From Mytilus edulis (lineage: Eukaryota): 64,000 nt of DNA. The position numbers were made by a program, and so were the translations under genes. The DNA is taken from positions 61,442,001 to 61,506,000 of the forward strand of contig NC_092353.1 in assembly GCF_963676685.1 (NCBI RefSeq), written 5' to 3'. The notes beneath the pieces were generated by a model. The model saw nothing but the letters and a program-made list of their open reading frames with translations. It made no database searches and was not told the DNA's origin. Below, piece by piece: positions 1 to 64,000 of this stretch; within the stretch, counting starts at the first letter, position 1; each line of letters starts with the position of its first letter.

Positions 1-85
1 GCGTGCATACAACTGACTTTCTTGAGTATAAGAGTATAAAATACTAAACTAAAACTATAACTAATTCACAACAGGTATCATTCGG

Positions 86-318
86 TCATTCATTAATACC
101 GTCTTTCTCATCTAGTTCTTTAATTTGCATATGGTTACCCTCCAGCAAAACTTTTTGAATATCTTCCTGCTTCTGTTTCTCTATATCAATTGCTACTATT
201 TTTAGTTTGAATTGTTTCACCCGGAAACACAGAGCCTCATTCTCCTTTTTTAATATCATATTTTCCTTTTGAAACATTGCTGTCTCCCTATCCTTTTGAT
301 TGATTTTCTCAATATACA
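86..318 (-). CDS. Probable last coding exon of a B-box/coiled-coil protein
   Basis: Preceded on the minus strand by CTAAT, a pyrimidine tract and CAG (319-320). Phase 1, open to TGA at 86. K/E/Q-rich helical sequence homologous to the three upstream exons. Confidence 0.55.
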
Positions 319-1270
319 CTGATACAACAATAAAAAAGTATAAATTAGACATGTTTCTATATTCTTAAATTTTGCATTTTGCATTGAATTTTTGTTGGTA
401 TTTCTTTTTCAATTACTCTTATATAAAAAAAAGAAGATGTGGTATGATTGCAATAAGACAACTTTTCACAAGAGACTTATCATGATCACGAACTTTGAAG
501 GAACAGATATTTCAAACAATGTTTATTTATTCATAATGAGTGTCGAGAACCACAATGCATTATTGAAAGACTTTGTTCTGATGATATGTTATGTTCTTGT
601 CCAGTTTATCTACTATTTAAATCGTTTAAGTACACATAATAGTATATGACAAGCTGAAACATGTCAATTATCTATTATTTGTTTATAAAAATAATGATTC
701 GTAAACAACTCTGTACCCTTTTAAATTTCTTACATATATATGTATTGTTGAAGAAATATTAAGCTTAATCTAATTCTTTGTTAGATAAAAATGAGTTAAA
801 TGTGGAAAAAGTTAATTTTAGAACACAATCATAAAATGTATTGTATCTTTAACAGTGTTTTATCAAAATACATTTTTTTATTCTGTTCATTGAAAAGAAA
901 TTCATACTCTTATTTCGAAAAAGAGCTCTATTTAATGTCTACTTTGATACTTAAGTGATTAGATTATAACACATGTTGACCGCTGTACCTCAATTTTTGA
1001 CATTTCTACCCATTATGAATGTTGTTTTGTTCCCACATTAGTGTCAATATAATGGAACTTAATGAAACTGTCATACACGTGCAAGGTTTAGCTGGTTTTA
1101 AAACTAAGTTTAATTGGCCATTTTCTACACAAGGAAATATCTGTACCAAATCAGAAATATGACCATTGTTTTCCATTCTTTTGATATAATTTAACCTTTG
1201 ATTTTGCCATTTGATAAGGGACTTTCTAATTTTGAAATTTCCATGGAGTTCAATATTTTTGTTATTTTAC

Positions 1271-1393
1271 TTTCTAGTTGATTTTCCTTTACACACAGAG
1301 CCTTTTCCGATTTCGAAATCTTCTCTTTGAATCTTGTAATTTCATTTCGAAGCATTTCTATCTCTTCCATTTGCATTATTTTCTTTTTGAAGT
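1271..1393 (-). CDS. Internal coiled-coil exon (123 nt, phase 1-1)
   Basis: CAG acceptor at 1394-1395, GTAAAA donor at 1270. Reads DFKKKIMQMEEIEMLRNEITRFKEKISKSEKALCVKENQLE. Confidence 0.5.
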
Positions 1394-3231
1394 CTGCTAA
1401 AATAATAAAAAGGTATAAATTAGACATGTTTCTATTTTCTTAAATTGTACATTGGCGAATCCAGAAGATGTGGTATGATTGCAACAAGACAACTTTTCAC
1501 AAGAGACTTATCATGATCACGAACTTTGAAGGAACAGATATTTCAATCAATATTTATTTATTCATAATGAGTTTTGAGAACCAAAATACATTATTGAAAG
1601 ACTTTGTTCTGATGATATGTTATGTTCTTGTCCAGTTTATCTACTATAATAATTTTAATCGTTTAAGTACACATAATAGTATATGACAGGCTGAAACTTG
1701 TCAATTATCTATTATTTGTTTATATTTTATAACGTTTTACAAAACTTAGTAAGTTTTGTCAGATTTATATTTTATCAACTGCAGTAAAATAATGATTCGT
1801 AAACAACTCTGTACTCTTTTAAATTTCTTACATATATATGTATTGTTGTAGAAATATTAAGCTTAATCTAATTCTTTGTTTGATAAACATGATTTAGTTG
1901 TGGAAAAAGTTAATTTTAGAACACAATCATTCTTTTGATGAAAATGAACTTAATTATGTAATAAACGTCTTGTCCCTTTCTAAAATTTCCTTGGAAGATA
2001 CGTATACCTTGTTGAGGAACATTCCGTATCAACTTCAAAAATAATACAAAATGGTTTTCGGTACAGATTCTAGGTACTGACGTTGTTTATTATCTCAATT
2101 CTGTATTATAGTGTTATATCCTTTTTGCGGTGCTCGGTATTTAAACAAACCACCATTGTGTTATTGTGCCACGGTAATTTTATATCTTCTTGTCTTTCCT
2201 TTTTGTTTATATGCTTTGTCTAAACTCCGTTTAGTTTTTGTTTGTTGACAAAGATGTTTGTTTTTATAGGGATTAATATTATAACAAAATTTTGTCTGCT
2301 GCTGTAACCTATTTTAAATATTTTTACCTTTTATATTTGATTGCTTTGCTCTCACATTGTTGTCAAAATAATGAAAATGCTATGCGATTGTAATACAAGT
2401 GAAAGGTGAAGCTAGCGATAAAACCAGGTTTAATCTACAAAGTCAGGAATATGACAGTTGTTTTCCATTCTTTTGATGTGTTTGAGCTTTTGATTTTGCC
2501 ATTTGATAAGGGACTTTCGGTTTTAAATTTTCTTTGGAGCTTTTATTTTTGTTATTGTACCTTCGGATAAATTTCACGCGACGTAGCTTTTACACTTAAT
2601 CAGGTTAAATCAAAATCCTCTTTTAAATGACAGGGTATTAGGTTTCAGTCTTTGTCTTTTTAAATGCTTGTATAATTATGAAGAACATTTTTTTGTATAT
2701 CATAAGGACATTTAATCAGACATTTTTTAGTCTGAAATTTAAACCAAGGGAAAGTTTACAAATCACGGGGTCAACATTATTTGCCACAAAAATGTATTGC
2801 ATTTTTAACAGTGCTTTATCAAAAAACATTTTTTATTATGTTCATTAAAAAGAAATTCATACATTTATTTCGAGAAAGAGCTCTATTGTATTGAATGTCT
2901 ACTTTGAAACTTAAGTGATTAGATTATAACACATGTTGACCGCTGTACCTCAATTTTTGACATTTCTACTCATTATGAATGTTTGTTTTGTTCCCACATT
3001 TGTGTCAACATAATGGAATTTAATGAAACTGTCATACACGTGCAAGGTTTAGCTGGTTTTAAAACTAAGTTTAATTGGTCATTTTCTACACAAGGAAATA
3101 TCTGTACCAAATCAGAAATATGACCATTGTTTTCCATTCTTTTGATATAATTTAACCTTTGAGTTTGCCATTTGATAAGGGACTTTCTAATTTTGAAATT
3201 TCCATGGAGTTCAATATTTTCGTTATTTTAC

Positions 3232-3369
3232 TTTTTTGTTGTTGTGTAAATTTTTCTTCCTTTACACGCAGAGCCTTCTTCGATTCTTCATCCTTATCTT
3301 TGAATATGTTATTCTCCTTTTGAAGCATTTCTATCACTTGTTCCATTTCCTTTATTTTCTTATCGTAGT
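3232..3369 (-). CDS. Internal coiled-coil exon (138 nt, phase 1-1)
   Basis: CAG acceptor at 3370-3371, GTAAAA donor at 3231. Open frame DYDKKIKEMEQVIEMLQKENN...FTQQQK. Confidence 0.5.
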
Positions 3370-5247
3370 CTGGTAAAATAATAAAGAGGTATTAATTAGA
3401 CATGTTTCTATTTTCTTAAATTGTACATTGGCGAATCCAGAAGATGTGGTATGATTGCAACAAGACAACTTTTCACGAGAGACTTATCATGATCACGAAC
3501 TTTGAAGGAACAGATATTTCAAACAATATTTATTTATTCATAATGAGTTTCGAGAACCAAAATACATTATTGAAAGACTTTGTTCTGATGATATGTTATG
3601 TTCTCGTCCAGTTTATCTACTATAATAATTTTAATCGTTTAAGTACACATAATAGTATATGAGAGGCTGACACTTGTTAATTATCTATTTTTTGTTTATA
3701 TTTTATAACATTTTACAAAACTTAGTAAGTTTTGTCAGATTTACAAAACTTAGTAAGTTTTGTCAGATTTAGTAAGTTTTGTCAGATTTATATTTTATCA
3801 ACTACAGTAAAAATAATGATTCGTAAACAACTCTGTACCCTTTTAAATTTCTTACATATATATGTATTGTTGTAGAAATATTAAGCTTAATCTAATTCTT
3901 TGTTTGATAAAAATGATTTAGTTGTGGAAAAAGTTAATTTGAGAACACAATCATTCCTTTGATGAAAATAAACTTAATTATGTCATAAACGTCTTGTCCC
4001 TTTCTAAAATTTCCTTGGAAGATACTTATACCTTGTTGAGAAACATTCCGTTTCAACTTCAAAAATAATACAAAATGGTTTTCAGTACAGATTTTAGGTA
4101 CGGACGTTGTTTATTATCTCAATTCTGTATTATAGTGTTATATCCTTTTTGCGGTGCTCGGTATTTAAACAAACCACCATTGTGTTATCGTGCCACGGTA
4201 ATTTTATGTCTTCTTGTCTTTCCTTTTTGTTTATATGCTTTGTCTAAACTCCGTTTAGTTTTTGTTTGTTGACAAAGATGTTTGTTTTTATAGTGATTAA
4301 TAACAAAATTTTGTCTGCTGCTGTAACCTATTTTGAATATTTTTACCTTTTATATTTGATTGTTTTGCTCTCACATTGTTGTCAAAATAATGAAAATGCT
4401 ATGCGATTGTAATACAAGTGAAAGGTGAAGCTAGCGATAAAACCAGGTTTAATCTACAAAGTCAGGAATATGACAGTTGTTTTCCATTCTTTTGATGTGT
4501 TTGAGCTTTTGATTTTGCCATTTGATAAGGGACTTTCGGTTTTTAATTTTCTTTGGAGCTTTTATTTTTGTTATTGTACCTTCGGATGAATTTCACGCAA
4601 CGTAGCTTTTACACTTAATCAGGTTAAATCTTTTGAAATGACAGGGTATTAGGTTTCAGTCTTTGTCTTTTTAAAAAAATGCTTGTATAATTATGAAGAA
4701 CATTTTTTTGTATATCATAAGGACATTTAATCAGACAATTTTTAGTCTGAAATTTAAACCAAGGAAAAGTTTACAAATCACGGGGTCAACATTATTTGCC
4801 ACACAAATGTATTGTATCTTTAACAGTGTTTTATCAAAATACATTTTTATTATGTTCATTAGAAAGAAATCCATACTTATATTTCGTGAAAGAGCTCTAT
4901 TGAATGTCTACTTTGATACTTAAGTGATTAGATTATAACACATGTTGACCGCTGTACCTCAATTTTTGACATTTCTATTTCTATTTCCATTATGAATGTT
5001 TGTTTTGTTCCTTCATTAGTGTCAATATAATGGAATTTAATGAAACTGTCATACACGTGCAAGGTTTAGCTGGTTTTAAAACTAAGTTTAATTGGCCATT
5101 TTCTACACAAGGAAATATCTGTACCAAATCAGAAATATGACCATTGTTTTCCATTCTTTTGATATAATTTAACCTTTGATTTTGCCATTTGATAAGGGAC
5201 TTTCTAATTTTGAAATTTCCATGGAGTTCAAAATTTTGTTATTTTAC

Positions 5248-5385
5248 TTTTTTTTTGTTGTGTAAATTCTTCTTCCTTGACACGCAGAGCCTTTTTCGAT
5301 TCCTCATCCTTCTCTTTGAATATTTTATTCTCCTTTTGAAGCATTTCTATCACTTGTTCCATTTGCTTGATTTTCTTATCGTAGT
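5248..5385 (-). CDS. Internal coiled-coil exon (138 nt, phase 1-1)
   Basis: CAG acceptor at 5386-5387, GTAAAA donor at 5247. Open frame DYDKKIKQMEQVIEMLQKENK...FTQQKK. Confidence 0.5.
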
Positions 5386-5550
5386 CTGGTAAAATAATAA
5401 AAAGGTATAAATTAGACATGTTTCTATTTTCTTAAATTGTACATTGGCGAATCCAAAAAAATGGATTCCACTTATTGTCAATCACCTAAAGAAACTAACA
5501 ACCACATAAAAATCAAACGTTTATCCCTTCCCCCGATCCCGTCCCCAAAT

Positions 5551-7268
5551 AAAACTTGAGGTTCTAAAGAGCCTGTGTCGCTCACCTTGGTCTTGTGCAT
5601 ATTAAACAATGGACACAGATAAATTCATGACATAATTGTGTTTTGGTGATGGTGATGTGTTTGTAGATCTTACTTTACTGAACATTCTTGTTGCTACAAT
5701 TATCTCTATAATGAACTTGGCCCAGTAATTACAGTGGAAAATATTTTCTAAAATTTTACAAAAATTTATGAAAAATGTTAAAAATTAACTATAAGGGGTC
5801 AATTGACTATTTTGGTCATGAAAACTTATTTGTAGATCTTATTTTTCTGAACGTTATTGCTGTATAAAGTTTATCTCTATCTATATTAACAGTTACCTAA
5901 CAACGGGTTGTCTGATCCATGTGAAAACATCAGGGCAGATAGATCTTGACCTGATAAACAATTAAACCCTGTCAGATTTTCTCTTAATGCTTGGGTTTTT
6001 GAGTTATAAGCCAAAAACTGCATTTTACCCCTATGTTCTATTATTAGCCGTGGCAGCCATTTTGGTTGATTGGCCAGGTCACGCCACACATTTTTTAAAC
6101 AAGTTACCCCAATGATGACTGTGGCCAAGTTTGGTTTAATTTGGCCCAGTAGTTTCAGAGGAGAAGATTTTTGTAAAAGATTACTAAGATTTACGAAAAA
6201 ATGGTTAAAATTGACTATAAAGGGCAATTACTCCTTCAGTGGTCAACTGACCATTTTGGTCATGCTGACTTATTTGTAAATCTTACTTTGCTGAACATTA
6301 TTGCTGTTTACAGTTTATCACTATCTATATAATATTCAAGATAATAATCAAAAACAGCAAAATTTCCTCAGATCACCAATTCAGGGGCAGCAACCTAACA
6401 ACAGGTTGTCCGATTCATCTGAAAATTTCAGGACAGATAGATCTTGACCTGATAAACACTTTTACCAATGGCAGATTTGCTCTAAATGCTTTGGTTTTTG
6501 AGTTATAAGCCAAAAACTGCATTTTACCCCTATGTTCTATTTTTAGCCATGGCGGCCATCTTGGTTGGTTGGCCGGGTCACGCCACACATTTTTTAAACT
6601 ACATATCCCAAAGATGATTGTGGCCAAGTTTGGATTAATTTGGCCCAGTAGTTTCAGAGGAGAAGAATTTTGTAAAAGATTACTAAGATTTACGAAAAAT
6701 GGTTAAAAATTGACTATAAAGGTCAATAACTCCTAAAGGGGTCAACTGATCATTTTGGTCATGTGACTTATTTGTAAATCTTACTTTGCTGAACATAATT
6801 GCTGTTTACAGTTTATCTCTATCTATAATAATATTCAAGATAATAACCAAAAACAGCAAAAATTCCCTTAAATTACCAGTTCAGGGACAGCAACCCAACA
6901 ACGGGTTGTCGGATTCATCTGAAAATTTGGGGACAGATAGATCTTGACCTGATAAACATTTTTATCCATGTCAGATTTGCTCTAAATGCTTTGGTGTTTG
7001 AGTTATAAGCCAAAAACTGCATTTTACCCGTATGTTCTATTTTTAGCCATGGCGGCCATCTTGGTTGGTTGGCCGGGTCACGCCACACATTTTTTAAACT
7101 AGATACCCCAATGATGATTGTGGCCAAGTTTGGTTTAATTTGGCCCAGTAGTTTCAGAGGAGAAGATTTTTGTAAAAGTTAACGACGACGGACGACGACG
7201 ACGACGGACGACGGACGCCAAGTGATGGGAAAAGCTCACATGGCCCTTCGTGCCAGGTGAGCTAAAAA
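5551..7268 (-). mobile_element. Non-autonomous Helentron/HINE (Pearl-like) element with about three internal 500-bp tandem repeats
   Basis: GAGTTATAAGCCAAAAACTGC recurs at about 6001, 6500 and 7000. (GAC/GGAC)n microsatellite at 7183-7217. Terminal hairpin AAAAGCTCAC...GTGAGCTAAAAA and subterminal GCTCACCT at the other end. Confidence 0.7.
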
Positions 7269-10200
7269 GAATAATCTGTTCTTGCGATTTTAGATTTGCA
7301 CATACTTTTTATAACAATTACCTTCTAAGAATTCAAATCGCATCAATGATCCTTCTGGTTCGAATTTTTTCAGAGGTGTAATGATTTTACTTTAATTAAT
7401 GATGTACTTAAGTGTTCTAAGGTAACATTAAATAAATCAAGAACTTAATACTTTAAGCTGGAAACGTATTAGTTCAGAATTCAAATAAGCTAATAATAAT
7501 GATAGGTCATGGAGCTCCTTTTCGGATAGTTGATTTATGAAATATGGCAGGAAAAGGATGACTCGGACTTTTACCTTATTTTTTTATTGGTATTAATTGG
7601 GTCTCAAATCAAAAGAAAGAAAATTAAGAATCTGCTAAAATTTTGTCAAATGACCTTTTATAAGCTATTAAGTTTTATGTTAAAAGATAAATAGGTATTA
7701 TGAGGCAAAATATTTTACCTTGTATTGTATGGAAAAAAAACCAAGAAGTCCGAACATTTGACACGTATTCTAAAACCTCGCCTAAGAAAATCCTTAAATA
7801 TTTTTCAATTATCCTTAGGATGAGCAAGGACTTTAAAGTTACAGATATATTAAAGGATATTTTAATTATCTATAATGAGTTTTGAGATCCAAAATAAATT
7901 ATTGAACATACTTTGTGGAGATTGAATGTTATATTCTCGTCTATCGTATTTACTTTTAAAACATTATTAGCTGACATCAAAGTATATTACAAGCTGTAAC
8001 TTGTTCAATATCTATCAATTGACGACAGACTTTACAAGTGATTCTTAAAAAACCCCAACATAACTTTAAAAAAATTCATATTTTGTGTTTGTTTATCTTC
8101 AACGTCTGACAAATATATATTTAATAAGCATTTTTTGAATTCTACCTGTCAACTGAATTGACAATTATTCATAAGGTGACCAAAATGCAGAAAAGTACAT
8201 AATAATTTAAAGGATGCTCAAAAGTTTGTAGACATATTTGTCTTTTAATATACAACTGGCATATATGGATCATAATGGCGCTATGTGGATGAATTTTATC
8301 TGTTTTCAAGAAGTAAATTGGTAGCGCTTCATTTTTATAAGTACGAAACTTCCAGTGTATGATATCAAAAGTCATGGAATATTTCAAGGGATTTTATAAA
8401 TCATATTCAATGGTTGGAAATATTCAGTCCCATTAGGTCCGTACTTCGATGTACGTTTGTCATTTTATTGGAAATCTCTACTGAGCTTTTTAATCGACAT
8501 ACAAAACATACATGTATCAATAACATGCAATGAGTTACATAACACAGTACAAAGCCATATAAACATGGTGGTTATAAGCATGCTAGGATACATATTAATG
8601 CTAAAAGCATAGTAGGTATTTAAGCTCAAAGAATATTTTCTCGATGCGTTGAATACCTATTGGTGGACTTCGGCTGTTATCTGCTCTTTGGTTGGGTTGT
8701 TGTCTCTTTGATATATTCCCCAAATCCATTTCCAGATTTAGGTACTAAAGCTAAAAGCATACTAGGTACATGTATTAAATCTAAAGTCATATAAATTGTA
8801 AACTAAGCATGATCAACAAACTGGTAAAATACATAGCATAAAATAATAAAAATTGGATATGATCTAAATAGCAAAATTTAACATAAAATACTAATTAATA
8901 ATTTGTACACTTATAGACATTTCCATTCTATGACTTTTAAAATATTTTTTCACATAACATTAGCAATTTCTATTATATTATTTTTAGGTAGACAATACCA
9001 TTCATTATACTTCATGTTAAAATGAAATATTTTGATTGGCTAATACGAGGGTGTTAGTTTACTATATCACATGACTGAGCGGGTGACCATTTTATTGAAT
9101 GTTTCCCTCTCGTCCGAACCAGTCAAAAATCGATAATTTAAAGGACAAAAAAAATTGAATTTACATCAAGAAATTAAATACAATGCTTACGTTCTACGTT
9201 TTTGTGCAGATCTTATTATTTGACTGTCAAAATACAATATTAATCATCTTGCCTCACTTTTGTTGTTTTTTTCTAATACCCATAACGTTGTGCATTCGTG
9301 TCGCCATAGAAAATACTTTTAGATAAAATTAATCTGTAAAAGACACTAATGATTGAACATTCAGTATAATATTCAGTATAATAAATTAGATAACACATAG
9401 CTGAGAGGGTGATAGAGCGAATTGGTACCTTGGCTTCGCGATTGATAATGTTTTCTAACAATCTACTTGATCAACCTTTCAGCTATGTGTTATTTATATA
9501 GAAATAGCTGTACATTTATAAGAGTTCTTACCATAAGCGGATGTTCGAACGCTAGGTATATCTAAAATATTAGAATATCTAAATTATATTACAATCTTGC
9601 AATACAAGTGTTTACAGTTTATGAATATTACAATATTTCTTCAGCTACTTATTTTCCTATTTCGCTCAGATTTTTTCCTTCTGATTTCTATAGTTGAAAA
9701 CGCCATCGAAATTCATTAAATTTACCAGTGGTTGATGTAAGACGCCTTACCTGTACATTAAAGTGTCTGAGCAGAAAGTTGATAAACCAGTTCTGTAATA
9801 ACGTCTCGTTCTTTTTCTAGGAAGCTTTCATCGAAAGATACCAAGAACATCTTGATAAATATTTCAAAAATAGTACAAGACGTTCTTCAAGTATATATTC
9901 TAGGTACTAACGCTGTTTATCATCTTGATTACGTGATACAGCGTTGTGATTTTATCATTACTTTTTAGTTTATGTTTTTGGTAATATCCTTGAAAATGAC
10001 TCAGTATTCATACATCCCGCCATTGTGGTATTGTGCTAGTCATGTTTTGTATTCTGGTTTTGTCCTTTGTCTATTTACCATTTTGTTTTTATTTGTTGAA
10101 ATAGTTATTTTTTGTTCAAGTGATTCCGATCATAACCCTAATTCTTTAATTGTTTTACCTATCATGTCTGTTTTTTGCTCAATAACAGACATTTTATACG

Positions 10201-10425
10201 ATCACCATTTGTTTTAAGTTCGGTATTTTTGTTAAGTTCACTTAATTTAAGTTTGGTGATACATTATCTATTTAAAAATTGTTTGAATTCAACAACATAT
10301 GGACAAAACAGACATAACTATTTTGAATGTTAAAAATTGGGAAACAGCAGCCTTGTGCTATGATCGTAATCACTGTAAATACAAAACCATTTCAAAAATG
10401 ACAAACAAAAAGGCATATAGACATT

Positions 10426-11442
10426 TATGGCAAGCCGTTCTCGCCAAAACTATGTTTAAACCATTTTTCGAAAAAAATACACACTGAGAATTGAAAATTA
10501 CACAATGAGATTTCAAAAAGACACACTGAGATGAAATAAACTGAAAAACACACACCGAGAATTTGAAATTACACACTGAGATTTGTGCTCACTTTTTTTA
10601 TGCATATATTTAATTAGCATACTTAATCTGAATCTATTACAAGCTTGAAACCACTAAATGACAGAACTCGTTTAATTTGGCCCTAAAGGTTGTATACAAA
10701 AACACTCAAAATACAACATATAGAAAAGCTACGTTATTAACAATGATTAAAGACCTATAGAACAAGAAAAATACACACTGGCTCTCATTACAAAATATAA
10801 CCAAATGGTGAAAAACTTTTTTAAAATTATAAGAAAACATTGGAACAAGCTGCAAAAAAACAAACAATACAGTGAATTTTTTCCCAAAGTGGCTTTTTTA
10901 GCATATATACGTAACACAAATATAAAAGATTACCTTGCGAAATCAGGATAACAGTTGAAAGACTTTTGAAAAGGGACCATGTTTAAACTGTTTTAAGTTA
11001 AAAAAAAAAATCCCGATATACGGTTAATGATAATCATCTGAATTATAGGCAACAATCTTATTAATATGAGTTAGCAAAAAAAGTTGTTATGTCTTGAAAT
11101 TTATAACGAATGTTGGTTATAGGAACCGCATTCATTATTATGACAAGAGTTCGGAAAACCAAGATATTAATCTGTTGAATTATTCATCTCAGGTATATTC
11201 ATTAGTAATTTGCATATTAATCTCAGTGTGTATTTTTGAAATCTCATTGTGTAAATTTAACTTCTCAGTGTGTGTTTTTCAATTTATTACAGTGTGCAAT
11301 TTGACAATGTCAGTGTTTAATTTCGATTTCTTAGTGTGTTATTTTACGTTCTTAAATCTCAGTGTGATTTTTTAAATTCTCAGTGTGTAATTTTTTCGAA
11401 AAAATGGTTTAAACATAGTTTTGACGAGAACGGCTTGCCATA
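10426..11442. mobile_element. Non-autonomous IS3EU-like DNA transposon
   Basis: TIRs of about 65 bp starting TATGGCAAGCCGTTCTCG. 6-bp TSD GACATT (10420-10425 and 11443-11448). Subterminal ~22-bp repeats (ACACACTGAGA). TAYGG termini with a 6-bp TSD match IS3EU. Confidence 0.85.
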
Positions 11443-11586
11443 GACATTCTATAGTAAAAGCACGTACTAGGCAAAATGGAAAAACAAGAAAACAAATAAA
11501 TAGCACAGTAATACAACAACGCCAAATGGAGATTAGAAAAAAATGAACAAAACAGTAAGATTAAAGATATATGATGCCAATATTAT

Positions 11587-11740
11587 ACAATTACTGTCTT
11601 TTGATGAGGTAAATGTGTGGTTTTATTGACTTTAGAAAAAAACTGATATTCACTGAGGCGAACGGCCGAAGTGAATGTCACTAGGTTTTTCAAAAGTCAA
11701 TAAAAGCCACATATTTACCGAAACAAAAGACAGTAATTGT
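11587..11740. repeat. Imperfect ~154-bp palindrome (Crypton/MITE-like)
   Basis: ACAATTACTGTCTTTTG...CAAAAGACAGTAATTGT arms. A similar palindrome is at 9391-9492 (TAACACATAGCTGA...TCAGCTATGTGTTA). Confidence 0.7.
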
Positions 11741-12713
11741 TTTATCCCATGTTCCGAGAGAAAAAAATATGTTTGAAATAACAGTTATTTACCAAAACCA
11801 ACTAAACGTCAAACATTGTATCGTTATCATACACGTAAAAACACGTGACGTTTTGTGCGTTGAATATTATACTTTTCCACAGGTGAATATACTTATTTAT
11901 TCAAAACCGCATTCATATAGAAAAACCTACTAAATTTTATCAATATGGAATAATCTATTTAAGTTGCTTTCAAGTGATATTTTGTTCTTAAGTATCCTCT
12001 AGCCTGGCTATATAACCTAATAATTTCTTTTTTTCTGATCTTTTCTGGATTGGATACACTAAAGTTCCAAGTTGAAACGGTTTGGAACCGTATAAACTTA
12101 AGAATCTGAGTAATTATCCATGGTCTTTTCAAAATTGTTCACATGTTAAATGCATTGATGTTTCAAGGATTTCAAAAATCCATAGATTCTGCATTATCGG
12201 ATAAAACTTGACATTTATCTTTTGCAAACTGTATTTATCTTTTTAAACTTTATATTGTTTGTATGTGTTGAGCGTTAAAAAAATTATTTAATTATTTTTA
12301 TGTTCACACTCTATTTTAGTTGCTTTTGAGCGATTTTTTTAGATTTATTATCCCCAAGCGTTGCCCTGTACCAAGTCAGGAAAATGGCCATTGTTACATT
12401 ATAGTTCGTTTCTGTATGTGTTACGTCTCGGTGTTGTGTCTCTGTTGTGTCGTAGTTCTCTTATATTTGATACGTTTCCCACGTTTTAGTTTGTAACTCT
12501 GATTTGTTTTTTCTCTATCGATTTAAGAATTTTGAACAGCAGTATACTACTTTTGCCTTTATCTAGCTATGTAGTGTGGATACTAAATTTATAAGTTCAT
12601 CGTATCTGTTTCTATCTAATCCAATCTGATCTATGATATAACCATATGTTATAAAAATAGTAACTATAGCTTGTATGATGTTTCACCTCTTTTCAAGGTT
12701 TACGTCCAATTTA

Positions 12714-13556
12714 CAATAACCTTGACAAATCTCACTACTAGCCTTGTCAATAGACTGCTCGACTATCTTTTGGGCTTTTTTACTACTTGATTGTCTATTA
12801 TTGTCATTTGTGTCCCAATGAATTCTTTAGAAAACTATTTAGTAACGCTTCGAATACCAGATGATTAGTTTGTTTTGTGTTTAAAGTCCTTTAATTACTT
12901 GATTACTCTTTGTTGCCTAATCTAGTTTGCTAATTGATAACTTGTAACTCAAACGGCATGTTTGTTTCGCGTTGATTTTTTTCGTTTGAACTCTTTCACA
13001 TTTTGTCATGTCGGAGCATTTTATAGCTGTCTAGTCTACACGGTATCGTGAGAACTTGTTAAGCTGAAGGTCGTACGATTATCTATAGTTGCAGTAATCA
13101 GCGTTATGTTGACTCGGTTTGTCTGGGGACGACCACTTACAGATACAGCTGTTCATTGTTGAGGGCCGTATGGTGACTTATTGCTGTTGTTTTCTGTGTC
13201 ATTTTGTCTCTTTGTCTCTTGTGAAGAGTTATCTCGTTAGAAATCATACCACATCTTCTTTATCTTATTCAAATGATTGTTTATTTATAATTCGGACATA
13301 CGATGGATACCAGTATCATGCCCTGTCCAGTTGAACAAATGAAATTTAGCTGTAGGCTTTTTATGATATAACAATGACTTTTCAACTCAATGACGAGTTT
13401 ATACGACCAAGCCAACTAATTATCTGGTATTCAAAGCGTTACCAAAAAGTTTTCCAAAGAATTCATTGGGACACAAACGACAATTATAGACAAGTAGTAG
13501 AAGATAGTCGTGCAGTATATTTGCAAGGCTAGTAGTGAGATTTGTCAAGGTTATTG
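12714..13556. mobile_element. MITE with ~160-bp TIRs and TA flanks (Tc1/mariner-like), with a nested dispersed repeat
   Basis: CAATAACCTTGACAAATCTCACTACTAGCCTTG is inverted at 13525-13556. TA on both sides. Confidence 0.75.
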
Positions 13557-14588
13557 TAACAGTTTTTGCTTTAAAAATACTATCAATGACCTTTTCCGAC
13601 CTATTTCTTATTCATCAATTTCCCTTTGATTTAAAATGACTTTTTATTGTAGCGAAAAGTGATAGACACTAGATTGGCTGAGTTTTTTTTATATGGATAT
13701 ACATCTGTTTATTTTGTGCCCTGTGTCGTTTTTGTAAAGATTCGACACCTTCATTAGAATAGATGAGAGTTATATTTCAATAGAAGCATTTATTAGTTGT
13801 CGAAAATAGGCCGAACTATAAAACCAGGTTCAATCCACCATTTTCTACATTAGAAAATGCCTGTACCAAGTCAGGAATATGATAGTTGTTATCCATTCGT
13901 TTGATGTGTTTGGACTTTTGATTTTGCCTTTTGATTTTGGATTTTCCTTTTTGAATTTTCCTCGGAGTTCAGTATTTTTGTGTTTTTACTTTTTATTGCT
14001 TTTGAAACTGACTGTGATGATTACATAGCTGTTGAGTATTTATATAATTACCTAGTAATACATATATGTAGTTTTATTTTATTTTGCCGTACCCAACATC
14101 GACGTAATATTGCATTTGAATAATATGAACTTTCATAATGACGTTCTATAACTTTAAATTTCTGTGTATATGTAAATCTAAATATGTTTCTTTGCTAATG
14201 GTGAACTTAGTTAAAATATCAAGCTGTTAGTTTATATAATGACTACTATAATCGTAATTGGTATTTAACATTTTTTTGAGCTTTTGCAGTCCTTCTTGAA
14301 GCTTCAAATAAAACATTTATTTGTTTGTGTTTACTTTGACACAAATATACATTAGAATTTGTCCGGCTGTACACGTTTTTACTTTTCCTCCCTTAATAAC
14401 ATATCTTAATTCGTTTTTTTGTAATGGTAATATAAATATACATGAATATTTTAAAAATTTCTACTTTTTGACTCCAGAATCAACGAAATCTATGGATTTT
14501 CTTTTGTGTGACCCATTGTGCGATAGCTCAAAAGCAATACTGTTTAACATTCTTTTAACATTCTTTTAACAAATTTCATACTTCTTAC

Positions 14589-14763
14589 CTTTCATTCCTA
14601 GTGACTTCACTAGGTGGTGATTTTTACTGACTTTGGCTCTCATGTGTGATATACGGCAAGTCCCACAGAAATATTGTTTACATTCCTTACAAGAATACTC
14701 CGCATCTGCCTGTAAACAAAGACAGCTTATTTTTGCAACTTGTGCACTGTTTGCTTTTGCCAT
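14589..14763 (-). CDS. First coding exon encoding a B-box-type zinc finger (RING-less TRIM-like protein)
   Basis: MAKANSAQVAKISCLCLQADAEYSCKECKQYFCGTCRISHMRAKVSKNHHLV matches the B-box C-x2-C-x4-C-x2-C-x3-H-x8-H pattern. Strong donor AAG/GTAAGA at 14588, phase 1 (175 nt). Confidence 0.75.
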
Positions 14764-16817
14764 ACTATATATTCCAAATAATAATAAAATTCCTTGTTAT
14801 TTCATAAGAAATACGTACTAGGCCTAATCACGTGACCGTTGTGTATAACAGGTAACTTTATCATACGTGAACGACTTTGAGACATAAACAAATATCAGGT
14901 GAATAAATATATTTATAAGCATTCTTCACGCTAAACCACAAGTTCTTTCAGGCATTCTTCCCTTTAAGCTAACACAATCCAATATATTTTTTTTCAAATC
15001 AACTATAGGTCAAAGTACGGCCTTCAACATTGGGCAAAGCCAATATCGCATTGTCCGACTTCCTTTTGGTACATATATAAGTCTTCTCATGAAATCTTAA
15101 ATTCATCAAAATTCAGAAAACTTAGTACTAGTATTCTAATCATCGACAGAATGTATCCAATATATTACCGAACAGTTTGTATCAATTATATTTTTATTTC
15201 TATGTATATGTATTACTCAGTCTGCAAGAGAGGAATTATCAAGTAATTGAGCGGTAATAAACAGGTTTTAACTGTTTTTTTGTCCCGTGCAGGGACGGTT
15301 TAATACATTTAAAGTCATGACTTTTTTTGACATCACATCAGCTCAATATATGAACAAGAGTTAAAAGAAGTTAACGTGTGCATATACAAAATGGTAGAAA
15401 ATGTAAGTCATTATTGGTTAGTGCATAAAGTAAGCAAGTCTCGCTTTAAAATGTTAGCATATTATCATACTTTCAGTGATAATCTATTTGACTATTCCAA
15501 AATTTATGCTAGCAGGGCGCGATTTCAAGTTGATAATCGTCCTCCAAAATTATTTACCGTTAATTGTTATCCTGGTACCTTTGAAAACTATTAACTGGCA
15601 CGCCGGAATCATATGCACAATAACGTTTTGATTCTGACTATTGAGTTGAGTGAACCTCTTCAATAACAATTCTAAAGCTCTGTAATATCAAAAATCTGTT
15701 TAAGGTAATTAAGTACACCAAAGGACGAGAAATTTGTTTTTCATGTTGTTGGAAGTAAATGTTGGTCGTAATTTGGACATTCATATATACTTATTTGTTA
15801 GATTGGTACTTTTTGTCTTTTTTTTTAAGCTGTTTGTTTTAGCTTCATGCCTATCTCGTGAGCTAAACCCTTTCCAATTGAAGTTTCCAGTTTGCTGTTA
15901 TGTTGTCAAAGGCTTTAGGTAAAATTTATACAGTGACATGAGACCTGATCGAAAGCACTACATGTAATTACTTACAATCATAACAGTCGATTTGTTTTAG
16001 ATTGTTGTCTAATTAAGAATCATATCAAATCTTATAATTTAACACATTAAATACATTACAATATATAAGTCTGTAATTGTGACCAAAGCAGTTATAGAAA
16101 AATATGTTTACCTCTACTGTGCTGATCAACACAGATCTATTCTATAAATGTTGTTATTGAAATTTGTTTGAATATTTGTTTAAATTGTAAAGACAGGTAC
16201 AATGTAATATAATATCAAAATTATATCGTTTTAATTGATTTGTAAATCGAATCAATTAATGTCCGTGTAATTCAAAATATCTAGTCAAGCAAACAAAATG
16301 TAAGTTAATAATTATGTAATGCAATAATATTTGATATCAGATAACGACTATATTTCTAACGAAGTATTTTAATTTTTCATCGTTAAAGAAATAAACGGTA
16401 AGTCGTGCTATCACAAGATACGTGAGTAACTACAAATATATAAAAAAGACAGGTCTGGTCTAAACTTTGAAAGGTTTAAAAAATAAAAAAAAACCTTTAA
16501 ACAGATAATGACTTTTAAAAAAATCTTCCTTTGATATTTTAAACTAAACATTTATAATATTTAAATTGCTATATTCAAACACATACTTGTGGACTTTTGA
16601 CGAGGTCAATACGTGATTTATGGACGTATTCCGATTGTATAGAGGACGAAGTTCGAGGTTCAATATAATCTAAAAGGTCACGTATTGCCCGAGTGAATGT
16701 CCTTAATACATATATTACTAGTATGTTTATAGTGTGAGTCTGATAAAGGCATTGACACGATGTTTCTATTTTTATTAAAAAGGAGTCATATCAAATTTAA
16801 AAAAAGTAACTTCGAGT

Positions 16818-16940
16818 TAATAGTTATCAAAGGTACCAGGATTATAATTTAGTACGCTACACGCGCGTTTCGTCTACATAAGACTCATAAGTGACGCTCA
16901 TATCAAAATATTTATAAAGCCAAACAAGTTCAAAGTTGAA
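16818..16940 (-). ncRNA. Decayed retrozyme fragment with mutated hammerhead
   Basis: Minus strand reads GAGCGTCA-CTTATGA-GTCTTATGTAGAC-GAAACGCGC-GTG. Core CUGAUGA and the GUC cleavage triplet are both mutated relative to the copies at 55454 and 59613. Confidence 0.8.
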
Positions 16941-19585
16941 AATAGCAAATTTACAAAATTACATAATTTGTATTGTGAAATACGTGACAAAAGAAACCTC
17001 AGAGATACATAAAAATCAAACCGTATGCAATATATTACTTTATCACACATTTTGTACTAATATGTACATTTTGCATGGCCATTAATATCCGGAAGCCAAG
17101 GTTGGTTATTAGCTTTCGGGGCCAATATCGATATTACCACTCGGAATCCATATCGATCCCCCGAATTTGACTTCCGGTACAAACCTGTTAAAAACAAACT
17201 ATTTGTAAACAAGATGTCATCTGAGCAACTAGCCGATCAGGAGAGGTTTCTCCGAGAATCAAATGACGTTTCAAGTAAATTCATACAAGAAATGAGAAAT
17301 GAGAATGCAATGAATAAAAACTATGAAGTCTGTAAACAATAGAAAGTTATGAATCTGCTATAACAGAAAAAATGTAAGAACTACCATTGGAAATAGTTAT
17401 TTGTCCGCCATTACTGGACATCCCAAAAGTTCCCGTAAAGTTTTGACGTCATAATAGAAAATATATGACCCCACAGTGGAAAAGTAATTGTTGTATGACA
17501 TCAAAAGTTCAAGCAGAACAGATTTACAAATAGCGATACGTGTATTCTTCAACAGCACTAATTTGAAATATAACACTTGATATTTATAACTATGAGAAAT
17601 AATATGTTTATCGTTAATTATTTGTTAAACTTATCACAAACTTTGTTTTCTCACTGTGACACGAATTTTGTTAACTCACTGTGATACATTTTTTCATTTT
17701 TTTCAAAGGTTTTTTAAATTATGGTTAAAAATATTAAACATACTTTGATATATGCTTTTTTTCTCCAGCTTGAAAATATGTGATAAAAAGATTATTAAAT
17801 GTCATTTCCATATTGACCGTTTTATCAGACCACGACTCATATCATGCCTTTGGTCTTAAGCCCTCTGCCTTGATGTGGCAGTTTAGGGCTGATTCCACGG
17901 CAAATATTTAAAATGCCATGTAATAATCTATAATTATAGTTGCAGTTCACATGAGAATGACGTGCTCGAAAAATCATGGTTGTAGAAATTCTAAGTACAT
18001 TTCGGAAATTTAACTTTACTAAGGACTATGTGGAATAGTCGGAAAATGGTGTTTCGGAAGAACTTTTAGTTATTGGTCTGTACTCATATTTTTTACCAAA
18101 TATACATCAAGGATTAAATTGAAAAAAATATATCAGTAAAACAAGCGTCTGACGCCATATGTCTAGATTAATTTTATAAACAAAACAATACGGACATGCA
18201 TGTATATGTCAAATACCATACTTTAATTGATAATATTCTAAAGAAAACTAGTGCGTGTTCGAAGTAACGTTTTGCTTTTAAAAGGTTCGAAGATGTGCAC
18301 GACGTTTCCAATTTGTTTACGTACAAAATGGTACGTCTCTGTTATTCAGTATTTTTGTTGTTTGTTGAACATTAATGTTATTAACATTGAAAGTTATTTT
18401 AAGATGAACGCGCACTCGAAATACAAAATATTTAGGTGAGTTTTACCAACGATTATTGCACGCCATAACTTATTATGTTCAATTAATAAAAAATGACATT
18501 GATTCATACTGCCAAACTACATTCACCACTTATAAAAATACTTTCGATAATATACACTGCCCTTCAAAATTCAGCTTTACATGTGAACAATGTTCAATTT
18601 CTATATAAATATTACTCTATCTATATATAACATTGTACAAATGTATTAACTCCTACCTATCATACTGCTTCTCGAAAATATTTATTTTGTCATTGAACCA
18701 GTCATATCTTCTTTGATGTACAAAGTCAGGAATATGACAGTTGTTGTCCATTCGTTTGATGTGTTTTATCATTTGATATTGCCATCAGTTCAGTATTTTT
18801 GTGATTTGACAGTTCACGTAAAGTTGATTTTAGTCTCTGATACCTGATTTTTTATTATTAATTGTTTTTTCTTTCAAAGAACTTTCATTAACTACGAGAA
18901 CTCTCAAATCGTACTTTCGTGTTAATAGTACGATTGAAGGGATTGCCTTATTAATGATTAACAATATTATATGTTTTAAATGAAAAGTACTCCTGAAAAA
19001 CTTGAAGAGATGAAACAAATAGTAGCCATAAAAACTATGATTAAGGTACTCTTCCTGATGACAGCAACAAGAAACAAGACTTATGTAAAATTAGTTTTAC
19101 TACAAGATTTTTCAAAGACATCATCCAGTTTTCAACAATAGACAAGTGTCTATATAATATGGAAAAACCGATAATAAAAAAGTGATATCCAGGTATTATT
19201 AGTTACATAGCTTGTCGCGTATTCGTGTATTTATATTTTTTTGACTTACAAAGAAACAGAGCGAAATTCACTGCAAACTGTATGTTTAGAACAAGCTTAC
19301 TTACTAGTATATATTAATCGAAATGATGTTTTGCATTACTGAGTGCTTATTGGACGTTTCAGACCTTGCTATATATTGGAATTATAATGCAAAATACAGT
19401 GACCCAAGGTTTCCATGGAATCTTTTCACATCTGTGTACCGACGGGTGAACACGTTAATTGCAGTTTCAAAGTAGCGGATGCTCTGCGAAATGATTTCCC
19501 AGTGGATTAGTATCAAGGATTCAAAGTACTTGCTTAAGCTGTCCATTTAAAAAAATACATGAAAAAAACCCAGCTTCCACCTTAC

Positions 19586-20311
19586 CAGAACATACAAATT
19601 ACACCATCCTGAATTTCCCCTCCATCTTTTCAATGCGATATTTTCGCATGAATACATAAAAGCTGTTTTGAAACAGTACGAGGAAAAGAAGCTCTAGTTT
19701 GTTCATTGTTTCATTGCGTAATACTTCCAGATACATTAAACATCTTCTTTTGTCATCATTCACAACTTCTTTTGCCTAACGAACTTCTGATGTAGCATAT
19801 GATAGCCTCCGTTCTATATCTTGATGTTCGCTGTGGCGGTTTGGAACAGGAACAATGTTACAACCTTTATTTGCAATGGATTCAATTAAATCTTCAGTAA
19901 ACCATCCGTTAGTTCTTGATCTAAATATCTAATCATCTGTTATTCTTGGCCATGTAATTGATAGAGCTAGAACTAGTTCATGTCTAGGATTGTTAGGTTT
20001 AGCGTTTTGTATAAATGTTTAAAGTTCTGTCAGTTTTACTATTACAACTCCAAAAGTGCAGGACCTTTCAGATCAACACTAAGTTGATCGAAAGACTGTA
20101 TCATTATGTTCATGACATAAAATTTTGCCATTATTTTCATATCATCTCGTATTTTCTTGGCACTGTGAAATAGTTTGTGTGCATTCAATGCTTTACAATA
20201 ACCTGGTTGAACATGTTCTGTTTCAAGTTTCAGTTTTTGTATCGTAGTTTTCAGACCGAACTCTTTGATACATGGGATATTTCATACCATTAGTATATCG
20301 ATATCGCTATA
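19586..20311 (-). pseudogene. cGAS-like receptor (Mab-21 NTase) pseudogene, paralog of the gene at 21924-27698
   Basis: Manual translation: YSDIDILMV*...EHVQPGYCK...AKKIRDDMK...VDLKGPA...HELVLALSITWPRITDD*IFRSRTNGWF...GCNIVPVPNRHSEHQDIERRLSYATSEVR*AKEVVNDD...SSYCFKTAFMYSCE...NLYVL. Colinear with ORF 24696-25877. At least three stops plus frameshifts. Confidence 0.92.
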
Positions 20312-21923
20312 CCAAAAACCCTCAAGAAAAGTCAAACAATCAGTACTTAGAACGGTTAAGATTAGGCAACACATAACCAGCCAACACCGAATTTATCTCA
20401 TTAGAAAGGTTAGTTTAAATTATAGATTATCCGGCAATTTATATCAATAAACAGTATGACATTGTTTTTGTATTCAAATCAATTATATTTTTTGTTTGCT
20501 ATAAAGATGATAATGATAAACATCAAATCATGTCGTCTTACCAATATTTTCTAGACTATAAGAACCTTGTATTCTTTCATATAGCATGTATAGTATGATC
20601 ACTGAATCGTCAGTTTATGTACAAAATGATTCAGAGCCTTAACTTTCAACTGAAGTATGCCTTATATTATTTGACTAGTCGAGTATTTCTTTTAGGGGCT
20701 ACGTTTTTAGCCGGATCGAAAGACAATTTTAAATTTGTATTATAAAAGACTTAGTGAGTTTTCAGATCGGTCATGTTCACGTAGTCTAAGAAATAAGTAA
20801 GAAAATATGTCCATATTTGGTGAATAACGAAATATTAGTTAAGATACTTATATGAAATATCTTCAAAGAAATTTACTTATTGAGAAGAAACTTGCATATA
20901 TTGAGAAGGCAACAACGGAGAATATGAAAATGAATAACTTGGTATAGTAAGGCCGGAATATAAAAAAAAACTTTGAATAAGACAGGATGCAATGAATTTT
21001 CAGAAAATGCAAATTTAACAATGAATTTTTTTTTTTATCAAATAATAGTTGGTGGGAAGACCAATTTTAGATTTAAATCATATATGTCTTACTTGTTCTA
21101 ACTTCGTCATCTTCATAGTCATTTTCCTTTAGACCAATTCTAGTTCATATGACAACACACTTCATTCAATTTTTTAAACGAACAGAAATCTTAAAAAATA
21201 ATGTGTTTATCAGCTCACATGAGATTTTTTGTGTGTGTTGTGTTTACTGCCGATTTGATTATTAAAGTCATTGGCAACTAACTTTTATAGTTTGTCTGAA
21301 TGTTAAATTTATTTTTACACGGCCGTGTCATATTGTAGGGTGTTTGAGCACTCACAAACATGTTTCATGCCACCAAATTCTAAATATGTGTGTTCCAAGT
21401 TAATTTAGGAGGCTGAAAATGGATTTTTGAATATGAATAAAGGAAGATGGCGTATACTATACTCAAATAAGCCATTACTACGACACAGAAAACATCTTAT
21501 AATGATAGTTAACATATTGAAAAAAAAAGAAATTAGGAGAAAGTAGAAAACAGGTGTTATCAACTATTCCTAATTGACAAAAAAAAATCTATAGATATAG
21601 ACCACCACATTTATTTTTGAACTTGTAAATGCAGGGCTTCATTAAAATTCTAATTTAACCATGTTGAGATTTTAGCGGTAACTCGTGAGTTTATTTGAAA
21701 GATATTCGAGACGGCGTTCTGTACGAACCTGATATGTTTTGGTTGATTAAATTCTGTTATTTAAATAGAAACTTTTCGCTTCAAAAATGGGTCAATACCC
21801 CATTTACCTGTTCATAATTTAAATCTATAATATACTACGTGTACAACAAACCGGCAGATTAGGAAAATTTTATAGAATTAATCTACCTAACAATCAACTG
21901 CTCCAACTCGAAGGAAACTCGAC

Positions 21924-22146
21924 ATGGATGAATCAAACGGAAACAAAATAAACGATAACATTGGAATATCTGACCGGAATAATGGCGGACAAAATGATGA
22001 GAAAGACAATAAAGATGATACTGGAGAGGTGTATGCATGTTCTTTTGATATGGATTGTGTTGCAAAATGTGAATTGGAATACGAAGGAATAAACGACAAG
22101 AAGGTGCAAGAAAATAGACCGCCATCGACAAAAGATACAAAAAGAG
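21924..22146 (+). CDS. cGLR gene, probable coding exon 1 (low-complexity N-terminus)
   Basis: ATG at 21924. Donor AG/GTACTA at 22147 is phase 1 and joins in frame (G+AT = Asp) to the acceptor TTTCAG at 24663. Confidence 0.6.
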
Positions 22147-23207
22147 GTACTATAATTTTCGGATTTTTTTTTATTGTACTGATAGTTGAATGCATATGGT
22201 GACGCACAAAACATCATATAGGTTAAATGAAAGAAAAGGTATGAATGAGAAATACATTATATAAAATGTACGTACTTCACTTAAATAAAAGAAGCACGTG
22301 ATAAAAATCTGGGAGACAATGCAAAGAGGAAACACACAATCTGATCAAGATTACAAGAAACACTGGCTAATATTGTTTGTTTGTCTTTTCGCAAAAGGTC
22401 AGAGTATCATTGTGGCACTCGGTCATTTAATAATCCTATGATAACCCTGACTTTATAAATATTCATTATTAATGAATACAAAGGATTTAAACAAGTTTCA
22501 ACGGCCCGCTCCAAATCTCTTGTTGTATGAGCCCAATTTCTATAGTAGGTAAAGCGCGTTTAAAAAGACAGCCACATGCACTATCTGTTCATAAAACCGC
22601 CTCAAACGTTGTAGTTTCTGCCTTCCAATTACGTAATTAGATTAAACGATAAATAATTGTTTATATTTGATTTGCATGTGTTCCAGTTAGTAACAAAGCC
22701 TATAAAATAAATTCTACTGAAAGTTCTTCAATTGATTACAGTACTAGTATTCGAGAGTAAGATGTTTTAGTTTATCGTATTTTGTAGAACAATTTCTAAT
22801 CCGTCGCTAGCAAAACTGTCAATCAATATCTAACAATGTTACATCAGAAAACGTAGAGTGTCGTCCCTTATAACTGTCCCTCTGGTATCTTTTGTCCCTC
22901 TTTTATAAGGAGGTATGATTGCAACATCGAATAATAGAGGTCCTCTAGTCAAATACAACCAAGTTTTTTTGCGTGTGAAATGAATTCTACATTACTCCAT
23001 GCAACACTATGTGCTTTCAAGAGTCAAGACATTGTTTACATAACTGAGATTCGATTATAAAAAGTATTCAACTCCTGACAAGTCATGCAATAATAAATGT
23101 GCTACTCGCATTCGTGATTTAATGTGTTCTTTTTTAGGTCCCATTCAATAGGAATTTGGGTTTTGGCAATTACCATTTAACAGTTATCTGCATATTGAGT
23201 ATATATA

Positions 23208-24422
23208 TGTTAGCGGCAATAAGTGAAATTAGGCATTAAGCTTAAATCCTAGGCAATAAGCTAACGCCTAGGCAGTAAGTCTATTGCCTAAATGATGTTA
23301 GGCATTAGTCTTAAATCCTAGGATTTAAGCTTAAATCCTGAAAAATATGTGCAGGCATTAAGCTTAATGCCTAAAACATAAATGCGAGTAAATAAAAGAC
23401 ATTTATTCATTTAAATAACAATATATTTGTAAAATAATAACATTATGAGAACTGGGGCCTGTTTATCGAAACTATCATAAGATCGATCCTATGAGATATT
23501 CTTAGGACAGAAATTATGATAAAATTAGGACCGACTTACGACAAGTCTCAGCATGCACATTGAAGCTGTCTGAGGATTATCTTAGCTAGGATGTCCTAAC
23601 CGCGTATTGACGTAAAAAATAGCAAATGAAAAAAAATAATATTGTATCAAATTTAACCAACAACTTTAATTTAAAAACCGACTAATTATTAGAAAATAAA
23701 TATTAGTTTTAAATTATAATAATTTGTACATTGTAAACTATATGAAACAAAACATAAGTAAAAAAATATACCTACGTTTTATATTAGAATTGAACAAACT
23801 AACTGCAAATAGTTAAAATTTTGCATATAATCAGTAAAATCATGCTTTGAGGGAGCTGAAATGGAAGTGTCACAACACTCCACAAGAGACTGGAAATAAA
23901 ATCACTAATAAGATATGTTATCTATATTAAAATAATAATCTAAAAATATGAAAACTTGATAAAAATTTGTGTTCAAATAATTTTGTTATCACAAGTTGTG
24001 AAACTTACTTATTTATATATATATAACATAAAAAAAAAATAGAAAAATGGTGTGAGCAAAAAAAATCACATTTTAATTTTGTCTACTTTTGAACAGTTTA
24101 AATCAGCTCGACTACAGTGAAGTGAAATTTTTTTCAAATAAATATTAAAATTGTTTTATAGAATCTCCCTCTTGTTTAATTGGATTATAACAATCACTTT
24201 TTTAAATCTTTTTAATATTTTGTAATATCACAAAAACATGAAAAAAGTATGTGTAAATTCTGTTTTTTAACTGCTAAAATCACTAAATAAACTTACTAAA
24301 TTTGAAGATCTGTCAAATGAATGTATATTTACACATGTTATATTAGAAATAAATTAAGTAACTCCTTTATATCAAGAATAAATCACCAAATATGCATTAA
24401 TTATAGATTTCACTTATTGCCT
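23208..24422. mobile_element. Non-autonomous DNA transposon in the cGLR intron, with subterminal ~20-bp repeats
   Basis: GGCAATAAGTGAAAT (23215) is inverted at about 24407-24421. Repeated AGGCATTAAGCTTAAATCCT. Begins next to a (TA)n tract. Confidence 0.5.
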
Positions 24423-24663
24423 AAAATCTAAGAAGATGTGGTATGCTTGCAAATGAGACAACTCTCTACAAGAGACAATGGAATACGTAGACAGCTCTCT
24501 CACAAGCAAGAAACCATAACTAAAAATATAAGGGCCTACACTACAGGCACGGGGACACATTCAGTATTCACTAGTTCTTCCAATTCTAGTTTTTTTTAGC
24601 CATGGTGTTGTCAGTCTAATAGTTCTCTACCTTACATTTGTTTTTATTTCTTAACTCTTTCAG

Positions 24664-25877
24664 ATGTTGACAGAGAGGCGAGTCCAACATTACCAGTGGA
24701 ATGGGACAACACGGCAGATATTCCAACTTTACACTTTTCATTTATTGTAAACCTACTTCTGCCTAAGCATTTGATATCGAAAAGACACCCAAAAGTAGAA
24801 CAAGAAATTGACAAACTCAATACTAGAGGTCGTCAGCAGTATGGAGAAGATCCGCCATCAAAATACATTGCCGTTGGGAGTAGTGCAGAATGTTACGAAA
24901 TTCCACGAATGATATCAAAAGAACCTCTTAAGATGCCAATAGGTGTTCAACACAGTGACATAGATGTTCTTGTGGCATGGAATTCGCGACGCATTAGGGA
25001 ACTCGACCTTCAAACTTCTGATAAACAGAAAGTTGTTTTAGAAATAGAAGACGTACACCCGGGTTACTGTAGACTGTTTATAAACGATCCAGAATCTGTT
25101 CTTCGGGGAGTTGATCCATCGACTGCAATATGGGTTGAAAAAAGGGGATTTTTTAATGCGAAAAAAGTTAGAGATGATATCAAAACTTTAATGGATCAAA
25201 TAGGTTTCGAGCAATCAACCGATATTTCCAAGTTTATTGTAGATCAGAAAGGTCCAGCAGTTGGACTTGAAGACATCACTGCAAGAACTTTAAAATTGTT
25301 TCAATCGAGTACAAGCTTGCAACATCCTCGACAAGAGATGGTTGCCGCATTACCAATCTTGTGGCCCAAAATTGCAAATAATTGGATGTTTAGACAGAGA
25401 ACAAACAATTGGTTGTCAGATACGTTAATAAAATCTATTGTTGACGAAGGATGCCATGTTGTTCCTGTCTCACATCGACACACCAAACATCCTGACATAG
25501 AATGGAGATTGTCGTTCGCAACGTCAGAAGTAAGGTTAGCTAAAGATGTTGTAACAGATGACCAAAGACAGTGTTATGTATATTTGAAATTACTTCGACA
25601 AGTAAAAATGAAAGGCTTAGATCTCCTCTCTTCCTATCACATGAAGACAGCTTTTCTTTACTCCTGTGAACGACTTCCGACTGAGTGTTGGCATGAAATT
25701 CAAGGAGGATGTATATTATACGTTCTCGATACTTTGATAGCATTTGTAAAAGACCGATGGCTTCCTAGTTATTTCATACCAGAAAATAATCTTCTTGATC
25801 ATCTAACTGAAGATGAATTCAATCATCTTGATATTCTATTAGCTTCAATTCGAACGGACCCAATTTCTCCAGTGTAA
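24664..25877 (+). CDS. cGAS-like receptor / Mab-21 family nucleotidyltransferase domain (exon 2, 5' part)
   Basis: Motifs VGSSAE, SDIDVLV, third acidic residue in QEMV, GCHVVP, EWRLSFATSE, LSSYHMKTAFLY, LPSYFIPENNLL. Strong pyrimidine tract and CAG acceptor upstream. Confidence 0.92.
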
Positions 25878-27698
25878 GGGTTTACAGACACCAACATTAT
25901 TGCAAACCAAAGTGCTGTGCTACCATTTAGACATTTTATTGGCCCAGTTTTAGATGATTTTAGAAGGTTCAAAGTTCACAGGAATAGAGAGGAATCAGCA
26001 AAAGAGTTTATTCATACACTTATTTCATTTGTTTCTGCATTTCTAGTTGATGATAAAGTAGAGGATTCAGTCCATTACTTGGCCGACCTTTACGACTTCC
26101 TTGGAACATGTGCACCAGCGGATTGTTTTAGTAAATATTTATATTCCTTTATTTCACAATGGAAAATAGTAACACAGTGCATCAGGTGTCTTGAGTTTTC
26201 CGTTGAGTTTTATGCAAACAAATATCCGGATATTAGAAATGTGAATCAGTACCTTGGTAACTTTTATCATGCTTACTCATGTCAACATCCGAAGGATTCT
26301 CAAATAAGCCGCCAACTACTTTCAAAGGCAACTGACTATTTCAATCGGTATATACAAGAGAAAGGATTGGTAGACTCTGTCAGTGTCGATTTTGCTCTCT
26401 GTAACTTGGCAGCTGGACGCACCGATATGTGCATTTCTCATTTGAAGGATTATGTCTATAGTAGCTGCGACACCCAAGACAATTATACTAATGTCAACGA
26501 TACAAAAATCATAACATTAGAGAAAACTCTAAGAAAAGATTTAATCAGCCTGGTTGGAGACCCTATTAGAATGATTGTTTTGCCGTCTTTTCCACTTGCT
26601 TTATACCTGTTGTTAGTCGCATACCAAGCCGATAACAACATTAAAGGTTTACCTGATGAAATCTTAGATAAATTTCAACACTACTGTCAGCAATCTAACA
26701 CGTTTTGGAGTAACTACTTACATGGTCTTTCCTTAACACATTTACAACTTTGGGGAGAAGCTGAGGTTGCTTTTCACAAAGCGAATACAATTACCGGATG
26801 TCAGTATTCAAAGTGGAAAGAAATTGCATGTCATATTGAGAATCTGTTATCTAAGGGAAAACATTCAGAAACCATTGAATATATGGAAGATATTTCTACT
26901 AAAGCATCTGGTGCAAGTCGTGATGCTGTGGTTCACACAGTAGCATTTCAGCTCAGTTCATCAAGTAAGGCAGTCCAGTTTACCGATAACCTGGAAGATT
27001 TGAATCTATCAACGTTTATAAATGGAAATCTTGCATGTTTACATTTTGCATCAGCATTTGAGTATCCAGATGAATCAGATGAAAGAATAACTGCTTTAGT
27101 CAGAGCTGAAACATTGTTCTCTACATTCCTATCAGAAATACCGAATGAAGAGTCTGCTACTACGGTGGACTATGCTGCATTTCTTTGTAACCAAGAAAGA
27201 TGGTCGGAAGCGATCGATATTCTAGATTTGTTTCTATCTAAGGCAAATACAAATAAATGTAGCAATTCTTACGGAACTATGGAATATCTCACACTCGATG
27301 ATTTTCTTAAAAAGGAAGTGGATACTCACACTAAAATGGAAGCTCCCTCAAGATCATTTGCCTATTATTATGCTATCAAATGCCTAGTGAAGTTAGGGGA
27401 ACCAGATCAAAAGATAAAAGGTGTCAAAGCTGCATTCAGTAAGTTCTGTACAGAGATTAAAAACAGCAGATCATTCAGTCTTCTTGGATACAGTGAGATG
27501 CTTAGGGAAAACTGGTACAGGGCTGAACATTGGTTTTGCAAAGCTGTTGAAATGGCATGGGACTATACAGCTGCAAAACAAAATTTTAATTTGTGTAAAT
27601 CGAAAAGGTCATCGAATATTAATGAAAAGTATGAGGAGAAATATATTCCTCTCTGTGTAGCAGCTGAATTGAAAGGGATATTGCCATTGCAAATGTAA
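25878..27698 (+). CDS. C-terminal TPR-like helical region of the same cGLR (same frame, after one TAA)
   Basis: 24696 and 25917 are in the same frame and 25878-25916 is open. Helical repeats with TPR-like signatures (WGEAEVAFHKA, WYRAEHWFCKAVEM, YTAAKQNFNLC). Internal duplication. Confidence 0.8.
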   Translation, partial: GFTDTNIIANQSAVLPFRHFIGPVLDDFRRFKVHRNREESAKEFIHTLISFVSAFLVDDKVEDSVHYLADLYDFLGTCAPADCFSKYLYSFISQWKIVTQCIRCLEFSVEFYANKYPDIRNVNQYLGNFYHAYSCQHPKDSQISRQLLSKATDYFNRYIQEKGLVDSVSVDFALCNLAAGRTDMCISHLKDYVYSSCDTQDNYTNVNDTKIITLEKTLRKDLISLVGDPIRMIVLPSFPLALYLLLVAYQADNNIKGLPDEILDKFQHYCQQSNTFWSNYLHGLSLTHLQLWGEAEVAFHKANTITGCQYSKWKEIACHIENLLSKGKHSETIEYMEDISTKASGASRDAVVHTVAFQLSSSSKAVQFTDNLEDLNLSTFINGNLACLHFASAFEYPDESDERITALVRAETLFSTFLSEIPNEESATTVDYAAFLCNQERWSEAIDILDLFLSKANTNKCSNSYGTMEYLTLDDFLKKEVDTHTKMEAPSRSFAYYYAIKCLVKLGEPDQKIKGVKAAFSKFCTEIKNSRSFSLLGYSEMLRENWYRAEHWFCKAVEMAWDYTAAKQNFNLCKSKRSSNINEKYEEKYIPLCVAAELKGILPLQM

Positions 27699-29011
27699 AA
27701 CAATAATAAATTTAGAGCTGAATAACATCAAACTCTATTTCAATGACTGATCTTATGTAACTGTAAATATGATAAAATTATTTCAAAACTATCATATACA
27801 TTTATATTCCTACATTTATGCAGTGTACAAGCCCTTTTGCAAAGATATAAACCCCTGCAGAAAATGGAAGAAGAGGGGCAAGGGTAACAAATATGTAGGT
27901 ACAAACTGCATGACAAGACTTACAATAGACTTAAACAAGTGTACTCTATCACATTTGTTATGTAGATATAAGAAAATGTGGTATGGGTGCCAATTAGACA
28001 ACTCTCCATCCAAGTCACAATTTGTAAAAGTAAACCATTATAGGTCAAAGAACGGTCTTCAACATGGAGCCCTTGCTGTGACTGTCTAAAGAAGGCAGCC
28101 TGTTATTCTTTGTGGTTTATGTCTATCATACTTGTGTTTTTCATAGATCGGATTGTTATAAATACGTATTCTCATTGAAGTCCATATAGTGACCTTTAAT
28201 TTCTGTCACTATCTACGTCATTCAGATTTTTTTTTAATTTCTTAACACTTTACTCTTGGCTTTATTTGGGTTTTATCAGCTCTTTAAATTTGTACAAAAT
28301 TTGGACTTTCAAACAATCGGGCCTCCATCATCACTCAATAGACATTAATAGTTGACATGCACAATTGGTGCATTGAAATTTATACCGTTAATGTCAATAT
28401 TACAAATGGGTCGAAACCTCTGCTGGTGAATTATTAAGACATCGAGGGGTACAAGCAAGAAATAAATCAAGGCATCAGCAGATTTTAAAGACCACCAAAG
28501 GTAAATGTGTGCGAGAAGAACTTACAAGTAGTATTATATAGTATCCTTCATATAGCAAGATCATTGATACGAATTAGTATAACCATATTTTGTTTTGCCA
28601 TAAAGAGACAACGATTAAGGTTATAATAGCAATGCTGAAGTGAAGTCATTGAATCTTGTATTCTGTGGAAAAATATTGATTCACCTATTTTGTTCTTAAA
28701 ATCATGACCAAAATTGTTCGGTTATTATCAGAACAGTACACATTTGCTATTGAAATAGCTATGGACCTTGTTTCTCTGCACTATATTTGTCATGATGTTC
28801 AAAACCTACTTTTATAGACGACTATACAATATGAGGTTTTTCACATTATTGAAGGCTGTATGGTTGCCTATAATTGCTTACACCCACTTCATTTGAACTT
28901 TGGTAACTTTGGTGGATATTTGTCTCATTGGCAATCATACCACATTTCCTTTTTTCATATTCAAAAATAGAACTTTGGTGGATAGTTGTCTTATTGACAA
29001 TTATACCACAG

Positions 29012-30121
29012 CAGACTTGGGGTCAATTACATTGGAATGTAATTAATTAAATTACACATTACATTGCAAAAATGGTCAATTACACTAATTACACATTACA
29101 CAGTTTTTGAAATGTAATTAATTAAATTACAATTACTTTACTAAAGTAATTAATTAAATTACACATTACATTTCATCATGATATTTTTTAACAATATTTT
29201 ACATGTTTACATAATGCATGTGTAAAATAGTCATGTAAGCAGAGTTTAAGTGTTGCATTTGATAATCATTTAATATAGTTATTTTAATGTTTTGTCAATA
29301 AGTCTGAATCTTCCGGTCTGAAAAAAGCAATTGTAAATAGTCTTTCGACAGGAGCTATTGTTGTGCGCTAGATATTGCTTGATCAGGACATGGAAGTTTT
29401 ATGATTAGAAGATCATTTTATTGATAGGAGAGGGAATTTGTTCATATTAACTTGCCAATACATCAAGGGGTATTTTGACATCTCAGAAATGAACTCATTT
29501 GAATTAAACATAATATGAATAAAGAAATTATAAATGAATTTAAAATATTTTTTTATTTTACTTTAAAAATATTAAAAAGTGTGCTTGTCACAATATTGAA
29601 AATAATTTTTAGTACAAACAATGTATATAATGTCCAAATATTAGCAATATTTTGCTAATTAGATAAAATATATGTAATAGTGGCATTGCCCCTGGACATT
29701 TTAATCTGATTAATTGCTGTTTGTTTTTACAGCTGTTAATTTTTATTTCTATAATCCTTTTGTGTATACTAATTTGACAAAATGATTGTACGACGCCAAC
29801 GTGATAGCAATATACGACGAAAATTTTTTCAAATTTTGCGGTCGTATAAAAAAAGCATTGATATTAATATTTGAAAAATACAAATAATTTTACAATTTAT
29901 ATTATTAAACACAAATCCTTAACTGTAACACAATAAAAGTACATGTAATTGAAATGTAATTCAAAAGTAATTGAGCATTACATGCTTTTTTCAATGTAAT
30001 TAATTAAATTACCATTACATGTAATTAAAAAAATGCTCAATTACACATTACATTCAATTACATGGAAAATTGTAATGCATTACACTTAATTACCACTACA
30101 TTTTTAATTACCCCATCCCTG
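29012..30121 (-). mobile_element. hAT transposon deletion derivative
   Basis: CAG...CTG TIRs with AATTAC subterminal repeats. 8-bp TSD TACCACAG (29004-29011 and 30122-30129). Minus-strand remnants of the hAT dimerisation domain (PLMYWQVNMNKFPLLS, APVERLFTIA) at about 29310-29470. Confidence 0.9.
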
Positions 30122-33100
30122 TACCACAGTTCCTTGTTTCATATTCAAAATAAAGTTTTTGATATAAGAGTGTCAGAAGTCATAATTTACTAGTACAATC
30201 AAGAAAGTACTCATTAGTTTACTTAAACAACCATGTGCATTATTAGATTGGTACATTTTAAATAGACATTTTATATTATGCCTCACATTTATTTTCGTTC
30301 ATACTTTGTCCAATTAAGCATATGTTGAATAAAATAAAGTTTAGCAAGAGCCTTTACTTTTTTCTATTATAAATTTGGCATGTTATGAAATTTTCTGACA
30401 TTTGAAATATTACGACTAAGTGTAACTTCTGCATTGGAACCATAAGTGTAGTGCATCTGAGTCCCATAATTAAGTTCTTAATTTTTTCATGGACTTTTGT
30501 TTGTCTTTTGTCATTTCTTTTGAAAATCTGCAAACATTTATATTGAAAGGTTGAGCTGATGACTGAAGATTTGATAGTTCGAAACTTTATTTATGTATTG
30601 TGTTTCTCTTACCGCTGTGTAACCTATTATAATAGTAACAACTTTTCTGGGTAATAACATGACAAAGTCAACACTCTTTTAAATATAACTTGTTTTAATT
30701 ATTAAAAATAAACATTTAAATATATAAAAAATTAATATTTCTCACAAAATATAAAAATGAACTTCCAGTATGTTATATAACAATAAACATTAAAATTAAA
30801 ACAATCAAGATAAACATAAACAAAATATATAAAATATGTACACTACCTCTCAGAATTTTGTTTTTAAGAATATAATTTGTATCCCTTTCATCAAAATTAT
30901 ACCAGAATAATTAAGAAGACCCCGTTATAATTAACAGATAAATACTTTTAAACAACAGTAAAACCTAATACAGCTTACTTTTGATTTGTCATGACAATTT
31001 GTGAAGCGCTTACAGAGTTCAGATATTTCTTTTATGACATATTACATTGCTATGAATTCTCCAAACTATTCATTCTGTATCTGAATTGGATTTTCTTGTT
31101 GTATTGAAGACCCACTGACTGGGGTAGGAAGTCACTTTTAAAATAAATTTAATTGGATATTCCCTTTTGAGCCAGGTGAGCTAAAAAGTGGTTTATGATT
31201 GCCAATAAGAAAACTCCCCAACAGACCAATTGACATAGAAGTTAATAACTATAGGTCATGGTACTGCCTTTTATAATGAGCAAAATCCATACTGCAAAGT
31301 AAAATATAAAAGACCCGGGCAATGAAAAAGGTGAAACTGTACGAGGGATGTATGTCAAAAACTCCCATCATCAGGTAAAACAATTCAAAGCAGACACTAA
31401 CGTTAGTTTTCTCGTTTGAATTGTTTTACATTGTCATATCCGGGGCCTTTTATAGCTGACTGTGCGGTATGGGCTTTGAAGACTGTACGGTGACCTATAG
31501 TTGTTAATGTCTGTGTCATTTTGGTCTCTTGTGGACAGTTGTCTCATTGACAATCATACCACATTTTCTTTTTTATATATACTAACAGCCTGATTTATGT
31601 TCAAAACGATAAATGAAAAACAAATATGATCAACAGCAAAAAAAAAACCACAACCACTGAATCACAGGCTCTTGACTTGGGACAGGCACATACATAATGT
31701 GATGGGGTTATACATGTTTGCCGTCACCAATAACCTTCCCCCAACATGGGACAGTGGAGTAACAGTGCAACATCAGGACAAACTATAGAAATCAGTTAAA
31801 AAGAACTTAGTCAAAGTGCAATAAATGAAACTGGGAATTCAAACACCCACCAGATTAAGGCTTGACCAAATAAAACTATGAAAATTAGTTTCAAGGAATA
31901 AAAAAGCTTTCACAATATTATTGCAAAACATTCAAAGCAATTATAAAATACAATGTTGATAGTAATATCATATTCATGAGACCCATTTTACAGTGAATTG
32001 TCCTTTATATAATGAACAGAGGACTTTTATACAAGATTTTATACTAATTTTAAAGAACTTCTTAAGGATAAGAAATATTTTTGGCTGTTCACAAATGAGT
32101 ATTTACCAACTCTCATGTGCCTAGGAAATTACATTATTAACGGTTTAGAAGTAAGATCCAGATGTAAACAAAATATATGAAATAATATTTATTATTATAG
32201 AATTTAATTTAATAGTTATATAAGACACATGTTGTGTTACGCTCTGATCCTGTCCATAACGTTATGGTATGGTATTAGTTTTCTGTTTTGCTTTTTCCAA
32301 TCATATTGTCATAATATTGTTGTACAATAATGCCCTTTATGGGTTCTTGATTTCTCATCTTATCTTATCTTATTATAATTATGCTATGGACAGTTTCATG
32401 ATTTCTAGTGTATTGTTTATTTTACATAGCTACAAATTAATAAAATCATCTTTATTTGTACAAAAGTACATGTATTTTACAGTGACAAAAAGATTAAATG
32501 ACTATTGGTCCCATCAAACTTGAAAACTGAGAAAAGTTATTATAAATCCATAAATCAATCTGCTCAGACAGATTTTTTTTGTAAGGAACTCAAATTTTGC
32601 AGGGCTACCCATAGTTAGTAAAATCTTAGTATATAATGCCTTGTTATAGATAGGCAAAATGCAATGGCATGATTTCAAAAGATCTTAGATTGGGGAAAAA
32701 ACTGTTCATAGAAAAAAAAAAAATATTTTCCAGGTAAAAAAGTGATACTTTAAAGGTCAAGGCTACTATAAACAAATGATATATAAAACCAACAGGATTT
32801 CAAAAAATGAGGAAAAAAAATGGCTAGGGGTATCTGTTTGGATATATGAGATGCATAAATAATCAGCCATGTCCTATTGGAATCACAAATCTAAATATGA
32901 TGCATGGAGAAGTGCCACATGAACATGATGAACTGCAAGTTAAAAAACCCTTCTTTGAAGAGGACGTATTGGTGACTTATTTCATTGCAAAAATTTTATT
33001 TATCAAACTTTTTCTAATTTTTGAGTACTAGTTAAAATTTCTGAGCGTCATCATATTGGACCACTATGCAGGGACTATTTTATTATCAATGGATTCTTTT

Positions 33101-33746
33101 CCTGTTCATGCATTCAATATTTGCCACTGGACATTAATAAAAAAAAATCTATCAATAAAAAGGCTGAAAGCATCAAAACCCTCATTTATATTTCTGGAAT
33201 ATAATAAGCATGATTTCCCCTTGGCATCCCTAAACTTAAAAAATCCATTATAAATGTATAAAATCTAAATCTAATTAGAGAGACACACCTGAGACCTCAT
33301 ACAGCATGGTCATTACACCTATAATATTACTACATCTATTCAAAAACTTTTCAACATATGTTGAAAAACTATACAATTCACAACCAGTTTGCTATGCTAA
33401 TAGCTGTACCCAGAAATTGAGGTAACTCTCAAAATAAATTAGTTAACTCACATTATGGTTTTTTGCCTGACTAAGAAATATTTTCCCTAAAAAACTCCAA
33501 CATTTTTTTTCAGTTTTTAGACACTATCAAATTCTTTTTTCCCTCCAAAATTTAGCACTACCAGGAATCGGGAAAATCTGGATTTAAAATATATTTTTGT
33601 CAACTGCTTAACCATAATATTTTTTTTTCATCAAATTAGGGATCAGAATATTTTTTTATGAAAAAAACATAACACCCTCCCCGCCATGATGTTAATTGGT
33701 TGTTGTCTAAGACAAAAATTGTCAATATTTCATGTGTAATGCCCCT

Positions 33747-33925
33747 TTAAAATTCATCCTCTTCCTCTTCACCGTTGCTCCCATACAGCAAGGATGATTG
33801 TCCAAATTCTGAATGGTTGATGATTTTTCTGTTCACTTGTACATATTGTTTTATTCGTCCTTGTCTGCATGCACCTATTGCATACAGCCCTCCAACAAAG
33901 GCAACAAATATTACTACCACTAGAA
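33747..33925 (-). CDS. ENPP5: ENPP4/5-like ectonucleotide pyrophosphatase/phosphodiesterase, exon 4 (TM helix and cytoplasmic tail)
   Basis: Acceptor TTTTTCAG at 33926. Reads FLVVVIFVAFVGGLYAIGAC...EEEEDEF*. Confidence 0.85.
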
Positions 33926-34471
33926 CTGAAAAATATACCCAAAAGATAAATATCTCATTATTAAATTTATTTATTAAGAAAGACAGACATTTCAACAAAA
34001 ATTCCATTGAATGAAATTTAAAATTTCAGCAATTATAATAAAATAATGATTTTTAAACATTTTTTTTTACTCTGTCATTGGAGAAAAAAACTAAATCAAA
34101 TCATATTACAGTAATCTCTCATTTTAAGACATACATGTGTATAAAATTGAAGGAAGTATGGTAATTGTTTATTTATGTGTAATTTGGTCTCTTGTGAAGG
34201 GTTGTCTTATTGGCAATCATACCACATTTTATTTTTCACATATATATACATATATATGTAATATAAACGAGTCTAAATTGAAAACTACGTTCAAACCTAT
34301 GATTGCGTTGGATAAAAACCGCAATTTGTATACGTGTGCATGTAAGACAAATTTCGTTGTAGAAGGGTCTAAAAACAGCACAAACAACATTTAACATATA
34401 TATACAATAACTTAGTGAATAACATTTCTATTGATTTAAAAATTTGAAGATAGTGAACACTTTTTACTTAC

Positions 34472-34720
34472 ATGTGACGCCAGTGAATTGGAATGTAGAT
34501 GCATGTGGTGATGGAGGATGGGATAAAATATGCAGTACATTTTTAAGTGTTCCGTTATTAGGTGCTGGTTCAACCCCAAGTATATGGCACATCAAGGAAT
34601 AGATGTCAACAGAGTTGAATGGATCTGCATTCTTCAATCCTTTCTTGAAAGCTGGACCAAAGGCAATAAAAAATGGACGCATATCTGGAACTTTCTCTGG
34701 ATCAAATCCATGAGCTCCTC
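34472..34720 (-). CDS. ENPP5: ENPP4/5-like, exon 3
   Basis: GAHGFDP...MRPFFIAFGPAFKKG...VDIYSLMCHILGVEPAPNNG. TAG acceptor and GTAAGT donor, phase 1-1. Confidence 0.92.
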
Positions 34721-35953
34721 CTACCAAAAAAAATATATACCTAAACAATAATGTATTGTAAGTACTCAGAATCCCCGTTGGCATTATCACTTTCTATGTT
34801 AAGTGGACTGTGAAAAGGGGGGTAAAAAATCTAACTTGGCAATAAAATTAGAAAATTGATATCATAGAGAATATCTGTACTAATTTTCCAATTGATAGGA
34901 CTTCATCTGATTAATGAACAGAAGCACAGAATGAAAAACATAGTGTCCCTCTACTATTGCACGATTGCTCAAACCTAAAAATTTCAAAGTTAATATATAA
35001 ATACTTGAATACATATACTTGAAGAGTTATTTGACCAAAACAGACCTAAAAATAATAGCCAATTTCACCTTCGGTCAAATTTGTCTGAGGTATTTAGAAT
35101 ACATGTATAAATTTTACTCTGACATCTTGATTCAGAAAAGACATTTTTCTTTCAAATTATCATTACCATATAAACATGTGTCATCCTACACTTTTATCAT
35201 TAAAATCAACATACTTGTGAAATGAATGAATTCAAGGGTAATATATATTAGATTTTCAATGCATTGATTGTCAGGTATCTGACAGCTACAAGCCACAATG
35301 TGAAGCAAAAAAAAACCCTATATGTTACTTACTCAAGACAAAGAATGATTGTATAGGGGAGGGTTGAGATCTCACAAAACATGTGTAACCCCACCATATT
35401 TTGGGTATGTGTCAAGTCAGGAGCCTCTATCCTTAGTTAGTCTTGTATGATTTTTAATTTTAGTTAATTTAAATTTTTAGGCGTTTAGTTTGAAATTCAT
35501 TATCACTGAACTGGCACACATTTAGGGGCCAGCTGAAGGATGACTCTGGGTGCAGGATTTTCTTTCTGTGGTGAAGACCCATTAGTGGCCTCAGCTGTTT
35601 CCCGCTCTATGGTCAGGTTGTTGTCCCCATGACACATTCCCCTTTTCCATTCTCAATTTTTTTGTTAATGTTTGTGATATTCTTGATAAGTATACATATA
35701 TGCTCATGTCTCAAAGTTTTGATACTAAAATTACAGAGTAACTAAGCAGGGTGATATAGACACTTAGTACTAAAATCTTTAAAACAAGACTGTCTTCTTT
35801 GCAATATTCTTTTTTCAATGTAAATTAGCATATATACATATATCATGTATATACTTATGCTTGTATTGGCCTTGCAACTTAATAAAAAATGAAATAAAAC
35901 TACATCATTTGTACATGTGTCAAAAGTATTTCTGGTAATTTTGTGTAGCTTAC

Positions 35954-36121
35954 TTTGTTTAGTACTTTTCAATATATATCCTTTCTTTGCTTCAAGCACA
36001 AACTCTGATATTCTTCTGTTATCACTATAGTGCAGTGCCTTAGAGCTTTCACCCCCTTTTCTGTATAAGGTTATGTTGGGAATTTTCCTCAGTTTTGCAT
36101 ACAGTTCTTCTCTTGTACTGT
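35954..36121 (-). CDS. ENPP5: ENPP4/5-like, exon 2 (mostly absent from the ORF track)
   Basis: DSTREELYAKLRKIPNITLYRK...LHYSDNRRISEFVLEAKKGY. TTTTTAG acceptor and GTAAGC donor, 168 nt, phase 1-1. Confidence 0.88.
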
Positions 36122-37408
36122 CTAAAAATCAGAATTTATTGAAACAAGCTTTCAGCTAAAAATGATTTTATTTATAAACATGATAAATAATAAGATGTGT
36201 TAAGAGTGCTAATGTGACAACTCTTTTATCCAAGGCATAATGTATAAAAAGTTAACAATTATAGGTCGAAGTACAGCCTTCATCACAGCACCTTCACCGT
36301 GTATCATAAGTACAGCGGATATAGGTACTAACCAAGCAGACGTGAGTGATTTTGACCTTACATGGTAACGAAAATCTTTATCAGAAATGTATGATAAAAA
36401 CTTAAACCTAATTTAGGAAATGTTAGCTACATGCACATTGTATGCATAAATGATGAATGCTACATGTAGTTCATACTAAAATATTTATTATTTATAGTGA
36501 AAGAAAAATTAAACCTTAGCCATGGTGTATGTATGGCTAACCCTATTTAGATGATTAGTTTTTATCATAAATTTCTAAGTAATTTCCAGATTTCTTTAAC
36601 CTTAATTCTAGATTCAATATCTACTTTTTCATTTTTATTTGGTATTTTAAAAAACAACTGTGCAGAAGTTGTGTGAAGTATCACTTTTTCTATCTGATGT
36701 TTCCGCCTACCATTGAATATACAATAAGATATAAAATGTACATGTACATGTATGTGACTAATATTAACTGAATCAAAATTAGTTAAATAATACCATGAAT
36801 ACAAAAGAATAATACATGTAAACATGTCTTTGTACATGTATTATTAGGTCAAAGGACACAGTTATTGTCCTTTGGTTTTCATTGTCTATGAATATAGACC
36901 CTATAACTAGAGTGAACAGTGCTTGCAATTTTTTGATACACTTTCCCAATTTCATGAATTTATTTCTTGATATTTAATGCATGAAATATTAAGAAGTAAG
37001 GCATTTAAGGGGATGAAATTACATGTTAAAAAAATTTGGGTGCTGAATCTTTATGTTTTAAAGTAGTGATTTGTTCCAGTTAGAAAAGGTCAAATTTGAT
37101 TATGTCTGAAACTGTCAAACTGAATTTTTGACCCCCTTAACACAGCATTGTCAATATTTTGAGTTAGAGCTAGTAGAAGATTCTATAATTTTGATATAAT
37201 TTGTCCCATTAGTAGTACACTACACTGTAAAAATCTTTTTTAGATACAGCAGGTGTGTTTTTTAAAAAAAAATAATTTATTGTTTAAAAGAAATGCACTA
37301 CGAAATACAATGTACATTGTAACTGTGTTCTCAGGCCTCATGGAATATTGGTACATGTACATTACATATATGTATCTCTAACATGTCTTAACATGCTTAA
37401 TAATATAC

Positions 37409-38279
37409 CTTTTGATGGATTCAAGCAAGTTACTATACTGTTTAAGCCAACTCTAGCAATATAAAGTGTCTTACTAACATACTGATCTATTTTTATTAGT
37501 TGACTAGTACTGATATCAGTATGACCATGATCAGAAGTTATTATAATATTCATGTCATCAAATGAATGTTCATCTATCAGCCTTTTCTTCAGATAGCCTA
37601 AAGTTTTGTCAAGTTTATAAATTATATCTTTAACTTCTTTGCTGTCTGGTCCATGTACATGTGCTACTTCATCTGGTTCTGGAAAGTACAAAACTCCTAA
37701 ATTAATCGGACGAATATTTGATTCATTTTTGGAAAACCATTCAACCAAATGATCAACTCTTTTATTCCAGTTGTATGTGAGGTTATAAATGTAACCACCT
37801 GGAATTACACGTGGCATATATGACTTCATTTCAGCAACGCCACCAGGCCACAAAACAACACCACTATCTCGTGATTGACCTGCTTTGTAATTTGTCACCC
37901 ATATAGGTTCTGATCCAGCGTCAAACCATTTGGACTCAAAATTTTGTCGGTAATTTTCTTCATGGAATGTATCTTGCAAATATGGATCCCAAAAACTGTT
38001 ACTGACTATTCCATGGCTCTCGGGATACAGACCAGTAACAATTGTCATATGATTTGGATATGTTACACTGGGAAAAACATTTCGAATATATTTCACATTT
38101 ACACCTCCTCTTCTAAAAAAGTCAAAATTTGAAATACTCTCCTTGTTTAGGTTGTCAAGGAAATTATATCTCATACCATCCATTGAAATTAATATAAGCT
38201 TAGGTATTTTTACTCCTGTTGACAGACATATTGTTTGAACTGTCAACAGTAAGAATGTCAGAACATCTGCTGTTTTCAT
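37409..38279 (-). CDS. ENPP5: ENPP4/5-like, coding exon 1 (signal peptide and catalytic core)
   Basis: Signal peptide, then ISMDGMR, FPSVTYPNH (catalytic Thr), EPDEVAH, TSDHG. The four exons total 1467 nt = 488 aa + stop. ENPP5 rather than ENPP4 is tentative and rests on TYPNH. Confidence 0.95.
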
Positions 38280-38850
38280 ACTGCTGTTTCACTTTTGGTT
38301 TGGTTTACTGCGAGTGTGGTTGTAACATGTTGAGCTTTATTGAGGAAAGTTACGACTTTATCATTATATATTTTCTCGTTTTTTATTTAAATCCTGTAGC
38401 ATTGTCATATCTATATTTTGTTGAGAAAGCTCTTGGAAACCAACTTGTTGAAATTCGTCTGTTTTCTCTATCGTTCAAAGTCAATTTTCAACTACGTTAA
38501 TTCCTTGTGTAAATACGGTATTTCAAGCTCAGATATAACCTAGAAAATAATATTCTAAATGCTTGTGCGTTCACGGACATTAAAACGATGAAACGTGTCA
38601 AACTCCGGAACCTTTGCACTAAAATCGCACTTTAATATTTCTTGAATTTTTTTAAAAGAAAAAGAAAGCGAGCAATGCTATATTTAGGAAATAATTGATG
38701 CAAGCTATACTTTATAGTATTTTTAACATGGGTACTGTAGGCATTATATTCGTAATTATCTTTGCCCGAGCGATAGCCTTAGGGATAGGCTTAGCCAAGT
38801 TAGGGATATCTTAATAAGATTATACATGTAAAATTGAGAAAATTCGCTAG

Positions 38851-38879
38851 TTCTTCTTCTTCTTCTTCTTCTTCTTCTT
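38851..38879. repeat. (CTT)n microsatellite
   Basis: About nine CTT units. Confidence 0.9.
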
Positions 38880-39007
38880 TCAGTACAGAGTCGGACTCTT
38901 CTTGAGTGTATAAATGACTTGCTCGTGAAATCATGAGGCCTTCCCTCCTCACTTAATAAAAACTATTTACAGGAAAATTATTTACAAATAAAACTATGTA
39001 CATCTGG

Positions 39008-39256
39008 TGTTATATACCTCTATTTGGTATTTCTGGTTACCGGAAATGTAGGACATAATTTATACTGTTTATTGTATTTTACGGGACTGTATACCTTTTT
39101 TTTTTATGTTTGTCGGCGGCGAACAGTTAGTGTCGTCTGTCACCCATGTGTTTGATAAAATGGCTGTGGAATAAAATTTAGATATCGATATTCAAAAGCG
39201 TGACTTCAATCTCATTAGTCCCCCCAAGACAACAAAAAGGATTGAGGCCAACGACA
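39008..39256 (+). repeat. 5' LTR (249 bp)
   Basis: By eye it differs from the 3' LTR by two substitutions and one T in a homopolymer. Confidence 0.96.
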
Positions 39257-39267
39257 TGGTGGAGGAC
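39257..39267 (+). other. Primer-binding site (TGGTGGAGG, tRNA-Ala-like)
   Basis: Immediately follows the LTR CA and is complementary to ...CCTCCACCA. tRNA identity is tentative. Confidence 0.7.
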
Positions 39268-39635
39268 TTAAAAAGGCTTTTAGCGTAAATATTGCTTTTA
39301 TTTGTGATATAATTTTTGGTGAACATTATTTTTTTTTTGAGAACACGTGGACTGAGTGGACAATTTTGTCAGCGACAAGTCAGCTACATATTTTGATTAG
39401 TATCTCATAATTATTTGGTGACAAAGTATCGCCAGTGCCTGTCGAAATTGTAGGGCTAACAGAGTTTGATTTAGGTGATGTTAATTCTCCAGACAACACT
39501 GCAAATTTTGAACCAGAAATAAATGTGTTATTAGCCGAGGCAAGTCCAATTACATCTACCCCACAACCGTTAAATGTAACAGAAATCCCCACAGAATCGG
39601 TTGATATACCTATTAAGATTCAGACTACTTCAACA

Positions 39636-40670
39636 ATGAGCAAATTAGTCAGGTGTCGTGAATTTTCAGGATACCCCCAAGATAATGCGAAAGGATTTTT
39701 CAGTGAATTTGAATCTTACGCACTTCTCCATGAATTGCCAGAAACAGACAAAAGACGCATTGCAGCATTTCATTTACATCTAAAGGGGCCTGCGTTAACT
39801 TGGTACAATTCTTTGAGTGACGAGTCTAAGAGTTCGTGGATAACAATTTGTGTTTTGTTCAAGGAAAAATATATAAATTTTAGTTGGCAAAGCGCAACAG
39901 TTATAATGGAAAGTGAAATTTTCCAAAACATGGTATTATCTCCGGGTCAGTCGTTAGAAGATTATTTCAGTCAGCTGTCGGAAAAAGCTCAAATATTAAG
40001 AAAGCATGACCACGAGTTAGTAGCAAAATTTATAAGTGGGTTGCCAGAAAAAATGTCGTTTTTTGTCCGTGCTGGTCAACCAGTCGATGCACACCATGCC
40101 TTAACTTCTGCAAAAATGGCGGAAGCCTGTGGGTACAGACAACACGGAGACTCTATAAATGCTCTTAAACATGAAAATAAACATGCACCTCGGCAGCTGC
40201 CAGGAAAATCAAACATTATTGATTCCAACCAGAGCGAGGTTATCCGTGATTTACAAAATCAGGTTGCTGTTCTTACCGACTTAGTTCAGGGTAAACACAA
40301 GGAGCATGTTCAGAGTGAACCATCCCATTCTGATGTTCATGACATTAGGGATCAAATCGGACAGTTAAGCGGTCTGATAACTAGTATGGCAGTCAGGGAA
40401 ATACCCAACAAAGAACCAAAAAGACCTGAAAATACAAGCACGAATTATGCAAATACGTCTCGTTTTGACTCAGCTGAATGTAGGAGATGCAAAGGTCTCG
40501 GTCATTTTCAAAGGGTATGTAACTGGAACGGGTATGGTCAACTTCAACCGTCTAATCAATGCCAACTTTGTAATCAGAATGGCCACATTGCTCAGTCTTG
40601 TACCAAACTGGAGTTTTATGCACAGGGAAACAGGACCAACCCGGGTGTGGGGCACAATCGTCCGGGTTAA
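39636..40670 (+). CDS. gag: Gag with two CCHC zinc knuckles
   Basis: First in-frame ATG at 39636, although the frame is open further upstream. Motifs LKGPALTWY, CRRCKGLGHFQRVC, CQLCNQNGHIAQSC. Confidence 0.92.
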   Translation: MSKLVRCREFSGYPQDNAKGFFSEFESYALLHELPETDKRRIAAFHLHLKGPALTWYNSLSDESKSSWITICVLFKEKYINFSWQSATVIMESEIFQNMVLSPGQSLEDYFSQLSEKAQILRKHDHELVAKFISGLPEKMSFFVRAGQPVDAHHALTSAKMAEACGYRQHGDSINALKHENKHAPRQLPGKSNIIDSNQSEVIRDLQNQVAVLTDLVQGKHKEHVQSEPSHSDVHDIRDQIGQLSGLITSMAVREIPNKEPKRPENTSTNYANTSRFDSAECRRCKGLGHFQRVCNWNGYGQLQPSNQCQLCNQNGHIAQSCTKLEFYAQGNRTNPGVGHNRPG

Positions 40671-41917
40671 CTTCGTCTATTGGTGCCGATTTTGATGAAA
40701 ATGCAACTAAGGATAAATTTTTGTACATAACTGTTTTATTTGGTGATCTAAGAATAGCTGCATTAGTTGATACAGGGAGCTCTATCAATGTCATTTCTAA
40801 ATCTTTGTATGATTCGATATCCGATCGTCATAAACTTTATTTTGAGCAACTAAGTGAATCGGAAATTCGATTAGCCAACAACGATGAAATCAGAATTAAC
40901 GGAATATCCAAACTTCAAGCCACAATTCATCAGAAAAATGAAATTATTGAAACTTATATCATTCCCAAAACATCTCATCCTTTGATTCTCGGTACTGAAT
41001 ATTTACGAGAAAATAAAATTGTTTTAGATTTTAGTGATTTTAGTTGTAATCAGAGGACTGTGCCGGTTAAAACAGGTAAGAGGATAGAACTTGAACCGAA
41101 TACAGAATACTTAACTTTTGGGAAGTTACCAAATTACGTTACAGTCGGATTGCAAGGGATATGCGTAAACAGCAAATTTTCAGTTAACCACAAGTTTTTA
41201 GTTGCCAAATCTTTAGTTGTCGTTCCTGTCAATCGCAAAGTTCCGATTAAATTATTGAATGCTAGTAATGTGAAAATAACGATTCCAAAAGGCAAAAATA
41301 TTGCTGAATTTTCAACATTATCAAATGAGTACACCTATGTTGCAATGTCTGAAAAATCCGAGATACCCGAAGTGCAGAATATTCAGTTGGTTGCTAATGA
41401 AAATGGACTGCGGACCGATATTTCCGAACAGCAATGTGACATTACAGACAGTCCCGACAGGCAAGAAATTTTGACCAAGATAAAGACAGATTTTGATTTA
41501 TCCGATCATTTAACACACGATCAAAAATCGGAATTAGCTGAATGTTTGTTAGATAATCTTGATTTATTTGTTACGAAAGAAAATCCAAACCTTGGATATA
41601 CACATTTAGTGGAGCATAAAATACATCTGAAGCCAAATGCTGTTGGTAAACATCATAAGCCGTACAGGTTACCCCCTTACAAACGTGAGGTTTTGCGTGA
41701 GCAACTGGATAACTTGCTTGAACAGGGAATAGTTGTGCCAGTTAGTGAACAAGAGGAGCTACCCATTACAAGTCCGATAGTATTAGTCACAAAGCGAAAT
41801 GAAGCGTCGAATAGTAAGACTTCAACTCAAAGTTATAGGTTTGTTTGTGATTTTAGACATTTAAACGCGCAAACGGAAGACTTTAAATATATGTTATACC
41901 AAACTTACAGGAACTGA
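40598..41917 (+). CDS. pol: Pol 5' part: aspartic protease, linker, start of RT
   Basis: ALVDTGSS, LILG, SPIVLVTK, YRFVCDFRHLN. Broken at about 41890 by a 2-nt (AT) insertion. Confidence 0.92.
   Translation: MYQTGVLCTGKQDQPGCGAQSSGLTSSIGADFDENATKDKFLYITVLFGDLRIAALVDTGSSINVISKSLYDSISDRHKLYFEQLSESEIRLANNDEIRINGISKLQATIHQKNEIIETYIIPKTSHPLILGTEYLRENKIVLDFSDFSCNQRTVPVKTGKRIELEPNTEYLTFGKLPNYVTVGLQGICVNSKFSVNHKFLVAKSLVVVPVNRKVPIKLLNASNVKITIPKGKNIAEFSTLSNEYTYVAMSEKSEIPEVQNIQLVANENGLRTDISEQQCDITDSPDRQEILTKIKTDFDLSDHLTHDQKSELAECLLDNLDLFVTKENPNLGYTHLVEHKIHLKPNAVGKHHKPYRLPPYKREVLREQLDNLLEQGIVVPVSEQEELPITSPIVLVTKRNEASNSKTSTQSYRFVCDFRHLNAQTEDFKYMLYQTYRN
40625..40670 (+). promoter_or_regulatory. -1 programmed ribosomal frameshift signal (gag-pol)
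   Basis: Slippery G GGA AAC in the gag frame, followed 6 nt later by stem AACCCGG...CCGGGTT. pol is in the -1 frame. Confidence 0.85.
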
Positions 41918-44709
41918 CGGAATCCTTTGCTGAAATAGTACCAAATTATATAACTTCGATAGATTTATCTTCCGGTTTTTTTCAGATGGGCATATCCGCC
42001 GAATCGTCAAGATATACCGCTTTCAACACATGTTTTGGAACGTACAAGTTTTTAAGGCTGCCAATGGGGTTAAAGACGGCACCTAACACATTTCAGCTTT
42101 TAATGGACAAGGTACTGCGTGGTCTAAAATTCAGAACTTGTTTGTGCTATTTAGATGACGTATTGATCTGCTCTGAAACCTTTGAAAAACATTTAGACGA
42201 TATCAAAGAAATCTTTAAACGATTTCGAGATGCAGGACTAAAACTGGGACAGAAAAAATGCCATTTTGCAAGTGAGACGTGTATTTTTCTTGGACACGAG
42301 ATTTCTAAACATGGGATAAGACCCCCAAAAGATCGAGTGAAGGCTATTGTCGACTTTCCGGCACCACAGAATATAAAACAACTTCGTCGCACAATTGGAT
42401 TATTTAACTGGTTTAAAAAGTTTATACCAAATTTCAGTGCTATAATTAGTCCACTCACTAAACTCCTGAAGAAAAATCAAAAATTTGAATGGAAAATTGA
42501 ACAATCTACAGCATTTCAAAATCTTAAAACTCATCTTGTTAATACTGATAATCTCAGTTTCCCCCGTTTCGATTTACCGTTTATATTGGCTGTGGATACT
42601 TCATCAAAAGGAATAGGGTACATGCTTTATCAGAAGGACCCAACAAAGGAAAAACCAAATATCATTCGTTTCGGATCAAAGTCTTTATCACGATGGCAGC
42701 AGTCGTATGGTCCTACGAAATTGGAGTTGTTGGGAATGGTCACTAGTATTCTTGACTGTGCGGACTATTTAAGGGGTACACAATTTATCGTGGAGTGCGA
42801 CCACCAAGCACTCCAACCATTGTTTATGAAGCAATTCAAAGGAGCTATTTATGAGCGTTGGCTTGCCATTCTCCAGCAATTTACATTTGAAATTCAATAT
42901 AAGCCTGCAGAACAAATGAAAGTCGCTGACGCGCTCTCAAGATGTGAAAATCCCGAAAACATTCCGATCGAAAGCCCTGCAGAAGATGATCCGTTTTTCC
43001 CCTTGGTAACAGAAAATACAGGAGAAATACGTTTACCCGGTGGAGTGAAATTTGTTGATTTATTTGAATCGAATGATAATACGGACGTTGTTGTACAGGC
43101 TATAGACATGGTAGCTGACAAGCACATCGATTTATACAATGTAGAAACGGACGAGCATAACTCGCTAAATGATCCATATGATGCCGATACGGACGAGTCA
43201 GACTCTAATGTACACAATCGCAAAAAGAAATTTGCCAGAAATAATCAGAACGTTGAACAACTTGCTAATACTTTGCGCGATTTTCAAGTTGGTGCAAATA
43301 CCTCTAACATCAAAAAGTTACAACGGAAAGATAGCGATTTAAGGAAAATTATTGCATATTTAGAAGATGATGTTTTGCCAGATTCACAAAAAGAATCTCG
43401 CCGTATTTTATTGGAGTCGTGTGAGTTCATTTTAGTTGACGATGTGTTATATCACCGTAGAAAGGCAAAATCAGAAAGGACAAAGAGCATGAGTAAATTT
43501 CAACTTGTTATTCCTAGACAATTGATTTCGCAAATTTTAAAAATTGCTCATGACTCCCCATTAGGTGGACACAGTGGAATTCAGAATACTTTAGACTCTG
43601 TTAGAGAGCGTTATTATTTTGCGCGAATGGGTAAAATAATCAGTGAATACGTGCAGTCTTGCCATGAGTGCCAGTCACGTAAAGTTAGCAATTTAAAAAC
43701 GAAAGCAAAAATAGTAGCTTATCCTACGCCTAGTGAACCATTTCAAGTATGGCAAATGGACATTTTTGGACCACTTGTTTCATCAAATAATGCCAATACA
43801 TACGTTTTTACAGCAGTTGATGCTTTCAGTAATTTCTTGTTTGCTGTGCCATTTCGAAATAACGATGCAATATCAGTTTCTCAGGCAATTTTCAATTTTT
43901 TCTGTAATTTTGGTGTGTGTAACACGGTTATTTCAGACCAAGGATCAGAATTTATTGGCAAATGTACAATGGAAGTGTGCAAAATGTTGAATGTAGAGCA
44001 AGAATTTACACCTAGTATGATGCATCACTGTTTGGGTCGCTGTGAACGAACGCATCGGACCTTAGCGGAGCGTTTAACGCCATATGTTTTAGACAATAAA
44101 CAATGGGAAGAAATGCTTCCTGGAATAGTATTCTCAATCAATAGTTGTGTAAATTCAGGATCAAAATACTCTGCTTTTGAAATTGTCTACGGAAAAAGGC
44201 CAAATTTTCCGTTATCGCCTTCTTACATAGTTGATTTTAAAGATATTCCGAAAGATGTAAAAACCTATGTTGAGAATTTGAATGCCCGTTTGAACATTAT
44301 TCGAGAGCATGTAAAATTGAATACCCTTGTTGCTCAACGGAAAATGGTAGAAACCGAAAATAAAAATGCACATGAACTAGATTTGACCGTAGGCGACAAT
44401 GTTTATTTATCCAGAGAGCCCGTTGGACAAGGCAGGAAATTTCAGCATATTTATGATGGACCGTTTACTGTAACATGTCTTCCGAGTGCACATCTAGTTA
44501 TTTTAAGAGATCCAACAGGAAAGAGAAATTTTCGCCGTCCCGTGCACATCAATAGATTAAAGCTTGCACATATACGGGTGCCCTTACCAGCACCTTATTT
44601 TACCAACAAATCGACGAAAGTGAAAATACTAGCAGTAAGTCGGATAATAGTTCTAGCTCCGTTGACAGGGACACCTCGGAGAATTCTAAGTCTATATCTA
44701 CAAATGTGA
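41893..44709 (+). CDS. pol: Pol 3' part: RT, RNase H, integrase
   Basis: LPMGLKTAP, YLDD, AVDTSS, ECDHQAL, VADALSR, HHCC zinc motif, MDIFGP, ISDQGSEF, CERTHRT, GPF. Confidence 0.95.
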   Translation, partial: VIPNLQELTESFAEIVPNYITSIDLSSGFFQMGISAESSRYTAFNTCFGTYKFLRLPMGLKTAPNTFQLLMDKVLRGLKFRTCLCYLDDVLICSETFEKHLDDIKEIFKRFRDAGLKLGQKKCHFASETCIFLGHEISKHGIRPPKDRVKAIVDFPAPQNIKQLRRTIGLFNWFKKFIPNFSAIISPLTKLLKKNQKFEWKIEQSTAFQNLKTHLVNTDNLSFPRFDLPFILAVDTSSKGIGYMLYQKDPTKEKPNIIRFGSKSLSRWQQSYGPTKLELLGMVTSILDCADYLRGTQFIVECDHQALQPLFMKQFKGAIYERWLAILQQFTFEIQYKPAEQMKVADALSRCENPENIPIESPAEDDPFFPLVTENTGEIRLPGGVKFVDLFESNDNTDVVVQAIDMVADKHIDLYNVETDEHNSLNDPYDADTDESDSNVHNRKKKFARNNQNVEQLANTLRDFQVGANTSNIKKLQRKDSDLRKIIAYLEDDVLPDSQKESRRILLESCEFILVDDVLYHRRKAKSERTKSMSKFQLVIPRQLISQILKIAHDSPLGGHSGIQNTLDSVRERYYFARMGKIISEYVQSCHECQSRKVSNLKTKAKIVAYPTPSEPFQVWQMDIFGPLVSSNNANTYVFTAVDAFSNFLFAVPFRNNDAISVSQAIFNFFCNFGVCNTVISDQGSEFIGKCTMEVCKMLNVEQEFTPSMMHHCLGRCERTHRTLAERLTPYVLDNKQWEEMLPGIVFSINSCVNSGSKYSAFEIVYGKRPNFPLSPSYIVDFKDIPKDVKTYVENLNARLNIIREHVKLNTLVAQRKMVETENKNAHELDLTVGDNVYLSREPVGQGRKFQHIYDGPFTVTCLPSAHLVILRDPTGKRNFRRPVHINRLKLAHIRVPLPAPYFTNKSTKVKILAVSRIIVLAPLTGTPRRILSLYLQM

Positions 44710-45032
44710 CGACAGAAAGTGAAGCCCTAGACACAGATGTGGTTTCTCAACATGATACTACGAATTTAAATAGACTAAGAAGGAATATTCAGAAGCCTGT
44801 GCGGTACCGTGATGATAACTTTATCGACCCCGATAAAATAGTGGATTCATGTGAAAACAATCAATTGAAAGTAAAACGTATTCTTACCAAGCGAAAAGAC
44901 GGTGCAAATTTCGTTTACTTGATTCAGAAAGTAGGAGAACCAGCACAGAATGCGATTTGGCTCCCTTTATCAAAATTACCACCCAAAGCACAAACCTTGC
45001 TACTTTCAAGACCACCGCCGTTGATTCAGTAG
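44608..45032 (+). CDS. Frameshifted Pol C-terminal tail with chromodomain-like module
   Basis: Frame is open from about 44608. LKVKRILTKRKDGANFVYLIQKVGEPAQNAIWLP resembles the chromodomain pattern VxxIL...YLxKWxG....TW.P. Confidence 0.6.
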
Positions 45033-45055
45033 TTATATGTTTAGTAAACTTTCGC

Positions 45056-45664
45056 ATGGTGATGATTGCATCGCCAAACCATTAGTTCAAAGTCAAATAT
45101 GTCATATATTGCTCTAGTTATTCAAATGAAACAATCAGAGTGCCGTAGATGAAATTTGAGAAATCAGTTTAATTCCTTGTTTTGGTGATGATTGCATCGC
45201 TAAACAGACAATGCGTGCGTTATCAGTAAAAGTGATGATTGCATCGCTTAACTGAAATTACACTTCGTTTAAAAATAGCATTGATTGGATGTCTTACAAA
45301 ATTTAGTGGCGAGCTTTATAAAGTGATGATTGCATCGCTCAATTTATTTACACTTCGTTAAGCAATACCTATGGTTGGACTTTTGAGGAAGATAAATATA
45401 TTTATATATATATATATATATTGCTGTTTTGGTGATGATTGCATCGCTAAACTAACATAACATTCGATTGTGGGATTTAGACAGTTTATATAAACTATGC
45501 AGGAGGACATAATCTTCTTGATTTGTGACGTTTTTGGTGATGATTGCATCGCTAAACTTACATACTTTAGATCGCGAGATGTGAGCAGTTGCAGTTATAC
45601 CCTGATTTTCAGCTATGGACTATGCAGAAGGACATAATCGTTTTTGGTGATGATAGCATCGCTG
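45056..45664 (+). repeat. Array of seven conserved GTGATG-ATTG-CATCGC hairpins in the Gypsy 3' untranslated region
   Basis: Copies at about 45058, 45184, 45232, 45323, 45431, 45536 and 45646 (last has loop ATAG). Confidence 0.92.
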
Positions 45665-46378
45665 TTATTGCATTGTACTAATGTCAAATGTACTTTTATT
45701 TACTGTTATTTTCGTATGATATTACGATTGATGGTTGTTATTTTTTCTTAAAGGTATGCATTTCTATCATATGTTACATTCAAAAAGTATATATATCATG
45801 AAGCTAGATAAGGCATTATTATGAACTAGATGTGTTACATGCAACAGAATTGAAAAGTTTTTCAAATACTTGCTAAAGTTTTTCTCAGTTGAATTTATAA
45901 CGGTGTACAGAGTGTTAGTGTCTGCTAGAGTGAAAACCTGTACATTTTCTATAACATTGTTTATTGAGACTGAGAGTGTATGTATACATGTATATCAAAA
46001 TTATTTCATGTGAACTTTTGGCTAGTTATATAAGAGTGTGTGATAGTGTTATACTAGATTGTGTTATTTAAAATAATTGTATTAAGAGTTTCGGGTCTCT
46101 ACTAGCATCACTGTGATTAGAGCACAAATTGTCACCAATAATAGCAAACTTAAGAGTTGAGTCAACTTTATGAAAAGTTTTATTCATCCTATATATGATA
46201 TAGTATATATGCAAGTACAAACAAAACTGTGTCCATGTACGGAGTTAGTAATGCCAGAGTGAGAAAGGGTGTATACAAATTTGAAATGTATTTTTTTTAA
46301 AATTATTATTATTGTATTATGTTATATTGCTGTCTGCATTTCCAGTGACCAGACCAAAATTTTTCAAATTTTATATTT

Positions 46379-46388
46379 GGGCGGGGGA
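46379..46388 (+). other. Polypurine tract
   Basis: GGGCGGGGGA directly before the 3' LTR. Confidence 0.8.
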
Positions 46389-46636
46389 TGTTATATACCT
46401 CTATTTGGTATTTCTGGTTACCGGAAATGTAGGACATAATTTGTACTGTTTATTGTATTTTACGGGACTGTATACCTTTTTTTTTATGTTTGTCGGCGGC
46501 GAACAGTTAGTGTCGTCTGTCACCCATGTGTTTGATAAAATGGCTGTGGAATAAAATTTAGATATCGATATTCAAAAGCGTGACTTCAATCTCATTAGTC
46601 CCCCCAAGACAACAAAAAGGACTGAGGCCAACGACA
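46389..46636 (+). repeat. 3' LTR (248 bp)
   Basis: Direct repeat of 39008-39256. Confidence 0.96.
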
Positions 46637-48571
46637 CTGGGGTCAAAGGAGATCTAGGTGTGTGAAGTTATAAGGACTCGGGGTGACGAAATTTTAAATC
46701 TAAATTTCGTCATTGTAATAACGAAGTAAAAGTGAAGTTACTGAAAGTAGAAATGACCACCAAACGTTGGTCTACATGACTTTCTTTATACATAGAAAAC
46801 AATCCTCACTAGACCAATATTCTTATCCGATGACTTGATATTACTTCAGCTCATTGGCCGAAGACTTAACAGTGGCGTAGCTGGGTCATTTTTACGAGTA
46901 CGCCCGAACCTTGGCGAAGGGTCTGAGGGGGTGCCAACCGCTCAATGTCAAAGCACCTGCTGGTAGTGGTTTCGAGGGGACGAAGTCCCCGAAAGCTATC
47001 GAGTTATCGAGAATGAGATCTACCATTCCTGTCAGTAAAAATTCATTAATAGCAACATACTTTTGAATCTAATTGGTTTATTTTTTATGTTTAATTATGA
47101 AATATGTTTAACTTATCATCCGTCATCGTGTTAAACTGGAAGCTATAGTGGTCATTGGTTTTAGAGAAAACGTGCAAACCAATATTACTTTCAAATATGT
47201 TTAAAGGGAGCCGTGAGTGAGCATACAATCGACAAAAGCACCTTTTAATGGACATGAAAATTCATTTCTAACAGGTGCAATATAAAAATATTTCATGACA
47301 ATCTATGAAGTATTATAAATTGATCATGAAAAAACAATTAATTGCGTACAGAAAGTTCGGCTATGAGTAAAGATCAGAAAATGTCAGGTGCTGGTGGGTC
47401 CTGATTCTGTGCTGGTGAGTTTGTTTACATTGTATCAGAACGGCAATAAAACGACTGTTTTGTTTTGTTGCTTAATTTTTCTCTGATGCGTCATAAGTAC
47501 CATGCAAAGTATATTACAACAATATTATATTGCAAAAGTCGTGCAAGTTCGTTAAACGGAATTGTCCTGACGCTGTGCTGGTGATAAGAAAAACGGTCCT
47601 GGTTCTGTGCTCCTATGTCCTGGTTCTGTGCCTTTATATTTTAGTTAAAAGTGGCATATATTCAAGATCATTGATGCTGTACTGTTATTGACTAATTAAC
47701 TGTTGTCTGCTTTCTTGAAATTGACATTGTTGTGAATCTGTTTACTGTTATTATGAGAGAAAAAAATACCCCTATTTTTTATATTTTTTTTAAATTAACT
47801 GTAATCTAAAACCCTTCTTGCCCCCTTTTAAGATAAGAAAATATGTTTACGATTTTCGGGATTACGATAATTTTGCAAGATCACCAAAATACGTTGTAAT
47901 TTATACAATACTTATATAAAGTAGATGATGTGGTATGTTAGATCGAGGTTACAGTGAAAGTTTTAAGCTTGGAATAGTTTCCCGTAAGATTTAAAAGTTG
48001 TATTTTTAAAGAAAAATGTATCGTATAGCTATTAAGAATCACTTGCTGTATCTGTAAGATTTTTTCAACATAATTTTTTTGTCTGAACGGTTATCAGGTA
48101 TTTTTTTTTCGAAAGTTCGATAGAACACTAAAAGAAAATTCACTATTTTATGAAGGGCAGACTAGAATATGTCAATTTCAAACATTAAAATATCTCGTAG
48201 CTTCATACTACCAATTGAGTATAAAAAAGTATATAAGTTTAAAAAAGAAATTCTTAGATTAAACACCTACATTTAACTTTAAAAGGTCATAACAGTTTAA
48301 AACAATACAAATCTACACACACAAAAAAACTGGCTTAATTTCAACTGGTTATCAACCCGATTCGCTATAAGATCATATATAAGCTCACCAGTGTCGAGGG
48401 GTCGTGTGAGGTTCGTGTATTGTCTTGGCGTCCGCAATTACAAAAAGATCTTTTCTGAAATTACTTGACCAAATGTTACCAAGTGATTTTTTAAGAGTGA
48501 ATCTAGGAAAAACAATATTCATCAACAAACATGACCACTGTCTGTTAAAAGGTATTCGAGTTTTTAGTTAC

Positions 48572-48832
48572 AGCCGATTCCATTGAGTATGTAGGCAAAA
48601 GTAATATCTTTGGTTAGCTTGCTTGTTAGCTAAACCGTGAAGTCATTGTTAGGTAAGGTATACTACCCTCCTTTCGAAGTAGCCTGGTCCTACAGACAGA
48701 CAGATGTGTCATTTGTCGGACTAGTCTACTCTTAAAGTAGGGTAGTTTACATAACCTAACAATGACTTTTCTGTTCAGCAAGCAAGATAACCAAAGATAT
48801 TCCCTTTGTCTACACACTCATTGAAATCGGCT
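48572..48832. mobile_element. MITE with ~55-bp imperfect TIRs
   Basis: AGCCGATTCCATTGAGTATGTAGGCAAAAG... pairs with ...CTTTGTCTACACACTCATTGAAATCGGCT. TTAC/TTAA flanks. Confidence 0.7.
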
Positions 48833-49541
48833 TTAATATTGCAAAAGTTCAAGCAATTAGGGCAAAACTTACCGAGAAAAAAAAATCAAAAAGCCAATGT
48901 CTATCTACCTTGCACATTTCAGAAAATTCAGATCCGATAACGAAACTGGGTCCAGCAACAATTATAAGCAATTTAAGATTTTGACCCTCACATTTTCCAT
49001 CCACCACAAATATTCTTGTTACAACGAATCATTTTAAATACAAAAATACCAGTTGCAGCCTTTTGTTTATCTATTAATATATGTATACGGATAAAGCTAT
49101 GAAAGGCAGCAGGGTCACCAGGGTGAGGAGTCCATGTCATCTGAAATAAATGCTAAGCATAGATCTAGAAAGCGACAGATAATCATGACATTAAAAAAAA
49201 CTCTCTTCTTTTCGACTTTTTTTCGAACAAATTGACACATAAAATGAATTATATAGTATTGTGGAATTTTTAACTTGACTGTGTTCAATTCATTGGTTAC
49301 ACCTTTTACTAGGATAACAATCCTGTCAAGTATGAGCTGGGTAAAATATTTCAGAAAAGAAGATGAAAATGTGAAAGTTTCCGTGCGTCTGGTGCAACAG
49401 CATACGAACAGCTAACATGCCTCGTCAGGTAAAAAGTCCACGAAAATATGATTTAAAACCTTTATTCGTTCCAACAAAGATTGAGATTTTGTTGAGGATT
49501 TAACCATCTACGACAACAAGAATTATTTTTATTAGAATTTA

Positions 49542-49817
49542 CAGCTCTTCTGTAAATATATGCAAAGCAAACCATTGATCAAAGTGCTTGCTATGATTGT
49601 TTGGATGTTTGTAAACGACAGGTAAATAGTCTGTTACTATATACTAGAATTTGTTTGAACAATAAACATTAACTTCAATTCCTGTCAGTTTGTATTTGTG
49701 CAATCAAATCCCAGTATGTATTGAAACACCGCCTACCTATTGTTTGAAAACATCCAAGCAAACATAGCAAGCAAGTCAATCAAAGTTTGTTTTTTGCATG
49801 CTTTTATAGAAGAGCTG
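49542..49817. mobile_element. Tc1/mariner-like MITE
   Basis: TA-CAGCTCTTCT...AGAAGAGCTG-TA with extended imperfect TIRs. Confidence 0.75.
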
Positions 49818-52427
49818 TACTATATAATGCAAAGAAGCGTTTAAGTCTTTCGCCAAAAAATACTATCAATTTCTTTTTGTCCTATGTAAACCTCCGTACC
49901 ATTTCCTTCCATTCATGATCTTTAAATTGAACTGTAAATATTTCTTGGTACCTTCTTAATTCCTTTATAAGTCTTATGTAAACATAATTATGACAATAAC
50001 TGTTGTGAGCACAAGATTCACTGCACACTTTTAAAGTTCTGCTTCATCAAACATTAAAATGTAAACTTAAGTTTTGAGACTTTTTTAATCGACACGATTG
50101 GGATTTTTGTATATGAGAACATGGTTTATCTATTAGTTGAAAATGCGGCTTTGAACTAGCTTTCAGTACCTGCGAGCATTCGTTGTTCAATACTGTGTAT
50201 CTTTGTGTTATTATTTTATGTGATAAATTGTTGTGTTGGTACACCACTGTAACAATGAAGAAGGAAATGAGGAGGGTTGGTTGGGTGGAAGTGGGGAGGG
50301 GTATGCGGAGCGCTAACAAACATGTCTATGCGGCATGGGCTTTGATCATTGTTGAAGCATCAATATAAGGGGCGTTTAATATCTTAGTAAAACTATTCTA
50401 ATTTTAGATACTATATATTGTTATCTGATATTGGACGAAAGATGTTGCCCTTTTATGTAATTATGTAGTACACGTTACGATCATTTGAAAACACATATTA
50501 AACAGCCAAATGGATGCACAAGAGCTAAAACAGGAGTCATAGATCCTATTGACAACAATTATCTGCCCAATTTTATTGATTTTTTAACATTTGTTTCAAA
50601 TATGACCAACTTCTTATCCAAAATCACCAGCACCGTATCAGGACCCACCAGCAAAATGACAGGACCCACCAGCACAGTATCAGGACATGAATAAATTGAG
50701 AAAATGCTTAATTTTAATAAATTGCAATGTTTTTTTCACAAAATAGTTTTGTCTAGTGGATTGCGGTATAGAAAGCGGACTCTATGAGCATTTTTATGTT
50801 ACGCTTACTGAAACAGTTTAGAGGGTCAACTTTTTAATGGTTTACATATGAACCCATAAGAAACAAAATTGAAAATCTCAACTGTTTTCTTCCATTTTTT
50901 ATGAGTGAAAACGTCAAAAATCATCATTTTCGTCTTTGTTTACATTTTTTCATTGATCACCAGCACCCGTCAGGACCGAATCACCAGCACAGAACGTTCT
51001 CTCGCAGGACAACCATACCCACCGTGAAATACCACACTATACAACTTATAATAGCATTTTTGTTTCTATTTCACTTTGTCATTAGGCATTTTGGCTATTT
51101 GTCTGATAACGGTAAACCGGTGTTTGCCTTAGTTGTATTGACCCAACATTTCAGAATTTCGGTTGTAAATGGTATTTTACTTATTATTTGATTTGTCCTT
51201 CATAATTGTAGATTCTAGCGCAGCTGGCGTACCAAAGTATAACAGTCTGGCATCATTGTCTAATTTGTTATTAATATCTTAAATATATATTTTCTGTTTA
51301 ATAGCTAAAAAAAACCACTGAACAATAGTTGTTATGTTCCTTAATATCCTTTCTTGTTACACCATCTTCGACACTTTCTGCTACACCTATGTCTGTAAAG
51401 ATAAATATTACCCATTAATGAAAATCATTGATTTAAGATAGACAACAAATAATAATAAGACGTAAATATGTTTTTTTGACTGAAACTCAAATACCTTACA
51501 TTGTTAAATGAAATCAAACCAGAATTATTTAGAGCTGTTCTATCTTAAAAAAATATAAGTTATCCACTTCTGTTATCTAATACCATCAAACTACCACCAT
51601 TTTAACGAATTTGTTTTTAAAATAGTACATTCCTGTTATTAACAGTATTCGGTCTAAATAGTCACGGTTTTCTCAGTTTGTTTTAAGTCTTCAAATTGAA
51701 ATTAATGACCTCTCTTATTTCTTTGAAAATTCTAAATTATAAGGTTAATTTTAGCTTATATTTCTCAAAACTTGCAAGCAAATGTATTACAAATTTGAAT
51801 TAACGTTATCATGGTAGAATAATCAAGAAAACGTATACTAAAATATTTTTTGAAAGGACAAACCACAGCAGTTTATATCTATCAAAATGCCAAAAAAAAA
51901 AAAAAACAACCAGAAGAATTTTCATTTGTTATGTGTGAGGTTTGCCAAACTATTTATAAAATTTCGTTACTATATTACCATATTATTCAGTGAAAAGTGT
52001 GTGTTTTTTTTAATACGGTATAAATACCGTTTGTGTTCTTTCATCGAAACATAACGTTTCTCCTTGCTTACTTTTAAAGTAGCAGTGAATACTCAAGTAT
52101 TTTTTTTTGAAATCACAGATAATTGTACAAATGCTAAACGATGCATTTTCTTGTCTTTGATATGAGGTTTTGTTAAATATTGAACCATTTCCATTTCATT
52201 ATTTTCAGCGATTGCGTAATTTTTAATAAGTTTTCTTTTGTATGTGTTTTTTTCATTCAAACATTATGTATCACCTTATAGAACTAAAGAAATTATACAA
52301 TCACGTTTTCTGTGTGCTTTACATGACATTGTTCTACTATGCCAACCATTTTATCTCGTTTATTTCTGATATATTTATAATATGAGCTTCCAATATATAT
52401 AAAAATTCCGTTAAAGTCAATAAGGTC

Positions 52428-52592
52428 TTGTTTTACATTGTTATTTCGGAGCCTTTTATAGCTGACTATGCGGTATGGGCTTTACTCATTGTTAAAGGCC
52501 GTACGGTGACCTATAGTTGTTAATTTCTGTGTCATATTGGTCACTTGTGGAGAGTTGTGTCATTGGCAATCATACCACATCTTCTTTTTTTA
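52428..52592. repeat. Representative copy of an abundant ~170-bp dispersed repeat (SINE/MITE-like)
   Basis: TTTTATAGCTGACTATGCGGTATGGGC...CATTGGCAATCATACCACATCTTCTT. Other copies at about 430, 1463, 3440, 13150, 24430, 27970, 28810, 31405 and 34170. Confidence 0.8.
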
Positions 52593-52989
52593 TATATTTT
52601 AAATACTATGTATTGTGCACATCAATAGGCTGACCTTCAGTATTTACAGCATGAAGGAATTTATATGGTCTTGTATTGACAGGGATTGTTGCGCGTAAAC
52701 ATTTCAGAAAGAAACAAACGTACGATTTAAAACTTCTGAAATTCCTGTTTATAACAAAACTGTTTTCTTTTCAAATATCTGTAATCTGTTTTCTGAATTG
52801 GATTTTACAGGTTTCTCTCCCATTTTGACACAGGATTCAAAGTGAAATACCATACAAACGTCTATCATGTGACAACCTTAGGGCAGATGTTCACCAACTT
52901 GTGGCAAAACCCCCATATAACATAATAATTTTGAAATCAAATTAAGTCAAACTATGTCAAGACTACTAATCAAGGCATAAAACAAACAA

Positions 52990-53870
52990 AATAGAAAGAT
53001 TCACATTGAAGATACAAGTAACTTCTCCAAATCAAGGGATCCATAAAACAAAACAATTCTCTGAAACAAACATTATTAGGATATTTGATCTCCTGATTGA
53101 AACATATACGTTAGCAGGACGTATTTTTAACAATAAATCGGCATTCCCATGGGAACTGACTTTTATCCTCGTCTTGCCAATTTGTTCCTGTATTCAAGTG
53201 AGGCCGCTTTTACAGAGTAGCTTTTATAGATGAACGAAAAGAAGGTAGCAGTACATAATGACAATGTTGAACGCATCTATCCCATTGACCCTGAATAAAG
53301 GATACACCAGATACCGTCCAGTCTGCCTCATATCTTGTATTATATCTAGAAAATTGTCAACGACGGTAGGCTGAGAACTACACTTCACGACAAAAATATA
53401 ATTTAAGTTTTCAAATTGTGAAATTTCCATTTCTATGTCGAAACATTCCATCAGCGCCTGCATATGTATTATCTATCTCCCAGTTGATACAATATTTGAA
53501 GGGTTTGCTTTTCCTACCACAGTTTCTTTAATAGTTAAAGGATTGCTGCTTACAAGAAAGCTATCAAGCCAAAAGTGCCATGTGGTAAACTTGGAGTCAT
53601 CGGACATGAGGTATTGTCGTATGTAGAATCCCGTCTTTTTTGGTTTGTACTATCATTAGTAACACGTTGGAAAATACATATTGAGCAGAATTTGATTTCG
53701 TTTCTAGAGCACCTGACATCACCCGGTGTTTGATGGGGTTCGTGTTTCTGAATCCTTAGTTTCATTGTTGTGTTTTGTATAATGATGTTTGTCTTCTTTT
53801 TCACGGAGTGTCAGTTTGTTTTCTACTTATAAGTTTGGATTTTTCTTTTGCACCTTTCAGCTCTCTTTGT
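52990..53870 (+). mobile_element. Highly decayed Penelope-like retroelement RT fragment
   Basis: GGCATTCCCATGGGAACT (GIPMGT) and TTGCTGCTTACAAGAAAGCTA (LLLTRKL). Homologous and inverted to 57040-58600. Confidence 0.7.
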
Positions 53871-54049
53871 ATTCCGCAAAAAGTCGATAAATAAATGAAT
53901 GAGGTTTCTATAACGACACGTGTGAGTTGCACAATCTTTTTTTCATAATAATTTTGTTTTATTTACACATTAACATATTAAGTTATACACATTTTATGCA
54001 TAATATGAAATATAGGCAGAATAAATGCAACATATTAAAAAGACACAGC

Positions 54050-54920
54050 TAAAATATTTTGATACATTGCAGAATAAGATCTTAGTCAAAGGCTGGTTGG
54101 ACAACATATTGCATTTTGTATGTTTTGAAAATCCTTCCAAGCATATTAACTCTTATTTTTCTAATAGGAGAGTATTTGGTTTGTCCAAGTTTTCATAGTA
54201 TTTTCGATTTCTTTCATCCTGGGGTCATAGTTTGAATTGAAATTTCATTAAGATCCACAGAGAAATTTATCCCATGAAGTGTAAATGAAAGTGGAACCAC
54301 ACGAAAATCCTCACTTAACATTCATAGTTTTTATGGCTAAGCTTTTTCTTATTAATCCATACAAACTTGGTCTTGTCTAAATTCAAATTAAGGCTTGAAA
54401 AATCTGCACATTAATCTCGAGTACGGAGAGGTGCAACCTAAGATTCTGGTGATCCATCCAGTATAAGAGTAGTATCATCTGCATATTGTGAAATGCGATA
54501 CTCAGAGTCAACTTCAGTGATTCCTTAAATTTGGTTATTATTTCGTATTTTTAAAAGTATATCAAGTTTCTCTGCACACAGTAAAAATAAATATGCTGAC
54601 ACGGAATTCCCTTTTCGACAGCCGTCTCTGAATTTAACATAATTCTGAGAGATGGCAATTTTGAGTTATTGCAGATTGAATTCTACTATATCAAGTAATG
54701 TTCCAATGTTAAATACTAGTAGATGGTCCGAAATTGAGGAAAGTGCAATATCCTTTTAAAAAACCTTTAACAAATTGAGTCTAACGTCTTTTCAAAATCA
54801 ATAATGAGGAGATTACCAGATATGTCATTTTCTTCCGTGTACAATGACTTGACTAGTATTTTCACCAATAAATATCTTCCAGGAATGAACCCTGTTTAAT
54901 CAATTTTTATCAAAATGGAC
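54050..54920 (-). mobile_element. Decayed L1/Tx1-type LINE RT fragment
   Basis: Minus-strand remnants TGFIPGRY, LLIIDFEK, GCRKGNSVSAYLFLLCAE, YRISQYADDTTL. Confidence 0.85.
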
Positions 54921-55120
54921 AAGATATAATTCAATTTTGACCAAAAAAAATGATAAATAACAAGTTATAGATAAACTCATCATAGATACCAGGGGTGGTG
55001 TTCTCGAAAGTATCATAAGATTCGTCCTAAGACGCATCTTAGATCAATTTTAGGATGGACTTAGGATCATCTTAGGACACTCTTAAGTTGTGTCTCCAAG
55101 CTATCTGAGATGCAACTTAT

Positions 55121-55531
55121 GAAACGCGCGTCTGGCGTACTAAATTTTAATCCCGGTTCCTTTGATAATTATTCACACCACTGGGTCGATGCCACTGCTG
55201 GTGGACGTTTCGTCCCCGAGGGTATCACCAGCCCAGTAGACAGTACTTTGGTGTTGACATAAATATAAATAATGTGGTTATTTTTTTTTAATAAGTTTCC
55301 TGTTAACAAAACTTTGAATTTTTCGAAAAACTAAGGATTTTCTTATCCCAGGCATTGATTGCATTAGCCGTATTTGGCACAACTTTTTGGAATTTTGGAT
55401 CCTCAATGCTCTTCAACTTTGTACTTGTTTGGCTTTATACATACTTTTAATATGAGCGTCACTGATGAGTTTTATGTAGACGAAACGCGCGTCTGGTGTA
55501 CTAAATTATAATCCTGGTACCTTTGATAACT
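55121..55531 (+). mobile_element. Non-LTR retrozyme (~361-nt monomer plus terminal redundancy)
   Basis: GAAACGCGCGTCTGG-Y-GTACTAAATT is repeated at 55121 and 55482. Contains a type I hammerhead. Confidence 0.85.
55454..55500 (+). ncRNA. Type I hammerhead ribozyme
   Basis: Stem I GCGTCA/TGGTGT, CTGATGA, stem II GTTT/AGAC, GAAA, palindromic stem III ACGCGCGT, GTC cleavage triplet at 55491-55493. Confidence 0.88.
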
Positions 55532-56432
55532 AGTTATGTTAGGACGTCATAAACATATCCGAAGTCGAAATTTTAAATCGTAAAAGTATTTTTTGATAAA
55601 GCATTTATTAATGACGAAACCATTTAACAAAATTGTATTATGAATTTTATGATAACATGTATAGAATAAAAAAAAAACATGATTTCAAATGTAATTACAT
55701 AAAAAAGGATTGTAATTTAAACTGGAAAACAATTTGTATAGAAATGGTAATTAAATTTGTAAATTTCGGAAAACACGAAGTTCAAAGTTTTTACACAAAA
55801 GTTTTATACATGTTTTATCCTATTTTTACAAAGGATTAAAAAAAAAAAAACCGTCGGCATATGTGACAAAGTTAGGACAGACGATTTTTTCATAATTTGT
55901 ATTTAGCCTAACGACGGTAAATTAGCAATATTCATATTCATAAGTCAATGTATAAATGGCAAATCAAGGGATTCACACGAATTTAAAATGGAACGGAAAA
56001 TAAACCGATAAGTTTGGCGTTTATTGCTTTACATGTATAAAAACAGTAACAATGTCTGGTCGATATACAGCAAAGGGAATATATACAAATGTATGAAATC
56101 GTGAAAATGACGATTTTACGTTGCACAGTTAAGATTTGTAAGGAATAACCAAAAAGTAATGGAACCGAACAACTTTTGAAGTAAAAGTTTCATGTATTTG
56201 TCATAATTAACCAACTGATTAGGTTTTAAGCTATTTTGAAATGTAATTTGCACAAGAAGACAGAGGATATTTCATAAATAAAAAGGGTACTGTGAATGTT
56301 TAATTCTGAAATTGAATTGGTCAGTTGAAATTGAGATTGAAAAAGATGTCAAAGAGACACCAAACCGACAAAAGAGCTGAAAACAGCCGAAGGCCACCAA
56401 AGCGTCTTCAACACAGAGAAAAATTCCCCTAT

Positions 56433-56463
56433 CGGGGGGGGGGGGGGGGGGGGGGAGGGGGGG
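56433..56463. repeat. Poly-G tract
   Basis: About 30 nt, nearly pure G. Confidence 0.85.
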
Positions 56464-57039
56464 AGAGCGTGCTTCTGCTGGTCCCTAATTCACCTTTTTC
56501 TCTTCTTGATCTATCTTCGTTTATCCAGTGCAAAAGTAAAATCACAAAAATTCTGAATTCCGAGGAAAATTCAAACCGAAAGTCCCTAATCAAATGACAA
56601 AATCAAAAACTAAATCACACCAAACGAATGGATAACGAATTAAAATCTTACCCTTGTCCCCGACGATATTGCGAAGATTGGGTCCGATATGGTAGAGATT
56701 GGTAACTACAAATAGTAAATATATTTGATTAAATTACCAAATTGATGAAACAGAATCGTTTCCATCAGTACTGGACATTATTTTCGATCTAGGAGATTAA
56801 ACATAACTATTATGAACATGCATGCAATCAGTTGCTTTTAATCGACTGATAACGATCGATCAAATAGTACAGACTCATTTTTTTAAAGGTACCTTTTTGA
56901 AGTTGAAATTTATTATTATTCGTATATTGTAACTAATTTGATTCGTTCAGTGTTAGTCACATGTTATACTTAATTTTCGAAGGTAGATAGGAAACGGCGG
57001 ATTTCAAACGTTATAATGCACGGTTATTTTAAGAATATT

Positions 57040-59366
57040 CAATAAAAGAGGGACAAAAGATACCAGAGGGACAGTCAAACTCATAAAAAGAACATAAACT
57101 GACAATGCCATGGCTAAAAATGAAAAAGACAAACAGACAAACAGACAAACAATACCACACATGACACAACATATAAAACTAAAGAAGAAGCAACACGAAC
57201 CCCACCAAAAACTGGGGGGTGATCTCAGGTGCTCCAGAAGGGTACGCAGCATCTGCTCCACATGTGACATCCGTTGTGTTGCTCACGTTATAACAAAATC
57301 CGGTAAATAGTTTAATTCGGTATGTCACATTCATGAAAGGGAAGGGTAATGTAGTTACGACGTAAGGAACATATCCGATATAATCTGTGAAACGGTTATT
57401 CCATAACGGCCAACCAACTCGTGATGGGGTCCGTAAAATTTACCATGTGATGATTTCAACTTCACCATGTGGAACTCTTGGTTTAATAGCTTCCTTGTGA
57501 GCAGCAATCCTCTATCAAGGAAATCATGATAGGAAATACAAGCACGATAATATCGTATCAATTGGGAGATCTATATTCCGTATGCAGGTGCTGCTGGAAT
57601 GTTGCTACTTAGTAATGGAAAGTTCACAATTGGAAAGCTGAAATCATCTCTTTTGTCGAAAAGTTTTGTTTTCAAAAGATGGACGAAAGATACCAGAGGG
57701 ATAGTCAAACTCATAGATATAAAATAAACTGACAACGTACGCCATGGCTAAAAATAAAAAGACAAACAGACAAATATTAGTACAGAAAACCTAACATAGA
57801 AAACTAAAGACTAAGCAACACGAACCCCACCAAAAACTGGGGGTGATCTCAGGTGCTCCGGAAGGGTAATCAGACCCTACTCAACATGTGGTACCCGTCG
57901 TGTTGCTTATGTTATTACAAATCCGGTAAATAGTTTAATACGGTAGGTCACATTCATAAAAAGGGAAGGGTAATATTAATGTAGTTACGACATAAGGAAC
58001 ATATCCGATATCATCTGTGAAACGGTTATTCCATAACAGTCAACCAACTCGTGATGGCGTCCGTAAAATTTACGAAGGGATGATTTCAATTTCACCATGT
58101 GGAACTCTTGGTTTAATAGCTTCCTTGTAAGTAGCAATCCTCTATCAAGGAAATCATGACAGGAAATACAAGCCTGGGCCCTATTGTCAATTTCTAGATT
58201 TAAGTCAAGATATGAGGCCGACTTAACTGTATCTGTTGTATCCTTTATCGATTAGGTAGATGCGTGCAACATAGTCACCAAATTTTGAATTATTTAGTGA
58301 GAGAACATCATCTATATAGCGAAAAGTAAAGTTAAAGGATATTGCTGACTTTTTATCTTTCTTCCTGAGAAGTTCCTGTATAAAGCCAGCCTCATAATAA
58401 TAAAGAAACAAGTCGGCAAGAAGAGGGGCACAATTGGTTCCTATTGGAATGCCGACAGTCTGTTGAAAAACACGTCCTCCGAGAACGTTACACATATGTT
58501 GTCAATCAAAAAATCAAGCAGCTTGATAATGTCAGATTCAGAGAATTTTTTGTTTGAATCAGAGTGATCCTTTACAAAGTAGGATTTATCCCTCCCTAAG
58601 ACAAGATACTTGTATTTACGTTGGCCATTCTTTTTTTTATGAAACAAAGCAATACCAACTCTTTCAATTTGTCTTTTAGCTTGGAATGTGGAATACTTGT
58701 GTAAAGTGTAGAAAAGTAAAATGTTTTAATATTATTGCAAGATGAAAGAGAGTTAGATTGTATGTACTATAAAAGATCTTTGGAATTTTTTAGGATCCAC
58801 ATCTGATTCACGCACCACCTCTAGAATATGCAGTTTCACAATAACTTTGAAGCCCGGCATAAATTGCTGATAAAATAGATGTTAATAATTTAGAAAAAAA
58901 AGGTTTCATGGAGCACTTGGAAGACCCAGCAACATACCGTTGTTTGTAAGGACACTTATGTTGTTTAGTTATCCAATACAGTGATGGAAGATCCAGTTCT
59001 TCATGTTTGGTTGAAATTCCAAAGGAACATAGAACAGACCTATGGTTATCCAGGATTTCCTCTTTGGTAGGTGTCGTGAGGGTATATATTGAGTTTCCAA
59101 GTGATTTGTCAATACCTAATTCGTTTATTTAGCAGTTAATGTAATGAGTTTTACACACAAAAACGATGTTGTTTGGGGCTTTATCTGCGGGGACAACAAC
59201 ATATTTGTCATGGAGGTAGGATAAGTGCTTTGCAACATTTGGGTCTTTAAAGATTGACGTAGCATGGGCATTGATAGACCCATTCAGTTTCTTAATTCTG
59301 ATTTGTATAAACGAACTCACAGCCTTAATCCATTCGGAAAGAGTGTCTACGTCTCCCTTCACGCGC
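57040..59366 (-). mobile_element. Penelope-like retroelement (degenerate RT) with partial tandem 3' duplication
   Basis: VVVPADKAPNNIVFVCK, QQTVGIPIGTNCAPLLADLFL, FRYIDDVL, IRYYRAC...LLLTRKLLNQ. 57050-57545 is duplicated at 57680-58172. Several frameshifts. Confidence 0.85.
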
Positions 59367-59563
59367 CTAGTAGTCACTTTTTGTGCTGACATGAATTATC
59401 ATTGATATTGTTATATCTATAAATTAACTGTTTACAAAACTTTCATTTTTTTTAAATACTAAGGCTTTTCTACCTCAGGCATAGATTACCTTAGCTGTAT
59501 TTGGCAACACTTTTAGGAATTTTGGATCTCAATGCTCTTCAACTTCGTACTTTATTTGGCTTT

Positions 59564-59600
<37 letters not shown>

Positions 59601-59700
59601 TTTTTTGGATTCGAGCGTCACTGATGAGTCTTTTGTAGACGAAACGCGCGTCTGGCGTATATATAAAATTTAGTCCTGGTATCTATGATGAGTTTATTTA
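59367..59700 (+). mobile_element. Retrozyme (second subfamily, partial monomer)
   Basis: Homologous to 55230-55530. Contains an intact hammerhead and an expanded poly-T. Confidence 0.8.
59613..59659 (+). ncRNA. Type I hammerhead ribozyme
   Basis: GAGCGTCA-CTGATGA-GTCT-TTTGT-AGAC-GAAA-CGCGC-GTC-TGGCGT. All core nucleotides are intact. Confidence 0.92.
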
Positions 59701-60729
59701 GGTTCAACCAACCATGTTCTTCTTAAAATGTCCAGTACCAAGTCAGGAAAATGGCCATTGTTATATAATAGTTCTTTTCTGTGTGTGTTACATTTTAGTG
59801 TTGTGTTTCTGTTGTGTTGTAGTTCTCTTATATTTGATGTGTTTCCCTCAGTTTTAGTTTGTAACCCGGATTTGTTTTTTTCTCAATCGATTTATGAATT
59901 TCGAACAGCGGTATACTACTGTTGCCTTTATTTATATTGTCTTGTAATGCTGGATAAGCCAATCGAATTAACGCAGATTTTCGGATTACTTTTTCGTATC
60001 ACACTCCGTGCAGTGTGACACGAGAAATATCTATTCATACTAGAAATAGATAACAGGACACAACCATAAGAGAAATTCAGGTACAGAATTAATTGCTTCC
60101 AAGGTGGTAACCCAACAAGATAACCCAGGTGGTTCGAGTGAATATTATTATTTTGTAATAAATTCAGATTATTGACGCAGTTGATTTCATAATTTTTTTA
60201 TCGAAGCAATATTATTTTTATATAACTAATTGTTTTATTTTATAATTTTAACAGCGAAATATGTGAGTGCAAAAAGGAGTTTTTTTGAATCTTCACTCTG
60301 GCCTAAAGTGTTTCACCTTTATTTTGCATGAGTGTTTTTTCTTTCCTTAAATGCTTGCGAGTTTGGTCGATCCTCCACAAATTTTTGATACAATAGGCCA
60401 TTTGTCAATAGATCAACACTTCATACAATACTCTAAAAGCTAAACCTATTATCCACAAATTTTCACACAAGATTAGGAATAACGAAAGAATGCTCCCTCT
60501 TGCTTTTAACGAATTCAAGTTTTGTCATTCCAGAATTACTGGACTTTATTCCTGGAAAAATAAACATTTACTCAAATGTTGTAGAAGAACTCAACTTTGC
60601 TTTGATACTTTTTCGAGATATTGTATCACAAGGCTAGATTTTATCAAATAAGATCACTTTTGTCATTCCAAAGTTATGGTTCTTGTTTTCATACAGAATT
60701 GAGTATTTACAACGGTATCACATATCAAA

Positions 60730-62299
60730 TATATATTTTGTAAAATGCCTGAAAACTTTAGGCATTTTCCAAAATGCCTGCAAGATTCAGTCATTATCCA
60801 TAATGACTAAATTTTCTAGGCATTTTACAAAATGCCTAGAAAAATTGAAAGGCATTTTACAAAATGCCTGAAATTATTTTATAGAATAAAATCTTAAGAA
60901 AAACATTTGAAAGCCTTGAAAACCAGAGCTGTTTAATTTGTGATAATTACTGAATTAAAAAAGAAGAGCTTAAATAATCAAGAATACATTTTACTGAATA
61001 ATTACAATTCGCACCTGACATTTTTTTTTTTAATTTCTAAAAATGTTTGCACGACAGAACTACATAATATTTGTCCTAATTGTTTGCTAATATATTGTTT
61101 GGCGTAAAATCTTATTAAGCACTCAGACCACATTTGGAGAAATCTGGATCATCACACGTTTAGGTCTTTCACTACCTTTACTGTTCTTTACTGATAAAGT
61201 ACTTAACGTTAGGCAACATAAGGTTTCGCAATAAGCACACACATCTCAGATGCATATCTTTTTTTTCATATGTTCTAAAAAAAAACCAACAAAGTATGTT
61301 AGCAGGAAACGCTTCTCTTGTGAAAGCACTGTTAGCTTTCTTTTCTTTGTCGATTTTTAGCTCTCCTAGCCAAGGGAGTCAAGTGAGCTTTTCTCATCTC
61401 GGCGACTGGCTTCCGTCTTTGTCTGTTAACTTTTAAAAAACATGTTATCCTATGGAACTACTAGGTCAAATATAACCAAACTTGGCAACAATTGATCATT
61501 AGAGTATCTTGTTTAATCCCTGATTGCCAAACAATATGGCCAACATGGCTATAAATGGAACATAGGGGTAAAATACAGTTTTTGGTTTGATATATCTCTA
61601 AATCTAATACATTTAGATCAAATCTGACATGGGGGTTCAAAAGTTCTTCAGGTTAATATCTATCAGCCCTGACATTTTCAGACGATCGGACAACTCTTTT
61701 GAGAACTCTACGGTTGTTCTGAAGAAAATGTATGACATATTTGCAACTGAAAGCAAAAAAAATAAATAAAAATCCAGCAAAACGAACATTTCTCTATTTC
61801 ATATGTTTCACTTTACTGTTTTGAATCTATATTTTCTAAAAATGTGATTGTAAATTCTGTTCTATTGACAGAACAATTTGTCTGTTTGCCATATTGACAA
61901 AATAATTATAAATTCACTGTTGGTTTTTGAAATACAGAGTGAGTACGTACTTAACGTAGTTTCCCTAAAAAGAACATATCATATGGCATAAAAAAAAAAC
62001 TTCCAATCTGGTTTTTGGAGAATAAATTAGTTCTGCCAAACCATTATTTATTATCTTTGTAAGATATTGTGTTTTTGTCAACTTTGTCATATGCATCTCA
62101 ATGATATCTTCCTTCTACAAATTGCCTGAAACTCTACAGACAATTTGTGGAATATCGCATCAAAATTTCAGTCATTTTACAAAATGACTAGGTATTTTTA
62201 GTCATTTTGTATAATGCCTGTCGAGGTTAGGCATTTTTTAAATTGCCTGAAAATTCAGTCATTTTACAAAATGCCTAAATTTAGAAAATGCCTGTAACA
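60730..62299. mobile_element. Non-autonomous DNA transposon with AGGCATTTTACAAAATGCCT subterminal repeats and a nested Helentron-like fragment (~61353-61700)
   Basis: Palindromic repeat clusters at 60735-60875 and 62165-62299. Right end ...GCCTGTAACA abuts (TA)n. Confidence 0.55.
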
Positions 62300-63315
62300 T
62301 ATATATAATATAGTATGCTTGGATTGATTTCCTTCACTTTTGCCCTGTTGTTGAGATTTAGTGAAATATTTAATTATTTTATCTCTATCAATTCGGGCGT
62401 GGGGTCTATGCCCAATTTGGACCTGTATTTTACACTGCATAACAACAAGAAAAAAAACCCCAGGTTTGTAAATTGGATTAACTTAAAATTCATGCTTGAA
62501 TAAATACCAAAGAGACATAAATGAACTATTATTTTAATTAGCAAAATAAAGGCCACGGCTCACAAATTAATCAAACACTAATTTGTCATCAATAAAAATG
62601 ACACATTAGCATGATCATAAATCACAAATGATCAAAATTAACACATTAGCGTGGATCACTGTTGATTAGTTGTAATAGTAGAATGGATCACGATTGATCA
62701 ATTAAAAAGTTTAGCATCATGCCATGGATCACGATTGATCAATTATAACATTAGCATGGATCAAGAATGATCAAATAGAACCATCTGTACAAAAAGAGCA
62801 CTTTATCATTACTGTCCAATACTGACATTGACTTTAAAAATACTGGCCCTGGGAACAGAAGCTCAGTAACGGATATTAGAGTCCATTATGTGACTGACAT
62901 GGTGCAAGATTGTTGGCATTGTCTCGCTTTCCCGCCAAATGGTCACATGTTAAATATGCGATCACCGCCATGAAATAAAAGAAAACGACAAACAAGCCGT
63001 GGTCTTATTGACTTTTGGTTACTACATATTTATATTAATCCCTTCTCTTGCAGGGCGAAGCCTTTAAATAAACGAACTTCATAGCACACTATTGCAAGTG
63101 CACGACTTAAATTAACAAAACATTATTAAATTGTAACCACATAGTTTGTACACTTAATCATTATCTGCACAAATTTTTCCCCCATTAGTAACGATTACAC
63201 AACTTCCTGGAGAAAACTTTGAATTCTATACAAAATAGTTCATTTCCCATGTTTGAAAGATGAAAACCGCCCATTTTGAAAAGTCCCTTCTCATTCCATG
63301 TTATTTCAGGATATT

Positions 63316-64000
63316 TTATGTATCCTCCCCCAGACTTAAGACAAAAACACCAAGGTAACAGAGTAAAGGACCATTTTTATTTGGTCTTACTCTTAGGTAT
63401 CTTTTTAATAGCAGTATTGGACAAACTGTTGAAACCGTCTTATTTATATCAATAGAAATACCCTTACCAGTTTGATCCCCCTTAGAGTGCATTAAGTGAA
63501 GCTCCACATAAAGTTTGTGTACCATGTATTGGTATTATATTTTGCGCTTGGCCTAATTTTGTGTAAACTAATTCTACAACTCTTAGAAAGCCATAAAGGC
63601 GACTGAAAAAACTGCCGCAAAAAGCAAAGATTCATATGCTGAATAACAAATCGATGGCAACTTTTCAATTAGCCTAGCCAAAAGTTCCGATGTAATTGGA
63701 AGCCTCTTTTCCTTCGAGAACTTACTGCGATTCAAACCCTCTAACATTTTTCGTCTGAGAAAATTTTGTAAATAGTACATAAATTGAGACTGTAGAACCT
63801 TGCAACGAAAACCAATAGCAGTCACGTAACAGCTGACAGTTTTATGTGCTCTCCCTTTCAGTGATAAATATGCAATAAAAAGCACAATATGCGAAGGGGG
63901 AGGCGGCCACACGCACTCCATATTAAAGTCTTTCCGAAATATCTCGAAACTCCGCAACCCCGTTCTATATGTATCCTTCGTGTTCGAAGCTAGCGAGGCA
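63316..64000 (-). pseudogene. DIRS/Ngaro-type tyrosine recombinase remnant
   Basis: FIAYLS...TVSCYVTAIG, RLPIT, frameshifted AF(Y)GFLRVVE (catalytic Arg), HSKGDQTGKG, CPILLLKRYL...GPL. The C-terminal HxxR/Y motifs are missing. Runs off the window end. Confidence 0.82.

Follow-up and report, generated by a model that had tools for sequence, protein, structure and literature searches.

A young Gypsy element at 39008-46636 of the window (the whole 64,000-nt stretch of DNA analysed here) carries an array of seven short hairpins between the end of pol and the polypurine tract. The array is almost certainly a functional RNA element of some kind, and comparison of copies and related families shows that the stem-loops are kept for their shape in the transcript, with selection apparently acting at the level of structure on the sense strand. 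As to what reads them, the account we favour, while holding it at somewhat less than even confidence, is that the hairpins would be a multivalent docking tag for ORF0, a predicted esterase-fold protein common to this Gypsy clade and to mussel LINEs.

The window element and its seven-hairpin array

The host is a Ty3/Gypsy LTR retrotransposon on the forward strand, as its LTRs, target duplication, PBS, polypurine tract (PPT) and gag followed by PR-RT-RH-IN attest. The 5' LTR (39008-39256, with TG...CA ends) and the 3' LTR (46389-46636) are 99% identical and are flanked by a 4-bp target duplication, CTGG, at 39004-39007 and 46637-46640. A primer-binding-site-like sequence that starts with TGG lies at 39257-39270, its TGGTGG-R-G start being common to the families and non-coding elements examined, and the PPT lies at 46379-46388. 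The gag frame (39411-40670) encodes Retrotrans_gag and two CCHC knuckles and is 5'-truncated in this copy; pol (40574-45032, stop at 45030-45032) encodes PR, RT, RNase H and integrase in the -1 frame relative to gag, ends in a tail that looks chromodomain-like by eye, and is split over three frames here, with an unbroken pol frame in several other copies of the family. A leader deletion, which also took the 5' end of gag, has left a single relic leader hairpin (39418-39432; 3-nt loop, one mismatch), where six other gag-pol copies have three. Relatives of its integrase at 92-100% identity are from Mytilus. RNA reads from four runs, with 28-68 reads each (about 1x or less), gave no splice joints or ends within the element, and their strands were mixed.

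The seven 16-nt cores reported in the first-pass annotation are all present on the forward strand: core 1 at 45059-45074, 26 nt past the pol stop, followed by cores at 45185-45200, 45232-45247, 45323-45338, 45432-45447, 45537-45552 and 45647-45662. The first six have the loop ATTG and the last has ATAG. Each 30-nt unit folds into the tetraloop stem that had been described (z -2.2 to -4.8), and the flanks vary yet keep pairing, adding 1-4 extra pairs per core; for one unit, the antisense strand folds at -3.4 versus -10.3 kcal/mol. The supposedly constant U-G wobble holds within the window's family, whereas related families have U-A. The 671-nt region as a whole is not unusually stable (z -1.4), and its MFE structure contains the hairpin at 7/7 cores. 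The spacers, 31-110 nt long, are 53-82% alike across the aligned columns of a permissive global alignment while the cores are fixed; hence the array was expanded by duplication, with up to eight cores per copy in the window's family. The exact core has 121 matches in the 1.37-Gb genome, nearly all clustered among the matches listed, versus none for a reversed control pattern, and the array is thus not a product of chance.

A second 3' UTR motif, AAGAG-N-TCTCT, is present in single copy on the same strand at 46084-46100, about 280 nt upstream of the PPT; found in 7 of 11 family representatives (hairpin-less family J included) and in 6 of 8 non-coding elements, it is possibly a more basic cis signal. 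The leader of the window element has the E-box-like ACACGTGG at 39343-39350, as do leaders of families C, E and J. Elsewhere in the window, a Mab-21/cGAS-like nucleotidyltransferase frame and, past one stop and still in frame, a 606-aa frame with no good Pfam match occupy 24600-27698 of the forward strand, and a nucleotide pyrophosphatase/phosphodiesterase exon (37362-38288) lies on the reverse strand about 720 nt from the 5' LTR.

The hairpin is conserved as a structure

When the window array was aligned to 20 other copies, mismatches amounted to 22/1389 in stems (1.6%) versus 552/8051 in spacers (6.9%), with 15/463 in loops. Counted as variable sites, the stem-spacer comparison is 17/84 versus 194/556 (Fisher p 0.009, which is indicative because the copies are related). 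Cores no more conserved than spacers were to have spoken against the multivalent RNA cis-element first proposed; stems proved about four times more conserved, and core conservation and covariation together support that proposal.

The family survey comprised 60 loci fetched through the pol tail or the core, 53 of them orientable by pol. All motif evidence is from one genome, and hairpin counts are lower bounds, obtained from patterns and fetched loci, with the pattern-match loci taken among the matches listed. A 6-bp hairpin with the consensus GUG-RNR / 3-5-nt loop / YNY-CRY is found in eight of ten related families. The stem base reads G-C(U), U-G(A), G-C, and a lower stem with a bulged pyrimidine is added in several families; the loop, which can have 3 or 5 nt, is the most variable part. 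A descriptor composed after viewing 19 of the 60 loci gave 134 perfect matches in sense versus 0 in antisense over 43,460 nt of 3' UTR, while in 157,940 coding nt the counts were 15 sense and 2 antisense. Matches fell in 46 of the 53 loci oriented by pol.

In a set of 49 distinct hairpins, pairing is kept in 97.6% of cells (G-U in 56 of 294, versus 7 non-pairs), and both sides change at three of the pairs. Covariation is 0.487, compared with 0.279 for shuffled sets (0/500) and at most 0.175 in slid registers. Depending on the family, pair 5 is U-A, G-C or A-U, and pair 6 is G-C, A-U or U-A. Since these hairpins had been selected partly on pairing, covariation was retested on hairpins anchored by sequence alone: pairs 5 and 6 were each paired in 21 of 24 recurrent types (singletons excluded; 0/20000 permutations). 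Compensatory changes, whose search the first-pass annotation had advised, are therefore present in both tests. Its argument from sense-strand wobbles to RNA-level selection likewise agrees with the sense-only G-U pairs, the strand bias of the descriptor and the covariation.

A neutral minisatellite, its palindrome maintained by template-switch repair or conversion, would account for spacers that record duplication and for a unit number that differs among copies, and tandem arrays are common in LTR elements according to the portion of PMC7004042 consulted. Such a tract is nevertheless scarcely credible here, given stems four times more conserved than spacers, wobbles that are not repaired into perfect palindromes, and a motif that recurs in non-homologous contexts, including single copies in unrelated non-coding elements; the decayed minisatellite envisaged at the outset is ruled out by core conservation over spacers together with covariation. 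The other DNA-level proposal was a cluster of sites bound as DNA by either a transcription factor or an insulator protein, comparable to the Su(Hw) array that Drosophila gypsy carries in its untranslated region. The core is indeed near-palindromic, and its reverse strand contains CGATGCAA, which we take to be a C/EBP-ATF4 site; a literature search for CGATGCAA in that capacity found no support among the matches listed. However, positions 5-6 covary with their partners between families, destroying the CGATGCAA 8-mer; G-U cells far outnumber non-pairs (56 to 7); and matches confined to the sense strand (134 to 0) are at odds with fixed double-strand recognition of the Su(Hw) type. We consider this explanation very improbable.

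No Rfam 15 family matches the hairpin at gathering score (best E 8 in 44900-46700; 0 matches in 8 loci), and the open literature searched listed no description, though Repbase/Dfam entries could annotate the element; within those bounds, it is not a described element, as had been supposed. The iron-responsive element is defined by a CAGUGN hexaloop and the histone stem-loop by GGYYYU-UYUM-ARRRCC; the hairpin departs from both consensus sequences and has no Rfam match to either.

Several related Gypsy families carry two hairpin clusters and ORF0

An integrase tree of 36 rows separates the families at about 48-60% identity, the branch to H being long and the deeper splits lacking resolution. The hairpin is found in families A (the window's family), B, C, D, E, F, G and H, and is absent from the sister families I and J. 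It forms clusters at two sites, before gag and after pol, and in families B, D, E, F and G an additional frame, ORF0, sits between the PBS and gag, followed by the second hairpin cluster. A model trained on the 3' clusters alone detects the 5' clusters, with E-values from 7e-6 to 0.018 and two weaker matches, and also the hairpins of non-coding elements described below.

Hairpins and ORF0 are not always found in the same copy. The window copy and seven family-A gag-pol copies fetched upstream are without ORF0, and three leader hairpins are retained in all but one of the seven. Hairpins without ORF0 in cis are also seen in family C (3 copies) and in one copy of E; a C-type ORF0 partner was looked for and not found. 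Families I and J have ORF0 in 0/5 copies and the hairpin in neither leader nor 3' UTR, and since they are sister families, this joint absence amounts to one evolutionary event. Among other hosts, viral contigs gave no match, and metagenomes gave two loci, one near-identical and one a 52%-identical relative (L092) with no ORF0 match and no hairpin.

Several further observations concern these families. The Gag of I and J (L153, L155) has three CCHC knuckles, and that of the seven hairpin families examined has two. Two family-A cores (L071:5529-5690, L076) occur in a 146-bp duplication within a 7-kb repeat that matches neither the window element nor its pol tail. Family F deletion derivatives (L066, L083) have leader-type hairpins near the pol tail, 354 nt before its end, and family G (L055, L056, L058, L079) has a second repeated pair of short 3' UTR motifs about 500-680 nt past pol.

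ORF0 and an ORF0-only partner of the window's family

Through copies that match the array alone, we reached a 2.65-kb partner element of family A, with the LTRs and 3' UTR of that family, one 240-aa ORF and neither gag nor pol. Copies are found at L003:293-2953, L004, L005, L007 and L026, with older ones at L072, L073 and L074, and those in L003 and L007 have their own 4-bp target duplications; family F has a similar ORF0-only-like derivative (L096). This suggests that the window's family is a two-part retrotransposon. Splicing was considered as the origin of the ORF0-less and ORF0-only forms and tentatively rejected, as the junctions look deletion-like by eye, one of them with microhomology.

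Going by its conserved residues and a structure model, ORF0 is an SGNH/GDSL esterase-fold protein with an intact triad. The match to Lipase_GDSL has an E of 4.5e-4, under the cut-off, and a PDB sequence search with the ORF0 profile gave no match. Nevertheless, Ser-Asp-His (S32, D215, H218) is invariant in 36 sequences, with the block III Asn replaced by Cys, and the model (pLDDT 95) has GDSL hydrolases as its best structural matches. The protein has a pI of 7.8-10.3 and a K/R-rich beta-hairpin insert ahead of the DGxH block (26% K/R versus 14%). Variants shared by the ORF0-only copies comprise 9 synonymous and 2 non-synonymous changes (pN/pS 0.05), compared with 0.10 for an integrase control and 0.53 for private variants; by this measure ORF0 is under purifying selection in the ORF0-only copies, although the shared variants may predate the split. 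The Gypsy ORF0s form one clade (SH-aLRT 99) inside the LINE ORF0s in a quick tree of 55 rows, and most Atlas clusters resembling ORF0 are eukaryotic, with Mollusca and Annelida commonest.

Proteins of this fold are known both in retroelements and as RNA binders. SGNH/GDSL esterase ORFs occur in ZfL2-1, CR1 and RTEX ORF1p (PMC3905857) and in ORF3 of the rotifer Vesta (PMC5408684), and, as far as the consulted parts of both papers go, they resemble ORF0 in having an SGNH domain with catalytic residues that is exchanged between element classes. ORF0 differs in standing alone as an ORF ahead of gag or ORF1, flanked by hairpin arrays; no mention of a stem, stem-loop or hairpin was found in those parts. 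The SGNH-fold OSK domain of Oskar binds RNA, as stated in the section of PMC5785220 consulted, while the ZfL2-1 esterase on its own did not bind oligo(A)27 in a stable complex, according to the corresponding passage of PMC3905857. OSK (PDB 5a4a) aligns with the ORF0 model over 162 residues (Z 14.3, rmsd 2.5), ranking 23rd against a top Z of 17.3; it is without catalytic residues, whereas ORF0 has them, so that the loss expected of an Oskar-type pseudo-hydrolase is not seen.

Many LINEs with ORF0 carry hairpin arrays

The 47 other ORF0 loci are LINE-like, with endonuclease and RT in the three tested and the remainder assigned by ORF layout. In many of them ORF0 is followed by a hairpin array of their own with as many as 15 copies, and some have further arrays ahead of ORF0 or past ORF2 (L110 and L133 have them both after ORF0 and after ORF2). 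Their stems mostly begin G-C, U-G(A), G-C like those of Gypsy, with variants carrying C-A, A-U or mismatched A-A. In the genome, a LINE-type pattern has 249 matches versus 1 for its control, and 16 of its clusters were fetched: 6 lie after ORF0, 4 after ORF2, 3 before ORF1, the stretch fetched containing no ORF0, and 3 could not be placed. Differently shaped hairpins, with a 4-bp stem or an A-A mismatch, follow ORF0 in L105:1630-2465, L110, L111, L129 and L215.

A descriptor of the shared GUR stem, short and composed after both Gypsy and LINE hairpins had been seen, matches within 350 nt past the ORF0 stop in 7/7 Gypsy loci and in 24/47 LINE loci (4.9 expected; 16/47 in antisense; loci not independent), leaving 23/47 without a match in that interval. 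An earlier, more general descriptor (84 sense versus 66 antisense matches) was dropped, since its tolerance of C-A left the antisense control non-independent. The Gypsy hairpin model does not detect the LINE hairpins (best E 0.21), and for this reason we regard their common descent as likely rather than as shown. Of 20 LINE loci selected by endonuclease, 19 have neither ORF0 nor array, most being 5'-truncated and their 3' UTRs lying outside the set; two apparently full-length ORF0-less LINEs have no 5' hairpins. The sole ORF0-bearing locus among the 20 has a hairpin, by eye, about 15 nt past its ORF0 stop.

Non-coding elements retain the hairpins

The core pattern of the E/F/G type has 210 matches in the genome versus 11 for its control. 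Twenty-four orphan matches chosen outside known arrays resolved into 6 pieces of known families, 13 small LTR elements and 5 matches without element context. The 13 passengers form two families of 1.4-2.5-kb LTR elements that, around the hairpin, match the autonomous families at neither the protein nor the nucleotide level; their LTRs are 100% identical in 5/13, and the longest Met-ORF is 32-66 aa in the 8 checked. One family joins two hairpin types from different autonomous families, and the passengers include single hairpin copies with lower stems. As they have no downstream ORF to regulate, translation control cannot explain the hairpins, while a role in RNA fate can. The five lone matches (L204, L209-L212) are possibly host sites or chance.

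Packaging signals usually sit just ahead of gag, where one of the two clusters lies, and the first-pass annotation had proposed Gag packaging among its candidate roles. The hairpins could act as packaging signals present in several copies and recognised by the knuckles or capsid of the Gag that the element itself encodes, with the LINE arrays separate or merely reflecting ancestral use: Gag has two knuckles in all seven hairpin families examined and three in both hairpin-less ones. On the other hand, nucleocapsid proteins usually read RNA loops, and the loop is this hairpin's most variable part; moreover, Gag-less LINEs that share ORF0 bear look-alike arrays in matching positions. That non-autonomous LTR elements moved in trans retain the hairpins is as expected of a packaging signal (PMC4558846, consulted in part). 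Gag as the reader is thus disfavoured and in our estimate unlikely.

A conserved host RNA-binding protein might instead be recruited, to export, localise or stabilise polycistronic ORF0-bearing transcripts or to shield them from nonsense-mediated decay. One stem base is kept although Gag is about 35-56% and ORF0 30-49% identical, and it is common to LTR and LINE classes; clusters begin tens of nt from stop codons; and the 5 of 24 orphan matches without element context might be host sites. The persistence of hairpins without ORF0 in cis also fits such a protein better than it fits reading by ORF0. Against this, sister families I and J manage without hairpins. In addition, none lie past the gag stop, where most termination would occur if a frameshift is required for pol, and their absence there speaks against protection from decay. 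We rate a host reader as fairly unlikely, though above Gag.

Discussion

The docking-tag reading, in which ORF0 itself is the partner, is favoured because it fits the cross-class distribution, a basic protein with a K/R-rich insert, and RNA binding by the SGNH fold in Oskar. It draws support from the co-occurrence of ORF0 and hairpins in families and their joint absence in I and J. This co-occurrence could, however, be plain linkage within a captured cassette; the Gag of I and J also differs in its knuckles, besides the absence of ORF0 and hairpins; and the ORF0 triad is intact, unlike that of Oskar.

As we envisage it, ORF0 would recognise the stem by its G-C/U-G face, the element RNA would be coated by several copies of the protein, and the coat would steer that RNA to a membrane or particle-assembly step, as a pair of the Rev/RRE or MS2-operator kind. 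In the case of the window's family, the 2.65-kb ORF0-only partner would provide ORF0 in trans and itself depend on borrowed Gag-Pol. More tentatively still, ORF0 and its cognate hairpin may constitute a portable protein-RNA module, passed between LINEs and the Gypsy lineage. Such a module would mark genomic RNA for transport or assembly and would be exploited by non-coding parasites, and it may have allowed the window's family to divide into gag-pol and ORF0 halves that complement each other in trans.

Several known systems are similar in part. In the Rev/RRE pairs of complex retroviruses, a small basic Arg/Lys-rich accessory protein meets a multivalent structured RNA site; ORF0 and the array would likewise combine a basic accessory protein, an Arg/Lys-rich segment and multivalent structured RNA, binding by ORF0 being putative, whereas ORF0 has an SGNH hydrolase fold with an intact triad and its putative sites are separate 16-nt hairpins. 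The MS2 operator is an RNA-virus hairpin of the packaging-signal type. STNV has multi-copy degenerate packaging signals (PMC6475782, in the part consulted), and with RNA-virus packaging signals and retroelement Psi (PMC4558846, likewise in part) the array shares short multi-copy hairpins whose structure is kept and which non-autonomous elements retain. It differs in having its identity in the stem rather than the loop, clusters flanking the coding region on both sides, similar arrays in LINEs that have no Gag, and a partner that is a candidate only. Like the tandem repeats in LTR-retrotransposon UTRs covered by the consulted part of PMC7004042, the array is untranslated, variable in number and duplication-grown; unlike these and the gypsy Su(Hw) sites, it conserves just a 16-nt structured core that covaries across families.

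Taken together, our results describe a previously undescribed cis-RNA motif with clean natural covariation. The hairpin is also a candidate ligand for a question that PMC3905857, in the portion consulted, leaves open, namely how esterase-type retroelement proteins without RNA-binding domains contact and join their RNA. Packaging or routing signals are rarely identifiable in non-autonomous LTR elements, and here a candidate is explicit. If the proposed pairing is true, a 16-nt hairpin and its 240-aa binder would make a compact MS2-like tag, and a module common to LTR and non-LTR elements, possibly with a bipartite retrotransposon, would be new.
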